Source: Candidatus Micrarchaeia archaeon
Lineage (GTDB): Archaea; Micrarchaeota; Micrarchaeia; Burarchaeales; JAVZCV01
Reading direction: 5' to 3'
Length of the DNA: 64,000 nt
Assembly (NCBI GenBank): GCA_038874215.1
Contig: JAVZCV010000001.1
Span: 6,452 to 70,451 of the forward strand
In this document: piece after piece, positions 1-64,000 of the stretch
How the letters are laid out: every line of letters starts with the position of its first letter
Numbering within the stretch: position 1 is the first letter of the stretch
Notes under the pieces: model-generated
The model's input: only the letters and a program-made list of their open reading frames with translations
Database searches by the model: none
What the model was told of the DNA's origin: nothing
Made by a program: the position numbers and the translations under genes

Positions 1-492
1 TGTTATAAAATCTATCAGAATAAAGGTAGTTGTAAGGAAGAAAAGAAACAAGAAAACAAAGTAGAAAGCCTGCTTTCTATTTTTAAATAGTAGGGATACG
101 AAAATTCCGACGGGTGCTGCAAGGGCAGTTTGTTTTGTATAAAAAGCGGTTAGAAAAACGGGGATGGCAAGCATATACTTCTCATGCAAGGATAAGTGTA
201 TACCGAGAAGGGATAGGAGGAGGGCAAGCATATCCGGTCTGAATTGTGGACCCCACCATAAAACATGCGGCAAAGAAAAAAACAATAAGGATGAAAAAGC
301 CGCCGTCCTTCTGTCACCAGTTTTTGTTTTTATTATTAGATATAGAAGAAAACCTGATATTAGAGATGAAAGGAAGGAGAGTATTCTTCCCGCAGAAAGT
401 GATAAGCCGAGGACTTTTATGCTAAACGCCGCCAATATGAAATAAAGGGGTGTGTAGAGCATTACTCTAAAAGGGTACTCATGTATTTCCAT
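1..492 (-). CDS. Partial (3' end outside window) polytopic membrane protein, possibly PMT/ArnT-like glycosyltransferase; not in the ORF track because it runs off the window edge
   Basis: The minus strand is open from the ATG (plus 'cat' at 490-492) to position 1 with no stop. The translation MEIHEYPFRVMLYTPLYFILAAFSIKVLGLSLSAGRILSFLSSLISGFLLYLII... is hydrophobic and multi-helical, and sits next to a Dpm1-like GT2 gene. Confidence 0.4.
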   Translation of the reverse strand, partial: MEIHEYPFRVMLYTPLYFILAAFSIKVLGLSLSAGRILSFLSSLISGFLLYLIIKTKTGDRRTAAFSSLLFFSLPHVLWWGPQFRPDMLALLLSLLGIHLSLHEKYMLAIPVFLTAFYTKQTALAAPVGIFVSLLFKNRKQAFYFVFLFLFFLTTTFILIDFIT

Positions 493-658
493 GTAAATGG
501 GTTTTCGTTCTAAAAACCTGTATGCGCTGTTGAGGTTTATCCCTTCAACATAATCAAGAGGACATTGGTGGAGTAGGAAAATTAGGGAGCTCGCATTGAA
601 AAGAATAAAAGAAATGAATAAGATAAAAAACAGTAAATTGTTCAGAGTGGGGGGGTTT

Positions 659-1369
659 TTATTTTCCAAGAAGCCTCAACTCCACGAAAAGTTTTAGTAG
701 ATAGAAGGCGGTCGCCGGTATATCTTGTATGTAGCTGAAATTTGTATGCCTGCCTGCTGTCCATTTTATCGGTATCTCCACTATTTTCATGCCTGCTCTT
801 CGTGCTCTTATGAAGACTTCGGCGTCCCAAGCAAGACCGTTGTTCTTTTCCAGACCCATTTCGGTTATTATTTTTAATATCGCATCTCTTTTGAAGGCCT
901 TGAAACCGCATACGTGGTCTGTGAGATTTGTGGAGAAGAGAAATGCAACTATCTTGTTGTAAACATAGCTAATGAATTTTCGCTGGATGCTCCGTTTTAC
1001 AACAGAACCTTTTAACCATCTGCTACCCGTAGCTATGTCGGCTCCGTTCTTTATAGCCGAGACGAGAGTACCGAAATCGGATAGGTCGGTAGAGAGGTCA
1101 GCATCCATAAAAACCACTATTTCGCCATGGGTAGTGGGGATAACCTTGTTCAAGATTTTTCTTCTCGTTCTTTGCTCGTCGTTATTGAAGACGTATGTTC
1201 TTTGCCCAGCGTGCATTTTCGCAATCTCGGCGGTTCTGTCTGTGGAACCGTCGTTCGCTATTATGAGCTCGTATTCATAGCCGTTGCTTTCCAGGTAGGA
1301 TTGGATGTGGTCAATAGTAGTACCGATTATTTTTTCCTCGTTATAAGCTGGGATTATAACGCTTATCAT
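659..1369 (-). CDS. Family-2 glycosyltransferase, dolichyl-phosphate mannose/glucose synthase-like
   Basis: N-terminal VIIPAYNEE, the DxD-type motif FMDADLS, and overall GT2 (Dpm1/AglD-like) architecture. Confidence 0.8.
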   Translation of the reverse strand: MISVIIPAYNEEKIIGTTIDHIQSYLESNGYEYELIIANDGSTDRTAEIAKMHAGQRTYVFNNDEQRTRRKILNKVIPTTHGEIVVFMDADLSTDLSDFGTLVSAIKNGADIATGSRWLKGSVVKRSIQRKFISYVYNKIVAFLFSTNLTDHVCGFKAFKRDAILKIITEMGLEKNNGLAWDAEVFIRARRAGMKIVEIPIKWTAGRHTNFSYIQDIPATAFYLLKLFVELRLLGK

Positions 1370-1436
1370 ATCAACCCGCGATGGCGTTCATCAGATAACA
1401 CTTAAAATTCTTAGTAGTATAAAATAATAAAAAGCT

Positions 1437-1621
1437 GCCCTGATAGCTCAGTTGGTAGAGCGACTGGCTGTTAAACTTTGTAAAAAGTTTAACTAAAACG
1501 GGTACAGAAACCAGTAGGTCGGAGGTTCAAGATGAGGGCGGCGCTCTGCTCCTCCCTCATTCACCCAACCCCAAAATAAAGCTCTTGGCACGGTTGGGCT
1601 GTGAAAATCCTCCTCAGGGCG
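1437..1621 (+). tRNA. tRNA-Asn(GTT) with two introns: a canonical 37/38 intron of about 36 nt and a T-loop intron of about 76 nt
   Basis: Acceptor GCCCTGA pairs with TCAGGGC plus discriminator G. D-arm is GCTC-AGTTGGTA-GAGC. Anticodon stem ACTGG/CCAGT with loop CTGTTA|A (anticodon GTT), interrupted at 1474-1509. T-stem GGAGG (1521-1525) and CCTCC (1609-1613) flank TTCAA[intron 1531-1606]AT. No encoded CCA. Confidence 0.6.
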
Positions 1622-1628
1622 CTTTGAA

Positions 1629-2480
1629 TTAAAATGATTCGTGAGAGGACGCAGGGGTATTGTCCGAATACCCATCAAAGCCTTTGCTACTTTTTTGCGT
1701 ATTTATAAAGCCTTTCATCGCTTCCAGAACCTCTATTGGTATAAGGAACACTATCGTATTGCTTTGGTCAGCAGATACGTCGGCAAGAGTCTGCAAAGTC
1801 CTGAGATGAAGAGCGCCAGGCACCTGCGAGAGAGTCGTAGCTGCATCTGCGAGGTTCTGCGCTGCTGCTTTTTCGCCGCTACTAATTATTATGGTCGCAC
1901 GCCTCTCACGCTCGGCTTCTGCCTGTCTCGCCATAGCTCGTTTCATGTCTGCTGGAAGCTCAATGTCCTGCACTTTTATACCCGTGATATCAACGCCCCA
2001 TTCAGTTGTTTCTTTGTCAACAAGCATCTTAATTTCATTTGCAACTTCCTCGCGGTTTGATAGGATAACGTCAAGTTCTTTGTTTCCAATCACATCACGA
2101 AGCGCAGTTTGGGCATACATTGAAACCGAATTCTTGTAGTCCTGTATTTTGAGAATGGCTTTCTCCACATCCTCAACACGGAAGAAAACAACGCCATTCA
2201 CCATTACGGGTACATTGTCCTTAGTCATAACCTCTTGTTTGGGGATGTCAATAGACAGGATACGGGTGTCTATTTTGCGCATTTCCTGCAAAAAAGGTAT
2301 TATGAAATGCAGGCCTGGATCAGCAATTCTCTGAAACTTGCCCAGAGTAAATACGATGCCTTTTTCGTACTGCATCACAATCCGTACGAATAATGGGATG
2401 ACAATAGTAAGGACAAAGAGGACAAACGGCAAGATGCCACAACAGAGGGAATCAGAAAGCGAGAATATCATTATGATCAC
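1629..2480 (-). CDS. SPFH/band-7 (stomatin/prohibitin-like) membrane protein
   Basis: N-terminal transmembrane segment followed by an SPFH core (…VMVNGVVFFRVEDVEKAI… DITGIKVQDIELPADMKRAMARQAEAERERRA…). Confidence 0.8.
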   Translation of the reverse strand: MIIMIFSLSDSLCCGILPFVLFVLTIVIPLFVRIVMQYEKGIVFTLGKFQRIADPGLHFIIPFLQEMRKIDTRILSIDIPKQEVMTKDNVPVMVNGVVFFRVEDVEKAILKIQDYKNSVSMYAQTALRDVIGNKELDVILSNREEVANEIKMLVDKETTEWGVDITGIKVQDIELPADMKRAMARQAEAERERRATIIISSGEKAAAQNLADAATTLSQVPGALHLRTLQTLADVSADQSNTIVFLIPIEVLEAMKGFINTQKSSKGFDGYSDNTPASSHESF

Positions 2481-2522
2481 CGTAATTTATCGATGAATTA
2501 TTAAATAAAAATTTTTGGTGAG

Positions 2523-3341
2523 TTAGGAGTGATAGGATAACAGCTCTACAAGCCGTATAAAAACTCTCTCTGGGAGAACTCTGCGCATAAGTAGAAGGAG
2601 AGTCGTGTCGATGCCTACAGGATAGCGCAATCGCCAGTTTTTATCATTAGCCGCGCGAAATATCGTTTTTGCGACGTCGCGCGGGTGGGAGGAACCCCAC
2701 GTATACTTGCCTATTCGTTTAATTCTTTTTTCTAAAAGATTTTCGTATTGTGGTATGTTGCATTTTACAAAATCCATTGAGTTATGGAAGTTTGTTCTTG
2801 CCAGGCCCGGTTCTACTATTTTTACACGTATGTTAAATGGCTTCAATTCAAAGTAGAGGGATTCACTTAAACCCTCAACCGCCCATTTCGTGCTGTAGTA
2901 AAGGCTTAGGAAAGGCGCTACTGCCGCCATGCCGCCAACAGATGATACCATTATGATTGTGCCATCCCCTCGTTCTCTCATGCGGGGGATAACCTCGCGT
3001 GTAACCGCCATAAGCCCAAATAGGTTGGTTTCAAACTGTTTTCTTATCTGTTCTTCGGTTGCGGCTTCAAAAGGACCGAAAACAGCATAGCCCGCATTAT
3101 TTACTATTGTGTCTATCCTACCGTAGGTTTCTATTGTATATTTGACAGCATCCCGTATTGATTTCTTATCAGTAACGTCTAGGGGAATTATTTCTATGTT
3201 TGGCTTATTGTTAAGCCCATGGTCTCGGCTTTTAGGATTGCGCATCGTTGCGAGCACATTCCAGCCTTTTTCTGAAAAATAGAGAGCTGTTTCTCTTCCT
3301 ATTCCTGATGATGAGCCAGTAATCATAACTGTTTTTTTCAT
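2523..3341 (-). CDS. Short-chain dehydrogenase/reductase (SDR)
   Basis: TGSSSGIGRETA Rossmann motif and NNAG; length typical of a classical SDR. Confidence 0.8.
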   Translation of the reverse strand: MKKTVMITGSSSGIGRETALYFSEKGWNVLATMRNPKSRDHGLNNKPNIEIIPLDVTDKKSIRDAVKYTIETYGRIDTIVNNAGYAVFGPFEAATEEQIRKQFETNLFGLMAVTREVIPRMRERGDGTIIMVSSVGGMAAVAPFLSLYYSTKWAVEGLSESLYFELKPFNIRVKIVEPGLARTNFHNSMDFVKCNIPQYENLLEKRIKRIGKYTWGSSHPRDVAKTIFRAANDKNWRLRYPVGIDTTLLLLMRRVLPERVFIRLVELLSYHS

Positions 3342-3389
3342 AAGTTAATGTAGACCGTAAGATTTAAAGTTTGGTGATAGTGCGGGTTG

Positions 3390-3695
3390 CTACTGACGGC
3401 AGGAATCTTCAACCCATTTAGAGAACTCGCGGCTTGCAGTAACAGGTATGAATATTATGGCGGGTAGTTGGTAGGGATGCAGTTGTTTTAATCTATTTTC
3501 CACCAATGCTTTTTTATTGCGCGAGGTTTTGCAGAGAAGCACAAACTCTGGCTCACGTTTTAGCTTTTTCTCCCAGACATATAGTGAAGTGATTTCAAAG
3601 ATGTTTGCACACGCAACCATCTTTTCTTTAAGAAGCTGTTGGGCGATTTTCTCCGCATCCCTTCTTTTTGGAAGTGTTGTATAGACGAGTAGCAT
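3390..3695 (-). CDS. cutA: CutA1 divalent-cation tolerance protein (start placed at the internal Met)
   Basis: The 101-aa C-terminal part MLLVYTTLPKRRDAEKIAQQLLKEKMVACANI… matches the CutA fold pattern. The upstream part of the ORF overlaps the divergent HAD gene, so the internal start is preferred. Confidence 0.6.
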   Translation of the reverse strand: MLLVYTTLPKRRDAEKIAQQLLKEKMVACANIFEITSLYVWEKKLKREPEFVLLCKTSRNKKALVENRLKQLHPYQLPAIIFIPVTASREFSKWVEDSCRQ

Positions 3696-3748
3696 AAACC
3701 GATATAGATTTTGTTTATTAAATTTTCTCCGTGAGCTAATAGGTTTGG

Positions 3749-4531
3749 GTGGTGTATTGCATGGATTCGCCGTTGAGAAAGTTTTCGGGTATAATATTGG
3801 ATCTGGATGGGGTAGTTTATCGCGGTAACACGCCCGTGAAGGGAGTGCCCGATGCAATAAACAAAGCGATTAGGGATGGTAAAGAGGTTTTTTTCTTAAC
3901 GAACTTATCGGCTCGCACAAGGCGCCAGTATGCAATAAAACTGCGACGCATGGGGGTAGAAGCAAGCGAGAATCAAATATACAGCTCTGCTTATGGAGCG
4001 GCATCTTATATAACTTCTATTAAGAGGAATCCAAGAGTTTTTGTTGTTGGGGAAGACGGATTGAAGAAAGAGCTTATGAAAGCAGGGGCGGTGATGTGCA
4101 AGGAGAAAACTGATTTTGTGGTAGTTGGGCTTGACAGAAAGCTGACTTATGAAAAGTTGAGGATTGCGATGGGGGAGATAAGGAGGGGAGCGCGTTTTGT
4201 GGCAACGAACACAGATCCGACTTACCCAATAGAGAATGGGCTGATACCCGGTGCGGGTGCGGTTGTTAGCGCTGTAGAAACCTGCGCAGGAATGAAGCCC
4301 GAGCTCATAGCGGGAAAACCCAACACGTTTTTGATTAACCTTATAATTAAGAAAAGCGGTCTGAAGAAGAGCGAATGCATTATGGTTGGGGATAGGATTG
4401 GGAGCGATGTGATTGCGGGAAAAAGGGCAGGTATCTCAACTATGCTCGTCTTTAGCGGAATTGACACAAGAGATGCTCTCCACAAATCCAAGATAAAACC
4501 CGATTATGTTGCTGAGAGAGTATACTATTGA
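3749..4531 (+). CDS. HAD-superfamily subfamily IIA hydrolase (NagD/PNPase-like)
   Basis: Motif I ILDLDGVVY, followed by a cap domain and the C-terminal motif GDRIGSDVIAGKRAG. Confidence 0.75.
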   Translation: MVYCMDSPLRKFSGIILDLDGVVYRGNTPVKGVPDAINKAIRDGKEVFFLTNLSARTRRQYAIKLRRMGVEASENQIYSSAYGAASYITSIKRNPRVFVVGEDGLKKELMKAGAVMCKEKTDFVVVGLDRKLTYEKLRIAMGEIRRGARFVATNTDPTYPIENGLIPGAGAVVSAVETCAGMKPELIAGKPNTFLINLIIKKSGLKKSECIMVGDRIGSDVIAGKRAGISTMLVFSGIDTRDALHKSKIKPDYVAERVYY

Positions 4532-4535
4532 GGGA

Positions 4536-4949
4536 TTAGCCTGCCTTGAGCTCCTTCAGCTTCTCTTCTAGAGCCTGAAGTTGTTTGTTCATCTTTTCTA
4601 TTCCCCTTCTTATGCCCGCTATCTCAAATGAAATTGTTTGAAGATAGACCTTGTCGGGTATTTTCGGTTTTGGGAGTTCTATTATTGTACCTACGGATTT
4701 AGGTTCCGTAGGCTCCGCGCTAATTGCGGCTTTATCAGTAGGGGTTTTTGGTTGCTCTTTCGCCTCTTTTTTAAGAGCTTTTTTCGCTTCTTTAACCCAT
4801 TTTCGTATTATTTTAAAGGAGGAGTACTTGTGCTTGCCTGTCTTTTTGCCTATAAGTTCCCTAAGAAGTTTTAACTTTTCAAGATTTATCGTTTCGCCTT
4901 CCCATTCCTTTAGCTTCGCCTTAACGAGAGGTAAGATTTCATCTTCCAT
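4536..4949 (-). CDS. Hypothetical lysine-rich coiled-coil protein
   Basis: ORF of 137 aa with a KEAKKALKKEAKEQPK tail; last gene of the co-directional XPF cassette. Confidence 0.4.
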   Translation of the reverse strand: MEDEILPLVKAKLKEWEGETINLEKLKLLRELIGKKTGKHKYSSFKIIRKWVKEAKKALKKEAKEQPKTPTDKAAISAEPTEPKSVGTIIELPKPKIPDKVYLQTISFEIAGIRRGIEKMNKQLQALEEKLKELKAG

Positions 4950-5017
4950 TCGCCCACCTTCCGACTACTGCGTATATCCAACCATGGTCTTTTTAATCAA
5001 TTATGCATCTTATCCTT

Positions 5018-5719
5018 TTATAACTTCTGTTTTTCATCGGCTTCTATATATTCGCAAGTAAGCAGACGGCGTATGAGCTTCGCACGCTTTCTCCCCAGGC
5101 CGTCAACCGCCATAAGCTCTTTCTCGCTTGCCTTGAATATATTTTCAACAGTGCCGAAATGCATGAGGAGCTTCCGAGCGAGGGTTGGACCGACTAAAGG
5201 CAACCCCTCAACTATCATCTGCTGGTATTGAGGGATGGTAAGAGCTTTCTTATCCCCACGTAATCTGACGGGTGTGCGCTTTTCAGTCTGCTCTCTCTTC
5301 GCTATGGCAAACAAAAGTTCGGCTGTTCTTTCCGTATTTCTTGTGAAAATTAGTGATACCCCGATATCAACAATCATTGCTGAAAGAGCACCGAGAAGAG
5401 CGTTTCTGCTCAAACGATTTTCAAATTTTTCTCCCTCTACAACGAGGATTACGCAATCAAAGTTGGATTTTAGGCGCGTCAATTGTTCAAAAATCCTACC
5501 GTCTATTATTGATGATTCAAAGTCTTCTCGTGTTTTCCTCTCAACCGCTACTCTTTCGGAGAGCAGATAATCGCCAGCGGGGAGGCTTTCGGATTTTACG
5601 ACTGCACCCCCAGCAACCAACATGTCTTTGATTTCCTGCGGCTCCCGAACATCCATAAGGATTGTTATCTGAGGTGGATTATCTCCGATAAACCTTTGTA
5701 GGCATGTTTGTTTTGACAT
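5018..5719 (-). CDS. xpf: Short XPF/ERCC4-type structure-specific endonuclease (nuclease domain plus HhH2, no helicase domain)
   Basis: ERCC4 motifs (…ERKTREDFESSIIDGRIFEQ…, VILVVEG) and a C-terminal HhH2 (LPLVGPTLARKLLMHFGTVENIFKASEKELMAVDGLG). At 233 aa it is the crenarchaeal-type short form. Confidence 0.75.
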   Translation of the reverse strand: MSKQTCLQRFIGDNPPQITILMDVREPQEIKDMLVAGGAVVKSESLPAGDYLLSERVAVERKTREDFESSIIDGRIFEQLTRLKSNFDCVILVVEGEKFENRLSRNALLGALSAMIVDIGVSLIFTRNTERTAELLFAIAKREQTEKRTPVRLRGDKKALTIPQYQQMIVEGLPLVGPTLARKLLMHFGTVENIFKASEKELMAVDGLGRKRAKLIRRLLTCEYIEADEKQKL

Positions 5720-6468
5720 TATCTAACCCCAAGCATGTATTTTTGTATTTCTTCAAAACTTATGCTACAACCAGCGAATTTTAAGCGATAGAGCGAAGCT
5801 TCTATTATTTCGCGCGCAAGGTCCCCATAATCATCAAAGAAACCATGCTCGTATGCAACAATCAAAAGCTCGCTACTGCGGAATATGTTAATATCGCCAA
5901 ACTCCCTTTGGAATTTCCTCAGGTTCTCATGGTTGATTTGCACTTTATGCCCAAATTCTTTTTCTAGGTGTTCGGCAAGGCTGTAGGGGTCTTCTACAAG
6001 TATCCGCGTTGTACGCTCGTCCATGAGTATGTTTTTTGTGCCGATTATGCGGGAAAGCGCAAGCATCTCCCCCTCGCCTTTATGAAGAATCTTCATCGGC
6101 TTCCCTTTTATGAAGAATATTCGGTTGGCAACATCAACTACCTTACTGGTGGCACGCTGAATTTCTGGGTGCTCAACAACATGAATTGCTCCGCTGTCAA
6201 GCGCTTTTTTAAGCCGAATTGCACTCAGCGCATATTCTTTTATTTCTCTTGGATGCTCTATGCATTCGTAGAGAACGCTCTTGGGTATCAGCAGCCTACC
6301 CTGCAGATACTCTGGAATTTTCATTATTAGCTCTGTGAAGCATGCCTCTGTCAGCGAGATGAGTGAGCTTGAGTCGCATACTACATCGTAATCTCGCCAT
6401 GGCATGTATTTTTGAAGTTTTTCCGTTTGGTTTTGAAAGCTATTTCTTTCTAAATAGTTCTCGGACAT
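5719..6468 (-). CDS. Hypothetical PIN/NYN-like nuclease-fold protein with a C-terminal extension
   Basis: N-terminal DYDVVCDSSSLISL (PIN strand 1 with Asp) and later GEGEMLALSRIIG…ILMDE, consistent with a PIN-like acidic quartet. Its stop overlaps the xpf start. Confidence 0.35.
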   Translation of the reverse strand: MSENYLERNSFQNQTEKLQKYMPWRDYDVVCDSSSLISLTEACFTELIMKIPEYLQGRLLIPKSVLYECIEHPREIKEYALSAIRLKKALDSGAIHVVEHPEIQRATSKVVDVANRIFFIKGKPMKILHKGEGEMLALSRIIGTKNILMDERTTRILVEDPYSLAEHLEKEFGHKVQINHENLRKFQREFGDINIFRSSELLIVAYEHGFFDDYGDLAREIIEASLYRLKFAGCSISFEEIQKYMLGVR

Positions 6469-7033
6469 TTTTCAGCCTCTCATCAATTGTTTTTTCGGTT
6501 TTAACCCTATCGGGAATCATTGTTTTGCCGACATAATCAAGGATATCCCTTCTGCTTACGCCGCTTATCTCAGAAGCATAGCCAAGGGAGAAACCTTGCG
6601 CATATATCGTAGATGCGAGTTTAAGTCTTGCCTTATCAAAAATTATACGGATATAGCGCCTGTCAGCGCTCTCCATCTTTGTTGCGGCTTCTGTTATCTC
6701 CTTTATCGCCCTATTGTATTCGTTCATTTCGTTGGTTTTAAGTGCCTGTGCAACGCGATCCAGGTTATCCTCTAAAATCGGGGCGAATTTTTTTATGTGG
6801 ATATCACGATAGCGCGGTTTTTCTATCAACTTCGCAAGGGCGTATGAAATTAGCGCCATATCAAGCAGAATGGGATTGTTGGTTAAAACGAGCTCTTTTG
6901 TGCATTCGTTGTGTATTTTGCGCAACTTGTGAATCTTGCCTTTTTTGAAAGCATTTTTTATACGCAATACTATATCTATGATTTCTTCAGTTTGCGGCAT
7001 AAAAAAAGTTTGCTTGAGAGTTTTAATAAGCAT
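6440..7033 (-). CDS. Hypothetical protein, first gene of the XPF cassette
   Basis: ORF of 197 aa that overlaps the downstream PIN-like gene by 29 nt. A possible HTH-like segment is LGYASEISGVSRRDILDYV. Confidence 0.35.
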   Translation of the reverse strand: MLIKTLKQTFFMPQTEEIIDIVLRIKNAFKKGKIHKLRKIHNECTKELVLTNNPILLDMALISYALAKLIEKPRYRDIHIKKFAPILEDNLDRVAQALKTNEMNEYNRAIKEITEAATKMESADRRYIRIIFDKARLKLASTIYAQGFSLGYASEISGVSRRDILDYVGKTMIPDRVKTEKTIDERLKNVRELFRKK

Positions 7034-7154
7034 TGCCCAATGAGCGGCTTTTGCGTAGGGAGGTTATAGTTTTTGGCCGTTGCATGCTCGGAAAGCGCAT
7101 CTCGTAGCAACGTCGTGATTTCTTTTCAAATTTTTCACGTCGTAAAAACAAAGG

Positions 7155-7162
7155 TTTATATA
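7155..7162 (+). promoter_or_regulatory. Candidate archaeal TATA box (tttatata) with an A-rich BRE-like stretch upstream, about 31 nt before the ATG at 7193
   Basis: aaacaaaggTTTATATAtccc lies in an AT-rich intergenic region, which would give a near-leaderless transcript. Confidence 0.3.
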
Positions 7163-7192
7163 TCCCTCTGTATATCTAAATCATGTCATGAT

Positions 7193-7720
7193 ATGATCAT
7201 GACTTTATCAAGTGATTATATGACGCATGTAGACATAGATGACTTTGCGGTTGACCCTGAAATAAAGGAGCTTACAGATGTATCAGCAGAGTTTAAGAAA
7301 AACATCCTTAAGCTGAAGGATCCCACTGTTATGTCATCACTTGTTCATAAAGCTCTAAGCGAAAGAAAAAGGACAAACATGCTTCTAGAAAGAATAAGCA
7401 AACAACTTGCCAAAATAGACGACATAGAGAGAAGGCTAGCGGCTCTTGAAGAGAAGTTTGGGGTAAAATCGCGTGGCAGAATAATACTATCAGATATTGA
7501 CGAGAAGATAGTGGATATAATAAGGAAAGCGGACCGCGTATGCGCTGAGGACATACAAAAAGCCTTCAACTACCGTGGAAAGAATGCGGCGAGCGCAAGG
7601 CTTAATTCACTCTACCAGATGGGTTTGCTTGACAAACAGCAGGTTGGTAAGAAGGTGTATTACTTCCTGCGGGATAACGAAGCAAGCAGGTATGAAGTAG
7701 AGGAGATGATAAGGCGGTAG
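7193..7720 (+). CDS. Putative winged-helix DNA-binding protein (start placed at the internal Met after the TATA box)
   Basis: The C-terminus DIDEKIVDIIRKADRVCAEDIQKAFNYRGKNAASARLNSLYQMGLLDKQQVGKKVYYF resembles a wHTH (TrmB/MarR-like). The upstream part of the track ORF precedes the promoter. Confidence 0.45.
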   Translation: MIMTLSSDYMTHVDIDDFAVDPEIKELTDVSAEFKKNILKLKDPTVMSSLVHKALSERKRTNMLLERISKQLAKIDDIERRLAALEEKFGVKSRGRIILSDIDEKIVDIIRKADRVCAEDIQKAFNYRGKNAASARLNSLYQMGLLDKQQVGKKVYYFLRDNEASRYEVEEMIRR

Positions 7721-7883
7721 GTTGCCACGATGTGGCAATCATTATGCTCCAGCATGAAGCGCTGGCAAGGCGACCATGGTTCTCGCTTTGCCGAGAACCA
7801 ATTATCGTTGTGGGGCAGAGGGTGGTTCGGCCATAATTCACCTCCCACGTGTGGTATTCCCCACCCCTCCCCCATGTTATTTT

Positions 7884-8876
7884 TTATTTGATTATAACTA
7901 GGTCTTCGTAGCGGATTCCGTATTTTTCGCAATAAAAAGCTGGTTCAAGCGATATGGTATTCCCGCTTTTCAATATGTGCTTGCTATTTAGCCCCACATA
8001 GGGATACTCATGAACATCAAGCCCTATGCCGTGCCCCTGCGAATGTATCATCTTTTGCATCACCACCCCAACCACAGACGTATCAATGAAATTTGCAAGC
8101 GTGCGTGCCCGCATGTTTTTCTTAGAAAATTCTTTTGCGCGCTCAAATATCCCCTTGAGCTTTACGTACTGCTCTTTTTTTTCTCCACTTTCAAAAAAGA
8201 AGCAACGGGTTATGTCGGAGCAGTAGTCTTCGTATTTTATCCCTAAATCTACAAGAACCATTTTATCAATTTTCTTTTTGCTTGCTTCAGCGTGCGGAAA
8301 GCGGGAACGCTCGTCAGCCGCAATTATTGGCTCAAAGGCGGGCTCAAGTCCTTCTTCAATAAGCAGACGAAGCAGGTCTTTCCTAACTTCAAGCTCAGAC
8401 TTGCCTTTTTTTATGTCTATTTCATCCATTAGATTGCGGGCGATCTGATAGGCTTTTCTAATTTTTGAAATTTCTTCTTCTGTTTTAACCGCCCGCAGGG
8501 ACAGGAGCAAATCCGTTATGCTGCGGGTTTTTATTTTGAGCGAGTAAAGCATATGCAGCAATGAAGCCGTAGCGTAGGCCATGTTCAAGCCTACCTTTTT
8601 GCCTTTGAGTATTTCTTTGAGTAGCTTGGGGACATCGCCCCTTTTATCGTATATCCATATATCCGCAAGTGCTCCAATTCTTTCTTTAGCCTCCGCAAGA
8701 TTCATCCTGCTCACTATGACGCTTATGCTATTTTCGCAAAACAGGAATAGGGAGTTGCGCATGCTCACTCCAGAAAGGTATATTGTGTTCGGGTCGCAGT
8801 GATCGCCATTCTCAATAAGTATCACATCAATATCAGATGATGACAGTAGTGAGCGTATCTTAGTTATTTTGCTCAT
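7884..8876 (-). CDS. M24-family metallopeptidase (Xaa-Pro aminopeptidase/prolidase-like)
   Basis: GHGIGLDVHEYP and the 'pita-bread' metal-ligand pattern. Overlaps the smc stop by 4 nt, suggesting an operon. Confidence 0.8.
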   Translation of the reverse strand: MSKITKIRSLLSSSDIDVILIENGDHCDPNTIYLSGVSMRNSLFLFCENSISVIVSRMNLAEAKERIGALADIWIYDKRGDVPKLLKEILKGKKVGLNMAYATASLLHMLYSLKIKTRSITDLLLSLRAVKTEEEISKIRKAYQIARNLMDEIDIKKGKSELEVRKDLLRLLIEEGLEPAFEPIIAADERSRFPHAEASKKKIDKMVLVDLGIKYEDYCSDITRCFFFESGEKKEQYVKLKGIFERAKEFSKKNMRARTLANFIDTSVVGVVMQKMIHSQGHGIGLDVHEYPYVGLNSKHILKSGNTISLEPAFYCEKYGIRYEDLVIIK

Positions 8877-11800
8877 GTCAATTCCACGCCAACTGCCTTT
8901 GAACCGTCGGGCGTTTTTGTTATTCCTATGACTGAATCGGCAGAGGATAGAACGACGTCGTTGTGCGTTATAACAAGAAACTGCGCTGTCTTTGATAATT
9001 CTTTAATCAACTCGCTGAAACGCTTGCTGTTTTCCTTGTCAAGCGCAGCGTCAGACTCGTCAAGAATGTAGAAGGGGCTCGGCTTCTGCATTTGTATGGA
9101 AAAAATGAAAAGTAGCGCAAGAAGGGATTTTTCTCCTCCGGACATGCTATCAACGTTCTTCTCAACGCCATTCTCCTTCACTTTTATATGAAGACCGCCT
9201 TCAAACGGATTGCTTGGATTGTCAAGGTATAGGGTTGCTTCGCCATCAAACGCATGTGAATAAAGCCGCTTAAAGTTCTCGTTTATGCCTCTAAGCGTTT
9301 CCAAGAATATGTTTGTTTTCTTTCTGTCTATCTCTTCTATCATGCGCATGACTGCCCTTTTCTCTTCATCTAACTTCTCAACCCTCCCCTTTATCTCCTC
9401 AATCTCAGATTTCCGCTGCTCGTAAAGCTCTGGGGCTTTCATGTTAACATCACCAAGTGCAGCAAGTTCTGCCTGTAGTTTTCCGTGCATTTCTTCAAGC
9501 TCCTCCTTACTCAAATCAAGGGGAGTTATGTCCTTGAATTCCTCAAACTCTGCCTTTAAATCTGAAAGCTGCGTGTCTATGTTTTCCTTCTGAAGCTCTA
9601 TCCTGTACACCTCTTTTTGAACCTTGTCATGTCTCTGCTCTATCTCGCCTTTTTCACGAGCAACTTTTTCCAATTCCGCATCTATTCTATCCCGCTCTTC
9701 CCATAAACTCTCAAGCTCTGCGCTTACCTTCTTTAATTTCTTTGATTTTTCTTCAAGCAATTTGTTAGTTTCCTCAATCTGGCGTGTGAGCTCGTTTAGT
9801 TCTACTTCAATATGAGACGCTTCTGTTTTCTTTAAGCGGATTTCTTCTTCTTTCCCTACAATCTGGGTTTTAAGCATTTCCCACTCCTTCGCGATTCCTG
9901 CAAGCTTTGCTCTTAGCTCTGCTTCTTTTTTCTTCATCTCTGCGAGTTGGCTCTCGTCATGCCCACGCGCATCCTCTTCACCCGCGGATTCAAGGAGTTT
10001 CGCAAGAGAGGAGACTTCGTCTGAAACACGCTTTATTTCTGTTTCTTTCGCCGTTTTTTCAGCATGCTTTCCTGAGAGAATCTTTTTTATTTCAGCTATC
10101 TTCTTTTCTATGCTCTTTGCCTCTGCTTCTTGCTCGCTTATCCCCTTCATTGCAGTTTCAATTCTGCCTTTCATCTCCGCAAGTTCTATCTCCTTGTTCT
10201 TCAGCTCAACCTCTATCCTCGAAATCTCCTTTCGCTTGCCCGCCATCATTTCCCGCACTTTGTGAAGCTCTTTCTCAATTTTGTCCCTCTCAATCCGTGC
10301 ATTTTCAAGCTCTACTTCAATTCTCTTGGCTTCTTCTTTTACACGGAGCGCACTCGGGGATTTTGAATAGCCGCCGAACACAACACTGCTCTTTTCTATA
10401 AGTTCGCCATCCTTTGTGACCATCCTGTATTTTCCTGCATATTTTTTTGCTTCTTCAATACTCTCAAATAGGAGTGTATCACCAAAAACATAGTGGAAGA
10501 CTCGTTCAAGCTTCTTATCAAATTTTACAACGTCAAGCACTTTTCTGAAATGTGGTGGTGAATCCTCGGTATGCACTACGAGCTGCGCAATGGGTATGAA
10601 AGCACACCTTCCTGCCTTTTGCTTTTTAAGATACTCTATGACTTTTGTCGCTACGTCTATGTTCTCAACAACTACGTAATCAAGACGGGGACCTGCCGCA
10701 GCCTCTATCGCATCAGTGTAGGCTGCATCAAAAGTGCAAAGTTCGCCAACTGTTCCACATATGCCCTTTATCTGCCCATCATTTTTGAGTTTTAGCACCA
10801 CGTCCAATGCGCTGCTGCCCCTTCTCGGTAGGCTCACCAATTTTTCCCTTAAGCTCAATATTTTCTTGTCCAACTGCGGGAGTAGTTTGTTTTTTTCGCT
10901 CTCCAAGAGGAATAGGGCATCAATCTCTTCTGAAAGATTATTTTTCTTTTTTGTTAATTCAGAGATTTCTCTCTCAATCTCCGTTGTGTCAAATTTCCGC
11001 CTCTCCTGCAAGTTAAGTAGTAATTTTTTAAGTTCGTTTTCAAGTATCTGAATCTCGTTTTCGCTTCTGTATATTTCTGCGTCTATGGTGTGGAGATCTT
11101 TTTCAAGGCCCCGAAGTTCTTCGATCTTTCCGAGCCACTGCTCTCTCAGAAGTCTGCTTCTTTCGGCCTTTTTGCCCGCCTCCTGCATCAGCAGCCTGTT
11201 CTTCTCCTCTATTCCCGATATTCGGGAGAGAAGTTCTGAAAGCTCTTTTTCAACCGAATTCCTTTCTGAGACGAGGTCTGCAAGTGAGCGGTTGGCTACC
11301 GTGCAGGCTTCTTCAAGCTTTTTGATTTCAGAACCAAGGCGTACAAGGAGCGAGCGCCTCTCCAAGAGCTTCGTTTCGTTTATTTTTATTGCGGTTTTTA
11401 TATCCTCAACTTCTCTGCTGAGGTTATTTTTTTCTGTAAGCTCGTTTATTTTTGCTACTATGTCGTTTTTCTTTTTTGTTATATTCTCTATTTCGCGCGA
11501 TAGGCCTTCAAGCCTTTCTGAAAGCTCCTTCTCCTGCTGCTTCAGCTCTATGTGCTTTTTTGATATGTTTGTGTGTTCTTTGTCAACGTTCTTCATCTTC
11601 ATGTATATAAGAGAGCCCTTTACCCTACGAAGTTCGCCATTTATTTCTTGGTATCTTAGCGCGTCCGCTCTCTCTTTTTCAAGTTCGTTTAGCATTCCCT
11701 CCCTTTCACGCAAAATTATCTTGGCATCGTTTATATTCTGCTCAACCTTTGCGAGTTCGCCGAGCGCTTCTTTTTTCTTTTCTTCAAATTCAGATATGCC

Positions 11801-12256
11801 CGAGGCGCGCTCTAATACTTCCCTGCGTTCCTGTGGGTTCATCTCAACTATTCTCTGCACCTGCCCCTGCGCTATTATGTTGTGGTGGCCAGTTTCAAAA
11901 CCACACTTTCGCAGGAACTCTACTACTGAGGTGCGGGTTGTAGTCTTCCCATCCAATTTGTATTTTGTTTTACCATCCTTCCGTATGATTCGCCTTATCT
12001 CGTGGGTTCCATCGGTTTCAAGGACTATTGTTATCTCCGCCCTATCAGTTCCTTTGTATATAAGGTCAGAAATCCTGTTTGCCCTAAGTGCTTTTAGGCT
12101 GTTTTCTCCAAGGATGAATCTTATTCCATCGCAAACATTGCTTTTTCCGCTTCCGTTTGGACCTGCAACGCATACGAAGCCGTTGTTAAGGAGTATTTCG
12201 GTATTCCTAAAAGACTTGAAACCTCTGAATAGTATGCGATTTATGAACGCCACCAT
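8873..12256 (-). CDS. smc: SMC chromosome segregation ATPase
   Basis: N-terminal Walker A GPNGSGKSN, long coiled coils, a hinge (…GTVGELCTFDAAYTDAIEAAAG…), the C-terminal signature LSGGEKSL and Walker B ILDESDAALD. Length 1127 aa. Confidence 0.92.
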   Translation of the reverse strand: MVAFINRILFRGFKSFRNTEILLNNGFVCVAGPNGSGKSNVCDGIRFILGENSLKALRANRISDLIYKGTDRAEITIVLETDGTHEIRRIIRKDGKTKYKLDGKTTTRTSVVEFLRKCGFETGHHNIIAQGQVQRIVEMNPQERREVLERASGISEFEEKKKEALGELAKVEQNINDAKIILREREGMLNELEKERADALRYQEINGELRRVKGSLIYMKMKNVDKEHTNISKKHIELKQQEKELSERLEGLSREIENITKKKNDIVAKINELTEKNNLSREVEDIKTAIKINETKLLERRSLLVRLGSEIKKLEEACTVANRSLADLVSERNSVEKELSELLSRISGIEEKNRLLMQEAGKKAERSRLLREQWLGKIEELRGLEKDLHTIDAEIYRSENEIQILENELKKLLLNLQERRKFDTTEIEREISELTKKKNNLSEEIDALFLLESEKNKLLPQLDKKILSLREKLVSLPRRGSSALDVVLKLKNDGQIKGICGTVGELCTFDAAYTDAIEAAAGPRLDYVVVENIDVATKVIEYLKKQKAGRCAFIPIAQLVVHTEDSPPHFRKVLDVVKFDKKLERVFHYVFGDTLLFESIEEAKKYAGKYRMVTKDGELIEKSSVVFGGYSKSPSALRVKEEAKRIEVELENARIERDKIEKELHKVREMMAGKRKEISRIEVELKNKEIELAEMKGRIETAMKGISEQEAEAKSIEKKIAEIKKILSGKHAEKTAKETEIKRVSDEVSSLAKLLESAGEEDARGHDESQLAEMKKKEAELRAKLAGIAKEWEMLKTQIVGKEEEIRLKKTEASHIEVELNELTRQIEETNKLLEEKSKKLKKVSAELESLWEERDRIDAELEKVAREKGEIEQRHDKVQKEVYRIELQKENIDTQLSDLKAEFEEFKDITPLDLSKEELEEMHGKLQAELAALGDVNMKAPELYEQRKSEIEEIKGRVEKLDEEKRAVMRMIEEIDRKKTNIFLETLRGINENFKRLYSHAFDGEATLYLDNPSNPFEGGLHIKVKENGVEKNVDSMSGGEKSLLALLFIFSIQMQKPSPFYILDESDAALDKENSKRFSELIKELSKTAQFLVITHNDVVLSSADSVIGITKTPDGSKAVGVELT

Positions 12257-12325
12257 AACACCTGTGGTCGCCTTTCGTAATTTTAGTAATATGATATCGC
12301 TGACTAATATATAAATTTCGCCTGC

Positions 12326-12988
12326 CTATTCAGGCTCAACCTGCGTGTAGATATACCCTGTTATAATATGTGCCGTCCCTGCATCGCATTTTGCCGCAGT
12401 TCCGTCATAATCGCTGTCGGTCTCACAATTCATGTATTCAAGGGATACACGTATCGTTTTGGCAGTACCGATAGAGGGTTGCGATTCGGTTGCCCCCAGA
12501 GTCATTAGCATGTCAACTCCCTCTCCTTGCTTTAGAAGAAAATTCCCGTCAAAAACACTATGGGATGGATCTTCCTGTTTTTTTATGGAGAACGTGCAAT
12601 CACCCAGTGTTGTTGCGCATCCTTCGTCAACACATGTGACGCAACTCGTACCATCGGCTTTGTGTATCGTTTTCCCTCTATTCGCCAAGTTTTCGGTTGT
12701 GATGTTTACTTTCGTTATTTTTATATCAAAGCCGAGACCGTTGTAGTTCATAAATCGTATGTTGTACTTCCCAGCGGATGTGTAGATTTTATAGCTCGAG
12801 CACTCAAAAGCAGGCATAAAAGAACATTGGCGCGGCATGTAGTTCTGAACATCAAAAATGCCTGTTGTATAAAGCACTACCATAACGGCCATAAGTGCGA
12901 CTATGGCCCAACCGTATGTAGTCAGATACTCAACTGCCATCTGTGCTTTTTTACCTGATCGTACTTGTATTCGGGACATTTGCCTCAT
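12326..12988 (-). CDS. Pilin-like protein with archaeal class-III (type-IV-prepilin-like) signal peptide
   Basis: N-terminus …GKKAQMAVEYLTTYGWAIVALMAVMVVLY matches the KAQxAxEYLxxYGWAI class-III motif. The remainder is Cys-containing and extracellular-like. Confidence 0.6.
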   Translation of the reverse strand: MRQMSRIQVRSGKKAQMAVEYLTTYGWAIVALMAVMVVLYTTGIFDVQNYMPRQCSFMPAFECSSYKIYTSAGKYNIRFMNYNGLGFDIKITKVNITTENLANRGKTIHKADGTSCVTCVDEGCATTLGDCTFSIKKQEDPSHSVFDGNFLLKQGEGVDMLMTLGATESQPSIGTAKTIRVSLEYMNCETDSDYDGTAAKCDAGTAHIITGYIYTQVEPE

Positions 12989-13025
12989 AAAATATCCACG
13001 CTGTATATTTAAATTCGTTCCTACT

Positions 13026-13574
13026 CTACTTTGCGCTACGCGTTATGGGTATTAGTAGTTCGGCGCTCGCAGTTTTTGATAGCCGGGTGTCCTTTTCAAT
13101 GTATCTAATATAAAATTTTCCCCGGTAGGATAGGCCTGGATTGCCGTAAGCTGGTACTCCGTCCTCAAAGCAACACTTCAATCTTTCGCCAGTCATGGGA
13201 TTGGTACGTATAACTGTCTTGTTTCCATGTTCAAGTACGATTCTTTTACCAGCAGGTAAATTAAGAACCCTGCATTTGTTATTATCTATGAGATTCCATC
13301 CAACAGACGGCCCAGGTGTCTCTATTCTTTCGGCGGTACACGCAAAATCTGTTATTTCTATTTTATGCCCTGTTTCTTGTCGTATTTCCAAACTTAGGTC
13401 GCCTTCCGTATTTATGGAATAGTCAAGACAAACAAACCCTTTTGAAAACTCACATTTAGAAGTTCCCCACGGGTTTGCTGTTTCTAGGTAGTACATGAGG
13501 GCAACTATAACTCCGATAACGAAAATTGCCCATCCGTATTTGTTTATATCTTCAATTATGGATTGGTCAATCAT
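13026..13574 (-). CDS. Possible pilin-like protein (divergent class-III signal)
   Basis: …INKYGWAIFVIGVIVALMYY hydrophobic N-terminus in line with the neighbouring pilin-like genes; weaker match. Confidence 0.4.
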   Translation of the reverse strand: MIDQSIIEDINKYGWAIFVIGVIVALMYYLETANPWGTSKCEFSKGFVCLDYSINTEGDLSLEIRQETGHKIEITDFACTAERIETPGPSVGWNLIDNNKCRVLNLPAGKRIVLEHGNKTVIRTNPMTGERLKCCFEDGVPAYGNPGLSYRGKFYIRYIEKDTRLSKTASAELLIPITRSAK

Positions 13575-13620
13575 CTATCCCCTATCTTTGTTCCACTATA
13601 AAAATATGCGCTTAGTAGTT

Positions 13621-14193
13621 CTATGGAACATCCAGTGTAGTGCTTATTTGTCCTATTGCGGCGCGTTTATTTCCGTCTTTATCTATATATTCTATGTAAA
13701 TCGTTCCTCTATAATGTTGCCCTAAATAACCTGAAACTGGTCTTTCTTCACCAGTCTCAAAATTGGTAGTGCAGCACTTAAGTTTTCTGCCGCTTTTGGT
13801 TCCGTCGGAAGTTATAATAATTTCTTCCCCTCTCCGCAATATGAGCCCGCCGCGTAAGCCACCTGTCCATTCGGTGTTCGTTATTCTGCACTCGGGCCTT
13901 ACTGAACCAAAATCAACAGTATCACGTAGGACGATATCCCTGCTTGTGCAGGCAACGTTCGTTATTGTGATTTGCTCGTGTGGAACTTGTGCAAATTTGA
14001 GTAACAGGTTGCCGTCAACATCAAGCTTGTAAGCAGTGCAGGAAAAGCCCTGCTGGAATATGCAAAAGCGGGGCGGGGATGGTGTAAAAACCCCCAGATA
14101 GAACATTACCCCAAAAACAAGTATTATTGCAAGAACCGCCCAGCTGTAAACAAGCAGATATTCCATTGCTGCTTGTGCTTTTTTATATTCCAT
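13621..14193 (-). CDS. Pilin-like protein with class-III signal peptide (start at the internal Met)
   Basis: MEYKKAQAAMEYLLVYSWAVLAIILVFGVMFYLGVF. Confidence 0.6.
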   Translation of the reverse strand: MEYKKAQAAMEYLLVYSWAVLAIILVFGVMFYLGVFTPSPPRFCIFQQGFSCTAYKLDVDGNLLLKFAQVPHEQITITNVACTSRDIVLRDTVDFGSVRPECRITNTEWTGGLRGGLILRRGEEIIITSDGTKSGRKLKCCTTNFETGEERPVSGYLGQHYRGTIYIEYIDKDGNKRAAIGQISTTLDVP

Positions 14194-14239
14194 ACTGAAA
14201 ACCCGGTAAAAATAAAAAAAGGAGAGAAAGAGGGGGGAT

Positions 14240-14785
14240 TTATGCTGGTTCAAGTTGTGCTGAGAGATCACCTATTGCTGCATGTGTGTAGCCCGTGTCT
14301 TTCTCAGCGTAGTAAACGTAGATCTTGCCCCTGTACCTGTCTCCAATACTACCCGATATTTCTGTCTCGGTAGCGCCTCTGCAGCATTTCAGTTTTGTTG
14401 TACCGTCTATTATCTCTGCATCCTGGCCGTTCTGTATATCTATACCAGGACTTAGCTCTGTCCATGTAAAAACGCAATCGGCGTCATCTACCTCATTATT
14501 CATATTGTCGTTCACTGTTGATAGCGTTTGGTCGGTACATGCGACCGCTCTTACAGTTATTGTTTTACCCGTCGCCTGTCCTATTTTAAGTGTTAGAGTG
14601 CCATCTGTTGCAAGCTTATACGCACTGCAACTTATGCCTGGTGTCTTGAACGTGCAGGCTATTGGCGCCTGCGGGTTAAAAACTCCGATATAGAACAGCA
14701 CGGCTACTACAATTACGATCACCAAAATAGCCCAGCCATAGGTCATCAGGTATTCCATGGCAGCTTGACCTTTTCTAAAGTCCAT
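14240..14785 (-). CDS. Pilin-like protein with class-III signal peptide
   Basis: MDFRKGQAAMEYLMTYGWAILVIVIVVAVLFYIGVFNP. Paralog of 39877..40428, sharing …KCC…GDxYRGKIYVYY…LxHxAIxxLS…. Confidence 0.65.
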   Translation of the reverse strand: MDFRKGQAAMEYLMTYGWAILVIVIVVAVLFYIGVFNPQAPIACTFKTPGISCSAYKLATDGTLTLKIGQATGKTITVRAVACTDQTLSTVNDNMNNEVDDADCVFTWTELSPGIDIQNGQDAEIIDGTTKLKCCRGATETEISGSIGDRYRGKIYVYYAEKDTGYTHAAIGDLSAQLEPA

Positions 14786-14921
14786 TTATAACCACCTCGG
14801 GAATTTTATTTAACACAAGAAAGTGTTATAATTTACTGCTTTTTAAATTTTTCTATCGTAAAGCAACTGCTAATTATTTAAGATTGTGTGTAGCATTATT
14901 AATTGCGAATTAGGGTAGGAT

Positions 14922-16574
14922 GTGGGGGGTGAGATTATGAATAATAAAATTCCGACAGAGGCCGCACTGAAAGAATTTTCTGCTGGGTTGAATAGTTTGA
15001 AAGATTCTGGTGGCGAAATCAAATTTGTGGTGATACCTGATATAGTGCTGGATGTGATGGTACCCGTCGGTCGGTCTTACTCGCAGTTTATAGGCGATCT
15101 TTCCGCAATTTACGGCAAGGGTGGGGGCTCAGTACCTTTGGAGATACCTGCGTATTTTAGTCTTGGCGGGAATGCTGCGAAGGTAGCTCTTACGATGGGT
15201 GTTATGGTGCCTGACGGTACTCTTAACGGCAGTATAACTTTTATAACAAGGACTGGGGAGGAATGTCGCGATATTTTTCAGGCTTTTCATAAAAGAGAGG
15301 TGGAGATCCCGCAACGAACTCCCGTTGAGCTCATTGTGGATGGAAGAGATATTGTGGTAAATGGCGAGCCTATTGCTGCGAAAAGTAGAATAAACACTGC
15401 GATAGAGCTTAGCACGAATAATATGCAGAAGGGTGCAAACATCATACTGAGCTATGGGGGAGATAAGGGGTATAAAGCAGACTGGCTTTTCACGATGCAG
15501 TCTGGTTCTAATGCACTTAGCGCTGTAAAAAATGCGACTGCTATAGCGTGCTGTTCTGCCGTTCCCGTAGTGTTTGAGTTGATTAAGAAAAAGGGACTCG
15601 GTGAAATATATGAGGAAACAACTGTATATTTTGATACGAGCTTCAGCATTTCAAAGCTTGAGAACAGCCCAAAAACAGGGGAGCAGATCGTTGAGGCACT
15701 TGCGGTGAAAACTCCTTCTGGAAATCCCGCAGTAAATTATCTATCTGCAAACGAGCAGGAAATAATAGTCGTGGCAAGCGTTCTTGCGAAAAAGCGACTG
15801 GATGCAGGTGCATTGAGCCAAGAAGCTTACGACGGAATGGTGGGGAGCGAAAGTTATGGGGGTTATAAGGTCTTTCGCGGCACACCGTATGATGCAGCCC
15901 TGTACGTGCGAAGAGAATTGGGTGTAGGGGTGATACTGCACACATCAGACTACATGGTGATTTTTGAGACGGGTGCACAAGGAGGTATTTCTAATGTTGT
16001 CCCGAGTTTTGAGATTGAGCCGAAGTTCAGAACGGGAGCGGGCGATACTTTTAACGGTGGGCTTTTCCTCGCTATGGAAGTAATGAGAAAAAAGGGGGCA
16101 TTAACTCCTGAGGAATGCCTTCTCATCGGAACTGCGACTACCTGCTATTATATGGAGACTGGGAAGAGACCCCATGCTGAGGATTTGCGTACATTCGTGC
16201 AAACCCATAGGCTTAGGGAGCTAAGTATGGGGACGATGCAGGGCATCGCAAGCCCGCCGAATCAGCTTACACAAGACCAGATTAATTGGACTAGGAATTT
16301 AATAAGAGCACATAACGCCAAACTCCCCGTAGCGCCGCAACCTTTCCCAGCGCTTGAAATTTATGATAGGGCACTAATAGGGCGTTTGAATGAGAAGGAT
16401 GCAAGGATGATCATTGAAGCGTTAAGTGGGGGTCGTTTTGAATTGGAGGTTGCGGGGTTGCCTTCAGAAAGAGAGAGAAGGGAAAAACTTGAAACTCTGA
16501 AAAACGTGATACGTCAAGAAGCCAGAACGGCTATGCGAAGCGGAGGAATGCGCAGGTTGGCAACAAACAGGTAA
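14922..16574 (+). CDS. PfkB-family carbohydrate/ribokinase-like kinase domain with a C-terminal extension of about 170 aa
   Basis: GGNAAKVA (substrate lid) and the PfkB signature TGAGDTFNGGLFLAM. Total length of 550 aa is unusual for the family. Confidence 0.55.
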   Translation: MGGEIMNNKIPTEAALKEFSAGLNSLKDSGGEIKFVVIPDIVLDVMVPVGRSYSQFIGDLSAIYGKGGGSVPLEIPAYFSLGGNAAKVALTMGVMVPDGTLNGSITFITRTGEECRDIFQAFHKREVEIPQRTPVELIVDGRDIVVNGEPIAAKSRINTAIELSTNNMQKGANIILSYGGDKGYKADWLFTMQSGSNALSAVKNATAIACCSAVPVVFELIKKKGLGEIYEETTVYFDTSFSISKLENSPKTGEQIVEALAVKTPSGNPAVNYLSANEQEIIVVASVLAKKRLDAGALSQEAYDGMVGSESYGGYKVFRGTPYDAALYVRRELGVGVILHTSDYMVIFETGAQGGISNVVPSFEIEPKFRTGAGDTFNGGLFLAMEVMRKKGALTPEECLLIGTATTCYYMETGKRPHAEDLRTFVQTHRLRELSMGTMQGIASPPNQLTQDQINWTRNLIRAHNAKLPVAPQPFPALEIYDRALIGRLNEKDARMIIEALSGGRFELEVAGLPSERERREKLETLKNVIRQEARTAMRSGGMRRLATNR

Positions 16575-16807
16575 GGGTTTAAGAAGACTGCAATGAGAAG
16601 AGACACATTTAAGTATATCTGTTGTTTTTTATTTTACAGATGATGATAAAGGTGATCCCAGAAACCCTTTTCTTTAAAAAAGAAAAGCGTTTCAACGGAA
16701 AAGAAACGCTTTGCGAAAAATAAGGAATGGGTTGATGATGATAGACGGACGGGCTGATGTAAATTAGACTGAGTGGAAAGGAATGGGTTTTAAAAATTAA
16801 ACCAGGT

Positions 16808-17815
16808 TCACTTTTTTATTTGCCTGCTCGTGCTAGAAATCTGTTTTGCTTGGATGGTTCTATCAATAATTTCGTCCTTGGCATTCTCGATTATCTTTAG
16901 TCCGCGGTCAATGGTTTCTGCTTTTTTCTGAACCTCCTCTATTAGTTGCATAAGAATCTGGAGGCTCTTTTTATATTCCCCAATGTCCCCCTCACAAATA
17001 TGGCGCTTATACTCTTCATACAACAAGTATGCCGTGAGATATACGAACCCGTATGGCGTTAATAAGACATTTTTCTTTCTCGCATATTCCATCAACTCTG
17101 GGAAATTCTCTGTTATTGCGGGGGGCACTGCAAGAATGCATTTATCTATCGTGTTTTGCTGATTTTGGTATTTCATCACTTCCGAGATATATTTTTCGAC
17201 CTTTTGTTTGATCTCTTTTTTTAATTGTGATTGTTTGTGTAGGTCATCGGTTTTCTCCAGTTCATCTAAGAAACTAAACACTTCGGGAACCTTGGATCTA
17301 TCGGGATGAATTTCCCATCCCCAAGATCAAATGCGAACTCAACTACACCACCACCAGTAATAACATTTGTTTTGATTAATCCTATCTTTATCGGTTCTTT
17401 CAAATAAAACTTCAGAATTTCCTCACCAGCCATTCCGCGTTTCTTTACCCCGAGCATAAAACCTTGAAATTCCCTCACGGATGAAAACATTTCCTGCATG
17501 ATAACCTGATTCTGTTGTATAAACTCTTGCCATCGTTTTTCTCTCTCCTCTCTCATTTTTTCATTCTCTCTCCTCTCTCATTTTTTCACGTTCTTTTTCT
17601 ATTTCTTCGCGACTTTTTTCCAGATCAAAAATCTGCGTTTTCATTTCTACTATCTGAGAGTTTAATTGGCTGAGAAGAGTGGTTTGGTTGCGTAGGTCTG
17701 CTTTCTCGTATACTCTTATTCTACTGGATAGGTAACCTAATATAAACCCGATAACTAATCCTACCACAAGAAAAACTGCAGAAAGAAAAATAGCCAATAA
17801 ATCCAAAAGCGCCAT
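16808..17815 (-). pseudogene. rmuC: Disrupted RmuC-family (DNA recombination protein) gene split into three ORFs
   Basis: ORF A (17561..17815) carries a transmembrane segment plus coiled coil. ORF B (17266..17556) ends in …KFIPIDPRFP, resembling RmuC VIDAKFPLE. ORF C (16808..17281, GTG start) has …ILAVPPAITENF…LLTPYGFVYLTAYLL, resembling RmuC FVxMFxPSEa…PttL. The A/B break coincides with a 25-nt tandem duplication, and the B/C break is a second frame change. Confidence 0.5.
17539..17588. repeat. Perfect 25-nt tandem duplication (ttctctctcctctctcattttttca x2)
   Basis: Read directly from the sequence: 17539-17563 and 17564-17588 are identical. Removing one copy restores the reading frame between ORF A and ORF B. 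Confidence 0.9.
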
Positions 17816-17989
17816 ACAACCACCCCAACTTATCTTATGTTTCAGTATGTTAAAAATATGTGATACGGGCTATTAAATGGCTATGTGTCTCTTTTCCTTT
17901 GGGGAGCATCTCGCCACTCTTACTCTATAGCCACGTGATGTTTCATTAAGAAAACAAGCTGCGCATTGGTAGAAAAGCATTACGCGAGT

Positions 17990-19681
17990 TTAGCGACGCC
18001 TGATGAAAACCTCGTGAATATGCCTGGCTATGTCCCAAAGCAACAAGGCAGAGACAAAAAGTGGGATTATAGAAAGCTGCTTGAAAGCCTCAAGCCGTAG
18101 GATGGAGAGCAGGAAGGGAAGATAAGTAGCCCCTACAAGACAAAAGAGCAACAGTATCGCATTTCTCATTATTTCCATTCCGAGTTGCTTCCTTTTTCCC
18201 CGAGCATGGAGAAAAGAGTCCGCCAGCTCATCAAGAATGTTGTGGAGCGCATTAATGATTGTTATAAGCGGGAATATTGATGCAATTACTATGAGCGCTA
18301 TAAAGCCGTAGGCAAAAAAAATGTACGTGTTGTTTGGAGGCAGGTATGGAATTAGGGATAGGGTGAGGAAGATGCCGCCCCCCATAACAACTAAAAGCGA
18401 TGCATTCGCAACGAGCTTCTTTCCGTTGTGTATGAACGCAAGGAAGAACCTTCCGCCGGGCTCAAAGTTCCTAACTACGGCGCCAAAATACCGAGATATT
18501 TCGAGCATACGTAAGAGTAGTCCATAAGGCATCGCATTTATGATGAGTGAATGAATGAACTCTGTCCTATTTATTGCCTCAGAGGTTATAACTGCGCTCA
18601 TTAGAACGATGACAGATGTTATCCCGACGATATCAAAAGAGACGAGCTCGCTTGCCTCGCGCGCAAGCAAAAGAGAGAATTCGCCAGTAGGTATCATGGC
18701 GAGCCCCGCAAAAACCGCTGATTTACCACCCAAGCCAACGAAATATGTGCTCAGGCCCATACCAAAAAACTTTGAGAGTGTAGTGATGATGAGAAGTGTG
18801 AGAAGAAGAGGCAAGTTCTGGAGCAATAAAAGAGGCTTAACGAACATGCCCATCGTAAGAAAGAATAGGGCAGTAAACACAGATGTGAAAGGCTTTATCC
18901 TTTTTTCCATTTCCCCACCACTCGGCAGGGTCATTACTATGCTTCCTGCGACAAATGCGCCAATTGATGGAGCGAGGCCCAGAGCGGCAGCTGCATAGCT
19001 GAGCCCGATAGCCATCGCAACTGCGGCAAGCGAGAGAGATTCGTCTGTCCCATATTTCAATATCCAGCAGACAATACCTCTGAGCACTCTTTGAAGCAAA
19101 ACGTATACGAGAGCAAGAAGTGAAAGAGCGATTATGAATGGTAAAAACAAGTCCTGCGAGCTCTGGATGCTTGCAGAACCAGAGGAGAAGAAAGCAAGAA
19201 GGAAGATGGCGAATACATCTTCAAGAATGAGAGTTGCGATTAGCAGGTTTGCCTCCCTTCTATTTTTAATCCCCTTATCGGAAAGCATGCGTGCAACTAT
19301 TGCTGTGCTCGTAACAGAGAATATTGCACCAACTACAAGCGATTCAAAAAGCGATAGTCCTGCCAGCAATGCTGTTTCGTATGTAGCAACAAACACGATG
19401 GATATTTTCAATACGCTGACCAGTATTGCACGGAGACCGCATCGCAGAAGCTTGCCTAAGCTGAACTCAATCCCTATGGTGAAGAGAAGAAGCACGGCGC
19501 CTATTTCTGCCAACATGTTGATGAAATCCGTATGTGCAACCAAACCGAGCATATTCGGGCCTATGAGTGCTCCAGTTATGAGAAGGCCTAAAACGGTGGG
19601 CTGACCGAACCTGTTTGCTACTATGCCGCCAACAAGGGCGAAAACGGAGATTATACCCAGCTCCGCAATAAAGTCCACCAT
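17990..19681 (-). CDS. Monovalent cation:proton antiporter (CPA/Kef-type Na+/H+ exchanger family)
   Basis: About 12 transmembrane helices with typical exchanger segments (…LLITGALIGPNMLGLV…, …GIEFSLGKL…); 563 aa. Confidence 0.75.
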   Translation of the reverse strand: MVDFIAELGIISVFALVGGIVANRFGQPTVLGLLITGALIGPNMLGLVAHTDFINMLAEIGAVLLLFTIGIEFSLGKLLRCGLRAILVSVLKISIVFVATYETALLAGLSLFESLVVGAIFSVTSTAIVARMLSDKGIKNRREANLLIATLILEDVFAIFLLAFFSSGSASIQSSQDLFLPFIIALSLLALVYVLLQRVLRGIVCWILKYGTDESLSLAAVAMAIGLSYAAAALGLAPSIGAFVAGSIVMTLPSGGEMEKRIKPFTSVFTALFFLTMGMFVKPLLLLQNLPLLLTLLIITTLSKFFGMGLSTYFVGLGGKSAVFAGLAMIPTGEFSLLLAREASELVSFDIVGITSVIVLMSAVITSEAINRTEFIHSLIINAMPYGLLLRMLEISRYFGAVVRNFEPGGRFFLAFIHNGKKLVANASLLVVMGGGIFLTLSLIPYLPPNNTYIFFAYGFIALIVIASIFPLITIINALHNILDELADSFLHARGKRKQLGMEIMRNAILLLFCLVGATYLPFLLSILRLEAFKQLSIIPLFVSALLLWDIARHIHEVFIRRR

Positions 19682-19734
19682 GTTTTTATGTAAGATGCTG
19701 AATTTTTAAAAAGTCAAGGTAAAGCAATATTAAT

Positions 19735-19748
19735 TTAGGTATGCCTAA
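19735..19748 (+). promoter_or_regulatory. DtxR/IdeR-box-like palindrome (TTAGGTATGCCTAA), 9 nt upstream of the dtxR-like start codon
   Basis: Inverted half-sites TTAGG/CCTAA resemble the DtxR consensus TTAGGTTAGCCTAACCTAA. An A/T-rich TATA-like stretch (tttttaaaaag) lies about 25 nt upstream. Confidence 0.4.
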
Positions 19749-19756
19749 TATTCGGT

Positions 19757-20380
19757 ATGAAAAAAGTAAGCCCCGAGATGGAGGAGTATCTTGAAGCGAT
19801 ATACAGAAAAAAGGAAAAAGGAGAAACGGCGACAACCAAGGATATTTCCGAAGCACTGAAGGTTTCCAAGCCAAGCGTTACAGAAATGTTCAGAAAACTC
19901 TCAGAGAAGGGGCTTATCAAATACGAACCATACAAGGGTGCCGTCCTAACAAAAGCAGGCGAGGAAATAGGTAGGGATATAACAAGGAAGCATAGGCTCA
20001 TTGAAAAACTGCTTATGCTTCTTGGCGTTAGAAAACGAAGGGTACATGAAGAGGCTTGCGCTCTTGAACACGCCGTTTCTGATGAAGTTGAGAAAGCGAT
20101 AGAAGCGTCAATGGTGCGTAGCGAGAATGATTGGACTCATGGGGAGAAAGTTAAGAGACTTGATGCACTTAGGGAAGGGGAAACGGGCAAAGTCGCATTT
20201 ATAATGGCAGGGAGGAGCGCGACGCGGAGGCTTGCGGACATGGGACTTGTTCCCGGCACAACGGTTACTGTTACGAGACTGTCTCCAATGGGCGGACCGA
20301 TTGAGGTATCTGTGAGAGGTACGGAACTCGCGTTGGGTAGAGGGTTGGCTTCAAGAATTTTTGTTGAGGTTGAAAGATGA
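19757..20380 (+). CDS. DtxR/MntR-family metal-dependent transcriptional repressor with a C-terminal FeoA/SH3-like domain
   Basis: N-terminal HTH (EEYLEAIYRK…TTKDISEALKVSKPSVTEMFRKLSEKGLI), a dimerisation/metal-binding region, and a C-terminal FeoA-like segment GETGKVAFI…LVPGTTVTV. Confidence 0.8.
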   Translation: MKKVSPEMEEYLEAIYRKKEKGETATTKDISEALKVSKPSVTEMFRKLSEKGLIKYEPYKGAVLTKAGEEIGRDITRKHRLIEKLLMLLGVRKRRVHEEACALEHAVSDEVEKAIEASMVRSENDWTHGEKVKRLDALREGETGKVAFIMAGRSATRRLADMGLVPGTTVTVTRLSPMGGPIEVSVRGTELALGRGLASRIFVEVER

Positions 20381-22305
20381 GGAAGATTAGAGTCGCGCTC
20401 GCAGGAAACGCCAACGTTGGGAAATCGGTTATATTCAACTATCTTACGGGTCTTCATCAGCACATAGCAAACTGGCCTGGTAAAACTGTTGAGAAAATGG
20501 AGGGAACGCTCAAATTTAAAGGGTATGAGATAGATGTTGTTGATTTGCCCGGTATATACTCGCTATCAACATACTCACAAGAGGAGTTAATTTCGCGGGA
20601 GTATATAGCATTGCAGAAACCCGATGTTGTTATAAACGTGGTTGATGCGTCTGCGCTTGAAAGGAATCTCATGTTCACCATTCAACTTTTGGAATTGGAA
20701 ACGCCATTGGTGATTGCTTTAAATATGATGGACGTTGCTGAGAGAAGAGGAATAGATATAGACCACGAGAAACTCTCAGCTATTCTTGGTGTTCCAGTCG
20801 TTCCCGTAATAGCCACGAGGGGTATAGGTATCTATGCATTGATAGAGAAAGCAATAGAATCGGTGGAGAAAGATGTGAAGGGTGGGATGAAGGTGAGATA
20901 TTGTAAGATGATAGAGGATAAGATTGGGGAGCTTTCTCCCCGTTTGGAAAATTTGGGGTTGCCTTATCCTGTTAGATGGGTTGCATTGAAGTTGCTTGAA
21001 GGCGATGAGGAGATTATTGGTATGATTGAGGCGAAGAACAAGGAGGTTGTTCAGCTTGCAGAAAAAATGAGAGAGGAGATAGAGGCAAAAAACAGGCGAA
21101 TGTGTTGTATGAGCATAGCAACAGAGAGATATGCAATAGTAAATAAAATTGTTGGGGAATGCCAGCAGATAAAACCGCTGAGTAAACCATCTTTAGAGGA
21201 TAGGATTGATGATTTTGTTCTTCATAGGGTGTTTGGGTATGTTCTACTTGCAATCGTTGTTCTTTCTATTTTTTACTTAGTTTTCGGATTGGGTACCTTT
21301 CTATCTGATATTTTTTCAGAGCTGGCAGGAAGTGTGCCCTCTGGAAGTTTGTTTTTTGGGGAAAGTTTTTGGGCCATTCTTTGGGATGGTTTTTTTGAGG
21401 GCATCATCGCAGGCATCAGTATAGCAATTCCGTATCTAATCCCGTTTTTTATTATCTTATCACTTTTGGAGGATTCGGGATATCTTGCGAGAATGTCTTT
21501 TCTTATGGATAGGGTAATGCACCTTGTAGGGCTGCATGGCAAGGCATTCCTTCCTATGATGCTGGGTTATGGGTGTAATGTCCCAGCATGCTTGGGTTGC
21601 AGGATAATGGAAACAGAGGGGGAGCGTTTTCTTGCTGCTTTTGTATCAACTCTTGTTCCATGTGCTGCTAGAACTGTTGTAATTCTCGGGCTCGTTGGCA
21701 CTTATCTTGGAAGTGGATGGGCTATGGGCATGTATGCAATCAATTTTGTCTTTATACTGCTGCTTGGCAGGCTCGCCTTCAAGATGCTTCCAGGAGAGCC
21801 CGTTGGCCTTATAATGGAAATGCCTTCGTATAAGATGCCGTCTGTAAGGGGTGTTTTTTTGAAAACGTGGTTTAAGCTTCAGGATTTTGTTTACATTGCG
21901 TTTCCAATACTGGTTGTATCTACGTTGGCGGTGAAGCTCATGGAGTTCGCAGGTCTGCTTGAGCCTGTATCCGCTTTCCTTAGTCCTATAACAGTAGGCT
22001 GGCTTGGTCTGCCTGCTTTCGCAGGTATAACGCTTATTTTCGGGGTTTTGAGGAAGGAATTAACGCTTGTTTTGCTCGTGGCGCTTTCTGGAACGACAAA
22101 CCTGTCCGCTGTGCTCTCGCCATTGCAAATGGTCGTCTTCACGCTCGTAACTCTCTTCTATATCCCGTGCGTAGCTACGATATCAACCCTTGTAAAGGAG
22201 TTTGGCTGGAAAAGAGCGCTTGCAATAACGCTTTTTGAAATAGCTTTCGCCATATTGCTGGGTGGTATTGCGCTACGGATTCTGCCTTATATGGGGCTTA
22301 CGTAG
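20377..22305 (+). CDS. feoB: Ferrous iron transporter FeoB
   Basis: N-terminal G-domain ([24 protein letters not shown]) followed by a polytopic membrane domain. Overlaps the dtxR-like stop by 4 nt. Confidence 0.9.
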
Positions 22306-22398
22306 AGACACATATTTATATAAGCTTGTAGGTGCATAATACTATTGCTAATTGGTTACCTGATGTAACCTTTAGAAAAAGAAAAAATAGGTGTAGAA

Positions 22399-22575
22399 AT
22401 GGCTTTTGGAGATAGAGAAGACAGAAACGGTAGAAGAGGCCGCTTTGGTGGCGAAAGGGAAATGCACCCTGCAGTCTGCTCTGATTGCGGGCAGCAGACC
22501 GAGGTTCCTTTTAAGCCCACCGAAGGAAGGCCCGTATACTGCCGGGACTGTTACCAGAAACATAGAAGATACTGA
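22399..22575 (+). CDS. Small CxxC-x17-CxxC zinc-ribbon protein (58 aa) missed by the ORF track
   Basis: MAFGDREDRNGRRGRFGGEREMHPAVCSDCGQQTEVPFKPTEGRPVYCRDCYQKHRRY has an RGG-like N-terminus plus a four-Cys ribbon. The overlapping track ORF 22406..22693 is low complexity. Confidence 0.5.
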   Translation: MAFGDREDRNGRRGRFGGEREMHPAVCSDCGQQTEVPFKPTEGRPVYCRDCYQKHRRY

Positions 22576-22624
22576 TTCCTGTTTATTTAATCATCGGGAT
22601 CAGAATTCCTTTTTTAATTTCTTT

Positions 22625-23176
22625 TTATTTTTTTCTTGCTTTTTCTATAAGGAAATTGATAAAGCCCTCAAATGTTCCTTCTTTTGCATATAGTGCATTC
22701 CATTCTCGGCACCACTTCCCATACTCCGCCGCTTCTTCTTCATGTTTTTTGACAGCGTTTGTAAAATCATCCAACGTTTTTTTATCAAGTTCCCAGCGTG
22801 AAGGACAGCGGAAGTTTTTTTTGTATACAATGGATGAACCGCTTTTTTCAAAGGGGTATGCACGACATAGAAGCGGACGGGCTTCGTATACAGAGCAGAG
22901 GTTTTCATCGTTAAGAAAAACACAGCATTCCCTGTTATCCCTCTTTAAACATAGGAAAAATTCCACCGGCTTGCCTCTGTCATATAGAAAGAAGCCGCTC
23001 GTAGGGGGATTTAGGATAAGGTGGGAGGGAACCGCATCCGCCCATTCTGTGCTTTTGGTGTAATCAGCAAGACGCAGAAGGTCGTTAGCTGTTATGCAAA
23101 CGATGTAGTTTTTACAGCAGTTGGCATCACATCTTGCACATGGCCCGCTCGTGGCATTACGATATTCGTATTCCAT
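22625..23176 (-). CDS. YkgJ/UPF0153-family putative zinc/iron-chelating CxxCxxCC protein
   Basis: N-terminal CARCDANCCKNY matches CxxCxxCC, with further Cys (…RECCVF…LCSVYEARPLLCRAYP) typical of the family. Confidence 0.6.
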   Translation of the reverse strand: MEYEYRNATSGPCARCDANCCKNYIVCITANDLLRLADYTKSTEWADAVPSHLILNPPTSGFFLYDRGKPVEFFLCLKRDNRECCVFLNDENLCSVYEARPLLCRAYPFEKSGSSIVYKKNFRCPSRWELDKKTLDDFTNAVKKHEEEAAEYGKWCREWNALYAKEGTFEGFINFLIEKARKK

Positions 23177-23213
23177 AACCAGAAGTAGAAGCTAATCATT
23201 AAAATTTTCATCT

Positions 23214-24296
23214 TCAATCAACTACGCCTTTCGCCGCTGCAATGACGCCTTTTCTATACGGATTTATAAGGAACGAATTGCGTATGGCATTTCCCATGCA
23301 CGGGAGTGCCTTACTGATCGCATTTTCGGCTTTTGTTTTTTTCCGCACCCAAAGATGAAGCGTGGCACCAGAGCCATTTGATATGCCCATGAGAAAATCG
23401 TCTATATCCTCTGCTCTGCCGCAGAAAATATCAGTTTTAGAGAAAGGAATGTTTGAGTGGAAGCTTGGCCGTCCCTCAAAGCTTATTGCTGCGAGGGTGA
23501 TTGGAGTGATACAAAACCCATAGCTTTCTATACCAATTTCAATCCCGTCACGCAGCATTTTTTTCAAGGCAATTCCGATCGTTATCCCAACATCTTCAAG
23601 GACGGCGTGGGAGAGGGCGTAGGTTTTAATCCTGCTGTTTATAGAGCAGGAAATGGGAGTAGAGGAAAACATCGCACTAACCAGCTTTTCTAAACGATGG
23701 CTAAAAGGAGAGGGTGCATGGACCGAGATGCCGCTTTTCCCAAGGCATAGCGATGCGTGAATTTTCGTTTCTGCCGTCTCTCTTTCCGCGGTAGAAGTGA
23801 GGGAAGGGGCTCTGTTTTCTCTCCCCCTAAGCTCACGTATCGCTTCTCCTACGCCCCTGAACACACTTTCCCACATGTGGTGGGGGTCGTTTCCGTTAAT
23901 TACTTCTATGAACATTCCCATCCCCATACCCATACATAGTCCTTCAACAAGCTCAGATAGCTCCGATGCGTTTGTATCCTCTACTCTGCCTTTAAGAAGC
24001 TCTCCCTCATTTTTTCCTGCCTTTATTTTCAGCTTCCTGCCTCCGCCTATTGAAACGACGCATATTGATTCGTCTATTATGCCCAGGGCTTGTGCCTCGG
24101 CATGTTTAAGGAAGGGTTTCAGCGCCTTTCCGACTTCCTCGCCCAACTCACGCATGCGCCATTCGCCAGATATCTCTGCGTTGAGGCACGCCCTTAGAAA
24201 AACATGCTCAAGCATGTGTCTTGTGAATGCAGGTGAATCTATCTGAAAAACAAGAGGTACTCTTTCGCCTTCGTATATGCGCATAGATTTTTTCAT
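23214..24296 (-). CDS. Imidazoleglycerol-phosphate dehydratase (IGPD)-like protein, roughly twice normal length and with degenerate metal-binding motifs
   Basis: The N-terminal half has FTRHMLEHVF (resembling FDHML) and NDPHHMWESVF…GEAIRE (resembling N.HH..E..FKA..AL). The C-terminal half has EDVGITIGIAL, GRPSF and TLHLW…AENAISKAL in IGPD order, but without the His pairs. Confidence 0.4.
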   Translation of the reverse strand: MKKSMRIYEGERVPLVFQIDSPAFTRHMLEHVFLRACLNAEISGEWRMRELGEEVGKALKPFLKHAEAQALGIIDESICVVSIGGGRKLKIKAGKNEGELLKGRVEDTNASELSELVEGLCMGMGMGMFIEVINGNDPHHMWESVFRGVGEAIRELRGRENRAPSLTSTAERETAETKIHASLCLGKSGISVHAPSPFSHRLEKLVSAMFSSTPISCSINSRIKTYALSHAVLEDVGITIGIALKKMLRDGIEIGIESYGFCITPITLAAISFEGRPSFHSNIPFSKTDIFCGRAEDIDDFLMGISNGSGATLHLWVRKKTKAENAISKALPCMGNAIRNSFLINPYRKGVIAAAKGVVD

Positions 24297-24348
24297 GAGT
24301 TGATATGGCAGGGCATGTTTTTATGCCTTCCGAGAAAAATAACCTTCC

Positions 24349-25146
24349 ATGAGAATGGCTGTTTTGCTTTCTTTTGCATCTGTGCTCCTCGTTGCTCTTT
24401 TCGCTTATTCCGTGCTCTACGAGCCAGAGAACATAAGGGTTGAAAAAGTGGAGATAAGAGATGGGAGGGTGCCGGAGGGATTTAGGGGAAAAACGTTCGT
24501 ATTCATGTCGGATTTGCATATAAGAAAGTTCGGTGAGAGGGAGGAGCGCATTCTTGGGATTGTTGATGAACTGAAACCAGATTACATACTACTCGGCGGG
24601 GATTATGTGGTTAAGAACGAAACTGATGTGAGGGAATTGGAATTTTTTAGGAAGCTTGTAGAGAACCGGACTGTTTTTGCGGTGCTTGGAAATCATGAAC
24701 ATGTCCATTCAGATACTGAGGGCATAGTGAGAGCAATGGAGCGCTACGATATTATCGTATTGAAAAACGGACATAAGCGGATATGCGAGAGAAGCGGTTG
24801 TATCGGGATAGTTGGTGTTGATGACCCGTATCTTGGGTATGATGATTTAGGGAAGGCGAGGGAAGGCCTCAATTCATCTTACACAATCCTGCTTGCGCAT
24901 ACGCCAGACATTATTGATAAGGCGGCTGGCTCTTTTGGTCTTATTCTTTCGGGCCATACGCACTGCGGGCAGCTGAATATGCCATTTCTGCGAGGCCTCT
25001 GGATACCTTCAAAATACGGAGAGAGTTATGCATGCGGGCTGTTTGAAGTGAATGGTACAGTCCTTTATGTTTCAAGGGGGGTTGGGCATGAAATTCCTAT
25101 GCGGTTTTTATGCCCGCCTGAGATAACGGTTGTGCGGTTTGCTTAA
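24349..25146 (+). CDS. Membrane-anchored calcineurin-like metallophosphoesterase
   Basis: N-terminal transmembrane segment, FMSDLHI, GGDYV, LGNHE, HTH/GHTHCGQ motifs. Confidence 0.75.
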   Translation: MRMAVLLSFASVLLVALFAYSVLYEPENIRVEKVEIRDGRVPEGFRGKTFVFMSDLHIRKFGEREERILGIVDELKPDYILLGGDYVVKNETDVRELEFFRKLVENRTVFAVLGNHEHVHSDTEGIVRAMERYDIIVLKNGHKRICERSGCIGIVGVDDPYLGYDDLGKAREGLNSSYTILLAHTPDIIDKAAGSFGLILSGHTHCGQLNMPFLRGLWIPSKYGESYACGLFEVNGTVLYVSRGVGHEIPMRFLCPPEITVVRFA

Positions 25147-25189
25147 TAGAGGGGAGAGTTTTTAATTATCGCAACTACAATCACTAATT

Positions 25190-26860
25190 ATGCGCATTAG
25201 AGTAGCGATGGCGCAGATGAACGCAACCGTTGGGGATTTTGAGGGGAATGTGAGGGGAATAACCAAGTTCATCAGAATGGCGGAGGAGGGAGGAGCCGAC
25301 ATCGTTGCGTTTCCTGAGCTCGCCATTACAGGGTATCCGCCACAGGATTTGCTGCTTGAACGTGCTTTTGTAAGGAGGAACTACGAGGCGCTTAGGAAGA
25401 TAATGAAGCGCCACCACAAGATAGTCGCAGTCGTTGGTTTTGTTGAAGAGAGGGGCGAAAAACTTTACAACGCTGCTGCGGTTTTTAGAGGGAAAGAACT
25501 TTTAGGAATTGCACGGAAGGCGCTGCTTCCCACATACGATGTTTTTGATGAGGCGAGGTATTTCAGGGGAGCGGATGAGAAAGAGATAAAGCCGATAGCC
25601 GTGTCCATAAGGGAAAGAAAAATCAATCTTGGCGTTGAGATTTGCGAGGACTTGTGGAATAAACGTGACGAATTAGCCGTCACAGAGCTTCTTGCGAAGA
25701 GAGGGGCGGACATTGTGATTAATATTTCAGCATCGCCGTTTTATGTGGGCAAGAGGTTTGAGCGTGAAAAATTACTATACAACCACTCCCGTAAAAACTG
25801 TGTGCCGATATTTTATGTGAATATGGTTGGCGGACAGGACGAGCTCGTTTTTGATGGGCAGAGCCTTGCAATGGACAGGTTTGGGCATATCATAGGGATT
25901 GGAAAGCAGTTTGAGGAGGATCTCATATTTACCGATATAGATGTGGATAAGGGGACTGCTAAAAGAGTTGAGCCCCCTCTTTACAGGCGGGAGGAGGAAA
26001 TGTTCGGTGCTCTCGTGCTGGGAATACGCGACTACTTTAGAAAGACGGGCTTTAAAAAGGCAGTAGTAGGGCTCAGCGGCGGGATAGACTCCTCTCTAAC
26101 AGCATGCATAGCCGTTGAGGCGCTTGGAAAGGAAAACGTGATTGGAGTTTCAATGCCTTCAAAATATTCAAGCGATCACGGAAAGGAAGATGCGCAAAAA
26201 CTTGCCGAAAATCTTGGGATACTTTTTATACGTATACCCATACAGGAAGTGGTTGACAGCTACAAAATGGTGATGGAAGAGTCGCTTGCGAGAATAAGGG
26301 AGAGGTTTGGGTTAAAAAAAGGGGAAGAGGATGCAGTTGCTGATGAGAACATACAGTCAAGAGTTAGGGCTAACTGCCTCATGGACATATCAAACAGGTT
26401 TCGGAAGCTTGGGATACTTGTGATTAATACTGGGAATAAAACAGAGCTTGCTCTCGGCTACTGCACGCTTTATGGGGATATGGCAAGCGGTATAGGTGCG
26501 CTCGGCGATGTGAGCAAGCTTGAGGTGTATAAGCTCGCTGCCTATGTCAATGAGAGAGCACAGAGAGAGGTTATACCAGCGCGCGTATTTTCTAAGCGCC
26601 CATCGCCCGAGTTAAGAGAAGGACATTTCACACCGTTTAATTTTGAGATCGTCAGCCCGATTGTAGATGAGATAATGAGCGGGAAGAGTAGAAGGGAAAT
26701 CTTGCGCATGGGTTATCCTAAGAAAATCGTAGATGACGTTTATGAGAGATTTAGGAAAGCAGAGTTCAAAAGGAGACAAGCGGCGCCTTTTATAAAGATA
26801 ACGCGCAGGGCTTTTGGAATGGGCTGGAAAATGCCGATAGCTAACAAATATGATGGATGA
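25190..26860 (+). CDS. nadE: Glutamine-dependent NAD+ synthetase (N-terminal nitrilase/CN-hydrolase domain plus NadE domain)
   Basis: The CN-hydrolase region has AFPELAITGY; the synthetase region has the PP-loop GLSGGIDSS. Length 556 aa. Confidence 0.85.
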   Translation: MRIRVAMAQMNATVGDFEGNVRGITKFIRMAEEGGADIVAFPELAITGYPPQDLLLERAFVRRNYEALRKIMKRHHKIVAVVGFVEERGEKLYNAAAVFRGKELLGIARKALLPTYDVFDEARYFRGADEKEIKPIAVSIRERKINLGVEICEDLWNKRDELAVTELLAKRGADIVINISASPFYVGKRFEREKLLYNHSRKNCVPIFYVNMVGGQDELVFDGQSLAMDRFGHIIGIGKQFEEDLIFTDIDVDKGTAKRVEPPLYRREEEMFGALVLGIRDYFRKTGFKKAVVGLSGGIDSSLTACIAVEALGKENVIGVSMPSKYSSDHGKEDAQKLAENLGILFIRIPIQEVVDSYKMVMEESLARIRERFGLKKGEEDAVADENIQSRVRANCLMDISNRFRKLGILVINTGNKTELALGYCTLYGDMASGIGALGDVSKLEVYKLAAYVNERAQREVIPARVFSKRPSPELREGHFTPFNFEIVSPIVDEIMSGKSRREILRMGYPKKIVDDVYERFRKAEFKRRQAAPFIKITRRAFGMGWKMPIANKYDG

Positions 26861-26864
26861 AAGC

Positions 26865-28163
26865 TCATATCGGCTTAACGTGCCCCCATTTATCAAGGGC
26901 GAGCCTTAGCTCATCATGATTCTTTGCGTATTCTTCCAAGCTTATGCCTGTGCTGTAGGCTTCTATTGCCTGCATGCATGCCTTCACGCCTGCTTCAACA
27001 CCTTTCGGATGCCCGAGCGTTCCGCCTCCCACCTGGATTACGATGTCAGTCGTGCCATATATGTTGAAAATTTCAGGTAGTATGCCTGGGTGGAGCCCGC
27101 CCGATGCAACGGGAAGCATGGGCTTTATTTTTCCCCATTTCTGGGGCATTCGCATATTTTCTATCTCGCCGACCTCTTTCTCGCATATCATCTCCTTTAT
27201 TGCGAGAATTTCGCTCTTTGCACCCTGGAGCTTGCCTATAACTGTCCCTATGTGAAGCTGATCTATTCCGATGAGGCGCATGAGCTTTGCAAGGAAAAGC
27301 ATGCTCATCCCATGCTCCTTTCTTGTGAACATCGCATGCATTGCCCTGTGCCCATGAATCGCCATGTCAAGGTCGTGCGCAAGCTCTGTTGCTGTTTGGA
27401 CGGCTGTGAAACCAGAAATAACAACATCAAGCATGAAATACCTGAATCCCGCATCATGCACTACTCGTATTCTTTTCTCAAGCTCTTTCAGATTTGGGGC
27501 AGTCACGTTTATGAATGCGTCCTTTATTTCTCCCGTCTCTCTTTCTGCCCTATCACGCATCCTCGCAAGTAACCTAACGCGCTCAGAAAGCCTGTTGAAA
27601 TTCTGGCTTGTAAGGTTTTCATCATCTTTGACGCAGTCAAAACCGCCTTTCCAAATTTCATAGGCAACTTCCGCATGCTCTCTTGCCGTGAAACCCACCT
27701 TGGGCTTTGGGACAACAGAGGTTATCGGCCCTTTTTTCTTTTTGAAAATTCTTCTTATCGCATCCCTCCCATAGTTCGGTCCTCTGAAATTCTTTATGTA
27801 TGTGAGGGGAAGCTCAGCGTCAAGAAGCTTTAAACTCGCAACGGCTTTCATGCCGAATATGTTTCCCCCTATTCCTGCTATGAGTTGCGGTATGCTGCCC
27901 TCTTCCCAGAGCGCAATCGGGTATGCGATTTTTACATAGTTTTTGTCATGCCAGTATGCATGTGCCTTGAGTTTTTCCATAAGCTTTGGCATGCGCGCCA
28001 GCGTTGTCCACGTGCCCGTTGAGCTTTCTGATGCGAGCCTGCCGACAACGTCATCAACAGAAATGCCATCAGACGGCTCAAAATAGAAAAGAGCTTTTAT
28101 TTCGTTGCTTTTTGGTGCGTATTTCCTATCAACAAACTCAGAGTACCATTCAAATTTATCCAA
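26865..28163 (-). CDS. rbcL: Ribulose-1,5-bisphosphate carboxylase large subunit, archaeal form III
   Basis: GGFDCVKDDENL (KDDE), GGLHPG, GGGTLGHP. Size and sequence match form III (about 430 aa). Confidence 0.85.
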   Translation of the reverse strand: MDKFEWYSEFVDRKYAPKSNEIKALFYFEPSDGISVDDVVGRLASESSTGTWTTLARMPKLMEKLKAHAYWHDKNYVKIAYPIALWEEGSIPQLIAGIGGNIFGMKAVASLKLLDAELPLTYIKNFRGPNYGRDAIRRIFKKKKGPITSVVPKPKVGFTAREHAEVAYEIWKGGFDCVKDDENLTSQNFNRLSERVRLLARMRDRAERETGEIKDAFINVTAPNLKELEKRIRVVHDAGFRYFMLDVVISGFTAVQTATELAHDLDMAIHGHRAMHAMFTRKEHGMSMLFLAKLMRLIGIDQLHIGTVIGKLQGAKSEILAIKEMICEKEVGEIENMRMPQKWGKIKPMLPVASGGLHPGILPEIFNIYGTTDIVIQVGGGTLGHPKGVEAGVKACMQAIEAYSTGISLEEYAKNHDELRLALDKWGHVKPI

Positions 28164-28260
28164 CCTGACACCCGTGTTGTATTTCGGATAATGAAATATT
28201 AAAATACAACATCACTCAACTGTATGCGATAATTTTAATTAGTATTGGAAAAATCATCTC

Positions 28261-30882
28261 ATGAATACGAGCGGTTGCCACTTTCCCGATAAAATTAAGA
28301 TAGATGAAGCGGCAACATGGAGCGAGCCGATTGAGAACCTTTACTCACGCCTCTCAACTTCCCCGAGCGGGCTTTCTTCAAAAGAGGCGAGGGCACGACT
28401 GAAGGTGTACGGGCAGAACGCAATACCAGAAAAGGACCGAAGAACTGCTTTTGATGTTCTCCTCTCACAGTTTGCAAGCCCGCTTCTGCTTATTCTGATA
28501 ATTGCATCGGTAGTATCTGCTTTTGTTGGGGAGATATTTGACACGCTGATCATACTTGTTGTCATATCGGTAAGTGTCGTCCTCGGGTTCGTTCAGGAGT
28601 ATAAATCTGAGAGAGTTTTGTCAGAGCTCAAAAGGTATTTCTCGCACCGTGCAGTCGTTCTTAGGGATGGGGAAAAGATGCAGATTGATGTGCGCGAACT
28701 TGTCCCGGGCGATGTTGTTTTTGTTCGGTTGGGTGATATCATCCCCGCGGACTTGCGTGTGATAGAAACAGAGGGAATACGGGTTGATGAAAGTGTGCTT
28801 ACGGGGGAATCACGCGAGGTTGAGAAAACGGAAGCGCCGTCAAGGTCTGCAATGAGCCCTCAAGATATAACAAACGGACTCTTCATGGGGACAACAGTCG
28901 TTGATGGATATGCAAGGGCTCTCGTCGTTGCAACGGGTAAAGATACGTTTTTCGGCAGAACAGCAACGATTTTCAGCTCAAAAGTGCCAGAGTCTGATTT
29001 TCAGATGAACATTAAGCGCTTCGGCAACCTGCTCCTAAGGATAATCGTCGTTCTAGCGATTTTTGTATTCCTCACAAACTTTCTCCTCGGGCATGGGGAG
29101 AAAAGCCCGCTCGTTGAATCTGCCCTTTTTGCGCTCGCGATAGCTGTTGGTATCACGCCCGAAGCCCTCCCAGTGATAGTTACAGTGACACTTTCGTGGG
29201 GAAGCATGCTGCTTGCAAAGAAGAAGGTTGTTGTCAAGAAGCTCGCTGCAATAGAAGACCTTGGAGATATGGATGTTTTGTGCACCGACAAAACAGGCAC
29301 GCTTACCGAAGAAAGCATTCAGATGGATAGGTATGTTGACCTTGACAGTAAGGACAGCCATGATGTTTTTGAGTATGCGTTTCTTTGCAACGCTGCTGAG
29401 GGAACGACCCACCTGAGGGGCAGCGCAATAGATGTGGCGATAAGAAGGAGCGGTATTGCATCAAAAATTGATGTTTCTCGCTTCAAAAAAATCCAAGAGG
29501 TTCCGTTTGATTTTACGAGGCGCAGAATGTCGCAGGTTGTTTCGGAGAGAGGGAGGAGGATTATCATAACAAAAGGTGAGCCTGAATCAATCCTATCAGT
29601 ATGCTCAAAAGTTAAGATGGGCGGTAGATACTACGATGTATCGGAGAAGCGTGAATATATCTTGGGGATGATTGCACGTTATGCGGATGAAGGACAAACA
29701 ACAATCGGAGTCGCATACCGTGAGATAGATGAAAAGAGAGAGTATACGAAGGAGGATGAACACGGCCTGATTTTTATAGGGTTTGTTCTTCTGAGCAATC
29801 CGCCTAAGCATGGAGTTCGCCACACTATTGAGAGGCTTAGGAAGCTTGGAATAAGGCTGAAAGTAGTAACTGGGGATGATCCGAGGCTTACGCGAAGATT
29901 ATGCTATCAGATTGGTTTCGCACCTGCTGAGGACAGAGTCGTTACGGGCAATGAGATACGAAATATGAGTGAAAAGGAGCTTGCAGAAACTGTTGAGAGG
30001 TTTGATGTTTTTGCACGTGTAACGCCCGAGCAGAAGCTTGCAATCGTAGAGGCGCTGAGGAAAAACGGGCATGTGGTTGGGTTTCTTGGGGATGGAATAA
30101 ACGATGCACCGGCTTTGCGCGCAGCCGATGTGGGCATATCTGTTGATACGGCAGCTGATGTCGCAAAGGAGGCGTCGCACATAATACTTCTCAACAAGAG
30201 CTTGGGCGTGGTTTGCGATGGGGTTGAGGAAGGCCGCAACATATTCGCCAATATAACAAAGTACCTGCTCAACACCATGAGCGCAAATCAGGGGAACATG
30301 ATAACCGTGAGCCTTTCCTCTCTCTTTCTGCCATTCATTCCCCTTCTGCCCGTGCAAATACTTCTTACGAACATGCTTTCGGATATCCCGCTTCTCAGCA
30401 TATCTACGGACAATGTTGATAGGCACTATACGGAAAAACCGCAGAAGTGGGATATGAACATGCTTTTAAGGTTCATGGTGTTTTTTGGTGCGATAAGCTC
30501 GTTTTTTGATATACTCTTTATCGCAATCCTGCATTTTGTTATGAAGGTTGATGTGGACGTGTTCCGCACCGCATGGTTCTTGCTTTCTGTTCTTTCAGAA
30601 ATGCTCATTCTGTTTTCTCTAAGAACGCAGTTGCCGTTTTTCAGGAGCATGCCGTCCCGCATGCTCATCGCAACATCGCTTGTCATGATGCTTGCCTCCG
30701 TTGCGGTTGTCTATATAGCGCCCCTCTCGGAGCTCTTCCACTTTGTACCGCTCGGGGTGCCTATTCTTGCCCTTATGGGCGCCGTCCTTATTGCATATTT
30801 CGTTGCGACAGAAGTTGGCAAGTTTGTTTTCTTCTCATGCATATGCCCATCGCCAACCCCAACGGCCAAAAGTAATAAATAG
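28261..30882 (+). CDS. Cation-transporting P-type ATPase (P2/P3-type, Mg2+/Ca2+-like)
   Basis: Phosphorylation motif CTDKTGTLTEE, TGES, ITPEALP in TM4, and hinge GDGINDAPAL. Length 873 aa. Confidence 0.85.
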   Translation: MNTSGCHFPDKIKIDEAATWSEPIENLYSRLSTSPSGLSSKEARARLKVYGQNAIPEKDRRTAFDVLLSQFASPLLLILIIASVVSAFVGEIFDTLIILVVISVSVVLGFVQEYKSERVLSELKRYFSHRAVVLRDGEKMQIDVRELVPGDVVFVRLGDIIPADLRVIETEGIRVDESVLTGESREVEKTEAPSRSAMSPQDITNGLFMGTTVVDGYARALVVATGKDTFFGRTATIFSSKVPESDFQMNIKRFGNLLLRIIVVLAIFVFLTNFLLGHGEKSPLVESALFALAIAVGITPEALPVIVTVTLSWGSMLLAKKKVVVKKLAAIEDLGDMDVLCTDKTGTLTEESIQMDRYVDLDSKDSHDVFEYAFLCNAAEGTTHLRGSAIDVAIRRSGIASKIDVSRFKKIQEVPFDFTRRRMSQVVSERGRRIIITKGEPESILSVCSKVKMGGRYYDVSEKREYILGMIARYADEGQTTIGVAYREIDEKREYTKEDEHGLIFIGFVLLSNPPKHGVRHTIERLRKLGIRLKVVTGDDPRLTRRLCYQIGFAPAEDRVVTGNEIRNMSEKELAETVERFDVFARVTPEQKLAIVEALRKNGHVVGFLGDGINDAPALRAADVGISVDTAADVAKEASHIILLNKSLGVVCDGVEEGRNIFANITKYLLNTMSANQGNMITVSLSSLFLPFIPLLPVQILLTNMLSDIPLLSISTDNVDRHYTEKPQKWDMNMLLRFMVFFGAISSFFDILFIAILHFVMKVDVDVFRTAWFLLSVLSEMLILFSLRTQLPFFRSMPSRMLIATSLVMMLASVAVVYIAPLSELFHFVPLGVPILALMGAVLIAYFVATEVGKFVFFSCICPSPTPTAKSNK

Positions 30883-30914
30883 GTGGAGGGGAAGATGAAA
30901 GTGGAGGTGAGTTT

Positions 30915-31178
30915 GTGGCTGCTGGAGAAATCATAACCAACCTTCTTCTTGCAGTTGTTTATACGGTTGTTGGGGCTGTTCTTGGGATGTTATTTCTGAG
31001 TATTGCAACGCTCATTGTGCCAAGGATAGTTGACATGATTACGCCAAAGATAGATGACGAGAAAGAGATGCTTCGCGGAAACCTTGCTGTTGCAACCTAT
31101 GTTGCACAGATAACGCAGGCAGTCATAATCGGCATGAGCATCATAATAGCCGCGGCGGTAATCGGGGGCATATTCTAA
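30915..31178 (+). CDS. Small two-transmembrane-helix membrane protein (DUF350-like)
   Basis: 87 aa with two hydrophobic helices, immediately upstream of the Hint-Tim44 gene. Confidence 0.4.
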   Translation: MAAGEIITNLLLAVVYTVVGAVLGMLFLSIATLIVPRIVDMITPKIDDEKEMLRGNLAVATYVAQITQAVIIGMSIIIAAAVIGGIF

Positions 31179-31186
31179 GTGGAAAA

Positions 31187-33340
31187 ATGAAGCGTATATT
31201 GTTTTTTTTACTATTGGCTTCCTTTTTATTGTCTTTTTCTCCAGCATACGCGAGGGCGGGCGGGGGTTGCTTTCTTCCAGATACGCTTATTCTTGCGGCA
31301 AATGGGACGCTGGTTCCGATAGGTAGTTTGAAAAGTGGGGATGTTCTTCTTGCATTTACCGAAAATGAGCAGATAGTTAATGTAAGCGTAGATGAAGCGT
31401 ACGGCATAGAGGTAGACGGGTATTACGTGATAGGTATAGAAAAAATAGAAGTGAAAGTTACGGGGGAACATCCATTCTACGTTGGAGATGGTAAATTCAA
31501 GGTGGCAGAGGAGATTGAAATCGGTGATTATGTTTTCGTTTTCAATGGAACAAGTCTTTCTCGGCAGATGGTTGTGGGAAAAAGAAAGGTGAATGAGAGC
31601 GGAGTTAAGGTATACAATTTGAGGACTGGCTGGCCGAACACATACTTTGCGAATTTTATTGCAGTGCATAATAAAGGGGGAGGAGGCGGGGGCGGTGGAG
31701 GGGGAGTTAGATCTTCATCTAGCAAGCACTACGAATCGCCATACAGAGAAGATACATACTGTGGAGCTGTAAAGACGTTTGAGCTGAAGAATGGGAGCAA
31801 GATAAACGGAAGCGAGTGCATCTACGTACATTACCACAAAACGCAAAGCCCACAGGCAACAAGGCTTTCAGACTGTGTTCGCACTAATTCAGATTCATGG
31901 AAGCAGTGCGAGAGTCTTGCGGGTTTCGCTTTGAGTCATGAATTGCAGTTTAGGTGTGCAAACGATGAGGAATGCGCGGGTCTGGATTATATTGAATTGA
32001 AGAATGGCATGCGTGTGAAGGTTATAAAGCCGCTAGTAACTTTTGACTGTTGTACTTGTTGCTGTGTTGGCATATTCTTTATGGCTTTTGGTTTGTTTTT
32101 TGTGGGCGGAATTGCAAATTCGGTCTTGTATGTTGTGAGTGGTGGGAGGTTGGGCTTCCGCCCATACCGCACTGGCGAAAATTTGGACTATTGCTACTCC
32201 CCTGCACAGATTGATGCGAAGGTAGCGAGAACGAAAAAGCTGCTTGATTACCTCGCGGGCATTGACAGAATGTGGGAACCAGAGCTTCTTAAAAAGACTG
32301 CAAGGGAGACTTTTACCAAAATGCAGAGATGCTGGGAGGCACGCGATTACTCGGAAATGCGGCCCCTCATGATGCCGTACCTGTATGCGCAACATGTAGC
32401 GCAGATAGAATCAATGAAGCGGAACCATGAGATAAACAAGCTTGAAGGGCTTGAAATTAGGAGAGTAGATATAGTGCATCTCAGGCATTATGCGAAGAAG
32501 AACCAGCAGGAATTCACGGCGCTTGTAGAAGCAAGCGTTCGGGACTATTATGTTGATGACAGAACGGGTGCATTTCTACGGGGAGACAAAGTTCCAGCAA
32601 CTTTTCAGGAGTTTTTGGTTTTCCAAAGGCAGGAGGATAGATGGCTTCTGAGGGAGATAAACCAGACCCGCGAGTCAGATGCGCTTAGGGCAGAGAATTT
32701 CGTTGAGGAACTTACGCCGCTGCAGCTCCAGAACATATATGGTTCTGCTGCGCAAAAGCCAACCGAAAAAGCCCCATGGTTAGATGATTCGCTCGCACAG
32801 AAGGGCGAAAAGGTACATAGAATGCTGAATTTCCTCTCAACAACAGACAAAAGCTGGGATGAGGATTTCATGAAGGAAAGCGCAAGAAGGATATTCGTTG
32901 AGGTTCTAAGCGCTTTTGAAAAACGGGATATTTCGGCTCTCGCGCCTTATCTTATGCCCGAGGCATTGGAGTTTTACAACGGGCAGATTGGAAAAATGAA
33001 GGAAGAAAACAGGACTATTGAATACAGAAACATGTGCGTGAGGAAGGTTGAGATAATCCTTGTAAAAAACTTTGCTGACAGCGATAAAGACGAGTTCACG
33101 TGCAGGATAAGTGCGCACGCACAGAAGATAGAGAGAAAGGGAGGCGTGGTAGTTCATAGGGACCCTGATGTCGTGCCTTTTGAGGAATATTTGACATTCC
33201 AGAAGCAAAAAGGCGAGTGGAAGCTTAGGGAAGTGCAACCGCCAGCACGAGCGCATGCAATGATAGTGGCGGAAAACGTGGATGAGGAGGTTTCAAAAGA
33301 ACAGGTGCAGTGGTATTACACAAAGGATAGAGCGCTCTGA
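31187..33340 (+). CDS. Secreted/membrane protein: signal peptide, Hint (intein/BIL-like) domain, poly-Gly linker, transmembrane segment, and two Tim44-like (NTF2-fold) domains
   Basis: Signal peptide MKRILFFLLLASFLLSFSPAYA. Hint block A CFLPDTLIL starts at 31268; block B is VTGEHPFYV; blocks F/G are VYNLRTGWPNTYFANFIAVHN ending at 31672, followed by KGGGGGGGGGG. A Cys-rich hydrophobic transmembrane stretch follows. Two repeats of a Tim44-like pattern then occur (…TFTKMQRCWEARDYSEMRPLMMPY…DRWLLREINQ and …VEVLSAFEKRDISALAPYLMPE…GEWKLREVQ). Confidence 0.6.
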   Translation: MKRILFFLLLASFLLSFSPAYARAGGGCFLPDTLILAANGTLVPIGSLKSGDVLLAFTENEQIVNVSVDEAYGIEVDGYYVIGIEKIEVKVTGEHPFYVGDGKFKVAEEIEIGDYVFVFNGTSLSRQMVVGKRKVNESGVKVYNLRTGWPNTYFANFIAVHNKGGGGGGGGGGVRSSSSKHYESPYREDTYCGAVKTFELKNGSKINGSECIYVHYHKTQSPQATRLSDCVRTNSDSWKQCESLAGFALSHELQFRCANDEECAGLDYIELKNGMRVKVIKPLVTFDCCTCCCVGIFFMAFGLFFVGGIANSVLYVVSGGRLGFRPYRTGENLDYCYSPAQIDAKVARTKKLLDYLAGIDRMWEPELLKKTARETFTKMQRCWEARDYSEMRPLMMPYLYAQHVAQIESMKRNHEINKLEGLEIRRVDIVHLRHYAKKNQQEFTALVEASVRDYYVDDRTGAFLRGDKVPATFQEFLVFQRQEDRWLLREINQTRESDALRAENFVEELTPLQLQNIYGSAAQKPTEKAPWLDDSLAQKGEKVHRMLNFLSTTDKSWDEDFMKESARRIFVEVLSAFEKRDISALAPYLMPEALEFYNGQIGKMKEENRTIEYRNMCVRKVEIILVKNFADSDKDEFTCRISAHAQKIERKGGVVVHRDPDVVPFEEYLTFQKQKGEWKLREVQPPARAHAMIVAENVDEEVSKEQVQWYYTKDRAL

Positions 33341-33344
33341 TGTG

Positions 33345-33743
33345 CTATTTTATTACTGAAAGCGCCATACTTTCAATGCGGGAATAGTCTTCTTTGCTTC
33401 TTTTTTTCAGCCTGCGCATTTTTTTTATCCCCAAGCGATTTATGGGAATCGGAGTTTCGCTAAAAACGATGAATTCCGAGTAGCTTTTTGCGCCAGCCTT
33501 CTTTACTGCGCTTTCAAAATTTCTGACGCCCGCAACACGCAGAAGCATCTCGTTTTCAAGTTTTCTGGCTATGTTGCAACCTTCTTCAAAGGAACGCTTT
33601 GCCTGAAAATATGCGAATTTTACCTCCAACTCTGAGCTTATCGCATTCTTGTCAAAAGCCTGCACTATTCCTCCACGGGCTTCTCTTATTCTTTTTAAGA
33701 ATTCGTGTATTGGCAGGTCCGTCTCCACTACCCGTATGTGCAT
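33345..33743 (-). CDS. cgi121: KEOPS complex subunit Cgi121-like
   Basis: Aligns by eye with archaeal Cgi121: …IVQAFDKNAISSELEVKFAYFQAK… / …RKLENEMLLRVAGVRNFESAVKKAGAK…. Confidence 0.5.
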   Translation of the reverse strand: MHIRVVETDLPIHEFLKRIREARGGIVQAFDKNAISSELEVKFAYFQAKRSFEEGCNIARKLENEMLLRVAGVRNFESAVKKAGAKSYSEFIVFSETPIPINRLGIKKMRRLKKRSKEDYSRIESMALSVIK

Positions 33744-33801
33744 GTAAACAGCATTGAATCAAACTTTATATAGTTTCCTCTGTATAAATTTAACGATTTT
33801 T

Positions 33802-34182
33802 ATGGAGGAATTTCACGGAAGGTCTGGAAGGAAATCTTCGGGTACGGGTGGTAGGATAAAGAAACACAGGGACAAAAGGCTATTTGAGATAGGGGGAGTT
33901 TTCACTGCGACGAAGGTTGGGGATTCTGACGCGAGGTTTGTAAGCCGTACGAGAGGCGGTGGTACCAAGGTAAGGCTCAGGCAGGCTTCTTTCGTTAATG
34001 TGGTAACAAAGGATGGAATAAAACGTGCGAAGATACGCACTGTTCTGGAAACGCCCGATAACAGGCACTATGCAAGGCAGAACATAATAACAAAAGGCAC
34101 GATTCTTGATACGGAATTCGGGAAGGTTAGGGTAACGAACCGCGTTGGGCAAGATGGAGTAATAAACGGAGTGCTTGTTTGA
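33802..34182 (+). CDS. rps8e: 30S ribosomal protein S8e (start at the internal Met)
   Basis: N-terminus MEEFHGRSGRKSSGTGGR matches S8e (…GRSxRKxTGG…). The track ORF begins 16 codons earlier. Confidence 0.8.
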   Translation: MEEFHGRSGRKSSGTGGRIKKHRDKRLFEIGGVFTATKVGDSDARFVSRTRGGGTKVRLRQASFVNVVTKDGIKRAKIRTVLETPDNRHYARQNIITKGTILDTEFGKVRVTNRVGQDGVINGVLV

Positions 34183-34196
34183 ATCGTAGGGAGCGG

Positions 34197-34475
34197 CTAT
34201 TTTTTCTTTCTTGTGTTGAACTCTATTCTGAGCAACACTTGGAGTAGGGTCATGGTTGATATGTAGAGAAGCGTCACGCCTACAAATGCCATGTTTTTGA
34301 TTATCCACTCAGTTGTTGTCGCAAAAAACATGTTCACAAGCGCTATTGCAAACATGAAGGCTACTAAAAGATTTCCTATCTCTATCATGAATAACCAATT
34401 GTGCAGGTCCTCCTCGGTTTCAACGATAAGAAGACGATTAAGCCAGTTTTTCTTGGTTTCCTGCATGGAGACCAC
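34197..34475 (-). CDS. Hypothetical small membrane protein
   Basis: 92 aa, two predicted transmembrane helices. Confidence 0.3.
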   Translation of the reverse strand: MVSMQETKKNWLNRLLIVETEEDLHNWLFMIEIGNLLVAFMFAIALVNMFFATTTEWIIKNMAFVGVTLLYISTMTLLQVLLRIEFNTRKKK

Positions 34476-34542
34476 CGTAGTTATATCTCCCGATTATTTT
34501 TAAATTGTGTATGCCTACGTATTTTCCAGTTTGGTGAATTTT

Positions 34543-35331
34543 ATGAAAATCGGTACAGTTATGCTTGATGGAAAAAGAAGGGCGGCGATATTTGAGGGAA
34601 GCGTTGTGAAACTGCTTGATAGGGAAGATGCACGCAAGCATATTGAGAATCCAGGGAACTTATGCGAGGAAGTAAATGCTGGGGATGTGGAGTTTCTTCC
34701 CCCCATACCAAACCCAGAGAAAATAGTGTGCGTAGGCCTGAATTATCGTGAGCATGCAAGAGAGCTTATAGAGAAGAAGCTTCTTAACGAGATACCGAAT
34801 GAGCCGACAATTTTTCTGAAGCCGCCATCTGCACTAATCGGGCATGAAGGAAGGATAATGTGGCCACGCTATCAAGAAGTTAAGAGGGTTGACTACGAGG
34901 CAGAACTCGCCGTTGTTATAGGGAAGAAATGCAGGAACGTTTCCCCAGAGGAGGCGGGGGAGTTCATCGCAGGGTTAACGTGTTTCAATGACGTTACTGC
35001 GAGAGACGTACAGAAGAGGGATGGGCAGTGGACGAGAGCGAAGAGCTACGATACGTTTGCCCCACTCGGCCCTTGGATAGTAAAGGGGGTTGATGCAGAC
35101 AACCTCAGAATACGCTGCATTCTGAATGGCAAGGTAGTGCAGGACTCCAGAACATCTGATATGATATTCGGTGTAAACAGGGTAGTTTCATTCATATCCT
35201 GCGTGATGACGCTCAAATGCGGTGATATAATAGCGACGGGCACGCCGAGCGGAGTAGGAGAGCTCCACAAAGGCGATGTTGTTGAAGTTGAGATAGAAAA
35301 CATAGGCATTCTAAGAAATCGGGTTTTCTGA
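34543..35331 (+). CDS. Fumarylacetoacetate hydrolase (FAH) family protein
   Basis: …KIVCVGLNYREHA… EPTIFLKP… DYEAELAVVIGK… typical of the FAH/HpcE fold. Start placed at MKIGTVML. Confidence 0.75.
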   Translation: MKIGTVMLDGKRRAAIFEGSVVKLLDREDARKHIENPGNLCEEVNAGDVEFLPPIPNPEKIVCVGLNYREHARELIEKKLLNEIPNEPTIFLKPPSALIGHEGRIMWPRYQEVKRVDYEAELAVVIGKKCRNVSPEEAGEFIAGLTCFNDVTARDVQKRDGQWTRAKSYDTFAPLGPWIVKGVDADNLRIRCILNGKVVQDSRTSDMIFGVNRVVSFISCVMTLKCGDIIATGTPSGVGELHKGDVVEVEIENIGILRNRVF

Positions 35332-36525
35332 TTGCTCGGTGCGCAGTGCAATCATGGGGGTTAGCATTTCCATGCGCACTACTCCCTGCCCAATGTATTC
35401 AACATTGGCGCTGACGTATATTGTGCTGTTTTCCGCTGTGGTATGTGGTACGAGCAGAACGCCAAAGCGCGAGCGGTAAGGAACGTATAGTTCACCGAAA
35501 GGCGTTTCAATTCTGTGCGGGCTTCGGAGAATTGCATAGCGATAGAGGTCAATTTTTTTACCAGCGAAGATTTCAGTGAGAGGTTCCATTGGGGTTGTAT
35601 TGTAGTCAAATGCAAACGCAAGAATGGACTCTGGGAATTCCATTGTCGCATTGAATGTTGAGAAGTCCTGCTCTATCCGCATTTTATCTGTGAAATCATC
35701 GGCAATAATGAGAATATCGCCCGAAACATCTTTTACGTAGGATAGGTTTTTAGCGAATTCGGACATTTCTTTATTTTCACCCATTCCAAGTACGCGGACT
35801 GTGGAGATAGGCGTGTAGTTGAGAAGCGATACGTTTGAGAGGCTTTCCCCTAGTTTCCGTGCTATTTCTGGAAAATGAATGTTCCGCTCTTCCCACCCGA
35901 AGCTCACAATTGCCCCATATCTGTCTATTAGTCTCTCAACTCTCGCCTCTACGGGTAGGTTTGCTTTTTTCTGCCTAACAAGCGGGAGCAACTCCAATAC
36001 TTCCTCATCGGAAACGAGCGCCCGTACTTGTATGGTTAAATTCGTTCCCTCCGCTGTAACAGGGTCTATTTCAATTTTCAGCGGGCGAGAGTATGATATC
36101 TTCCTCCCTTTTACATCCAAGCCTTCGGTTAGCAAAACTCTTGCCTTGCCCTTAACTGCAAAAGTCTCGTTGAGTGCGTAAAGCTCTCTTGCAATCTCAG
36201 TTATGTTTGAATCTCGTTCAAGCACAAGAGCAATTTCGCCTTTGCTGATGGGGTTTGCAAATGCAAAACGCGAATCGCGTGAGAGTTTCATGAGCAGCTC
36301 TTCGCTTCCATTCACAACCAAGATGTTTTCGTAGCCTATTACTATTGCGTTCAGCTCTGCAAAAACGGGTATGGTTTCGTTGAGAGTTTTGTTTTGTTCC
36401 TCACTACTTTGGCTTTGCCTTCCACCTAAAACAAGTGGTTCAAGTATAAACGCAAGCACTATGAGTACAACCACTATTTTTATTATATTTTCCTTTGTTA
36501 ATATAGTCTCTCCATTATTCGCCAT
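35311..36525 (-). CDS. Membrane-anchored, heavily N-glycosylation-sequon-rich extracellular hypothetical protein (start at the internal Met)
   Basis: The MANNGETIL… start is followed by a transmembrane segment (IIKIVVVLIVLAFILEPLVLG) and many NxS/T sites. The upstream S/T-rich extension of the track ORF overlaps the divergent FKBP gene. Confidence 0.4.
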   Translation of the reverse strand: MANNGETILTKENIIKIVVVLIVLAFILEPLVLGGRQSQSSEEQNKTLNETIPVFAELNAIVIGYENILVVNGSEELLMKLSRDSRFAFANPISKGEIALVLERDSNITEIARELYALNETFAVKGKARVLLTEGLDVKGRKISYSRPLKIEIDPVTAEGTNLTIQVRALVSDEEVLELLPLVRQKKANLPVEARVERLIDRYGAIVSFGWEERNIHFPEIARKLGESLSNVSLLNYTPISTVRVLGMGENKEMSEFAKNLSYVKDVSGDILIIADDFTDKMRIEQDFSTFNATMEFPESILAFAFDYNTTPMEPLTEIFAGKKIDLYRYAILRSPHRIETPFGELYVPYRSRFGVLLVPHTTAENSTIYVSANVEYIGQGVVRMEMLTPMIALRTEQSENPIS

Positions 36526-36580
36526 GTGTGTTTTGGGTGAAAAAAAGGTTATAACATTAACGCAATCGGGGGTTTTTGGT

Positions 36581-37309
36581 ATGGCTTTGCAAAACGGTGA
36601 TTTCGTAGAGATAGAATACACGGCAAAAAAGGCTTCTGATGGTGTCGTTTTTGATACGACAGATGAGGCAAAGGCGAGAAGTGCTGGGATATATGCAGAG
36701 AATACACGGTATGGTCCCTTACTCGTAGTGGTGGGGAAGGGGCATGTTGTAAGCGGGCTTGATGAAGCGCTTGTTGGCATGGAAGTTGGGCAGGAGAGGA
36801 GTGTTGAAGTTCTTCCTGAAAAGGGTTTCGGGAAAAAGGACCCGAAACTCCTCCGCGTTATGTCCCTTAATGAATTCAGAAAGCAGAGGATAGAACCATA
36901 TCCTGGCATGCCAGTCACGCTTGATGGTATTTCTGCTGTTGTGAAGAGCGTGAGCGGCGGCAGGGTGATGGTTGACATGAACCATCCGCTTGCAGGTGAA
37001 AAGCTCATTTATGATGTAAAAGTTGTTAGAAAGCTTGAGACAGAGGAGGAGAAGATAAGGGGGCTCCTCTCCTCTGAGAAATTGGATGGCGAGATAAAAT
37101 TTGGGGATGTTGTTACTATAAGTATTAAGAATGCAAAAAATGATGTTTCGTATTTTATAGCGAAGTCAAACTTTCTCCGAAGGCTTTTTGAGCTTATGGA
37201 CATGAAGAAGGTTAGAGTAGTTGAGGATTTCGTGAAAGACGAGAAAAAACCGACTGAATCGGAGAATGAAGAAAAGCAAGCTGAAACAGAAAAAGAGAAG
37301 ACGGATTAG
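36581..37309 (+). CDS. FKBP-type peptidyl-prolyl cis-trans isomerase (archaeal long FKBP/SlyD-like with IF domain)
   Basis: MALQNGDFVEIEYTAK…DGVVFDTT… GKGHVVSGLDEALVGMEVGQER… LAGEKLIYDVKVV. Start chosen to avoid overlap with the divergent gene. Confidence 0.75.
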   Translation: MALQNGDFVEIEYTAKKASDGVVFDTTDEAKARSAGIYAENTRYGPLLVVVGKGHVVSGLDEALVGMEVGQERSVEVLPEKGFGKKDPKLLRVMSLNEFRKQRIEPYPGMPVTLDGISAVVKSVSGGRVMVDMNHPLAGEKLIYDVKVVRKLETEEEKIRGLLSSEKLDGEIKFGDVVTISIKNAKNDVSYFIAKSNFLRRLFELMDMKKVRVVEDFVKDEKKPTESENEEKQAETEKEKTD

Positions 37310-39786
37310 TTAGCAGTTGTTCTTCTTCCCATTGCATTTTTTTGCGCTTTTGCATTCGCAGGGTTGCGCTTGGGATATGGCAAGCGTTGCGCATTCCTTC
37401 TCAATTCCAGCTCCTCGGATGTCAGTGGGCTTACAGAGACGGCGCTTGTGGTTGCGGTTATCTCTTTTCCTCTCGCACCGACTATCACCACGCTTTCTCT
37501 CGCTTTTATGCTAACATCTCCATCAACATTTTCATCAACATACACGGCGCTTTTTTCCGCATCTATCAGCAACCTGCCCTTCTCGGTCGGTTTTACGAGG
37601 GCTCCTTTCTCCTTATCTATAAACTCCCCCAATAGGTCCGTGTAGTCTGGGCCCATGCTTTCAAGAGCCCTCACTGCTTCAAGCGCGATATCCGATCCAA
37701 GAGGTATATCGTGTTTTTTAAATAGAATGACGATGTTGTTCGCTACATCGAGTTTTCTCTCATCACTTATATATCCTCTTGCACACATTTTTCCGAGAGC
37801 GCGGATTGCTGCAGCAACATTCTTCTCGTTTTTCGGCAGTTCGCCGCCATCCTTTGCCTCCCATTCTGCCCCAAGAACAACATCAAGCAGAGGCGCCCGC
37901 GCGTTCTCGCCCATACGAGAGGTAGAGATTGAAAGTAGTGAAAGAATTGTCTCATCACCTTCGTACCCAAGTCGTTTACATGCATCCTCAGCAACACGTT
38001 GGAATCTTTTGCCGAGCATTCCAAGAGCGCCCGCTGCCAGGACGGAGAAAAACTTGCGTTTATCATTGAAAAACTGTATTAGAAAATCCATTTCCTGCGG
38101 CGTTCCGATTTCTCCCAGAAGAGGAAGCAATTTGTGCGAGCCTGCACTGCGTTGCACTATCTCGTTTCTTATTTCTCTTATGCTGTATGGGGCAAGTGTT
38201 TTAAGCCCTTCGTATGCCTCCCTATGTACGTAGCGTTTAGAAGGATCAAGAAGCGCAATAATTAGAGGTTTAACCGCCTCAGAATTTCCACTTGCGCCGA
38301 GAGCAATAGCGGCGAATTTTGCAACTTCATGGCTGTATCCGTTTAGTAGTTTTATAAGATTATTCACATCTCTCAACCTGCCGAGGGCGCTTAGCGCATC
38401 TTCCTTATACGCATAGTTATCATCTTCTATTAGTTCAAGTAGTATTGGTATCGCATTTTCAGCGCAGTTAACAAGACCGTCAAATGCGGCTTGCCTTATC
38501 TCGTCGTCATTTGAACGTGTATATTGCAAAATTTCATTCGGTTCTCCTCTAAACGAGCGCAGCTCTTCGATTCCCCTTCTTCTTTTTTCCCATGGGTCAC
38601 GGCTTTTAAGCAGAGTGTTTAGATTAACCTTGTCCCCGGTAGCTGCAATCTGAAGTTTTAGGCTATTTGCGTTTTTCCTTTCACTTTTAGGCGCCCGCCT
38701 CAAATCAATTTCACCTCTGCTGAAGCCCTTAGCCCGTGCGTATATGTCATTTATCCTCGGTTGGCTAGCTTCAAGGATCCTCGGTTGGCTAGCTTCAAGG
38801 CGGCAAGCACGGGAGAGATATGCAAGAATGAGTTGCTCTCCAAGAGTTATGTCTATCCCTTTTGTTTTTGCAAGGCGTGCGAGCATGACCGTCGCGATTA
38901 TGGCATCGTGGGAAACTACGGGCGGGACTGGTTCTGCCCTTCTAACCATCAGTATGCCGTCGTCTTTTCTTTTTGTTTTTTTAAACGGAAGTGTGAAGGT
39001 TTGACCATTTTCGCATAGTGAGAGGTATTCTCTGCTAAAAAGGAAGAAACTGGTTTCAAATTTTTTAGAAAGTGCTTTGATCGCTTCAACCGCATTTTTG
39101 TGGTTCAAGTTACACATTTTTGCGAATTGGATTGCATCGTCTTTCTCTATAAAAACAAGCGCAACCCGACCCTGTAATAATCCTAAGTTGGTCATTTGGG
39201 CTATGTTTATATCGTTGTATTCTGCGTGGTATTCCATTGTTGCGAAGATGGGTGAATTAATCCCATTAGAAGCGTTGGCGATTTGCGAGGATATCGGTGC
39301 GCTCAGGCGCGTGAAAATTGCAGTCGCATTTTTCAATTTTCCAACATGCCCCATAACTTCTTCTAACGATAACTCGTCTCGGGGTGTGTCAAAACGAGCG
39401 TTTTGTTTTCCGCTTATGACAACTCTTGTTATTCCCTTGCCACGTGGTAGAATGAGCTCTATTGCCTTTACGCCTTCCCTTGGTAGTTTGTGGGCTCTCG
39501 CATATAATCCTTCCCGCAGTTCATCGCTTGCCTTTGCCATTAATGTTATATCTATGCTTCCATTGCCTCGCAGGTATGCGAGTGCAAGAGCTACGCCAGC
39601 AGCGCCGCTTATATCCTCTGCACTCCTTCCGCTCATCGTTCCTGTTCCATGTGCCATCGCTGTATCAAAAGCATTAAGACCAACCACATCAGGCATGCAC
39701 ACTATCTGGGGGCTTTCATCACTCCTTTGGTGTATGGCCTCTGAGAGTTTGAGGACGGCACTCACGGGGTCTAATACGGTTGGCAT
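37306..39786 (-). CDS. Large HEAT/PBS-lyase-repeat protein with an uncharacterised N-terminal domain
   Basis: Central and C-terminal HEAT-like repeats (…EIRQAAFDGLVNCAENAIPILLELIEDDNYAYKEDALSALGRL…). The N-terminal domain (…IVCMPDVVGLNAFDTAMAHGTGTMSG…) has no assignable family. Contains an in-frame 24-nt tandem repeat. Confidence 0.5.
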   Translation of the reverse strand: MPTVLDPVSAVLKLSEAIHQRSDESPQIVCMPDVVGLNAFDTAMAHGTGTMSGRSAEDISGAAGVALALAYLRGNGSIDITLMAKASDELREGLYARAHKLPREGVKAIELILPRGKGITRVVISGKQNARFDTPRDELSLEEVMGHVGKLKNATAIFTRLSAPISSQIANASNGINSPIFATMEYHAEYNDINIAQMTNLGLLQGRVALVFIEKDDAIQFAKMCNLNHKNAVEAIKALSKKFETSFFLFSREYLSLCENGQTFTLPFKKTKRKDDGILMVRRAEPVPPVVSHDAIIATVMLARLAKTKGIDITLGEQLILAYLSRACRLEASQPRILEASQPRINDIYARAKGFSRGEIDLRRAPKSERKNANSLKLQIAATGDKVNLNTLLKSRDPWEKRRRGIEELRSFRGEPNEILQYTRSNDDEIRQAAFDGLVNCAENAIPILLELIEDDNYAYKEDALSALGRLRDVNNLIKLLNGYSHEVAKFAAIALGASGNSEAVKPLIIALLDPSKRYVHREAYEGLKTLAPYSIREIRNEIVQRSAGSHKLLPLLGEIGTPQEMDFLIQFFNDKRKFFSVLAAGALGMLGKRFQRVAEDACKRLGYEGDETILSLLSISTSRMGENARAPLLDVVLGAEWEAKDGGELPKNEKNVAAAIRALGKMCARGYISDERKLDVANNIVILFKKHDIPLGSDIALEAVRALESMGPDYTDLLGEFIDKEKGALVKPTEKGRLLIDAEKSAVYVDENVDGDVSIKARESVVIVGARGKEITATTSAVSVSPLTSEELELRRNAQRLPYPKRNPANAKAQKNAMGRRTTAN
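38755..38802. repeat. 24-nt tandem duplication (22/24 identical) encoding LEASQPRI x2 inside the HEAT-repeat gene
   Basis: cctcggttggctagcttcaaggat followed by cctcggttggctagcttcaaggcg. Confidence 0.85.
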
Positions 39787-39876
39787 GAGAACACCAGAAT
39801 ATGTATATTTATTTTAGTTTTTGGGATTTTTATTGGTTTCCCTGAGGGATAGGCGTAAGAAAGCAGTAGAGGGTTG

Positions 39877-40428
39877 TTACTCGGGTTCGTATCGCGTTGA
39901 TAGTTCTGCGATTGCAACGTGTTCTAGTTTTGTTTCCTTCTCATCATAGTAGACGTAGATTTTGCCTTTGTAAGTTTCTCCTACGTTTCCGCTCGTGACT
40001 ACTTCGGCGCCAGCAGAATCAAGCTCGCAGCACTTCAGCTTCGTTGTATCCGCCAGGATTTCAGCATCGCTTCCGCTTTGTATCGCTATTCCCGTTCCGC
40101 CTATCTCCGCCTCACTTAGGGCGCACTCATCTTTTAGGCCCTCTATGTTTTCTTTTGTAGGCTGGATATCTCTCTGCGTGCAACCGATAGCCTTTACCCG
40201 TATCGTCTTCCCAGTCAGTTGTCCTATTCGCAGGCTAAGCTCGCCCTCTGTTGTGACTTTATATGATGCACAACTTAAGCCAGGTGTTCTGAAAGAGCAT
40301 GCCAGCGGCTGGCTTGGATTTAAAACGCCTATATAAAAGAGAACTGCAATTACTATTATGAGAACCATGACGGCCCAGCCATATGTGGTTAGATATTCCA
40401 AAGCGGCTTGTGCCTTATGAAAACGCAA
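39877..40428 (-). CDS. Pilin-like protein with class-III signal peptide (isolated paralog)
   Basis: MRFHKAQAALEYLTTYGWAVMVLIIVIAVLFYIGVLNP, with a C-terminus similar to 14240..14785. Confidence 0.65.
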   Translation of the reverse strand: MRFHKAQAALEYLTTYGWAVMVLIIVIAVLFYIGVLNPSQPLACSFRTPGLSCASYKVTTEGELSLRIGQLTGKTIRVKAIGCTQRDIQPTKENIEGLKDECALSEAEIGGTGIAIQSGSDAEILADTTKLKCCELDSAGAEVVTSGNVGETYKGKIYVYYDEKETKLEHVAIAELSTRYEPE

Positions 40429-40514
40429 GTTACCACCCCACTGGTATTAGATTGTAATTATTCAAATCATCAGCCTTTTTTAAACTTTGCTGATAGGTTT
40501 ATATAGGTGATCAA

Positions 40515-42119
40515 TTGAGGGGATTGCGCTCCGATAGGGTTAAGGTTGGAATAGAGCGTTTGCCGCACAGGGCGCTTTTCAAAGCGCTCGGTGTTGTTGA
40601 CGATGAGCTTAAGCAGCCCTTGGTAGCAATAGTTAATTCATGGAGCGAGGTTGTGCCAGGGCATATACATTTACAAAAGCTTGCAGATGCGGCAAAGCTT
40701 GGCGTTGCATACGCAGGCGGAACTCCGCTTGAATTCAACACGATAGGTGTTTGCGATGGGATTGCGATGGGCCACACAGGTATGTTTTACTCTCTCCCAA
40801 GCAGGGAGCATATTGCCGATTCTGTTGAAATAATGCTCAACGCCTATCAGTTTGATGCTGCCGTTTTCATACCTTCATGCGATAAGATAGTCCCAGGCAT
40901 GCTCATGGGTGCTGCACGCGTGAACATACCTTCAATTTTCATAACGGGCGGGCCGATGATGCCTGGCTATTTAGGGAGCAAGCCGCTTGATGTAATAAGC
41001 GCTTTTGAGGCTGTTGGGGAATATAAAGCAGGCAGAATAACAAAGGAGGAGTTGCTTTGCGTTGAGGACAACGCATGCCCTGGTGCGGGCTCTTGCGCTG
41101 GGCTTTTCACTGCAAACACGATGGCTTGCATGACTGAAGCGCTTGGTATGTCCCTCCCTGGTTGCGCTACGTGCCATGCTGTTGATGCGAGGAAAGTGAG
41201 GTATGCGAAGGCATCTGGGGAGCAAGTCGTTCATCTTCTACGTAAAGGAATAACACCGCGGAGAATAATGACGAGGTATGCGTTTGAAAACGCCATAACG
41301 GTTGACATGGCGATAGGCGGCTCTACGAATACAATCCTACACCTTCAGGCGATAGCAGAGGAGGTTGGGGTAAAACTTCCATTGGAGCTTTTTGATAGGA
41401 TAAGCAGAAAAACTCCACACCTAATCAACCTCAGGCCTGGTGGGAAGCACACGATGCTTGACTTTGATAGGTATGGGGGCATTCCTGCGCTTATGCAAGA
41501 GCTAAACCTCCACACGAGCGCACTCACGGTTACGGGAAAGACTGTTGGGGAGAACCTGCGCGCATGCCAGATAAAGCCAGATGGGGAAGTAATAAGGTTT
41601 AGAAAAAATGCATATTCAAAGGAAGGGGGAATTGCCGTTTTGAAGGGAACGCTTGGCCCCGAAGGCGCAGTTGTTAAGCAGACTGCCGTCTCTGAAAGCA
41701 TGATGCGTTTCGTGGGTAAAGCGCGTGTTTTTGACTCAGAGGAAGAGGCAATGAAGGCAATAATGGATGGAAAAATAGAGAAGGGGGATGTTTTGGTAAT
41801 ACGCTATGAGGGGCCTTCGTATGGAATGCGTGAGATGCTATCGCCAACATCGGCAATAGTCGGGGCTGGCCTCTCTTCGCATGTCGCTCTTATAACAGAT
41901 GGTAGGTTCTCAGGTGGGACGAGAGGCCCGTGCATCGGTCATGTTGCGCCTGAGGCGGCAAAAGGGGGACCGATCGCACTCGTGCAGGATGGCGATGAGA
42001 TACTTATAGATATAAAAAGAAGGAAGCTGGACCTGCACGTTCCTGAAAGCGAGCTTGCTAAGCGCTCTCCGAAGATTCCGAGAGAACCGCTTCCATTAAT
42101 AAGGCGCTATTTGGGCTAG
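40515..42119 (+). CDS. ilvD: Dihydroxy-acid dehydratase
   Basis: …[20 protein letters not shown]… [27 protein letters not shown]… typical IlvD/EDD family; 534 aa. Confidence 0.9.
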
Positions 42120-42131
42120 CGCCAATTTCCC

Positions 42132-43574
42132 TTATGGGTTTAGCCTTCCCGTCTGTATTACCTGCTGTGTCAACTGCCTGCTTATCTCCTTGCTTCCTTC
42201 CACGTCTGGCTGGTCAAATGGGTTCACGTTCCTGAGAAGAGCCGGATAGACTCCGAAGGCATAGTGAAAGAATGCAAGAAGTTCACCAACGCTTTTTTCT
42301 GTTATTTCGTTAATTTCCACTGTTATTGTCGGTATGCCGCGATTGCGTGCATCTCCACGTGTTCCTAAATACTCAATTTCAAGAGCCTGGCCATACGTGA
42401 GTTTTTTCATATCGCCAAGCCGTGTCCCAGAGACAGTCAAATTTTCAATTTGTTGTGGCGCTGAAATCGGAACGTCTACATCCCTATTTTTAACAACAAA
42501 AAACAGGCCAGCCATGTTTCTCTTCCCGCCAAGGAATCGTGTATTCGTGTGATGCTGCGATTCTGGCCCTGTAACGCAGAGTATCGTCTGGCCTCTTTCG
42601 AGTTTCGCAGAACTTTCATGCATGAGTTGCATTATGAGAGTTGCCGCCTCATCAAGCTGATGAGAGTACATGGGCGTAAAAATGGTATCTATTTCGTTTT
42701 TAATTTCAAGTGCTCGTAAAGTTGCGGCAAGCTGGAGCGCTGGGTTCTCATCAAATGGCGATGTTGGACCCACGCGCTGGTACATTTCTCTCGCACCCTC
42801 GTCAATTTGCTGTATGTCAAGCCCCATCATTCTTGCGGGGAAATATCCGCATGGGGTTCTTCCTGAATAACGCCCACCGATGCCGTCGGGTATTTCCAGA
42901 ATATCTGATGCGACACCCATTCTTACTGCAATATCATACAGCGTTCCCTTTCCCCTTGTTGTTATCGGAACGAAGGGGTAGCCATCTTGTAAAAATGCCA
43001 TAGAAGTCTGCAGAACGCTTACGGTAGTTCCTGATTTGCTTACAGGAATAATTAGCGTATTTTCTGGTTTACAGTTTCTCTTAACGTAGGCGATATCAAT
43101 TGGATCAACAGTATCCAAGAAGTAGGCCTTTCTTTCTCCGCCGATAACACCGAGCGCGCGGTAGAAGAACTTTGAACTCGTTACAGAGCCACCGTTCCCT
43201 ATTACAACTATGTTTTCAACATAATCGTATTTGCGTGCCAGTTCTTCAATTCTCTGAAAATCGCTTTTACCCCCTTTTAATTCCAGCGGACTGTAGAGCT
43301 GGAAAATTGGAATTCCATTTTTTACGAAGTTGTCAACCTCCTCGTATCCCTTCGCGCCATGCCCGTCAAATTTGTATCCTGCTGAGAGCTGTTGGGGTAT
43401 GAGGCTTATTTCGTTTCGGAGCAGTCGTTTTACCTCCGCAATTGGAATGATGGCGTCGCTCAAATCAACGCGCAGAGATATGCGCCTTGTTGGGAATTGG
43501 ATGTGGGAAAACTCGTCTGCGCGTCGTTGGGCGGTTCGCCCTCCTGCTTGTGTTCTTATTGGTTGCAATAACAT
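42132..43574 (-). CDS. pgi: Glucose-6-phosphate isomerase (PGI/SIS family)
   Basis: VVIGNGGS, SKSGTTVS and PGI-like C-terminal regions. The exact start is uncertain because the N-terminal 30 aa may not be translated. Confidence 0.65.
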   Translation of the reverse strand: MLLQPIRTQAGGRTAQRRADEFSHIQFPTRRISLRVDLSDAIIPIAEVKRLLRNEISLIPQQLSAGYKFDGHGAKGYEEVDNFVKNGIPIFQLYSPLELKGGKSDFQRIEELARKYDYVENIVVIGNGGSVTSSKFFYRALGVIGGERKAYFLDTVDPIDIAYVKRNCKPENTLIIPVSKSGTTVSVLQTSMAFLQDGYPFVPITTRGKGTLYDIAVRMGVASDILEIPDGIGGRYSGRTPCGYFPARMMGLDIQQIDEGAREMYQRVGPTSPFDENPALQLAATLRALEIKNEIDTIFTPMYSHQLDEAATLIMQLMHESSAKLERGQTILCVTGPESQHHTNTRFLGGKRNMAGLFFVVKNRDVDVPISAPQQIENLTVSGTRLGDMKKLTYGQALEIEYLGTRGDARNRGIPTITVEINEITEKSVGELLAFFHYAFGVYPALLRNVNPFDQPDVEGSKEISRQLTQQVIQTGRLNP

Positions 43575-43698
43575 CCGACCACCCCCGAATTTATAGAAAT
43601 TGACAAATTGATGTTTCTATAAATTTTTATAAAGGAGTGGCTTTCGTTTTTGCGCGAGAATGCTGACGTTATTTAAAATTTTCTGCAGAAGTAGGGTT

Positions 43699-44232
43699 AT
43701 GCTTAAAAAAATATCGGGGAGGGTTTACAGGTGCGGCGACAACATAGACACGGATGTGATAATACCCGCACGTTACCTTAACATTACAGAGCCGTCAGAG
43801 CTTGCTAAGCACGCAATGGAGGACCTGGATACGGATTTTGCAAAGAAGCCGCATGACATAGTTGTTGCGGGCGAAAACTTCGGGTGCGGTTCTTCTCGGG
43901 AGCATGCGCCGATTGCACTGAAAGCGAGTGGCGTGAAGGCGGTTATTGCCAGATCTTTTGCACGCATATTTTTCAGAAATGCGATAAACATAGGGCTTCC
44001 TGTGATAATGTGCGAGATGGCTGGTGAAATAGGAGAGAGCGCTGAGATAGATTTTGAGAGGGGGGAGATAAGAAGCGGGGGGAAGGTTATTCGGTTCGGA
44101 AAATTTGATAGGAGCGTTGAGGAGATAATAAGTGCGGGCGGGCTCGTTGAGATGTTAAAAGCCAAGCTGAAAGGTGGAGAGAAGAAGGCATGCGCCCGCC
44201 AGAATAAGAAGCATTCCCGAAGCACGGACTAA
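43699..44232 (+). CDS. leuD: 3-isopropylmalate dehydratase / homoaconitase small subunit
   Basis: MLKKISGRVYRCGDNIDTDVIIPARYL…GCGSSREHAP… (aconitase swivel domain). Confidence 0.75.
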   Translation: MLKKISGRVYRCGDNIDTDVIIPARYLNITEPSELAKHAMEDLDTDFAKKPHDIVVAGENFGCGSSREHAPIALKASGVKAVIARSFARIFFRNAINIGLPVIMCEMAGEIGESAEIDFERGEIRSGGKVIRFGKFDRSVEEIISAGGLVEMLKAKLKGGEKKACARQNKKHSRSTD

Positions 44233-44775
44233 GAAGCGGTACCACGCTGTATGAATCGGCTTTTTGCCGAGTTCTATGAAAATGAGAAAAACGCCCTCTA
44301 CAAACAGCATGGCAGACCAGAAGCCGAGTGGGAAGAGTGCGGAGCAGAAAAAAGAACAAACCGCATGGGCGTTCAGCATGAACGCTCCCCCCGCGCTTGC
44401 CCAGAGAATATAAACAAAGGGGTTGAGAAGGTGGACTGTGAGGCCTCGCATGAAAGAGCTTTTTGCGTGTTCTATGGGGGGCAATGCGTCATTCTTTTCC
44501 TCGGCTTTTAGCGTTTTGAAACCCAGTTGCATCAGATATAAGGCGCCGATGAAACCGAGAATGGATTGTAATATGCGGGGTGTGGCTTGAAGAACAAACG
44601 CAATAGGGATGATGACGAATAAATCAGCAAATATTTGCGAAAGAATGACTGCAATTCCGGAACGCCAGCCGCGATGGGCTGATTCGGAAATAAAGAAAAG
44701 CAGGCTCGGGCCTGGTGTAGAGACGATGCTAAACCCAACAAAAAAGCCGAGCGTGAAGAAAGTGAGCAAGTGCAT
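44155..44775 (-). CDS. LysE/RhtB-family amino-acid exporter (start at the internal Met)
   Basis: MHLLTFFTLGFFVGFSIVSTPGPSLLFFI… six-helix LysE-type pattern. Lies between leuD and leuC on the opposite strand. Confidence 0.6.
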   Translation of the reverse strand: MHLLTFFTLGFFVGFSIVSTPGPSLLFFISESAHRGWRSGIAVILSQIFADLFVIIPIAFVLQATPRILQSILGFIGALYLMQLGFKTLKAEEKNDALPPIEHAKSSFMRGLTVHLLNPFVYILWASAGGAFMLNAHAVCSFFCSALFPLGFWSAMLFVEGVFLIFIELGKKPIHTAWYRFLVRASGMLLILAGACLLLSTFQLGF

Positions 44776-44840
44776 GTGGCGGATGTAGGCTATGTAATTT
44801 AATAAATCGTACAGTAGAAATTTATGAGCAAGGTGGTCGG

Positions 44841-46100
44841 ATGCCAACGATAACCGAGAAGATACTCTCAGAGGCAAGCGGAGTAGAGGCGAGAGCGGGC
44901 GATATAATAACTGCGAAAATAGACTATTCGCTCGCAAACGATGTGACAGCGCCGCTCGCTATTGACAAGTTTGAGGAGCTGGAAAAAGCTGGCGCTAAAA
45001 TATGGGACAGGAACAGGATCGTGATAGTGCTTGACCACTTCACCCCTTCAAAGGATATAAGGACGGCTGAGATATGCAAAAAGGTTAGAGAATTCGCACG
45101 AAAGCATAGGCTTAAGCATTTTTATGAAGGCGGGGAGGCGGGCATAGAGCATGAGCTGCTCGTTGAGAAGGGGATAGCGGCACCTGGTAGGGTAATCGTA
45201 GGCGCTGACTCCCATACATGTACGTATGGAGCAGTCGGCGCTTTTTCAACGGGCATAGGAAGCACTGAAACAGCGGGTGTTTGGGCAACTGGCGAGCTCT
45301 GGTTCCGCGTTCCAGAAAGCATAAAATTCGTATACGAAGGGAAACTTGGGAAGCATGTTTATGGGAAGGATCTCATACTTTACACGATAGGGGAGATTGG
45401 AGTTAACGGTGCGCTTTACAGGGCGATGGAATTTTCTGGAAGCGTTATAAAAAAACTTTCATTGCCGCAGAGGCTTACTATGGCAAACATGGCGGTAGAG
45501 GCTGGGGCGAAGAACGGCATAATAGAGGCTGATGAAAAAACGTTCGCATACATCGGCATGAAGCCGAATAAGAACAGCGTTTTCAGGAGCGATGAGGATG
45601 CGGAGTATCTGAAAACATATGAATGGGATGTAGGCGAAATTGAGCCACAGGTTGCATTTCCGCATTTGCCGAGCAACGTCAAACCAGTCAGCGAAGTTGG
45701 TGATATACCAATAGACCAAGCAGTCATAGGCTCATGCACGAACGGAAGGCTTGAAGACTTGGAGGTAGCCGCACGCATACTGAAAGGCAGGAAAGTAGCA
45801 CGGGGGGTTAGGCTACTCGTTTTTCCCGCTACTCCGAGAATATATCGCGAGGCTGTTAGGAAGGGCCTTTTTGAGATATTCCTAAAAGCGGGTGCGGTAA
45901 TATCGCCACCCACGTGCGGCCCTTGCCTTGGCGGGCATATGGGCATTCTTGCATCTGGCGAGGTTGCGATAAGCACAACGAACAGAAATTTCGTTGGGAG
46001 GATGGGGCATCCAGAAAGCAAGGTTTATCTGGCTTCGCCCGCAACCGTTGCGGCAAGTGCAGTGATGGGAAGGATAGCAGACCCAAGAGGATTTGGGTGA
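44841..46100 (+). CDS. leuC: 3-isopropylmalate dehydratase / homoaconitase large subunit (aconitase family)
   Basis: MPTITEKIL… VGADSHTCTYGA… GSCTNGRLEDL… CGPCLG Fe-S cluster ligands. Confidence 0.85.
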   Translation: MPTITEKILSEASGVEARAGDIITAKIDYSLANDVTAPLAIDKFEELEKAGAKIWDRNRIVIVLDHFTPSKDIRTAEICKKVREFARKHRLKHFYEGGEAGIEHELLVEKGIAAPGRVIVGADSHTCTYGAVGAFSTGIGSTETAGVWATGELWFRVPESIKFVYEGKLGKHVYGKDLILYTIGEIGVNGALYRAMEFSGSVIKKLSLPQRLTMANMAVEAGAKNGIIEADEKTFAYIGMKPNKNSVFRSDEDAEYLKTYEWDVGEIEPQVAFPHLPSNVKPVSEVGDIPIDQAVIGSCTNGRLEDLEVAARILKGRKVARGVRLLVFPATPRIYREAVRKGLFEIFLKAGAVISPPTCGPCLGGHMGILASGEVAISTTNRNFVGRMGHPESKVYLASPATVAASAVMGRIADPRGFG

Positions 46101-47007
46101 GAGTTTGAGAAGCCCAACCGCATTGCTTTTCGCTCTTTTGATTTTATCCATTTACATTAGCGGATGTACTGGCGGGGAAGATGCGATGGATCTCGTACCG
46201 GCAACGGCAAAAACAGTTGTTGTTTTCCGCCCCAAAGAGCTCTTAGAAGACCCTTATTTTAGGATGTTTTACAACGCTAAGAGTCGGATGTCGCTTTCCA
46301 TAGATATTGAGAATTTTGAGACAGAGAGGGGCATAGATATGGGTAGCGTTGAGAAAGTCATCATTTTCAACGATAGGATAAGGACGCCTATGAGCGATGC
46401 AGACGGTTATGGGGCTACTATAATTAGGGGCGGAATAAATATAGATAGGATAAAGGGGAAAATGGAGGGCAAGGGTCTATTGGGCTCTGAACAATACGGC
46501 TCTTATACGCTATATTTTGTTATGCAGACGTATTTCGCATTCGTAGATGATAACACGGTTGTCGTTGGCTCTAAGGATGCTGTTGTTGATGTCCTTGATG
46601 TTAAAATGCGCAAATCTGTTGGACTAACGAAAACGTCTGTTTATTCGTCTGTTTTTAAGACTATCAACAAGGGTGCGCCGATACAGGTTTTGGGCTCAGC
46701 TGAGAGGCTGGCTGATATCGGTTTGAGCTTGCCTTCCGATGGGCCGAAACATGCTTTTGATTTTTTTGCGATAACTGCAGAAAGAGAGGGTGGCGATGTG
46801 GTTTTCACTTCTCGTGTCTTCTGCCTTTCAGCGCAGGAGTGCTATCGGTCAATCTCGGATTATAGAAATGAGGTTGCGGGCAACAACAAATATGCGAGCA
46901 TAGCGGAGCGTTCCTCTATTAGTATTGATGATGAGGGTATAATCACGGCAACAGTAAGGGCTAATGTTAATGAAGTTTTAGAATACCTGAAGCAAGCTCC
47001 CACATGA
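46093..47007 (+). CDS. Secreted/lipoprotein-like hypothetical protein
   Basis: Signal plus lipobox-like LLILSIYISGCTGG; 304 aa; overlaps the next gene by 4 nt. Confidence 0.45.
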   Translation: MGESLRSPTALLFALLILSIYISGCTGGEDAMDLVPATAKTVVVFRPKELLEDPYFRMFYNAKSRMSLSIDIENFETERGIDMGSVEKVIIFNDRIRTPMSDADGYGATIIRGGINIDRIKGKMEGKGLLGSEQYGSYTLYFVMQTYFAFVDDNTVVVGSKDAVVDVLDVKMRKSVGLTKTSVYSSVFKTINKGAPIQVLGSAERLADIGLSLPSDGPKHAFDFFAITAEREGGDVVFTSRVFCLSAQECYRSISDYRNEVAGNNKYASIAERSSISIDDEGIITATVRANVNEVLEYLKQAPT

Positions 47008-47921
47008 AGGGTACGTTTATAAATACGGGCTACGTTTTCTCTAACGATGGTCTCATGAGATTATTCGCGCTTATTTTTGCTATCGCTCTTTCAGGGCTTG
47101 CCCTCGCTGGCTCTTGCCCACCTGGGATGAAGGACTGCTTTCTTTGTGGGGGCGTCGGCGGCATACCATGCACAACGAATTGCACTGGAAAACATGTGCC
47201 TGGGGTTGGGAACGTTGCTTGTGAATGCCCTCAGGGAGAGCCTTGCGTATGCCACTGCCCTGTCGGGGGTGGTGGAAGTGTGGCGGGGGTAGGTGAGGGT
47301 GGCATGCCAAAGGCGGGTGCAAGGCTAACATACTTCACGGGGGAGGTTTATGTGCGGATGTCAGGTGGTGGATGGGCGAGGGCTACGGAAAACATTCCCA
47401 TTTCCGAGAATTCGGCAATAAAAACAGGTAAAAATGCAAGGGCTACGATAATATTTGACGATGGTTCAAAGGTGTATATGGATGAGAATGCTGAGATTGC
47501 TATGAAGGAGCTGGAGAGGCCAGCCGGAAAAAGCACTCTAAATATTGTTGTAGAGCTTGTGAAAGCGGCGATATTCTCTGATGTTACGAGGAGAGATGGG
47601 ACTAAGTTTGAAGTAAAAACGAGTGTTTCCGTACCCGCTGTTAAAGGCACAAAGTTCTCTGTTTATTATGATGATGTTGGAAAGCAGGCGGTCGTGAAAA
47701 GCATTGAGGGCACAGTAACTGTGCCAGACAGGTATGGTCATTCAGTAGAACTCAAAGCAGGCGAGATGGTGGCGGTGACGGAAAAGGGCGGTTTGGGCGC
47801 AGTTGAAAAGTTTGATATGGAGGCAGAGGCAGGAAAATGGGGCGTATCTAAAGGAGGTTGCTGTTCTTCTGCTTTGATACTGCTCCTATTTGGGGTTTTA
47901 GCGGCATTGCAACGCTTATGA
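47004..47921 (+). CDS. FecR-domain-containing surface protein with a Cys-rich N-terminal region and a C-terminal transmembrane anchor
   Basis: FecR-like β-rich segment (…NARATIIFDDGSKVYMDENAEIAM… VKGTKFSVYYDDVGKQAVVKSIEGTVTV), an N-terminal Cys cluster, and a C-terminal CCSSALILLLFGVLAAL. Confidence 0.5.
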   Translation: MKGTFINTGYVFSNDGLMRLFALIFAIALSGLALAGSCPPGMKDCFLCGGVGGIPCTTNCTGKHVPGVGNVACECPQGEPCVCHCPVGGGGSVAGVGEGGMPKAGARLTYFTGEVYVRMSGGGWARATENIPISENSAIKTGKNARATIIFDDGSKVYMDENAEIAMKELERPAGKSTLNIVVELVKAAIFSDVTRRDGTKFEVKTSVSVPAVKGTKFSVYYDDVGKQAVVKSIEGTVTVPDRYGHSVELKAGEMVAVTEKGGLGAVEKFDMEAEAGKWGVSKGGCCSSALILLLFGVLAALQRL

Positions 47922-47972
47922 GGAACTCGTGAAGCATATGATTAATAAGCAGGTTTCACATATGGGGTCATT

Positions 47973-48824
47973 ATGAGATACGCCATATATTTTTTTCTCG
48001 TATTCATTCTGCTGGGTTGCTTATCCCAACCAGTTCAAGAAAAGTCAGGATATGTCTGCCCAGACGGCAGAGAAGTTAAAAACCCTTCGGAATGTGTGCC
48101 AGTTTCTGTATATACCTGCCCGAATGGAGTGGTTGTTTCTGATCCTTCAAAATGCCCTAAGGAAATTTACACATGCCCTACGGGAGAGAGGGTTGCCGAC
48201 CTTTCTCTCTGCCCGCCGAGATGCAGGGAGAAAGGTTATAGGTGCGATACTGATCTTGATTGTTGTGAGCCCTTGCGTTGCATGCAGGGATACTGTGAGC
48301 TTATTGAAGTGCGCAAACCCTCCGCAAACCAGACAGCAAACAAGACAATAGATGTGGTAGAAGATATGAAGGAGAGAATAGCGCTCGCATTCGCGAACTA
48401 TTCGCTTAAAGTTTCTGATGAATGGGGGCAGGCGGATGAGGGCTCGCCTCTCCTTGTAGGTGTTGATTTACGCGGTACGAGGTATGCGCGGTATTTTGCA
48501 GAGGTTTTTAATAGAAGCAATAAAGTCGGGGAGGTTCATTTGATTATATACCGAGAAAATGCGCCAAGCATACAGAAGGTAGAGGAGAACCATCGTGTCT
48601 ATTCGCCCTCTATAAGCACTGATGTGGGCTATGCAAAAATAGGTAATAAAACTGCCCTGATTGTTATTAAGCATTTTTCCGCACCTCTGGGAAGGAGGCT
48701 TTACACTAGAACTACCGACGTTCTATTCGGTAATTTAAGGGTTGTATATATAACGGAGAAAAGTGGTGAAACGCCAACGCAGTATGTTCAGCCGCTTGAT
48801 GTTTATCTTGCTTCGGCCTGTTAA
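47973..48824 (+). CDS. Secreted Cys-rich repeat protein
   Basis: Signal peptide followed by repeated C-P-[DNT]-G-x-x-V-x-[DN]-[PL]-S-x-C-P units (CPDGREVKNPSEC, CPNGVVVSDPSKCP, CPTGERVADLSLCPP). Confidence 0.45.
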   Translation: MRYAIYFFLVFILLGCLSQPVQEKSGYVCPDGREVKNPSECVPVSVYTCPNGVVVSDPSKCPKEIYTCPTGERVADLSLCPPRCREKGYRCDTDLDCCEPLRCMQGYCELIEVRKPSANQTANKTIDVVEDMKERIALAFANYSLKVSDEWGQADEGSPLLVGVDLRGTRYARYFAEVFNRSNKVGEVHLIIYRENAPSIQKVEENHRVYSPSISTDVGYAKIGNKTALIVIKHFSAPLGRRLYTRTTDVLFGNLRVVYITEKSGETPTQYVQPLDVYLASAC

Positions 48825-48943
48825 TGGACTCGCCGGGAATTGAACCCGGAGTCTCTGCCTTTTGCTAAACTTTTTTGAGCAGTTTTTGATCAACCCAAAA
48901 AAGTTTGTGCGAAGGCAGCGTCTTACCATTCGACTACGAGCCC
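48825..48943 (-). tRNA. tRNA-Ala(CGC) with a 47-nt intron at 37/38
   Basis: Minus-strand GGGCTCG…CGAGTCC+A acceptor carrying the G3:U70 Ala identity pair. Anticodon stem CTGCC/GGCAG with loop TTCGCA|A. T-arm CCGGG-TTCAATT-CCCGG. No encoded CCA. Confidence 0.6.
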
Positions 48944-48970
48944 TGATGATTGTATTTATGTGGTTAAATT

Positions 48971-49468
48971 TTAATCACTACCATTATGGTTGCTCGCTAT
49001 CTTTTTGGCGGGTATGCCGCCTACAAAGGAGTTGGGCTCTACATTTCTGTTTACAAGCGAGCCTGCCGATATTATTGCATTATCTCCGATAGTAATGCCA
49101 GGCAGGACTATTGAGCGTGCCCCTATCAGGACGTTTTTGCCTATTTTTACCCTCCCCGCCCTCCATTCGTTGGGAAGAAATTCGTGCGTTAGGATGAGCG
49201 CATCGTAGCCTATTATCGTATTATCTCCGATTTCAATCAGTTCTGGGAAGAAAACGTCAAGCTGTGCGCAAAGTCCGATTGCCACGTTTTTGCCAACTTT
49301 AACTCCAAGAAGAGTGTAGAGAGCATTCTTAACTGCGAGGGACGGTATGTATTTGCAAATCTCTAGAATGATGAAATTTATACCGAGCCGAATGGGATTT
49401 CTTACTCTCCACCATTGCCACAGCGAATTTCTACCTTCTGTCCTATGGCATTCTATATTCCTTCGCAT
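48971..49468 (-). CDS. Hexapeptide-repeat (LbH) acetyltransferase
   Basis: Repeated [LIV]G-x-x-x-x-I hexapeptides (IGDNTIIGYDALI, IGKNVLIGARSIVLPGITIGDNAIISAGSLV). Confidence 0.7.
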   Translation of the reverse strand: MRRNIECHRTEGRNSLWQWWRVRNPIRLGINFIILEICKYIPSLAVKNALYTLLGVKVGKNVAIGLCAQLDVFFPELIEIGDNTIIGYDALILTHEFLPNEWRAGRVKIGKNVLIGARSIVLPGITIGDNAIISAGSLVNRNVEPNSFVGGIPAKKIASNHNGSD

Positions 49469-49480
49469 CCGCTTCCCTGT

Positions 49481-50824
49481 CTATTTCTTCTTTAAGCCTC
49501 GCTCTATGAAAACTTTGTGCAGTTTTTTTACAGCGCTTGGCACATCTTTGTTCTCTATAACCACAGAGATGTTTCGCTCTGATGCACTCTGGGATATGCC
49601 TATTACGTTTATCTTTTCTTCTGCAAGGGCATCAAAAACGCGTGCCGCTGTTCCTACTTTTCCCTTCATTGCGCTCCCTATAACGGAAACAACGCCAACA
49701 TCTTTCTTTATTTCTATGTTCCGTTTCCCGTTCGTGTCTTTTATTATCCGCTCAACTTTTTCAAGATGCTTTGAATCAACAACGATAGATATCTCCCCGA
49801 ATGAGGAGGATTCAACAAGAAGAAGCGGGTATATGTTCAGCCTCCCGAAGCCCGCTATCATCGTCGCAAACTCCGCCATCATTTTTTCGGAGTAGCCGAA
49901 CATGTCTATCATCGCGGCGTTTTTCACTGCGCTGACCACAAGGGTATCCGTCTCATCGTTGCATATCATCGTCCCTTTACCGTGTCCATGGAAGTTCTTT
50001 ATGAGTATGGGGATGTTTGCTTCAACTGCGGGTGCTATCGCTTTTTCATATATAACCTTTGAGCCGTAGTGGGCTATCTCAAGCGCATCGTTGTAGTGTA
50101 TTTTTTCAACAATGCGAGCATTCTCAACCAGCTTCGGGTCTGCCGTCATAAGACCATCAACATCTTTGTACAATGTAACCCCGCACTTAAGTGCGGCTGC
50201 AACATACGTGGCCGTGTAATCTGAACCTCCCCTGCCGAGGGTTGTTATCTTTCCCTCCTTGCTCACCCCTACAAACCCAGGGATGACTGGAACGCCGTCA
50301 AATCCAAGAACTTTTTTTCGTATAAGAGGCTTGCTTTCGTCCAATATTGTGGCATCCTTGTAGTTGTTGTCTGTTATTATGTACGAGCCTATGTCAGAGA
50401 AAGCCTTTGCATTTATTCCTGCTTCGTTCAGGTATGCTGCCATTATCTCAACAGAAAGCCTTTCCCCAAAAGAAACGATTTTGTCGTGTATGCTCGGAGT
50501 CACCTCCCCGAGATATCGTATTCCCGTAAGCGTGTTTTTTATCTCGCTGAAATGAGCGTCAAGCCTCTCTATAACATCCTGTGGCTTTTTTAGATTCCCG
50601 AGTGCAGAGTAGTGCTTCATCTCTATGTCCCCTATTTCAACCTTTCCCGCAAGCGCTTCGTTTATTTTCTGTATGAGAAGGTCGGTAACGCCTTTGAGCG
50701 CTGAGAGAACGAGGACAGGCCTTTTTGTGCTCCGCACTATCCGTATTGTTTTTGCCAAATCCTCTTTATCAGTAAGGCATGAGCCTCCGAACTTCAAAAC
50801 CTCCATTGCTCCACCTCCAGCCAT
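49481..50824 (-). CDS. lysC: Aspartate kinase with tandem ACT domains
   Basis: MEVLKFGGSCL…, kinase core, and C-terminal ACT repeats (…VSVIGSAMKGKVGTAARVFDALAEEKINV…). Confidence 0.85.
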   Translation of the reverse strand: MAGGGAMEVLKFGGSCLTDKEDLAKTIRIVRSTKRPVLVLSALKGVTDLLIQKINEALAGKVEIGDIEMKHYSALGNLKKPQDVIERLDAHFSEIKNTLTGIRYLGEVTPSIHDKIVSFGERLSVEIMAAYLNEAGINAKAFSDIGSYIITDNNYKDATILDESKPLIRKKVLGFDGVPVIPGFVGVSKEGKITTLGRGGSDYTATYVAAALKCGVTLYKDVDGLMTADPKLVENARIVEKIHYNDALEIAHYGSKVIYEKAIAPAVEANIPILIKNFHGHGKGTMICNDETDTLVVSAVKNAAMIDMFGYSEKMMAEFATMIAGFGRLNIYPLLLVESSSFGEISIVVDSKHLEKVERIIKDTNGKRNIEIKKDVGVVSVIGSAMKGKVGTAARVFDALAEEKINVIGISQSASERNISVVIENKDVPSAVKKLHKVFIERGLKKK

Positions 50825-50862
50825 TGGTTGAGATTTTCATTTGCTTAAAACAGTTTAAAATT

Positions 50863-51597
50863 TTATGGGTATACAACTCCTCCCTGCGATTTTCTTATTG
50901 CGTGCGATATGAACTTCTCTGCAAGCTCTACTGTTCGCATGGGGCCGTATCCTTGTGAAAGGTATGATGCTATTGCAGACGCAAAAACGCACCCTCCTCC
51001 CCGCGTGCTCGTAGGGATGTATTGTTTACTAAAAACTTTGAAATTAGAACCATCGCGTACCACATCATAGATGCGTGCACCAGCTCGGATACCCTTTATA
51101 ACCGCTGTTCTGCAAGGGAGTATAAGCGACGCTCGCTTTGCATCGTTTATGGATTTTACATCAATATTCGTAAGCCTTTTTGTCTCGTATAAATTTGGTG
51201 TTGCTACCATTACAAAAGGAAGGAGGTTTTTGCGGATTGCTTCCATGCACCCCCCTCTCATGAGCGCGCCGCCAGCCTGCGCACTCATTACAGGGTCAAG
51301 GACAGAAGGGATTTGCTTTTCTTTCAGAAAATCAGCAACAACATGGACGATTCTCACCGTCCCGAGCATGCCTATCTTCACAACATTTATTTTTTTTTCT
51401 TCGCAGACGGACTGGAGCTGCTCCTTTACAAAATTTGGAGTTAGAAATTTTACCCCTCTCACCCCATTTTTGTTTTGTGCCGTTATAGAAGTCAAAACTG
51501 TGCAGTAATCCACTTTAAGCTTCGTGAATGTCCTGATGTCGGCGCATATCCCCGCAGCACAGGAAGGATCAAAGCCCCCTATTGAGAGAACAGCCAA
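50863..51597 (-). CDS. thiD: Hydroxymethylpyrimidine/phosphomethylpyrimidine kinase (ThiD, PfkB-like)
   Basis: AVLSIGGFDPSCAAGICADIRTF…DPVM…GG anion hole; ThiD/PdxK family pattern. Confidence 0.7.
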   Translation of the reverse strand: MAVLSIGGFDPSCAAGICADIRTFTKLKVDYCTVLTSITAQNKNGVRGVKFLTPNFVKEQLQSVCEEKKINVVKIGMLGTVRIVHVVADFLKEKQIPSVLDPVMSAQAGGALMRGGCMEAIRKNLLPFVMVATPNLYETKRLTNIDVKSINDAKRASLILPCRTAVIKGIRAGARIYDVVRDGSNFKVFSKQYIPTSTRGGGCVFASAIASYLSQGYGPMRTVELAEKFISHAIRKSQGGVVYP

Positions 51598-51610
51598 CTA
51601 ATCCACCCTC

Positions 51611-51868
51611 TTATTTGCGAAAATAGAGGATGAAGAAGAGGAAGAGAATGAGCATGATAAATCCGAGGATTATGGCGATGAATGCACTCCTTTGGCTCGT
51701 GCCGAAAACGATCGGTATGGGACCTATTAGTATTATGCCGCCAGCCTCTGCGCCTTCACCCTTGCCTGCGAGCATGGAGAGGAAAACAAGGGAAAACCCG
51801 AGAAGGATGAACGCGATTCCCAAGGGAAGCATGTTTTGCTCAAACATGTGTTGTATTTGGATGTTCAA
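51611..51868 (-). CDS. Small archaeal membrane protein (DUF131-like)
   Basis: 85 aa, two transmembrane helices, central GKGEGAEAGGIILIGPIPIVFG. Confidence 0.4.
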   Translation of the reverse strand: MNIQIQHMFEQNMLPLGIAFILLGFSLVFLSMLAGKGEGAEAGGIILIGPIPIVFGTSQRSAFIAIILGFIMLILFLFFILYFRK

Positions 51869-52066
51869 TTTTTTAAATTATGGGGGGATATTGTAGCAAC
51901 TCGGTGGATTTATGGCGGAAGAGAGGTCTTGGGACGCTTGGAAAAAAAGCAGGGAGAAGTTTGAGAGATTAAACGAGCCTGTGTATAGGAGAAAAAAGGG
52001 CGCTTTGCAGAGGTTCATAGAAAGCATAAGAAAGTTTTTGGGGTTTTAGGTTTCTCGTTTTTTGGT

Positions 52067-52534
52067 ATGAAGAAGTATGAAAAAGTAGGATTTATATATT
52101 GGTATAACCTAACTATAATTGGGATTAGCATGGGAATCGCTGCCAGCTTGCAAAGCGCAAACAGTGCGACGAAGAGACAGAATAAGAGGGTAGTGGGTGG
52201 AAGGTTGAGGTTTGCCGAAATTGAACCTCGTGGGTTTCGGAGGAAATTTTCAGTAGAGGGAGCAATAGAGGAATTCATGGCGGCTGGCGAGAAAGGCAGG
52301 AGGAAGATTGAAGAGATGGAAAGGATGGAGAGGGAGGAATTTGAACTGCAGAAAGTTGGGGAAAGAGGTTTTGGGGAGGTTACAGAAGTTATAGGAGTTC
52401 CGTCAGAACCGATGAGCCCACCAGTTGTTGGTGGTGGCGAGAGCCTGCTTGCCCAAGCATATTCTTTCGTAAACATTATCGCGGTTCTTGGCAGGCTTAT
52501 GGGCGAGAGAAAAACTGAGAAGGCAAAGCCATAG
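52067..52534 (+). CDS. Hypothetical membrane-anchored protein
   Basis: N-terminal transmembrane segment (VGFIYWYNLTIIGISMGIAASL) followed by a charged domain. The antisense ORF is S/P-rich and looks like noise. Confidence 0.3.
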   Translation: MKKYEKVGFIYWYNLTIIGISMGIAASLQSANSATKRQNKRVVGGRLRFAEIEPRGFRRKFSVEGAIEEFMAAGEKGRRKIEEMERMEREEFELQKVGERGFGEVTEVIGVPSEPMSPPVVGGGESLLAQAYSFVNIIAVLGRLMGERKTEKAKP

Positions 52535-52548
52535 CTAATGGTTTGTAC

Positions 52549-53289
52549 TCATATTGGCATTATCCTTCCGCCATCAACAACTATAACCTGCCCTGTTATA
52601 TAGTCGTTGCATGTTGCAAGAAAAAGCGCAACCTCTGCCACATCTTCGGGAGTTGCAAACCTGCGTGCGGGTATCGTTTCTATAACCCGTTTTCTTCTTT
52701 CGCCTTTCAGGTGGTTCTGCATCTCCGTGTCCGTATAACCAGGGGCGATTGCGTTAACCTGAATTATCGGTGCGAGCATGTTGGCGTATGTGCGGGTTAG
52801 GGATATCACGCCAGCCTTTGAGGCGTTGTAGTGAAGCGCTGCTGAAGAGCCCTTTATGCCCGCTGTTGATGCGATATTGATTATTCTACCCCCTCCCTGT
52901 TTTTTCATGATTGGGAAAGCGATGTGCGAGCAGAGGAAAACGCCCTTCAGATTAACAGCCATTATCCTATCCCAGTTCTCCTCATTTACTTCTTCAAGGG
53001 ACTGGGCCCAGTGCGCAATTCCTGCGTTATTTACTAGTATATCAAGCCTTCCGCAGTCTCTGAGAACGATATCAAACATGTTTTTTACTTCTTTGCTTTT
53101 TGAAACGTCAGCCTTTATCGGTATTCCGCCTATTCTATCGGCGAGTTCTTTCGCTTCCTTCTCTGATTTGTTGTAGTTTATGATTACTTTTGCCCCTTCT
53201 GATGCGAATTTCTCCGCTATCGCTTTCCCGATCCCCCTGCTTGCGCCCGTTATTAACGCAACTTTTCCAAGAAGTTTTTTTCCTGCCAT
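52549..53289 (-). CDS. fabG: 3-oxoacyl-ACP reductase-like SDR
   Basis: GKVALITGASRGIGKAIA, NNAG, and a YxxxK-type active-site region. Confidence 0.8.
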   Translation of the reverse strand: MAGKKLLGKVALITGASRGIGKAIAEKFASEGAKVIINYNKSEKEAKELADRIGGIPIKADVSKSKEVKNMFDIVLRDCGRLDILVNNAGIAHWAQSLEEVNEENWDRIMAVNLKGVFLCSHIAFPIMKKQGGGRIINIASTAGIKGSSAALHYNASKAGVISLTRTYANMLAPIIQVNAIAPGYTDTEMQNHLKGERRKRVIETIPARRFATPEDVAEVALFLATCNDYITGQVIVVDGGRIMPI

Positions 53290-53405
53290 GATATTAAGAA
53301 GAGGTGGGAAGGTTTATCTGGTTTGCTATTCACTGGAAAATTACTCTTTCACCGCATTTTTATACCAAGAAAACAGCAACGACTACGCCGTGGAGCGTGG
53401 TGATA

Positions 53406-53617
53406 TGAGCATAAGGATAAACATCGGAAATTTACGGTATGCGGATGTTGAGGAGATTGCAAGCGCATTCGGTGAAAACAAAAATATCTATATCAGAAAA
53501 GCGGGAGAGAATGTTGTCTTTGAGGTAGAGAAAGAGAGTGGGGTTTCTTCCAAATACGCCGAGGAGCTTGAACCTATCGAGTATATATCTGCAAGAAAAA
53601 CAAGAGAAGGAGAATAG
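53406..53617 (+). CDS. Hypothetical small protein (start uncertain; the alternative ATG at 53289 overlaps the fabG start codon)
   Basis: MSIRINIGNLRYADVEEIASAFGENKNIYIRKAGENVVFEVEKE…; no recognisable family. Confidence 0.25.
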
Positions 53618-54695
53618 AAACCGTCAGCGGGCAAGCCCTTCCCCCTTCCTTTTTGCCATCGCCCACCCCCCCATCAACACATTGATTGTTAACACAGCTC
53701 TTCCCTGAGGGGCATGGGGGGTTGTTGTAAGCGCAACCTTCTTTTAGGACGCAGATGTTGTTTATGCATTCTTCGTTTGAAGCGCACGGCGGATTATCGT
53801 AGGCACAGCCGTGCAGCCTAACGCAGATGTTGTTTATGCACTCGGAGCCATACGGACATGGGGGATTGCCGTAAGAGCAGCCTTCTTTTAGGACGCAGAT
53901 GTTGTTTATGCACGTGTGGTTCTCATCGCATGCAGGGCTGTTGTAGGCGCAACCCAAGTACTTCATGCAAGTGTTATTCTCGCAGTAGTGGTTTGGCGGG
54001 CATGGGGGGTTGTTGTAGGCGCATCCAACTTTTGCGATACACTCATTCAGCCTGCATGTTTCGTTTTCATTGCAGGGAGGATTCTTGTAGTAGCAACCCC
54101 TGTTCCCAACGTTTGATGCGTTGAAGGGAAATCCCTCGCTTATCACCCCACCTCTTACGATATCTATCAACTCCCTCAATGTCTGCTCTGTAAAAACACA
54201 CTTATTTGACCTCAGAATATTGCAGCAAACCTCTATTCGGAATTTGGGGGCTTTGCTTGCTACTGCACTCTCAAGCTGTTGTGAAAGCTGTTCCCTGCAT
54301 TCGTCCGCATTCACTATGTTGTTCGTTGGATCATGCGCATCTGCGTAGTAGGCTGATGCAACTGCGAGTGCAAACGCCTGCTCGCATCCGTGCTTCCCCT
54401 TTGCGATAAGCCTCCAATTTGCCCCTTCTTCCCATGCAGGGCAAGAAAGTGTCTGGCGGCAGTATTTTCCGTCTATCGCAGGGCAGCCTTGGAGCGCATC
54501 AACGCAGAAGCGCCTATGGGTATCGTTTAGCACAAAGTCGGGGTATGATGCGCCCTCGTCTATTCGTTCTTTGCATTCTGATGGGTAATATGTTAGGAGT
54601 ATTGACTCGGCGATATACTGTTTAGTTATAGGTCCGTATGCCGATGCGGCGTAAAAAAGCGAGAGAAGAAGCAAAAGCGCAAGAGAGTTTCTCAT
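53574..54695 (-). CDS. Secreted Cys-rich protein with about six tandem 24-aa repeats (GCAYNNPPCxxxxxCxNNxCV) and a C-terminal hydrophobic anchor
   Basis: Signal peptide MRNSLALLLLLSLFYAASA. Repeats are GCAYNNPPCPPNHYCENNTCMKYL, GCAYNSPACDENHTCINNICVLKE, GCSYGNPPCPYGSECINNICVRLH, GCAYDNPPCASNEECINNICVLKE and GCAYNNPPCPSGKSCVNNQCV. C-terminal LTVSILLLLFFLQI. Confidence 0.55.
   Translation of the reverse strand: MRNSLALLLLLSLFYAASAYGPITKQYIAESILLTYYPSECKERIDEGASYPDFVLNDTHRRFCVDALQGCPAIDGKYCRQTLSCPAWEEGANWRLIAKGKHGCEQAFALAVASAYYADAHDPTNNIVNADECREQLSQQLESAVASKAPKFRIEVCCNILRSNKCVFTEQTLRELIDIVRGGVISEGFPFNASNVGNRGCYYKNPPCNENETCRLNECIAKVGCAYNNPPCPPNHYCENNTCMKYLGCAYNSPACDENHTCINNICVLKEGCSYGNPPCPYGSECINNICVRLHGCAYDNPPCASNEECINNICVLKEGCAYNNPPCPSGKSCVNNQCVDGGVGDGKKEGGRACPLTVSILLLLFFLQIYTR
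53690..54130. repeat. About 72-nt periodic coding repeats (Cys-rich module) within 53574..54695
   Basis: Periodicity inferred from the protein-level repeats; boundaries approximate. Confidence 0.5.
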
Positions 54696-54871
54696 TTTGC
54701 CATCCTCTTAGCAAGTTTTACTATTTTGGCGGCGATTTTGTTTATTTGGTATTTGGAGAGTGGAAGCCTCATCTTTTTCAGTATTTCTTTGTTTTTGGAA
54801 AAATCAGTGCTGAATTCGCTGTTCATTTTTACGAAATCCTTTGCGAGCGCCATTGCGATGTTTCTGCTCAT
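54692..54871 (-). CDS. rps17e: 30S ribosomal protein S17e (59 aa), missed by the ORF track (<60 aa)
   Basis: MSRNIAMALAKDFVKMNSEFSTDFSKNKEILKKMRLPLSKYQINKIAAKIVKLAKRMAK fits the S17e pattern (…F[ST]xDFxxNK…SKxxxNxIAGYIxRL…). A strong RBS GGAGGTGATCA lies upstream. Its TGA stop overlaps the ATG of the downstream Cys-rich gene in an ATGA arrangement. Confidence 0.6.
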   Translation of the reverse strand: MSRNIAMALAKDFVKMNSEFSTDFSKNKEILKKMRLPLSKYQINKIAAKIVKLAKRMAK

Positions 54872-54889
54872 CTGATCACCTCCATTATT

Positions 54890-55477
54890 CTATATAAACC
54901 ACTCTGGCTCTGGAAGTATTTCCTTTTCAGCATCCTTAATGCTAACCTTCTTTCCGTCCTTTACAACATATCTTCCAAGCTCGGCAACAACGGTTGAATT
55001 CGGCGGGACATCCTTTATAACGAGAGCACCCGCACCTATTCTGCTGTTATCCCCTATTTTAACAGGGCCGAGGATTGTGCAGCCCACTCCAAGCACGACG
55101 TTGTTGCCTATTGTTGGATGGCGCTTTTTCCCCTTCTCATCAACCCACCAGCCATGCCCTCCAAGCGTAACGCCGTGATACATCATCACATCGTCCCCTA
55201 TCTCTGTTGTTTCCCCTATCACTATTCCCATCCCATGGTCTATGAAGAACCGCTTGCCGATTTTCGCACCTGGGTGGATTTCTATGCCTGTTAGAAAGCG
55301 GTTTATCTGCGAAATAAGGCGGGGTATGAACGGAATGCCTAGCTTGTAAAGAAAGTGGGCAATTCTATGGAGGAATATTGCATGTATCCCTGGGTAGAGA
55401 AGAACCTCAAGCGAGTTTATGCCGTATTTCAGGGCAGGATCCTTATTGAAGGCAACCCGTATTGAATCAAGAACCAT
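54890..55477 (-). CDS. cysE: Serine O-acetyltransferase
   Basis: …[38 protein letters not shown]… hexapeptide core typical of CysE. Confidence 0.8.
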
Positions 55478-55749
55478 ATGGTTAATTTGCGCATTAGTTA
55501 TTTAAATTTCAGTGCAAGCGCTGGGGCGGGCTTCCGATGAAATTTCAGAGCACAAGCTTACAAGCACAGAGGAGATAATGATCGTGTCTGATGCGGCAAG
55601 GACCCACTCGAGCGAAGTTTATGTTATTTTCGGTAGAATTGTGCTATCGGCAGATGTGATTGCGCCAAACAAAAGGAGGATAAGAAGCTCGGGATAAGCG
55701 ACCATATGCAAATTCTACTGAAGCGAAAATAATAAACCTGAGGATTGTT

Positions 55750-56841
55750 TTGGTATATATGCGGGAGCGCATAATACTCCACGTTGATATGGACCAATTC
55801 TTCGCAGCTGTTGAAATGAGGGAGAACCCAGCGCTCGCAGGAAAACCAGTTGTCGTTGGGGCAGACCCGAAGGGAGGGAGGGGGCGGGGGGTTGTTTCAA
55901 CATGTAATTATGAAGCGCGCAAATTCGGCATAAGGTCTGGGATGCCAATCTCAGAGGCATACCGCCTCTGCCCGAATTGTGTTTTCCTGCCCGTTAATGC
56001 GGAGTTGTATTGGAGGGTTTCTGGAGAAGTTATGGAAATTCTGAAGGAATATGCGGATAGGTTTGAGCAGATTTCGGTTGATGAGGCATGGCTTGACATA
56101 AGTTCGCGCGTTGGGAGTTTTGAAGAGGCGGAGGAGTATGCGAAAAGAATTCAGAGGGATGTTTTTGAGAAAACGAAGCTAACATGCTCCGTTGGGATAG
56201 GCCCGAATAAGCTCATAGCGAAAATGGCAAGTGGAATGAAGAAGCCTAACGGAATAACTGTTGTGCCGCCCGAGAAGGTGCATGAATTCCTTTACCCTCT
56301 GCCGATTGACAACTTGTGGGGCGTCGGAAAAAAGACTGCAGAGATGTTTGAGAGGATGGGAATAAAAACGATAGGGGACCTTGCGAGATACGATGCGGCA
56401 AGGATTGTTGAGGAGTTTGGCGCATGGGGCGGTCAGCTGAAACTCTTCGCACAGGGAGTAGACAACAGTGAAGTTGGCGAAGAGTATGAACGCAAATCGA
56501 TAGGAAGGCATCATACTTTTGAGAGGGATACGAAAGATGAGAAGATGATAAAAGAAGCTGTGGATGAGATGTGCAAGGATATAATAGGGGAGGCGCTCGC
56601 AAACGGTATTCTTTTCAGCAACATAACCATCATGGTGCGGTTCAGCGACTTTGAAACACATACAAGCTCAAGGACGCTCAAGATACCAACGAACGAATTG
56701 CAGGTTCTGAGGAAGAATGCGTGGGAGCTCTTTGCGCCTTATTTGAAAGATAGGCGATTAATAAGGCTCGTGGGCGTTCGTATTGCTAAACTTTTGCATG
56801 GAAAAGGGCAGAAGAGGCTTGGGGAATGGGTGTCGGATTAG
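55750..56841 (+). CDS. dbh: Y-family DNA polymerase IV (Dpo4/DinB)
   Basis: ILHVDMDQFFAAVEMRENPALAGKPVVVG…, SVDEAWLDI, little-finger domain. Length 363 aa. Confidence 0.85.
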   Translation: MVYMRERIILHVDMDQFFAAVEMRENPALAGKPVVVGADPKGGRGRGVVSTCNYEARKFGIRSGMPISEAYRLCPNCVFLPVNAELYWRVSGEVMEILKEYADRFEQISVDEAWLDISSRVGSFEEAEEYAKRIQRDVFEKTKLTCSVGIGPNKLIAKMASGMKKPNGITVVPPEKVHEFLYPLPIDNLWGVGKKTAEMFERMGIKTIGDLARYDAARIVEEFGAWGGQLKLFAQGVDNSEVGEEYERKSIGRHHTFERDTKDEKMIKEAVDEMCKDIIGEALANGILFSNITIMVRFSDFETHTSSRTLKIPTNELQVLRKNAWELFAPYLKDRRLIRLVGVRIAKLLHGKGQKRLGEWVSD

Positions 56842-57491
56842 CTCTTCTTTTTACGAAGAGTTATGAGAATCGCAGCGGCGATGAGAAAGGCGGATGCAAG
56901 AACCACGACTGCAATGAGTAAAAGAGAGGGGGCGGGGGCAGTCTCGGGCGGTTTCTCTGCTGGTTGTGAGGCGCTTTCCTGCTGTTGCACTGTTTGCATA
57001 CACTCTTTATCGGCAGGATGCTGAGAGCAGAAATCGCGCACAAGCGGTTTTAAGTCTGCCCGCAAAAGCTCTTCATCCGTCGTGTAGTTGTGAAGACTCA
57101 CGGCAGATAGATTGGAGTAGAATGGGAAAACCAATGTGAGGTTTTCTTCGTCAACAAAAACGGCTTTGAAGCCTTCGGGATTCCCGAATTCGCTGCTTTC
57201 TTCATCGGCGGGTAGAGTTTCGTAGAAGCGTATTCTGGGGTCGCGAATCCCGTATGCATTTATTATTCCTCCATCGGAATGGATTTTAAGCCTGAAATCT
57301 TTCCACTCCACTATGTGCTGTGGCGCATAGCCATATACTATCTTCTCGCTCAATATTGTGAATGTGTCGTTTTTTATGTTGATGCGCACTATTACGGCTT
57401 TTGGCGATTCGCTTGCATTCGTGTCCGCATACGCTAAGCTCGTGCAAATCATTATTCCGAATATCACAAGTGCAGCTTTTGAGAAATTCAT
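56838..57491 (-). CDS. Secreted hypothetical protein with a C-terminal transmembrane anchor
   Basis: Signal peptide, ~170-aa extracellular domain, PAPSLLLIAVVVLASAFLIAAAILITLRKKKS. Confidence 0.4.
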   Translation of the reverse strand: MNFSKAALVIFGIMICTSLAYADTNASESPKAVIVRINIKNDTFTILSEKIVYGYAPQHIVEWKDFRLKIHSDGGIINAYGIRDPRIRFYETLPADEESSEFGNPEGFKAVFVDEENLTLVFPFYSNLSAVSLHNYTTDEELLRADLKPLVRDFCSQHPADKECMQTVQQQESASQPAEKPPETAPAPSLLLIAVVVLASAFLIAAAILITLRKKKS

Positions 57492-57494
57492 AAA

Positions 57495-60400
57495 CTACCT
57501 CCTTCCAGAAGCATATTCGCTAAAAACCCACCTCACGCGCCTTGCTCCGTACTCGTTGTACGGGCATACGCCATTTGGGTATGTACCGCAATCGCACTTC
57601 ATCACAAATCCCTTTGTCCAATGCATCCAGAAACCTCCACCGCAATTTTCTCTTCTTTTATTATCAAGATTCCATTCTCGTGTTCCGAGCCCAAAATAGA
57701 CATTATCGTCTGTCCCAGCATCGCGCACGTCTTTCGTCTTAACAATAACCATGATGGTCTTCCACTCACCAGGCGTGGTGGAATTCGGAAAATCGGGAGC
57801 ATACCAGTATTTGCCCCAATTGCTTGCTTCTTCCCCAAGCCCGTAGGGAATCTCAGGGACATAGTTAATGCTGTCGTAGAAGAGTAAACTATTTACGTAT
57901 ACGCGCAGCCTTTTGGGTCGCCAGTAGTCGTCCCCGCCAAGCCGCAGGCCTATCTTCTTTATCTCTCCTATTGTGATGTTGCCCGGCGTGAGGTCAAACG
58001 TATCAGTTGCGTTTTTCCTGAACTTAGTTCCATCATCCCTAAGCCGCCATTCCTGCGTGCCAATATCAAAGAAAACATCGGAACTTGTGTCGTCTTCTTT
58101 ACCTCCGCCCGTAGTTGTTATAACACGAAGAGATGTTATCCGAACATTGTTTGTCACAGGATCTGGATAGTCGGGGGCTATCCACTTCTCGCCTGAATCA
58201 CCAGATTTGCCGAGGGTTGGGAGGAGGGGAATTCTTCTTGAACTGTTGTATATAAGTCTTCCATTAACGTAAACGCGTATCCATTCTGGCTGCCAAACTT
58301 TGTCGCCTATGTCAGTCAACAGACCTATTTCCGTTATCTCGCCTTCTTTCAAACCACTTGGTTCAAGTTCAAAGGTGTCAATCTGGCCGTTTTTGAATTC
58401 GTCAACTCCATCAGAATCAAGCTCCCAGTCGCGTGTTCCAACAGTGAAATAAACGTGCCCGCTATCCAAATCGTTGTTCGTTGCTGTGAGAGTTTTCACC
58501 TCAACACGAAGAGATGTAACGGTTGCCCCGAGTGAGCGCGGGCTCGGATAGTTTGGTGCAACCCATCTCTTTCCCCATCTGTTCCCGTCATCGTCAAGCC
58601 ATATCCCTATATCGGGTTTGTATCCCTGCGAGTCGTATATAAGGTTGTAATCGGCATACACTTTTATCCACTCAGGGCGCAGTCCATCGCTTCCCTCCTT
58701 CCTAAGCGAGATGCTTTTTATTTCATTTTCGCGAATGTGTGTGAGGAGGTAGAAGCGGTCTTCTGCCCCGCGCTCAAAATCATTCTTGTCTCCGGGGCAG
58801 AACATCCAGCAGTTTTCAGCGTCCCATCCCTCGCGTCGCGAGTCGCTCTGGCAGTTTGATAGCGAGGAGTAGATGTTTGGGTATGGGTCTGGCTGCCAGT
58901 AGTGGGAATCGCAACAGTATTCGTCTGCAAGCCCGAAAAGCCCGTGCCCGCTCTCATGGACGAGCGTTCCGAGGCTACCAAATTCTGTTGAGAAAACGTT
59001 TCCGCTCGCATAATCCCTGCAACCCTCCCTATGGACAATAACGCCCCCATCAGCGTGTGGGCATACTTCGTTCCAGTCATCTGGGGCTCCCCAACTGCAC
59101 TCGCCCTTGTCGTTTACGCTGAAAGAGGCGAATCGTGTGGTGTTGTAAACATAGAAGTTCATGTATCTCCTGCTTGCATTTATAGTCGGCTCTGCGAAGT
59201 AGCCGTTGTTTATCATGTTCTCGGCATCGGAGATAAAACCGCTCAGATTGCCAGAATACTCCCGTGTAGGTATAAAAACAACATCAATCGCCCTATCAGG
59301 CGTGCTTCCTATGTAAAGCGGGATGCATTGCGGGCAGGCTGGGCATGGTCCTCCGCAGTCTACGCCAGTCTCGTTCTGGTTCTTTATTCCGTCGTAGCAT
59401 GTGGGGCATGGTTCGCATGGCCCTCCACAGTCTACGCCAGTCTCGTTCTGGTTCTTTATTCCGTCGTAGCACGTAGGCCGCATGCACCTGCCTCCTTCGC
59501 ATCTCCCTTCGCATCTGTACGTCTCATGCAGTACGGAGCATGAATAGGGAGTGCCAAAGCCCCTTCTAATCTCTATATAATATTCCGTGAGATCTCGGGG
59601 TGGCGAACCACTGCAGTAGTCATCAAAACGAAGATTGACGGTCCCTGCAACGGCGTAGTTTCTGCCGCCGTCGCTGTCAACGCATATGCATGCACCTTCT
59701 CTACAACCATAATCGCAATGTATGGATGTGTTGGAAACCTGATTCTCTTCATCACAGTAGTATTCGTTCACGAAATCGTTGGTTAAACAGTAATCGGTGA
59801 GACCTCCCGAAGCATGGCCCGCTTCAAATTGGTTCAGGCCCTCATCAGAGTCTATGCAGGCACAGTGATCGCCTCGCACGCGCATGCTTCCGTTCAGCGT
59901 GAGCATTTGGGGGGCTCTGACACACTGCGCACACTCGTATGTCCTGTTCCGCACGATATTGCCGTCGCAGTAAAATTCTGCTATCGCAGTTTCGTTAATA
60001 CATGTATCAAAATACTGCAGAGGTAGCGTTATTGTGCGGTTTTCATAGTCTATTACAGTAGAACCATTTACGGCGAAACCTGATAGGAAAGGCTTTTCTC
60101 CTCTATCGCTGTCGTGGCATCCTTTCGGCACATCAAGGCCCGGAATGCCAAAACTTCCTTCTACAGTGGTGTCATGATATCTGTCAAGTACAACAGCTCC
60201 GATATCAACGGAGCGGGAGGGTGCAACCATATCATAGGAGCAAGGTGATGAGTAACAGCGCGCAACAGCATTGCTATCTATGAAGATGAATATGGCTGCA
60301 ATTTCGTCTGGGTCTGACGCCTCTACGGTAATATTGACCTCATCCCCCCGAGAGTAGTTTTCGGGCATTGTGAAGATGTGTATTGTGGCTTTTCCCATAC

Positions 60401-61300
60401 CATGCCGACTGTCGCAGGCATCCCCTATCCCGTCATTATCTGCATCTTCCTGCCTTGGGTTGAATGTACTTCTACAGTTGTCGCACGCATCGCCCACTTT
60501 ATCTGAATCTAGGTCCGCCTGTGTTGGATTGCTAAAGTTCAGACAGTTGTCGCATGCATCACCCACTCCGTCCCCATCTCTATCCTCCTGTTGGGGATTT
60601 GGAACGAGCTTGCAGTTATCTGCAAAATCAAAAATACCGTCGAAATCGTAATCGGTTTCGTCGCATAAATCGCCAACCCCGTCATCATCGCTGTCCTTCT
60701 GGTCAGGGTTGTATTTCTTAGGCAGTTGTCGCATGCGTCTCCAACTCCATCTTCATCAACATCCATCTGTTCCTTGTTTGAAACTTTCGGGCAATTGTCG
60801 TCTTCGTCTGGTACGCCATCTCCATCAGAATCTTTTAGCTGTTCGGCGACATATAGCGTGCATGCATGCCACTCTTCTGGTCCGAAACTTTCGCCAGAAG
60901 GGATGGAAATGTGGTACGAAGGCCAGATAACCCATGTGCCAGCCTTATCAAGAACACGAGAAGCATTAAACGTTATTGTCTCTCCGCTCTTCATGTAAGA
61001 ATTACTCCGAGTGAAGCCGAAGGAGGCATCCTTCTTTTCAGGGTTGCGGGCTGCTGCGAATATGCCCTTTGAACCAAGTTGCAATTCTTCCTTACCGCAG
61101 TTTTTCATTTTGAATGTTACGAGCAGATAGTCGCCAACTTTTGGATTTGTGGGGCCAGAAACGGATAACTCAAAGATGCACATTTTATCCTCAGAAACGT
61201 CTGGACCTTTGTAGGAGCATAGAACAGCTCCGCTCGCATTTTCTGCGCAGAAAAAAATGAGGATAAAGAGGGATAATACAAGCCTTTTCATTTTGCACAC
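57495..61300 (-). pseudogene. Very large secreted protein (about 1270 aa if fused): signal peptide, N-terminal domain, thrombospondin-type-3 Ca-binding repeats, Cys-rich modules, and an HExxH zinc-metallopeptidase-like domain, interrupted by a single-nucleotide frameshift near 60721
   Basis: ORF 60539..61300 (signal [21 protein letters not shown] … [18 protein letters not shown]…[12 protein letters not shown]) runs into ORF 57495..60734 (…DNC|[21 protein letters not shown]…) in a different frame. Inserting one C in 'aactgcctaag' restores DNCPKKY. Downstream are five or more TSP3 repeats (DxDxDGxGDxCD), [14 protein letters not shown] (M6/InhA-like HExxH…DEY), and a duplicated [19 protein letters not shown] module. 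Confidence 0.5.
59352..59495. repeat. 72-nt tandem duplication (first 48 nt near-identical) encoding [19 protein letters not shown] x2 within the large secreted protein gene
   Basis: tccgcagtctacgccagtctcgttctggttctttattccgtcgtagca recurs at +72 with one mismatch. Confidence 0.8.
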
Positions 61301-61311
61301 GGTGAATTTTT

Positions 61312-62229
61312 TTAAGCCTTGGCATTCTTCTTCCTAAATCTATGCCATACGGCACGCAGGAGCACGTATACAACTATTAGCACACCACCGAGAACTGTGA
61401 ATGGGATTGCAAAGCCTATAATCCCTACGAGTAGGATAAGCGCTACGTTTAGCGCACCTACGAATATGCCTCCGAGCCCGCTCAACGGGATTAAGAGTGT
61501 TCTATCTACAACAGGGCTTTCTTCATAAAGCGTTACATCAAGCGTTGAGAGAGTAGCCTGCCTTTCCATTTGTATCTTCTGCCCTGTCAGTGAGTCTATC
61601 TCATACTGCAACCGAACAAGCTCGTTTTCTATTTGCAGTATTTCTTCAACTTTCTCAGTTTTGTTGTATAATTGGAGGAGCCTTTCCCTCTGCGCCTCTT
61701 TGTTATTAAGGCGTGCAACAACATCTATATACTGGTTCGTTATATCCTGCGTATCGGTGCTCATGCTCTTCAATGTGCCGAGCTGCTTAACGAGCTCTGG
61801 AAAAGACTCAAATGAAGCTGGCGGGAGCTTTATCGTCAGCCTGTAATACTTTCTTCCGCCGCTCTCGTAGTAGTTTTTGGAATAAACATAGCCCTTATTC
61901 TCATTTGCAAGCCTTTCAAGCTGTGCTGTTTTCTCGGCGAGCTTTCCAGCCTCTACCTCAACCTCCATCGTAGCGGTTTTCACGAGCATTCTTCCAGAGG
62001 AATCGAGAAGCTCTGGGGGGATGTTGACTGGGGATTGAGAGCCGTATGTTGTACGTGCGAAAGTAGGGGAAGAAGCCGCAGTACCATATCCTGCCTGCTT
62101 TGATAGAGCGTATGTCTCTGAATCAGATGAGCCGATTGAGCGAGGGCTGAGAATGTCTGTGCAGCCAAAAAGCATCAGGGAGAAAGCAAGGGCAGAAAGA
62201 AGCAGTACATATTCTTTTGCTTTTGCCAT
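61312..62229 (-). CDS. DUF4349-like lipoprotein with a C-terminal transmembrane anchor
   Basis: Start at [23 protein letters not shown] (lipobox-like). Coiled-coil region (…[19 protein letters not shown]…) and C-terminal [34 protein letters not shown]. Confidence 0.5.
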
Positions 62230-62268
62230 TTTTGCACCTATTAGATAATATGTGAAAGTTTTAAAAAG

Positions 62269-62359
62269 CGCCCCCACTGGGATTCGAACCCAGATTACAG
62301 GCTTGCTCCACTGTGAGAAATGCCGGAGGCCTGCGTCCTGTCCTTTGGACGATAGGGGC
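62269..62359 (-). tRNA. tRNA-Arg(CCG) with a 19-nt intron at 37/38
   Basis: Minus strand: acceptor GCCCCTA/TGGGGGC plus G; D-arm GTCC-AAAGGACA-GGAC; anticodon stem CAGGC/GCCTG with loop CTCCGG|A; T-arm CTGGG-TTCGAAT-CCCAG. Confidence 0.55.
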
Positions 62360-62408
62360 TTATTACCACGATACGATACGCATATATAATTTTGTTGCGG
62401 TAGAATAT

Positions 62409-62490
62409 GCCGTGCTCCGGTCGTCTAGCACGGATAAGGATGCAGGCCTCTCGTGGTTAAGGCCTGAGAAAGCCTGCGACCCGGGAGCCC
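62409..62490 (+). ncRNA. Candidate structured RNA of unknown class (GC-rich nested helices, not resolvable as a standard tRNA cloverleaf)
   Basis: Helices CCGTGCT…AGCACGG and GCAGGC…GCCTGC with inner AGGCC/GGCCT pairing, followed by a CCTTTCTTTT…AAAAGAAAGG terminator-like hairpin (62487-62513). Lies divergent from tRNA-Arg in an otherwise non-coding gap. Confidence 0.2.
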
Positions 62491-62622
62491 TTTCTTTTCG
62501 CAAAAAAAGAAAGGCACAAGCGAAAAAGCATGGGCTGGGAATTCAAAGCAGTTGGAAAAGGTGCGCACTGGTGAAAATCCCGGCCGGAGCACTTTTATTT
62601 TATAGCTTTCCCAATATGCTCC

Positions 62623-63825
62623 ATGCAATTCATCGCTGGCGTGAACGTAGAGTTTGAGGGGGCAGAAAAGGGCAAGAGGGTATTTCTAGGGGATGGAAAC
62701 GTATGCTTTATCTTCGGAAACCCTGTAGAGAGGGGGAACGCTCTTTTCTACATTGAGGGCGAAGTTTTTGAAGAGCTTACAGATAGGATTTTCTCGGAAT
62801 ACGTTGATGGGGAATACTCTTGCATTTCAGTTGAGAACAACAGGCTTAGGGTTGCGAGGGATCCTCTCGGGACGAAAACGCTTTTCTATGCGCATTCGCA
62901 AGAAGGGATTATTTTCGCAACGGACACCCTGCATATAGAAAAAAATAGTACGCAAGCGCGTGCGTTTCCGCCAGGCTGTGTGGGTTGCTATGATTGCGCA
63001 TCGGGAACCTTCAGCATGAGAAAGGTGAGGGCCGTACACATAGGTGAGAAGTATTCAGGAGAAGATGTGGCAAAGAAGGAGCTTAAAAAATCTATTGAAG
63101 AAGCAGTAAGAAAGCGCGTTCAGGATAAGCGGAGAGTGGCGGTCATGTTCTCTGGCGGGGTTGATAGCACGTTAATCGCCTCGCTTGCATCACGATGGGC
63201 AAATGTGCTCCTTATTACTGTTGGTGCAGAAAATTCTCCTGATGTGTTGTGGGCTGAGAAGGTTGCGGGTGAAATGGGGCTTGCGTTGGAAGTTAAAATT
63301 CTGCCAGATGATGAAGTATTTAGGATTTACGAAAGAATGAAAGCGCAGTTTCCTAACGCAAGCCTAATGGAATTGGAGTTGGGGATGCCTGTTGAAGTAT
63401 GCGCAAAGATTGCAAAAATGCGAGGAATAGATGTGGCAGTTTGCGGGGCTGGTGCAGACGAACTTTTTGGCGGATATGAGAGATACAGGAGGGCGTATGT
63501 GGCGGGATATGATGTTGAGAGCATGCTCTACAAAGACGTGAGGGGAATACATGAAAAGGATATTGATAGGACTAATATAATTGCTTTAAGAAACGGCGTT
63601 GGGATTAGGTATCCCTTTCTTGATCTGAATGTTGTTGAAACTGCGTTTAGAATACCGATAGACTACAAGATATCTAATGAAGCAAAAAAGATCGTGCTGA
63701 GAAAAGTTGCGGAGGAGTTTGGTGTTCCAAGAGAAGTCTGCATGCGAGATAAAAAGGCGATTCAGTATGGCACAGGAATACATAAGGTAGTATGCAGGCA
63801 TATTAAAAATAAAGGAGACAGTTAG
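62623..63825 (+). CDS. Asparagine synthetase (AsnB)-like amidotransferase-family protein with PP-loop; the N-terminal nucleophile Cys is replaced by Gln
   Basis: N-terminus MQFIAGVN (compare canonical MCGIAG). Synthetase domain PP-loop VAVMFSGGVDSTLIASLA. Length 400 aa. Confidence 0.65.
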   Translation: MQFIAGVNVEFEGAEKGKRVFLGDGNVCFIFGNPVERGNALFYIEGEVFEELTDRIFSEYVDGEYSCISVENNRLRVARDPLGTKTLFYAHSQEGIIFATDTLHIEKNSTQARAFPPGCVGCYDCASGTFSMRKVRAVHIGEKYSGEDVAKKELKKSIEEAVRKRVQDKRRVAVMFSGGVDSTLIASLASRWANVLLITVGAENSPDVLWAEKVAGEMGLALEVKILPDDEVFRIYERMKAQFPNASLMELELGMPVEVCAKIAKMRGIDVAVCGAGADELFGGYERYRRAYVAGYDVESMLYKDVRGIHEKDIDRTNIIALRNGVGIRYPFLDLNVVETAFRIPIDYKISNEAKKIVLRKVAEEFGVPREVCMRDKKAIQYGTGIHKVVCRHIKNKGDS

Positions 63826-63834
63826 AGTTGCCCT

Positions 63835-64000
63835 TTATACCCATACTGGGCATGCCATCGGTATCGGGTTTGTGCACTCTACTGTTTTCTCTTCGCCAGT
63901 TATCGGGTCTTTGTATTTTATCTCTGCCTTTATCTTAACGAGCGGTATTCTAACTGTCGTATAGCCGCACTTGGCTATGCATATGCCTCTCTCTGGGGCG
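63835..64000 (-). CDS. Partial (5' end outside window) small Cys-containing, possibly zinc-ribbon protein
   Basis: The minus-strand frame reads …AKCGYTTVRIPLVKIKAEIKYKDPITGEEKTVECTNPIPMACPVWV with its stop (TAA) at 63835-63837. Family not assignable from the fragment. Confidence 0.25.
   Translation of the reverse strand, partial: APERGICIAKCGYTTVRIPLVKIKAEIKYKDPITGEEKTVECTNPIPMACPVWV

Follow-up and report, generated by a model that had tools for sequence, protein, structure and literature searches.

The window analysed here, a 64,000-nt stretch of a Candidatus Micrarchaeia archaeon assembly (GCA_038874215.1, contig JAVZCV010000001.1, positions 6,452 to 70,451, forward strand), very probably carries at positions 1437-1621 (+) a functional tRNA-Asn(GUU) gene of the Micrarchaeia (DPANN) with two introns of the bulge-helix-bulge (BHB) type, one of 36 nt at position 37/38 and one of 76 nt in the T-loop at position 59/60. 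The two introns (1474-1509 and 1532-1607) split the gene into three exons, and the remainder after splicing is 73 nt in length.

Layout and identity of the tRNA-Asn gene

Exon 1 (1437..1473, + strand) reads GCCCTGA TA GCTC AGTTGGTA GAGC G ACTGG CTGTTA and contains the 5' strand of the acceptor stem (GCCCTGA), the D-arm, the 5' strand of the anticodon stem and the loop nucleotides C32 U33 G34 U35 U36 A37. Intron 1 (1474..1509, +; 36 nt, 28% GC) follows at the canonical position 37/38. Exon 2 (1510..1531, +; A CCAGT AGGTC GGAGG TTCAAG) provides A38, the 3' strand of the anticodon stem, the variable loop AGGTC, the T-stem 5' strand GGAGG and U54 to G59, and it is separated by intron 2 (1532..1607, +; 76 nt, 55% GC, with two internal hairpins) from exon 3 (1608..1621, +; T CCTCC TCAGGGC G), which supplies U60, the T-stem 3' strand, the acceptor 3' strand TCAGGGC and the discriminator G73. 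The gene does not encode CCA at its 3' end (1621). Upstream, the TATA-like sequence TTAAAATT can be read at 1402..1409 (+), that is, from −35 to −28 with respect to the mature 5' end, and in the relatives L116-L122 the tRNA-Asn is preceded by TTTAAATATT at about −34 to −25; we infer that TTAAAATT is a putative archaeal promoter element.

The assignment to asparagine follows from the GUU anticodon obtained with the 37/38 splice, the 5-nt variable loop AGGUC (class I) and G73 at position 1621, and the spliced sequence also has the conserved nucleotides U8, A14, G18G19, U33, U54U55C56 and A58. When both inserts were removed in silico, ARAGORN called a 74-base tRNA-Asn(gtt) with four perfect stems, which bears out the claim of an earlier note on this DNA that a two-intron tRNA-Asn with anticodon GTT lies at 1437-1621.

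Structure of the two intron junctions

The cut in a BHB motif falls after the second bulge nucleotide, and every canonical intron that we examined was consistent with this rule. The archaeal motif itself is defined as a 4-bp helix between two 3-nt bulges (PMC6379350), and this 3-4-3 geometry is observed at both introns of the tRNA-Asn gene (CUGU/ACAG with UAA and AAA; UUCA/UGAA with AGA and AAU). For intron 1, the central helix is formed by C32UGU35 (1468-1471) and ACAG (1504-1507), with 4/4 Watson-Crick pairs, and the bulges are UA|A (1472-1474), corresponding to U36 A37|A, and AA|A38 (1508-1510). The intron of about 36 nt that the earlier note had placed after position 37 is thus found at 1474-1509 with exactly that length and a BHB-compatible junction, and the Micrarchaeota homologues that were checked by hand keep the 37/38 register (L012, CTGT/GCAG; L038, CTGT/ACAG). 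The BHB conformer of intron 1 has a predicted energy of -8.0 kcal/mol versus -11.8 kcal/mol for the minimum free energy (MFE) fold, which is better by 3.8 kcal/mol and consists of a 10-bp hairpin (GUUAAACUUU/AAAGUUUAAC) in which the anticodon and the 5' site are buried. A weak ACUU/GGGU helix in the place of h' can be drawn by hand from the sequence of intron 1, and no fold returned it.

For intron 2, the central helix pairs U54UCA57 (1526-1529) with UGAA (1602-1605), again with 4/4 Watson-Crick pairs; the 5' bulge is A58 G59|A (1530-1532) and the 3' bulge is AA|U60 (1606-1608), after which the T-stem begins directly. The interior of the intron folds into two hairpins, UGAGGG (1533-1538) with CCCUCA (1554-1559), and 1562-1574 with about 1581-1601. 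The unconstrained MFE fold of 1521-1613 (-37.0 kcal/mol, z = -3.45) already contains the T-stem, the U54UCA57/UGAA helix and the AAU bulge, and forcing both 3-nt bulges open gave -34.5 kcal/mol, at a cost of 2.5 kcal/mol. Because of the U54UCA57/UGAA helix and the AA|U60 bulge, intron 2 is assigned to 59/60, the T-arm equivalent of 37/38.

The outer helix h is perfect at both introns (the anticodon stem and the T-stem, respectively), and the place of the classical h' is taken in each case by an intron hairpin next to the 5' cut site, which sits at a three-way junction. Both motifs thus belong to the relaxed hBH-like class, for which an endonuclease of broad specificity is required (PMC6379350). 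Motifs of the BHB type can thus form at both junctions when these are folded, as the earlier note had anticipated for a genuine two-intron gene.

Compensatory changes in the exons

When metagenomes were scanned with exon 1 and two degenerate positions were permitted, eight contigs were returned, seven of which carry an intronless tRNA-Asn while the remaining one (L118) has the 37/38 intron only. Exon 1 is identical to the intronless genes (L119 and others) at 36/37 positions, and over the whole tRNA the window gene matches the intronless L119 at 67/73 positions, differing at positions 5, 50, 51, 63, 64 and 68. All six differences resolve into three compensatory pairs, namely 5:68 (C-G to U-A), 50:64 (U-A to G-C) and 51:63 (C-G to A-U). 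Pairs 50:64 and 51:63 bridge the 76-nt insert and pair 5:68 bridges the whole gene; exon 2 differs from L119 at positions 50 and 51 alone, exon 3 compensates both, and the exons contain no stem mismatch. Since the six exon differences all form compensatory pairs that span the introns, the cloverleaf is under selection.

The covariation was measured on an alignment of 14 tRNA-Asn sequences that were intronless or spliced in silico; spliced sequences were used because MAFFT misplaced the 3' exons when unspliced genes were aligned. Across these 14 sequences, 99.3% of the cells of the cloverleaf are paired and 11 pairs have changed on both sides. The covariation score was 0.49, compared with 0.15 ± 0.02 for shuffles, none of which (0/500) reached 0.49, and slid controls in which the partners were moved by 1-3 columns scored at most 0.115. 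The match of the spliced sequence to a cloverleaf is far beyond chance, and together the compensatory pairs and the covariation over 14 homologues indicate a constrained tRNA, not a relic.

Introns at 59/60 in other archaeal tRNAs

A genome scan for tRNA-Asn 5' halves with an anticodon-loop intron returned 109 loci, about 50 of them archaeal tRNA-Asn genes. T-loop candidates were chosen from these loci because the stretch from the variable loop to the 3' acceptor strand was too long, a selection that is blind to the helix. Ten loci, including the window, had such an overlong stretch, and in six of the ten the insertion lies at exactly 59/60. These six are L046 from Nitrososphaera (TTCGAG|...CGAAAA|T, 17 nt), L095 from Brockarchaeota (14 nt), L069 from Thermoplasmata (helix TTCA/TGGA, 11 nt), L077 from Thermoplasmatota (TTCAAG|A...TGAAAA|T, 14 nt), L063 from Aenigmatarchaeota (32 nt) and the window gene from Micrarchaeia (TTCAAG|A...TGAAAA|T, 76 nt). 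In all six, TTCR is paired with YGRA, which is followed by NN|T, and A57-U covaries with G57-C. The combination of a 37/38 and a 59/60 intron is thus a recurrent tRNA-Asn layout in at least five phylum-level lineages.

The other five genes share with the window gene the two insertion sites, the helix of 54-57 with YGRA and the NN|U60 bulge, and the T-loop junction sequences of L077 are identical to those of the window. In contrast, their T-loop introns are 11-32 nt long, unstructured and without similarity to the window intron sequence; since the lineages are unrelated and the intron sequences are not similar, the T-loop introns were probably gained independently. A separate motif scan found three more tRNAs with 59/60 introns (L030, a second one in L063, of 37 nt, and a second one in L077). 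In L063 (−, about 4297-4530; Aenigmatarchaeota), it is the tRNA next after the two-intron tRNA-Asn that has the 37-nt 59/60 intron, with the junction TTCAAA|...TGAAAA|T. No T-loop intron was present in nine Micrarchaeota tRNA-Asn loci (0/9), and a search of the window for other hidden tRNAs, with a T-arm either intact or split at 59/60, found none.

The earlier note had described a T-loop intron of about 76 nt between TTCAA and AT, which corresponds to a cut at 58/59 (TTCAA|...GAAA|AT); the 59/60 register reads TTCAAG|...GAAAA|T. The length is 76 nt either way and stands, while the BHB geometry moves the site to 59/60 (1532-1607). We consider it unlikely that both introns are real and the T-loop is nonetheless cut at 58/59 (or at the sequence-equivalent 57/58 or 56/57), so that the mature T-loop would read UUCAAAU. 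Owing to the runs of A at the two junctions, that register does leave a legal 7-nt T-loop, UUCAAAU is the T-loop of the relatives L118, L121 and L122, and the junction around the 5' site is relaxed and not a classical bulge. However, cleavage at the 3' site would follow the first bulge nucleotide and not the second, beside a perfect h-B-H; the other tRNA-Asn T-loop introns fit 59/60 with NN|T60 in 5/5 cases; UUCAAGU is likewise the T-loop of relatives (L023, L116, L119 and L120); and the ARMAN-2 T-loop intron that was cleaved experimentally is at 59/60. The T-loop intron is therefore best placed at 59/60, one nucleotide 3' of 58/59, with the mature T-loop UUCAAGU.

Origin and possible activity of intron 2

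Intron 2 has a GC content of 55% versus 45% for the window, and its 76 nt exceed the 11-37 nt of the other 59/60 introns seen here 2-7 fold. The tRNA-Asn genes of the closest relatives have no T-loop intron, and one or both introns are absent from them. Since these near-identical relative genes are intronless, intron turnover in the clade is recent. Searches for further copies of the two introns were negative in the window (with up to 3 mismatches allowed), in 125 loci (blastn-short) and in viral contigs, and the exact T-loop junction, with a gap of 50-80 nt, had 0 matches in a metagenome scan. We also found no orthologue with the same two introns, so the comparative support described above applies to the exons and not to the introns themselves. 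We regard it as quite improbable that intron 2 was acquired recently as an autonomous element, either a mobile BHB intron that spreads in this Micrarchaeia lineage or a stable circular RNA that functions once excised.

Highly doubtful as well is the related idea that intron 2 is not passive, but becomes a stable, probably circular, structured small RNA after excision, or that its minus strand is the terminator of the neighbouring SPFH gene. Its 76 nt, its 55% GC in a window of 45% GC and its two stable hairpins would suit such a role, as would intron ends with a loose similarity to box C (AAGAUGA) and box D (GUGA), and a minus-strand loop, TTTATTTT (1573-1580), some 50 nt beyond the stop codon of the SPFH gene (1629-1631). 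Against this, Rfam at E<=10 over 1300-1800 gives a partial tRNA match alone, internal C'/D' boxes at the archaeal 12-nt spacing are absent (by eye), the D-like GA is taken up by the BHB helix, and there is no conserved copy in any collection searched. An intron that hosts a C/D box sRNA is known from euryarchaeal tRNA-Trp, which resembles intron 2 in being long and structured with C-like and D-like sequences near its ends; unlike it, intron 2 has imperfect boxes, lacks C'/D' at the proper spacing and sits in the T-loop and not at 37/38. A C/D box sRNA in intron 2 was accordingly rejected as a candidate, as AAGAUGA and GUGA have one mismatch each and both the internal boxes and an Rfam match are absent. 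Separately, we note that TTTATTTT, in the loop of the second hairpin of intron 2 on the minus strand, could be an oligo-T terminator of the SPFH gene.

It is very improbable that the locus is a dead gene, in which an intact or single-intron tRNA-Asn was broken by a 76-nt T-loop insertion and is no longer spliced while another copy does the work. The absence of the T-loop intron from the closest relatives, the size of the insert and its lack of a homologue in the collections searched are what such a history would leave behind. However, a random insertion would not supply UGAA and then AA exactly 5' of U60, the exons have acquired three compensatory pair changes with no stem mismatch, and the promoter-like element is kept at the distance seen in relatives.

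Detection by gene finders

On the unspliced DNA of 1437-1621, ARAGORN called nothing in any intron mode tried, and the Rfam tRNA model at its gathering score missed the gene as well, reporting two other tRNAs in the window and only these; with permissive thresholds it gave a partial tRNA match of 13.4 bits at 1442-1520. The statement of the earlier note that standard gene finders miss this gene therefore holds as far as ARAGORN and Rfam are concerned, the two for which it was shown. The same note called the open reading frame 1493..1678 spurious, and we agree, judging from the overlap of this 61-aa minus-strand frame with the 3' end of the SPFH gene and from its TTG start.

With the T-loop insert removed, ARAGORN itself proposed a tRNA-Ser(AGA) with an intron at 33/34, which is almost certainly an intron-placement artefact, since tRNA-Ser belongs to class II, in which the variable arm is long, whereas the variable loop here is 5 nt, a BHB is absent at 33/34, all homologues carry CTGTTAA in the loop with identical flanks, and the discriminator G73 and the GUU anticodon suit Asn. 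The case shows that ARAGORN mis-assigns anticodons where archaeal introns are placed without a check for the BHB motif.

Proposed splicing of the precursor

The spliced cloverleaf and the motif geometry suggest the following pathway, in which we infer the transcription of the gene, the identity of the enzyme and the exact cut sites. The tRNA-Asn precursor would be transcribed from the A/T-rich promoter upstream. At each intron, the four exon nucleotides 3' of the stem (32-35 and 54-57, respectively) would pair with the four intron nucleotides before the last two intron bases, and this pairing would create a 4-bp helix between 3-nt single-stranded segments at each boundary. A broad-specificity endonuclease, expected to be of the ε2 type as in Ca. 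Micrarchaeum, would then cut after the second nucleotide of each segment, at the four sites A37|A and A|A38, and G59|A and A|U60. An RtcB-type ligase would join the three exons into a 73-nt tRNA with the T-loop UUCAAGU and would probably circularise the excised introns. Relaxed motifs are described as being cut only by (αβ)2 and ε2 enzymes (PMC6379350; PMC5829648). No Pfam match to tRNA_int_endo or RtcB was found in any of the window's 53 open reading frames of at least 100 aa (53/53), and the orphan frame at 53574-54695 (373 aa) had no PDB match, 4FZ2 included.

The closest known system is ARMAN-2 (Ca. Micrarchaeum acidiphilum), in which 56% of the tRNA genes are disrupted (Fujishima et al. 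2011, PMC3239211). Its pre-tRNA-Cys(GCA) has a 13-nt 59/60 intron with a relaxed hBH motif that was cleaved in vitro by the ε2 three-unit endonuclease, and its tRNA-Pro(GGG) has two T-loop introns, at 53/54 and 59/60 (PMC3239211). ARMAN-2 and the window thus share the phylum-level lineage, the 59/60 site, a relaxed hBH-type motif and a multi-intron tRNA; they differ in the tRNA species concerned, in the size of the intron (13 nt versus 76 nt with two hairpins) and in the combination of 37/38 with 59/60 that is seen in the window. Thermoproteales tRNAs have up to three BHB introns at non-canonical sites and a broad-specificity endonuclease, and their intron gain is recent and lineage-specific (Sugahara et al. 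2008 and Fujishima et al. 2010, summarised in PMC4033280). They resemble the window in having multi-intron tRNAs with non-canonical sites, whereas they are crenarchaeal, use an (αβ)2 EndA and carry related introns that recur in several tRNAs (transposition), with no second copy of either intron being found here in the window or in 125 loci.

Host lineage and neighbouring gene

An SPFH/slipin gene (1629-2471) on the opposite strand ends 7 nt from the tRNA-Asn gene, so that the two are convergent. The protein that it encodes matches MEM3399211.1 ('MAG: slipin family protein [Candidatus Micrarchaeia archaeon]'), from a contig of 161,995 bp, at 100% identity, the next-best matches (75-62% identity) are from Anstonellales, Bilamarchaeaceae and Micrarchaeota, and the NCBI taxonomy places Micrarchaeia in Nanobdellati (DPANN). 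The earlier note had proposed the multi-intron tRNA as a lineage marker, with DPANN among the candidate lineages. The SPFH matches support the DPANN placement; the marker itself is weak, because the closest relatives lack one or both introns and the combination of 37/38 and 59/60 recurs in unrelated phyla. No orthologous tRNA-Asn was found beside the SPFH homologues P0002, P0003, P0004, P0006 and P0007, where there are other tRNAs or none. As a side observation, in some relatives the SPFH orthologue is followed by a different tRNA, Ala-CGC in L123 (1403-1597) and L125 (916-1094) and Gln-CTG in L001 (5793-5953).

Other features of the window and its relatives

Two further tRNA genes of the window also carry introns. 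At 62268-62359 (−), ARAGORN calls a tRNA-Gly(TCC), while U33 numbering and the BHB rule give a tRNA-Arg(CCG) with a 19-nt 37/38 intron, a C32UCC35/GGAG helix that is 4/4 paired, a CA|A38 bulge and a discriminator G; the intron in the Gly(TCC) call was placed without a motif check, the same error as in Ser(AGA). At 48825-48943 (−), there is a 119-nt tRNA-Ala(CGC) with G3:U70 and a 46-nt 37/38 intron, which Rfam scores at 57 bits and ARAGORN misses; its 3-4-3 spacing and a long h' are perfect, and its central helix UUCG/AGCA is 2/4 paired. As the Asn, Arg(CCG) and Ala(CGC) genes are all intron-bearing, 3/3 tRNA genes of the window have introns.

In L117 (about 839-1030), L100 (−, about 1014-1130) and L045 (+, about 2900-3150), the last ~14-21 nt of tRNA-Asn are repeated about 70-160 nt downstream. 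The repeated part comprises the 3' part of the T-arm and the acceptor strand, and these repeats look like att-site duplications from integrated elements. Immediately 3' of the tRNA, L023, L117 and L120 have the conserved sequence ATTT(T)ACGACGGRAG... in common.

Three protein-coding regions of the window were also noted. In a 717-aa protein (31187-33340, +), a Hint/PT-HINT domain at the N-terminus is joined to two Tim44-like domains, which is an unusual architecture for an archaeal protein. An SMC gene (8873-12256) is followed immediately downstream by four consecutive open reading frames of 181-220 aa without a Pfam match (12326-14785, −), which may be a paralogous family. A RuBisCO large-subunit homologue of 432 aa (26865-28163, −; Pfam RuBisCO_large, 2.2e-82) is present in this DPANN genome and is presumably of form III, the nucleotide-salvage type.

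Significance

Introns at 59/60 and multi-intron tRNA layouts are already documented in this lineage, so that the present gene is an annotation catch that will not surprise specialists; what stands out as unusual is the length of its T-loop intron and the absence of that intron from the closest relatives. For annotation, the value of the gene is that without it the metagenome-assembled genome would seem to lack a tRNA-Asn, or to hold a spurious 61-aa open reading frame in its place. The gene extends the ARMAN-2 observation of heavily disrupted tRNA genes, for instance at 59/60, to another Micrarchaeia lineage, and it exemplifies how introns were recently gained or lost between tRNA genes that are almost identical.

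Follow-up and report, generated by a model that had tools for sequence, protein, structure and literature searches.

RmuC proteins are built of an N-terminal membrane helix, a coiled coil and an α/β domain, and their PD-(D/E)XK signature was described by Kosinski et al. (PMC1189080). In a survey of 2012 the family is bacterial and mostly gammaproteobacterial (PMC3424549). ShdA, the effector of the Pseudomonas anti-phage system Shield, is membrane-anchored and carries a cytoplasmic RmuC nuclease domain; Shield is reported by its authors only from Pseudomonas (PMC10270631). As for the way in which genes are broken, spontaneous mutations of the archaeon S. acidocaldarius regularly include tandem duplications, and 'large indels' (deletions and tandem duplications) make up about 10–15% of the events in its pyrE spectra (PMC7785828).

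We analysed a 64-kb stretch of a Candidatus Micrarchaeia (DPANN archaeon) genome, the whole of which is called the window below. Three consecutive minus-strand ORFs of 84, 96 and 157 aa lie in 16808..17815 (Table 1), and together they are very probably a genuine and evolutionarily young pseudogene of the RmuC family. The repaired protein shows the same order of transmembrane helix, coiled coil and α/β nuclease core as E. coli RmuC (YigN, b3832; PF02646/COG1322) (PMC1189080), and the two share the GxxGE motif, an acidic residue in β2 and the (I/V)D-x-K motif. It is shorter, with 327 aa and a shorter coiled coil against 475 aa in E. coli RmuC, and, unlike the latter, the present copy is a pseudogene in a DPANN archaeon. 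ShdA is an architectural analogue, not a family assignment. The locus also resembles the short gene-inactivating tandem duplications that recur in S. acidocaldarius (PMC7785828). However, those were seen in laboratory-selected mutants, while here a natural consensus allele is found in environmental assemblies, together with a second hit.

In the NCBI annotation, fragment 3 is QXP42_00135 (122 aa only) and fragment 2 is QXP42_00140, each entered as "hypothetical protein". The putative upstream expression signals of the rmuC pseudogene (17820..17860) are apparently intact as far as the letters tell. A scan for sigma-70 promoters and terminators gave nothing over shuffled background, but these are bacterial models and inapplicable to an archaeon. 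The G+C content of the region 16500..18000 is 0.38, compared with a window average of 0.454 and 0.46–0.48 in the flanks; either the Lys/Glu-rich coiled coil or a foreign origin could account for this.

Table 1. Positions of the pseudogene, its fragments, its lesions and the closest partial homolog (window coordinates unless another sequence is named)
Feature	Position	Strand	Remarks
Whole rmuC-family pseudogene	16808..17815	-	Conceptual repair gives 984 nt, 327 codons + stop
Fragment 1 (84 aa)	17815..17561	-	Native residues 1-84: N-terminal transmembrane helix and first part of the coiled coil; terminator TGA 17563..17561
Fragment 2 (96 aa)	17556..17266	-	Native residues 79-165, then out-of-frame tail PRFPKCLVS + stop; end of the coiled coil, GxxGE helix, β1-β3 with E151 and D165
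Fragment 3	16808..17294	-	Native frame for residues 166-327; mechanical ORF 17281..16808, 157 aa; K167, α2, β4, β5, C-terminal helices
First lesion, copy 1 (plus-strand order), unit TTCTCTCTCCTCTCTCATTTTTTCA	17539..17563	.	Holds ORF1 stop 17563..17561 and ORF2 ATG 17556..17554
First lesion, copy 2	17564..17588	.	Identical to copy 1; +25 nt, frame shift of +1
Second lesion, 1-nt loss (T or C)	17295/17296	-	Between Asp165 GAT and Ser166 TCC, IPID-S-K motif
Putative Shine-Dalgarno-like GGGGTGG	17826..17820	-	4 nt 5' of ATG; read by eye
Putative A/T-rich TATA-like ACATATTTTTAACA	about 17861..17848	-	Read by eye
P0004, closest partial homolog	L003:3715..4672		ENA ERZ27247591, k141_754539

Family of the repaired protein

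The repaired CDS has no further interruption. The translated protein matches PF02646 with 57.4 bits in a single stretch, its residues 51-326 aligning with profile positions 3-282 of 291. This is above the gathering cutoff of 26 bits, while the separate fragments reach only 14.9 and 23.2 bits and stay under it. The first-pass annotation of this DNA had read the three ORFs jointly as RmuC-like and had named this very search as its own test; its style of repair, which reads D-P-R-F-P at the second break, gives 51.1 bits, so the assignment is sustained with either version, and the refined D-S-K repair scores higher. Among 5.8 billion proteins we find 37 relatives, all with precomputed PF02646 and with E values down to 9e-101. 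The best relative shows 53% identity at 96% coverage of the query; a partial gene call among them has 55%. Several of the relatives are named "DNA recombination protein RmuC" in their source. The alignment of the homologs (A1) is gap-free at both repaired junctions.

The relation to E. coli RmuC is visible at the level of profiles and of single sequences. A profile of 30 family members (A2) aligned with the E. coli K-12 RmuC core gives an hhalign probability of 90.7%, with an E value of 1.2e-6 over 150 columns, and it pairs GMAGEEIL with GNWGEVVL, VEFAFDL with PDVIVRL, GKFIPIDSK with GKDVVIDAK, ILAVPPA with VLMFIPVE and LLTPYGF with MLVSPTTL. Pairwise BLASTP of the repaired protein with E. coli RmuC gives an E value of 0.002 at ~25% identity. 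The correspondence with E. coli motifs that the first-pass annotation had drawn therefore holds, although the letters which it quoted are only approximate; the actual E. coli segments read VIDAKMTLV and VLMFIPVE...MLVSPTTL. Residues E123, E151, D165 and K167 of the repaired translation fall in columns that are invariant across the 30 sequences. D-S-K of the repaired protein aligns with D-A-K of E. coli, and the actual DNA cuts this motif between D165 and S166.

The transmembrane segment and the coiled coil, both claimed at first reading, are borne out by hydropathy and by the predicted structure. The N-terminus is strongly hydrophobic; in residues 7-25 the Kyte-Doolittle mean for 19 residues rises to as much as 2.94. 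The AlphaFold2 model shows helices at residues 2-38 and 42-114 and a compact core after them. Modelled alone, the core has a pLDDT of 92.2 and a pTM of 0.87, and its elements follow in the order α, β-β-β, α, β, α, β. In a Foldseek comparison with the PDB, restriction-endonuclease-like proteins appear near the top (SfsA, NucS, Card1, VC1899, NGO0050 and XPF-like domains), but none is significant (best E 0.022), and a search of the PDB by sequence finds no RmuC structure. Family membership rests on the sequence evidence and not on this fold comparison. A working RmuC member has an intact ORF; here two frame-breaking lesions interrupt it, and we therefore class the locus with the pseudogenes of the RmuC family, not with its working members. 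No second RmuC copy is present within the 64-kb window.

Two frame-breaking lesions

The first lesion is a perfect tandem duplication of 25 nt. The array at 17539..17588 has a period of 25, 2.0 copies, 100% matches and 0 indels, and it is the single array that TRF reports in the region. On the coding strand it reads ...GAACG[TGAAAAAATGAGAGAGGAGAGAGAA][TGAAAAAATGAGAGAGGAGAGAGAA]AAACGATGG..., and it lies in a purine-rich stretch that codes for ...EKEREKMREEREK... within the coiled coil. The first break falls exactly at the duplication, since the second copy (coding strand) supplies with its first three bases the TGA that ends ORF1. When one copy is deleted, ORF1 and ORF2 join in frame (...EKEREKMREEREKRWQEF...), and removal of either copy gives ...EKEREKMREEREKRWQEFIQQ.... 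The repaired junction is gap-free in all 11 homologs of alignment A1, the closest of which reads EKERAKNSEEREKRWKEFITNQ. An ancestral state with both copies and 1 nt less was also considered and is rejected: with an HMM of the 37 homologs it scores 361.1 bits, compared with 372.5 bits for the single-copy repair. In 10 first-order Markov simulations of the 64-kb window no perfect tandem duplication with a period >9 appears, and the 25-nt duplication is thus not a matter of chance.

The second lesion is the loss of a single base inside the catalytic D-x-K motif. Each of the 4 bases was inserted at every position of 17240-17345, and the stop-free translations were scored with the HMM of 37 homologs, from which the window sequence was excluded. 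The highest score, 372.5 bits, is obtained when a T or C is put back at 17295/17296; other insertion positions give ~369. The restored base turns GAT-CCA-AGG (D-P-R) into GAT-TCC-AAG (D-S-K), giving ...GDGKFIPIDSKVPEVFSFLDELEK..., so that on the minus strand the base is missing at GAT|TCC, in ..IPID|SKVPEVF... A frameshift in the CCC run (FP|EV), the simplest fix, was dropped in favour of ID|SK after HMM scoring. A 2-nt insertion as the second lesion was also rejected; its repair by deletion of two bases reaches 362.0 bits at most, 10–11 bits worse. Both breaks thus lie where the first-pass annotation had seen them, the first exactly at the duplication, where deleting one copy restores the frame, and the second, which it had put near 17270-17310, now at a defined position. 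In the model of the core this position is at the end of β3, between Asp165 and Lys167; E123, E151 and D165 are left on fragment 2, and the catalytic lysine and the remaining fold are on fragment 3.

The spacing of the fragments raises the question of whether the gene is split or recoded and still yields an active nuclease, either from fragments translated separately, by termination and reinitiation, or from fragments joined by ribosomal frameshifting. ORF2 begins with an ATG only 4 nt past the TGA of ORF1, within the same 25-nt copy and preceded by a GGAG-containing purine tract; the putative upstream signals look intact by eye; and +25 and -1 add up to a net length change of +24 nt, which leaves ORF3 and ORF1 in one frame. 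Against this, the frame shared by ORF1 and ORF3 contains 4 stops in the 96 codons between the lesions, and mutual compensation of the two lesions is rejected on this ground. The second break parts D165 from K167 of the catalytic motif and β3 from α2 of a compact fold, no homolog is split there, and no slippery heptamer is seen at the site by eye. The one homolog that seems short, P0004 (223 aa, 55% identity), was considered as a second truncated relative and rejected as a start-codon miscall; its upstream in-frame sequence encodes a membrane helix and a coiled coil (MVDTLTIIGILAGF...), and the gene caller chose a late ATG. We regard a functional split gene as extremely unlikely.

In the pseudogene reading, the ancestral protein would have been anchored in the membrane at its N-terminus and have had a coiled coil and a nuclease core of PD-(D/E)XK type, and two independent mutations each destroy its reading frame. 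The blunt, perfect 25-bp duplication shifts the frame by +1 and places a TGA exactly at the junction. The base lost between the Asp and Ser codons parts E123, E151 and D165 from Lys167 and the second half of the fold. A full-length nuclease would then be impossible, and the locus could yield at most an 84-aa membrane/coiled-coil stub and perhaps short fragments. Any protein made from it would most likely be non-functional.

Reproducibility of the lesions and age of the inactivation

The sequence comes from a metagenome-assembled genome, and the duplication lies within a low-complexity pyrimidine/purine tract, so the gene might in principle be intact and one or both lesions might stem from the assembler or from systematic read errors. 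The same three ORFs are found on Logan contig SRR30574052_55934, which corresponds to window 14345..18443 (4099 nt) with 2 SNPs and 0 gaps and carries both 25-nt copies as well as the 1-nt loss. An assembler artefact is unlikely because both lesions recur without gaps in this separately built assembly, made with other software. The reads behind the NCBI genome and the Logan contig may be the same or overlap, in which case the two assemblies are independent only as to the assembler. Logan assembles with k=31. Since the 25-nt duplication (a 50-nt array) creates no repeated 30-mers, a k=31 de Bruijn graph should not be able to invent it; the array also fits within one short read and should offer no repeated k-mer that would loop the graph. 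The 1-nt loss lies outside any long homopolymer (TT to T, or TCC-adjacent). The other genes of the densely packed window are long and unbroken (1127, 1079, 873 and 826 aa), which shows that pervasive frameshift errors are not present in this assembly. Taken with these observations, a sequencing or assembly artefact is highly improbable.

The two differences between the assemblies, at 15308 and 16275, fall in a 550-aa Khk-like gene (14922..16574, plus strand), where one is synonymous (I129) and the other gives D452N. They point to variation at the level of strains or to consensus sequences that differ from one assembly to the other. The lesions are common to two consensus sequences with 2 SNPs nearby and may therefore predate a little of the strain divergence and be slightly older than the latest variation between strains.

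The inactivation appears to be recent. The 25-nt copies are identical, and no further stops or frameshifts are found after repair. The repaired protein keeps 61 of 69 conserved columns (>=90%), a fraction of 0.88, and the nearest intact relatives keep 0.75–0.88 in leave-one-out comparison; the few deviations are conservative (R/K, F/W, E/D, V/T). Conserved residues are thus kept as well as in the nearest intact relatives, which fits a recent inactivation.

The closest intact relatives are only 53–55% identical, and for this reason we infer the ancestral state from distant homologs. An exact search of genome contigs for the repaired junction gives 0 matches. A related-locus search of genome and metagenome contigs for a sister strain or an intact allele gave pattern matches but no confirmed relative, and the protein search gave no relative above 55% identity. 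The same protein search missed the window's own fragments, though they are in the collection, and the missing intact, near-identical allele is for that reason weak evidence. The contig of one relative, P0001, is 909,730 bp long and also has a gene for PTH2 (PF01981), which we take to be the archaeal/eukaryotic-type peptidyl-tRNA hydrolase; because of it, the source of P0001 is probably another small archaeal genome.

The neighbours of the pseudogene are ordinary chromosomal genes: SMC, four proteins without a Pfam match, a Khk-like kinase, a Na+/H+ exchanger, an iron-dependent repressor fused to FeoA, and FeoB. The locus lies between the genes for the Na+/H+ exchanger and the Khk-like kinase. 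While the window copy is found among housekeeping genes, the nearest intact relatives (loci L001, L003 and L004) have neighbours of mobile-element or defence type, including a DDE transposase, a PDDEXK_1 gene with a CARF/Csa3-like gene, DEAD/ResIII/MZB helicases, and TraC-like and DUF87 ATPases. A search with PADLOC (PADLOC-DB 2.0.0, E up to 0.1) gives no match to an ShdA/RmuC-type defence system, which would count against Shield only if that database includes Shield models. The only matches are weak ones to LmuB and LeoBC, at E values of about 1e-3 and 0.035, which we take to be coiled-coil matches. A reading as a defence system is not supported, with no real PADLOC match, housekeeping neighbours and no defence island. 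Elsewhere in the window, a tRNA gene of 119 nt at 48825..48943 (minus strand) is detected by Rfam and missed by ARAGORN, and a tRNA-Gly(TCC) gene at 62268..62359 (minus strand) has an unusual length of 92 nt. tRNA introns are common in archaea, and both of these long genes probably carry one.

Origin of the duplication and meaning of the pseudogene

To the first-pass annotation the event looked like a very recent disruption mediated by slippage. The recent part stands, though indirectly, by the identical copies, the lack of extra stops or frameshifts and the conserved residues; the slippage part is less secure. A GA-rich tract of low complexity makes slippage plausible, yet microhomology would be expected at the junction after classic slipped-strand mispairing between direct repeats. 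The 25-nt copies extend by 0 bases on either side, i.e. the junction has zero microhomology, and slippage is therefore not demonstrated. More generally, the duplication would have arisen as an error of replication or repair.

A second perfect tandem duplication is observed at 38753..38800 (24 nt x 2.0, unit ATCCTCGGTTGGCTAGCTTCAAGG), and its junction likewise lacks microhomology. The duplication keeps the frame of the minus-strand ORF 37306..39786, so that the encoded HEAT-repeat protein of 826 aa has LEASQPRI in duplicate. An exact look-up for a Logan version of this stretch gave no matching products. This second event suggests that such duplications are not rare in the lineage, and perfect tandem duplications can revert precisely via recombination between the copies. 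The 25-nt duplication could accordingly be gained and lost as a reversible on/off switch, or the population could be heterogeneous, with a working gene in part of it. However, the 1-nt loss is not part of any long repeat, would not easily revert and would keep the gene off regardless of the number of copies; moreover, the two-copy state is the consensus in both assemblies. Such a switch is very improbable, and a pseudogene is the reading that we retain.

Fill-in and re-ligation of breaks staggered by ~24–25 nt, rather than ordinary slippage, may be a candidate process for the 24/25-nt pair. We consider it unlikely that the blunt pair is a lineage-specific mutational footprint, and the same holds for a related idea in which the duplication came first, a toxic nuclease resulted and the catalytic hit was selected. 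In that order of events, reinitiation at the ATG 4 nt downstream would, speculatively, release an un-anchored and genotoxic RmuC nuclease, which in turn might select for a second hit exactly in the catalytic motif. The toxicity is assumed by analogy with ShdA, whose forms lacking the anchor could not be cloned (PMC10270631). The blunt 24/25-nt duplications are the sole hint of something less ordinary, and two events are too few for a claim.

The understanding of RmuC or of pseudogenisation is unchanged by this locus, which adds one more member, an inactivated one, to a known family. Its value for annotation is that the three fragments together are one rmuC pseudogene. It illustrates neatly how genes are still being lost from a small DPANN genome, and the ancestral sequence is exactly reconstructable, which would allow the intact protein to be made again by synthesis. 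The locus also shows that this archaeal lineage has a short RmuC subfamily, with anchor, coiled coil and nuclease.

Follow-up and report, generated by a model that had tools for sequence, protein, structure and literature searches.

We have found that a Hint domain of the BIL (bacterial intein-like) type forms part of a conserved membrane protein, and we consider it somewhat better than an even bet (about 55%) that the exported Hints of this family excise themselves from the Gly-rich tail of a Tim44-type membrane protein that has a small DUF350 protein as its partner, a model built from sequence patterns. Hint and BIL domains are familiar chiefly from variable secreted toxins, selfish inteins and Hedgehog proteins. 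Here, BIL-type chemistry would be part of a conserved two-gene membrane module common to archaea (Micrarchaeia) and many bacterial phyla. A first inspection of the DNA (hereafter the sequence-only reading) had taken the architecture to be undescribed, and we found no paper on Hint plus Tim44, intein plus Tim44, DUF350 plus Tim44 or COG4395 (the co-mentions of inteins and Tim44 were unrelated). However, it is widespread, not rare, with at least 725 matching proteins and 134 clusters at 50% identity. Its carriers number at least 204 GTDB species, among them Micrarchaeia, PVC bacteria, Syntrophales and Desulfarculales, and NCBI has names for the members, either "TIM44-like domain-containing protein" or "polymorphic toxin-type HINT domain-containing protein". 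All of the 80 species listed, out of at least 204, are MAGs, which explains why the family was missed by experimenters.

Gene pair, domains and membrane topology

The window is the whole stretch of 64,000 nucleotides that was analyzed; coordinates are positions within it and residue numbers are those of the 717-aa protein. The features are as follows.

30915..31178 (+), DUF350/YjfL-like partner gene, 87 aa with two TM segments, GTG start with GGAGGTG ahead of it
31187..33340 (+), Hint-Tim44 gene, 717 aa plus stop
31187..31252 (+), signal peptide, residues 1-22 (MKR, hydrophobic core, A-Y-A), from hydropathy and the family pattern
31253..31267 (+), N-flank R-A-G-G-G, its last residue the invariant Gly(-1); family consensus R-G-G-G-G
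31268..31672 (+), Hint domain, residues 28-162, family type "B", with Cys28 (block A), T92-x-x-H95 (block B) and H161-N162 (block G)
31673..31705 (+), C-flank, invariant Lys163 (+1), then 10 Gly (164-173), disordered in the model
31739..32041 (+), Micrarchaeia insert domain, residues ~185-285, alpha/beta, with six invariant Cys (192, 211, 230, 241, 257 and 263)
32048..32065 (+), C-C-T-C-C-C cluster, residues 288-293, at the outer edge of the TM helix
32054..32137 (+), transmembrane helix, residues 290-317, from hydropathy and a helix in the model
32174..32197 (+), conserved juxtamembrane motif E-N-L-D-Y-C-Y-S (330-337), cytoplasmic side
32201..32665 (+), Tim44-like module 1, residues 339-493 (Pfam match 355-493)
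32786..33238 (+), Tim44-like module 2, residues 534-684 (Pfam match 552-684), internal paralog of module 1
33272..33337 (+), conserved C-terminal tail ENVDEEVSKEQVQWYYTKDRAL (696-717), where W709 and R715 are invariant

The limits of the open reading frame given by the sequence-only reading were borne out exactly. NCBI record MEM3399241.1 is the same protein with its start put at TTG 31229, giving 703 aa. No second Hint copy was found in the window, which has a single HNKGG-coding site. Only 8 nt lie between the end of the partner gene and the start of the Hint-Tim44 gene. The partner scored 24.1 bits (E=4e-5) against Pfam DUF350 (PF03994), just below the cut-off of 26 bits, and its orthologs at other loci have precomputed DUF350 matches classed as "weak". 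Besides, it is 41–52% identical to the small gene upstream of homologs, and a same-strand upstream homolog of it is present at approximately 74 of the 76 loci with upstream sequence. One DUF350 loop (K50-E51…R54-G55-N56) is invariant. That the Hint-Tim44 gene and the one for the small DUF350 membrane protein make up a two-gene operon is well supported. Beyond DUF350 no conserved neighborhood was detected across five loci, the downstream genes being different at every locus.

The protein had been described as secreted. Actually, a single-pass membrane protein with the N-terminus outside and the C-terminus inside is well supported, as indicated by the canonical signal peptidase I site, by the distribution of sequons and Cys (six N-X-S/T sequons and six conserved Cys in the ectodomain, two sequons in the cytoplasmic part) and by the basic residues located past the TM helix. 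The N-terminal export and membrane anchoring proposed earlier are supported. Signal peptidase I is predicted to cut before R23; over the family, position -1 was A, G or S in 155 out of 155 proteins and position -3 small or aliphatic, with a median signal peptide length of 23. The alternative of a lipoprotein, suggested by the string GGGC, was rejected: the hydrophobic core stops 6–7 residues ahead of the Cys, there is a Gly at -3 of this Cys, and the canonical signal peptidase I site is found ahead of the Arg.

The poly-Gly run noticed from the letters was found, with 10 residues and not 11, and so were the Cys cluster and TM segment that had been placed after it, although a separately folded domain of ~100 aa (pLDDT 89) intervenes. 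This insert domain, predicted to be extracytoplasmic, was found only in the Micrarchaeia members of the family, and, among the aligned homologs, the C-C-T-C-C-C cluster occurs in the window protein only. On the cytoplasmic side, the presence of two Tim44-like (NTF2-fold) domains was confirmed. Pfam Tim44 (PF04280) matched with E=1.1e-33 over the whole protein, the modules taken singly scored 64.4 and 62.9 bits (gathering cut-off 29.6 bits), and their NTF2-like alpha+beta fold is closest to Tim44/MRPL45. Compared with each other by hhalign, module 1 and module 2 matched with 99.6% probability (E=1.4e-24), and the interpretation of this part as a duplicated membrane-associating module is well supported. 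Module 1 bears a patch of invariant polar residues. The scores against NCBIfam TimA (NF033778, 26.4 bits, curated cut-off 200) and Tim44_TimA_adap (NF033779, 57.7 bits, curated cut-off 80) stayed far below the cut-offs.

Relationship of the Hint to BILs, inteins and toxins

Residues 28-162 have the beta-fold of the Hint superfamily, and the search with Hint-family HMMs that had been suggested as a check matched Pfam PT-HINT (PF07591) at 36.1 bits with the whole protein and 40.4 bits with the isolated domain, above the gathering cut-off of 27.7 bits. All the motifs quoted before are present: C28-FLPDTLIL, VTGEH(95)PFYV and VYNLRTGWPNTYFANFIAVH(161)N(162), then K163. The closest matches, both in sequence and in structure, were BIL domains, the top structural one being BIL2 of the ciliate BUBL (BIL-ubiquitin-like) polyprotein. 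Judging from its residues, the window Hint is closest to the type-A BILs, with the N-terminal nucleophile (C28), T-x-x-H (T92/H95) and a terminal His-Asn without Cys, Ser or Thr at +1 (H161-N162-K163). This agrees with the sequence-only reading, which had favored a BIL or cleaving type of Hint over a canonical splicing intein. Type-A BILs likewise have the HN and no +1 nucleophile, and they mostly cleave, ligation taking place via the freed amine (PMC4031507).

The same residues are kept throughout the family. Among the 438 copies scored for position 1 and block B, the first residue was Cys in 436 and Ser in two, and the block-B Thr and His were each found in 436. The 468 HMM-defined Hint domain ends all consist of HN followed by KG, and the residue at -1 is always Gly. 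Selfish mini-inteins splicing from a host protein would also show blocks A, B, F and G, their structural scores were almost equal to those of the BILs, and the unbroken tail of the Hint-less relatives (see below) looks like an intein-free allele. We nevertheless regard this origin as very improbable. The class-1 pattern has Cys, Ser or Thr at +1 and here Lys is found in every copy, so that there is no residue for the branched intermediate; no homing endonuclease is present, the location is exported instead of cytoplasmic, the Hints keep the order of their paralogs fixed and co-diverge with their host (r=0.93), and BIL sequences score far above inteins.

The name polymorphic toxin that NCBI gives to some members, together with PT-HINT being the best Pfam model, could suggest that the Hint releases a C-terminal effector, and a polymorphic cargo system had been proposed before. 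This proposal fails, and we give it hardly any credit, since the C-terminal region is not variable but conserved, keeping 45–64% identity between domains of life, and lies in the cytoplasm behind the TM helix. A trafficking or repeat region is missing from the N-terminus, no immunity-type gene was found downstream at the loci compared, and the genes appear as one copy per locus amid housekeeping genes. PADLOC gave no match for either the Hint-Tim44 gene or its partner, for which reason a defense system was rejected too. On our preferred reading, the Hint-Tim44 protein is neither a polymorphic toxin nor a canonical intein.

Hint arrays, Hint-less relatives and proposed self-excision

Typical members have between two and five tandem Hints, belonging to three types that follow the fixed order A-B-C and share only ~30% identity, and the three types are ancient. 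Single-Hint members are found in several lineages, and it is well supported that the window protein is one of them, the minimal member of a conserved family. Its Hint had been described as sitting directly after a signal peptide and not inside a host protein. This is misleading, since in the family the exported tail is rich in Gly and has the Hints within it (...ARGGGG / Hint(s) / KGGGG...). In Hint-less relatives such as P0272 and P0327 the order is signal peptide, ARGGGG, Gly/Ser-rich tail, TM and two Tim44 modules, with the tail unbroken, which gives it the appearance of an intein-free allele. These relatives with a continuous tail are distant (only about 31–44% identity), so their tails may be ancestral look-alikes and not evidence of ligation. 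Most of the ~400-aa matches that could be taken for close Hint-less relatives were fragments or truncated gene calls. Three more candidates were discarded, L085 as a degraded Hint remnant joined to unrelated sequence and P0173 and P0238 for their multi-TM N-termini, unrelated to DUF350. For P0228 and P0235, two distant relatives that lack the Hint, no neighboring DUF350 gene was detected.

According to the self-excision model, the protein would be exported by Sec and cut by signal peptidase before R23, and the Hint would fold outside the cell. Cys28 would then turn the Gly27-Cys28 peptide bond into a thioester and the cyclization of Asn162 would sever the Asn162-Lys163 bond. As there is no Cys, Ser or Thr at +1, two outcomes could be expected: either both junctions are cleaved or, by analogy with type-A BILs, the freed amine of Lys163 attacks the thioester and the flanks become joined. 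In both cases the Hint would be released, leaving the Gly-rich tail, the TM helix and the two Tim44 modules (plus, in the archaeal lineage only, the disulfide-type domain). The Hint-less relatives have the design of this predicted product written directly into their genes, which argues for self-excision, and autoprocessing of the family members is what we infer from the conserved residues and the homology. The Tim44 pair and DUF350 would constitute the lasting membrane-associated unit, and the ectodomain that removes itself might act as a pro-domain, a release signal or an environmental trigger. It counts against the model that loss of the signal peptide would leave the first Hint with an N-flank of just five residues, so that cleavage at the N-terminal side would yield no obvious useful product. 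An extracellular Cys nucleophile needs reducing surroundings, and it is plausible that these mostly anaerobic lineages provide them.

Mean identity was 0.60 for the type-B Hint vs. 0.62 for the cytoplasmic body, and the two diverge together (r=0.93). This similar conservation, the co-divergence and the fixed A-B-C order exceed the needs of self-removal and hint at an extra function of the Hints or of their products. Some Hint-superfamily domains do no processing, and a domain conserved as a whole to the same degree as the body could be a catalytically silent ectodomain, a receptor or spacer for instance, where the conserved residues serve only for folding. This seems to us quite improbable, considering that the residues for both reactions are kept in about 440–470 copies of such divergent paralog types, that the sole substitution at position 1 is by Ser, still a nucleophile, and that Gly(-1) and Lys(+1) are invariant though they lie outside the fold.

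Rather unlikely, but of more weight, is a conjugation platform similar to BUBL, where the thioester at Gly(-1) would be resolved not by the freed N-terminus of the protein itself but by a different amine, for example the side chain of a Lys (perhaps the invariant one at +1) or an amine of the envelope. The upstream segment, which in multi-Hint members would be the preceding Hint with its K-Gly(n), would end up covalently attached or cyclized without ATP. BUBL BIL2, the best structural match, reportedly forms a Lys-epsilon isopeptide and acts as an ATP-independent "dispensing platform" (PMC8616854), and the invariance of Lys(+1) and Gly(-1) in 468 of 468 copies would fit, as would Hints constrained like the body and ordered A-B-C, if the products are the Hints themselves after release or transfer. 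Against it, the single-Hint members, that of the window included, could transfer nothing except a five-residue peptide after loss of the signal peptide, neither a target nor an acceptor could be recognized, and the neighborhood past DUF350 is not conserved. Taken further, and still more tentatively, the ordered arrays could be an extracytoplasmic ATP-independent protein-ligation device, the prokaryotic counterpart of BUBL, in which each Hint activates the C-terminal Gly of the preceding unit as a thioester that is passed to an amine, with DUF350 and Tim44 coupling it to the cytoplasmic face of the membrane. This amine would be that of Lys(+1), of an envelope component or of the unit's own N-terminal Cys, the last producing a backbone-cyclized Hint.

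Comparison with known systems

Tandem, putatively self-processing units with minimal Gly flanks are a natural system for intein biochemists and could serve as ligation or cyclization tools, and the family offers a handle on two poorly understood groups, the bacterial and archaeal Tim44-like proteins and DUF350. Type-A BIL and PT-HINT domains (e.g., the Clostridium thermocellum BIL, PDB 2LWY) are hosted by variable secreted or toxin proteins, whereas a conserved membrane protein with its Tim44 pair in the cytoplasm acts as host here. Invariant flanks border the Hint (RGGGG before it and K-Gly(n) after it), and the tandem arrays of the family are ordered, with up to five copies. The BUBL polyprotein of Tetrahymena (PDB 6TMM/6Y75), which is eukaryotic and cytoplasmic, has BILs and ubiquitin-like domains in alternation; here the Hints adjoin via K-Gly linkers, are extracytoplasmic and have no ubiquitin-like cargo. 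Unlike in Hedgehog, there is no sterol or adduct-recognition region past the Hint, which is followed by Lys-Gly10, and no N-terminal signaling domain, the signal peptide and RAGGG being all that precedes it, while the C-terminal His-Asn found here is missing from Hedgehog. In comparison with the Tim44 C-terminal domain, MRPL45 and the bacterial Tim44-like proteins, the module is in tandem duplicate with its own TM tether, and it shows invariant polar motifs specific to the family (RNHEIN, RDYYVDDR and FQEFW) as well as a QWYY tail. Finally, the partner resembles the DUF350/YjfL proteins of the envelope-stress operons linked to PspA or polyamines in its weak DUF350 match and in being a small multi-TM protein beside membrane-associated proteins, but it shows no linkage to PspA, Band-7, ATP-grasp or polyamine genes, and its minimal two-TM form is particular to the Hint-Tim44 family.

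The gene pair and the domain layout

We found the open reading frame at 31187..33340 (+) that the sequence-only reading had described, encoding 717 aa and carrying all the motifs quoted for it. The NCBI record of this Candidatus Micrarchaeia MAG protein (MEM3399241.1, 703 aa) starts at a TTG at 31229, with which most of the signal peptide is lost. The ATG at 31187 is located 8 nt past the stop of the upstream DUF350-like gene, agrees with the starts of the family and gives a signal peptide resembling those of all homologs. An AlphaFold2 model from a 50-sequence family alignment was confident (mean pLDDT 85). The upstream gene and the parts of the model are:

30915..31178, same strand, immediately upstream: two-TM ORF of 87 aa, with a GGAGGTG motif ahead of its GTG start
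Residues 28-162: Hint, beta-rich
After the Hint: Lys-Gly10 linker, disordered
Residues ~185-285: insert domain, folded alpha/beta
Residues 290-317: single TM helix
Residues 339-493 and 534-684: two alpha+beta modules

The run of 11 Gly reported before counts 10, and the Cys-rich transmembrane stretch said to follow it was borne out only in part: the helix is there, but a separate folded domain lies between it and the poly-Gly.

The HMM check upheld the Hint assignment. PT-HINT (PF07591, Pfam cut-off 27.7) matched residues 35-156, scoring 36.1 bits on the full-length protein and 40.4 when the domain was searched alone, and residues 28-162 are beta-rich in the model. The closest PDB sequence is 2LWY, the bacterial intein-like (BIL) domain of Clostridium thermocellum, whose alignment spans residues 28-162, and the +1 residue is Lys, in agreement with the earlier proposal of a BIL-like domain without a +1 nucleophile rather than a splicing intein. 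On every sequence criterion tested the domain qualifies as a PT-HINT/type-A BIL member. Type-A BILs end in His-Asn without a +1 nucleophile, form a thioester at their N-terminal end and cut at the C-terminal one through cyclisation of the Asn. Cleavage is the dominant outcome, but the flanks are ligated if the liberated amine attacks the thioester (PMC4031507).

The two predicted Tim44-like domains also stood, scoring 64.4 and 62.9 bits individually (PF04280 cut-off 29.6). Both Pfam and the fold class these modules as Tim44-like, but with a score of 26.4 (cut-off 200) they are not TimA; the two are internal paralogs (hhalign 99.6%, E=1.4e-24). The polar motifs RNHEIN, RDYYVDDR...RGD and FQEFW, family-invariant in module 1 (window 32201-32665) and missing from module 2, suggest a specific ligand or partner site in module 1 and not generic membrane binding.

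We infer an N-out, C-in orientation, with the Hint outside and the Tim44 pair cytoplasmic, from the cleavable signal peptide, the sequon bias (six N-X-S/T in the 268-residue ectodomain vs two in the 387-residue C-terminal part), the basic residues that follow the TM helix and the six Cys of the insert domain, invariant among archaeal members and suggesting disulfides there. The loop of the DUF350 partner is probably cytoplasmic too, since it holds all four of its Lys/Arg. The idea of a polymorphic cargo system is contradicted by this topology, by the conserved C-terminus, by the missing immunity or trafficking features and by the lack of any PADLOC defence-system hit; on these counts we give a polymorphic toxin almost no credence.

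Two other observations concern the window. A C-C-T-C-C-C cluster (window 32048-32065), absent from every aligned homolog, borders the TM helix on its outer side; it could serve as a site for metal or redox chemistry, or could be incidental. The tRNA-Gly(TCC) call at 62268-62359 (-), with 92 nt, exceeds standard tRNA length and probably contains an archaeal intron.

Family distribution and the DUF350 partner

Far from being unique, the window protein has at least 725 matching database proteins, and relatives are encoded in at least 204 GTDB species representatives. PF07591 and PF04280 occur together in nearly all of the best 120 of at least 725 matches, and the cytoplasmic half as query gave 134 clusters at 50% identity (E<=1e-30). 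The 80 genomes listed, of at least 204 species, are all MAGs, and among them are Micrarchaeia, Lentisphaerae, Sedimentisphaerales, Phycisphaerae, Planctomycetota, Verrucomicrobiota, Kiritimatiellaeota, Syntrophales, Desulfarculales, Smithellaceae, Myxococcota, Auribacterota, Anaerolineales, Terriglobia and one gammaproteobacterium. Members usually measure 860-1100 aa, a length owed to their two to five Hints in tandem; bacterial proteins P0172, P0189, P0197 and P0225 have one, like the window's, and copies range from 1 to 4 inside most phyla.

The 87-aa ORF scored 24.1 bits against DUF350, just under the Pfam cut-off of 26. At four further loci that we inspected closely, a homolog with 41-52% identity sits in this upstream place, and no other neighbour was found to be conserved; of the 76 fetched loci with enough upstream sequence, about 74 have an upstream homolog. 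The literature places DUF350 (YjfL family) solely in envelope-stress operons linked to PspA and polyamines, as one of their components (PMC11237479).

Junctions, Hint types and co-divergence

Of 438 extracted Hint copies, 436 have Cys at position 1 and 2 have Ser, and the block-B Thr and His are each present in 436. The Ser-starting Hints are the second copies of two Micrarchaeia members, P0005 and P0009 (...HNKG-SFLPDT/SFLPET...); with Ser a nucleophile is kept, as selection for catalysis would predict. With domain ends set by HMM, so that the motif was not presupposed, His-Asn followed by Lys-Gly was found at 468/468 Hint ends and Gly before every start. Ahead of the first Hint there is always a signal peptide plus R-G-G-G-G (in the window, R-A-G-G-G); successive Hints are joined by Lys and 1-7 Gly, and Lys with 1-11 Gly comes after the last one. 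The signal peptidase I site is canonical (-1 A/G/S in 155/155 proteins, -3 small or aliphatic, median signal peptide length 23), and therefore the predicted mature N-terminus is R-GGGG-Cys... The invariant Lys+1 and Gly-1, with BUBL BIL2 as top structural hit, could fit BUBL-like conjugation or cyclisation, since BUBL BIL2 makes Lys-epsilon isopeptides without ATP (PMC8616854), but one-Hint members would pass on just a pentapeptide, and we regard this route as doubtful.

The copies fall into three types, ~46% identical within a type across phyla and ~30% between types, in a fixed order (A-B-C-C in 42 proteins, A-B-C in 37, minor forms otherwise). Type B ('CFLPDT...PNTFFAN-AVHN') is almost universal and is the sole copy in the window protein. 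A silent structural ectodomain is improbable, given that catalytic and flanking residues are invariant across three paralog types only 30% identical. Pairwise identities of type-B Hint and Tim44 body were correlated with r=0.93 (83 proteins; reached in 0/500 permutations) and their means were 0.60 and 0.62. By this divergence the Hints are co-inherited with the protein and equally constrained, and not mobile elements. A canonical selfish intein, contradicted by this co-divergence, the +1 residue and the exported location, is thus very unlikely. Constraint this high over the whole domain, together with the fixed A-B-C order, suggests a role beyond disappearing for the Hints or for their products.

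Hint-less relatives and the proposed excision

Full-length Tim44-pair relatives without Hints are more distant (about 31-44% identity). They open with a signal peptide, then 'ARGGGG' and an unbroken Gly/Ser-rich tail up to the TM helix, as in P0272 ('...YARGGGGGGTGGGGGGGFGGG...'), P0327, P0300 and P0301. This tail matches the sequence expected after Hint removal and flank joining. Evolutionarily, the Hints lie within an exported Gly-rich tail, comparable to an intein in its host protein. No DUF350 neighbour was found at the two Hint-less loci inspected, too few for a conclusion.

Two further loci deserve mention. In a Thermoguttaceae relative (L085:1366-4245), with no DUF350 upstream, only the last ~25 Hint residues (...VYNLQTDAPNTFLANGLLVHNKGGGGGG...) survive, fused in-frame after ~500 unrelated N-terminal residues; either this copy is rearranged or decayed, or the assembly is wrong here. 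The distant Hint-less Tim44 protein P0235 (L086:580-3755; 'TRGGGGGHSGGGG...' tail) has a Band-7 plus zinc-ribbon gene upstream and, downstream, a 96-aa gene whose product repeats the N-terminus of P0235 (MHEQLRVRGHLQLTRGGG...Gly/Ser/His-rich...TM); this locus may be a different membrane-stress-type module sharing the Gly-tail/TM design.

Our working mechanism, at a probability of roughly 55%, is self-excision of the Hint from the exported tail. After export, Cys28 and Asn162 would cut it out, and the remaining (RAGGG-)K-Gly10-insert domain-TM-2xTim44 would act together with DUF350. The analysis shows the domain folds and families, the DUF350 operon and the Hint-less forms with a continuous tail, and also that the junction residues and all catalytic residues of type-A BILs are conserved.

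Annotation pipelines already name Hint-Tim44 proteins; a full-text literature search found no paper on the family. New with respect to described systems are the setting of the Hints in a conserved membrane protein of Tim44 type that has a DUF350 partner, the tandem Hint arrays in fixed order, the invariant RGGGG/...HN/K-Gly junctions and the span of the family over archaea and bacteria.
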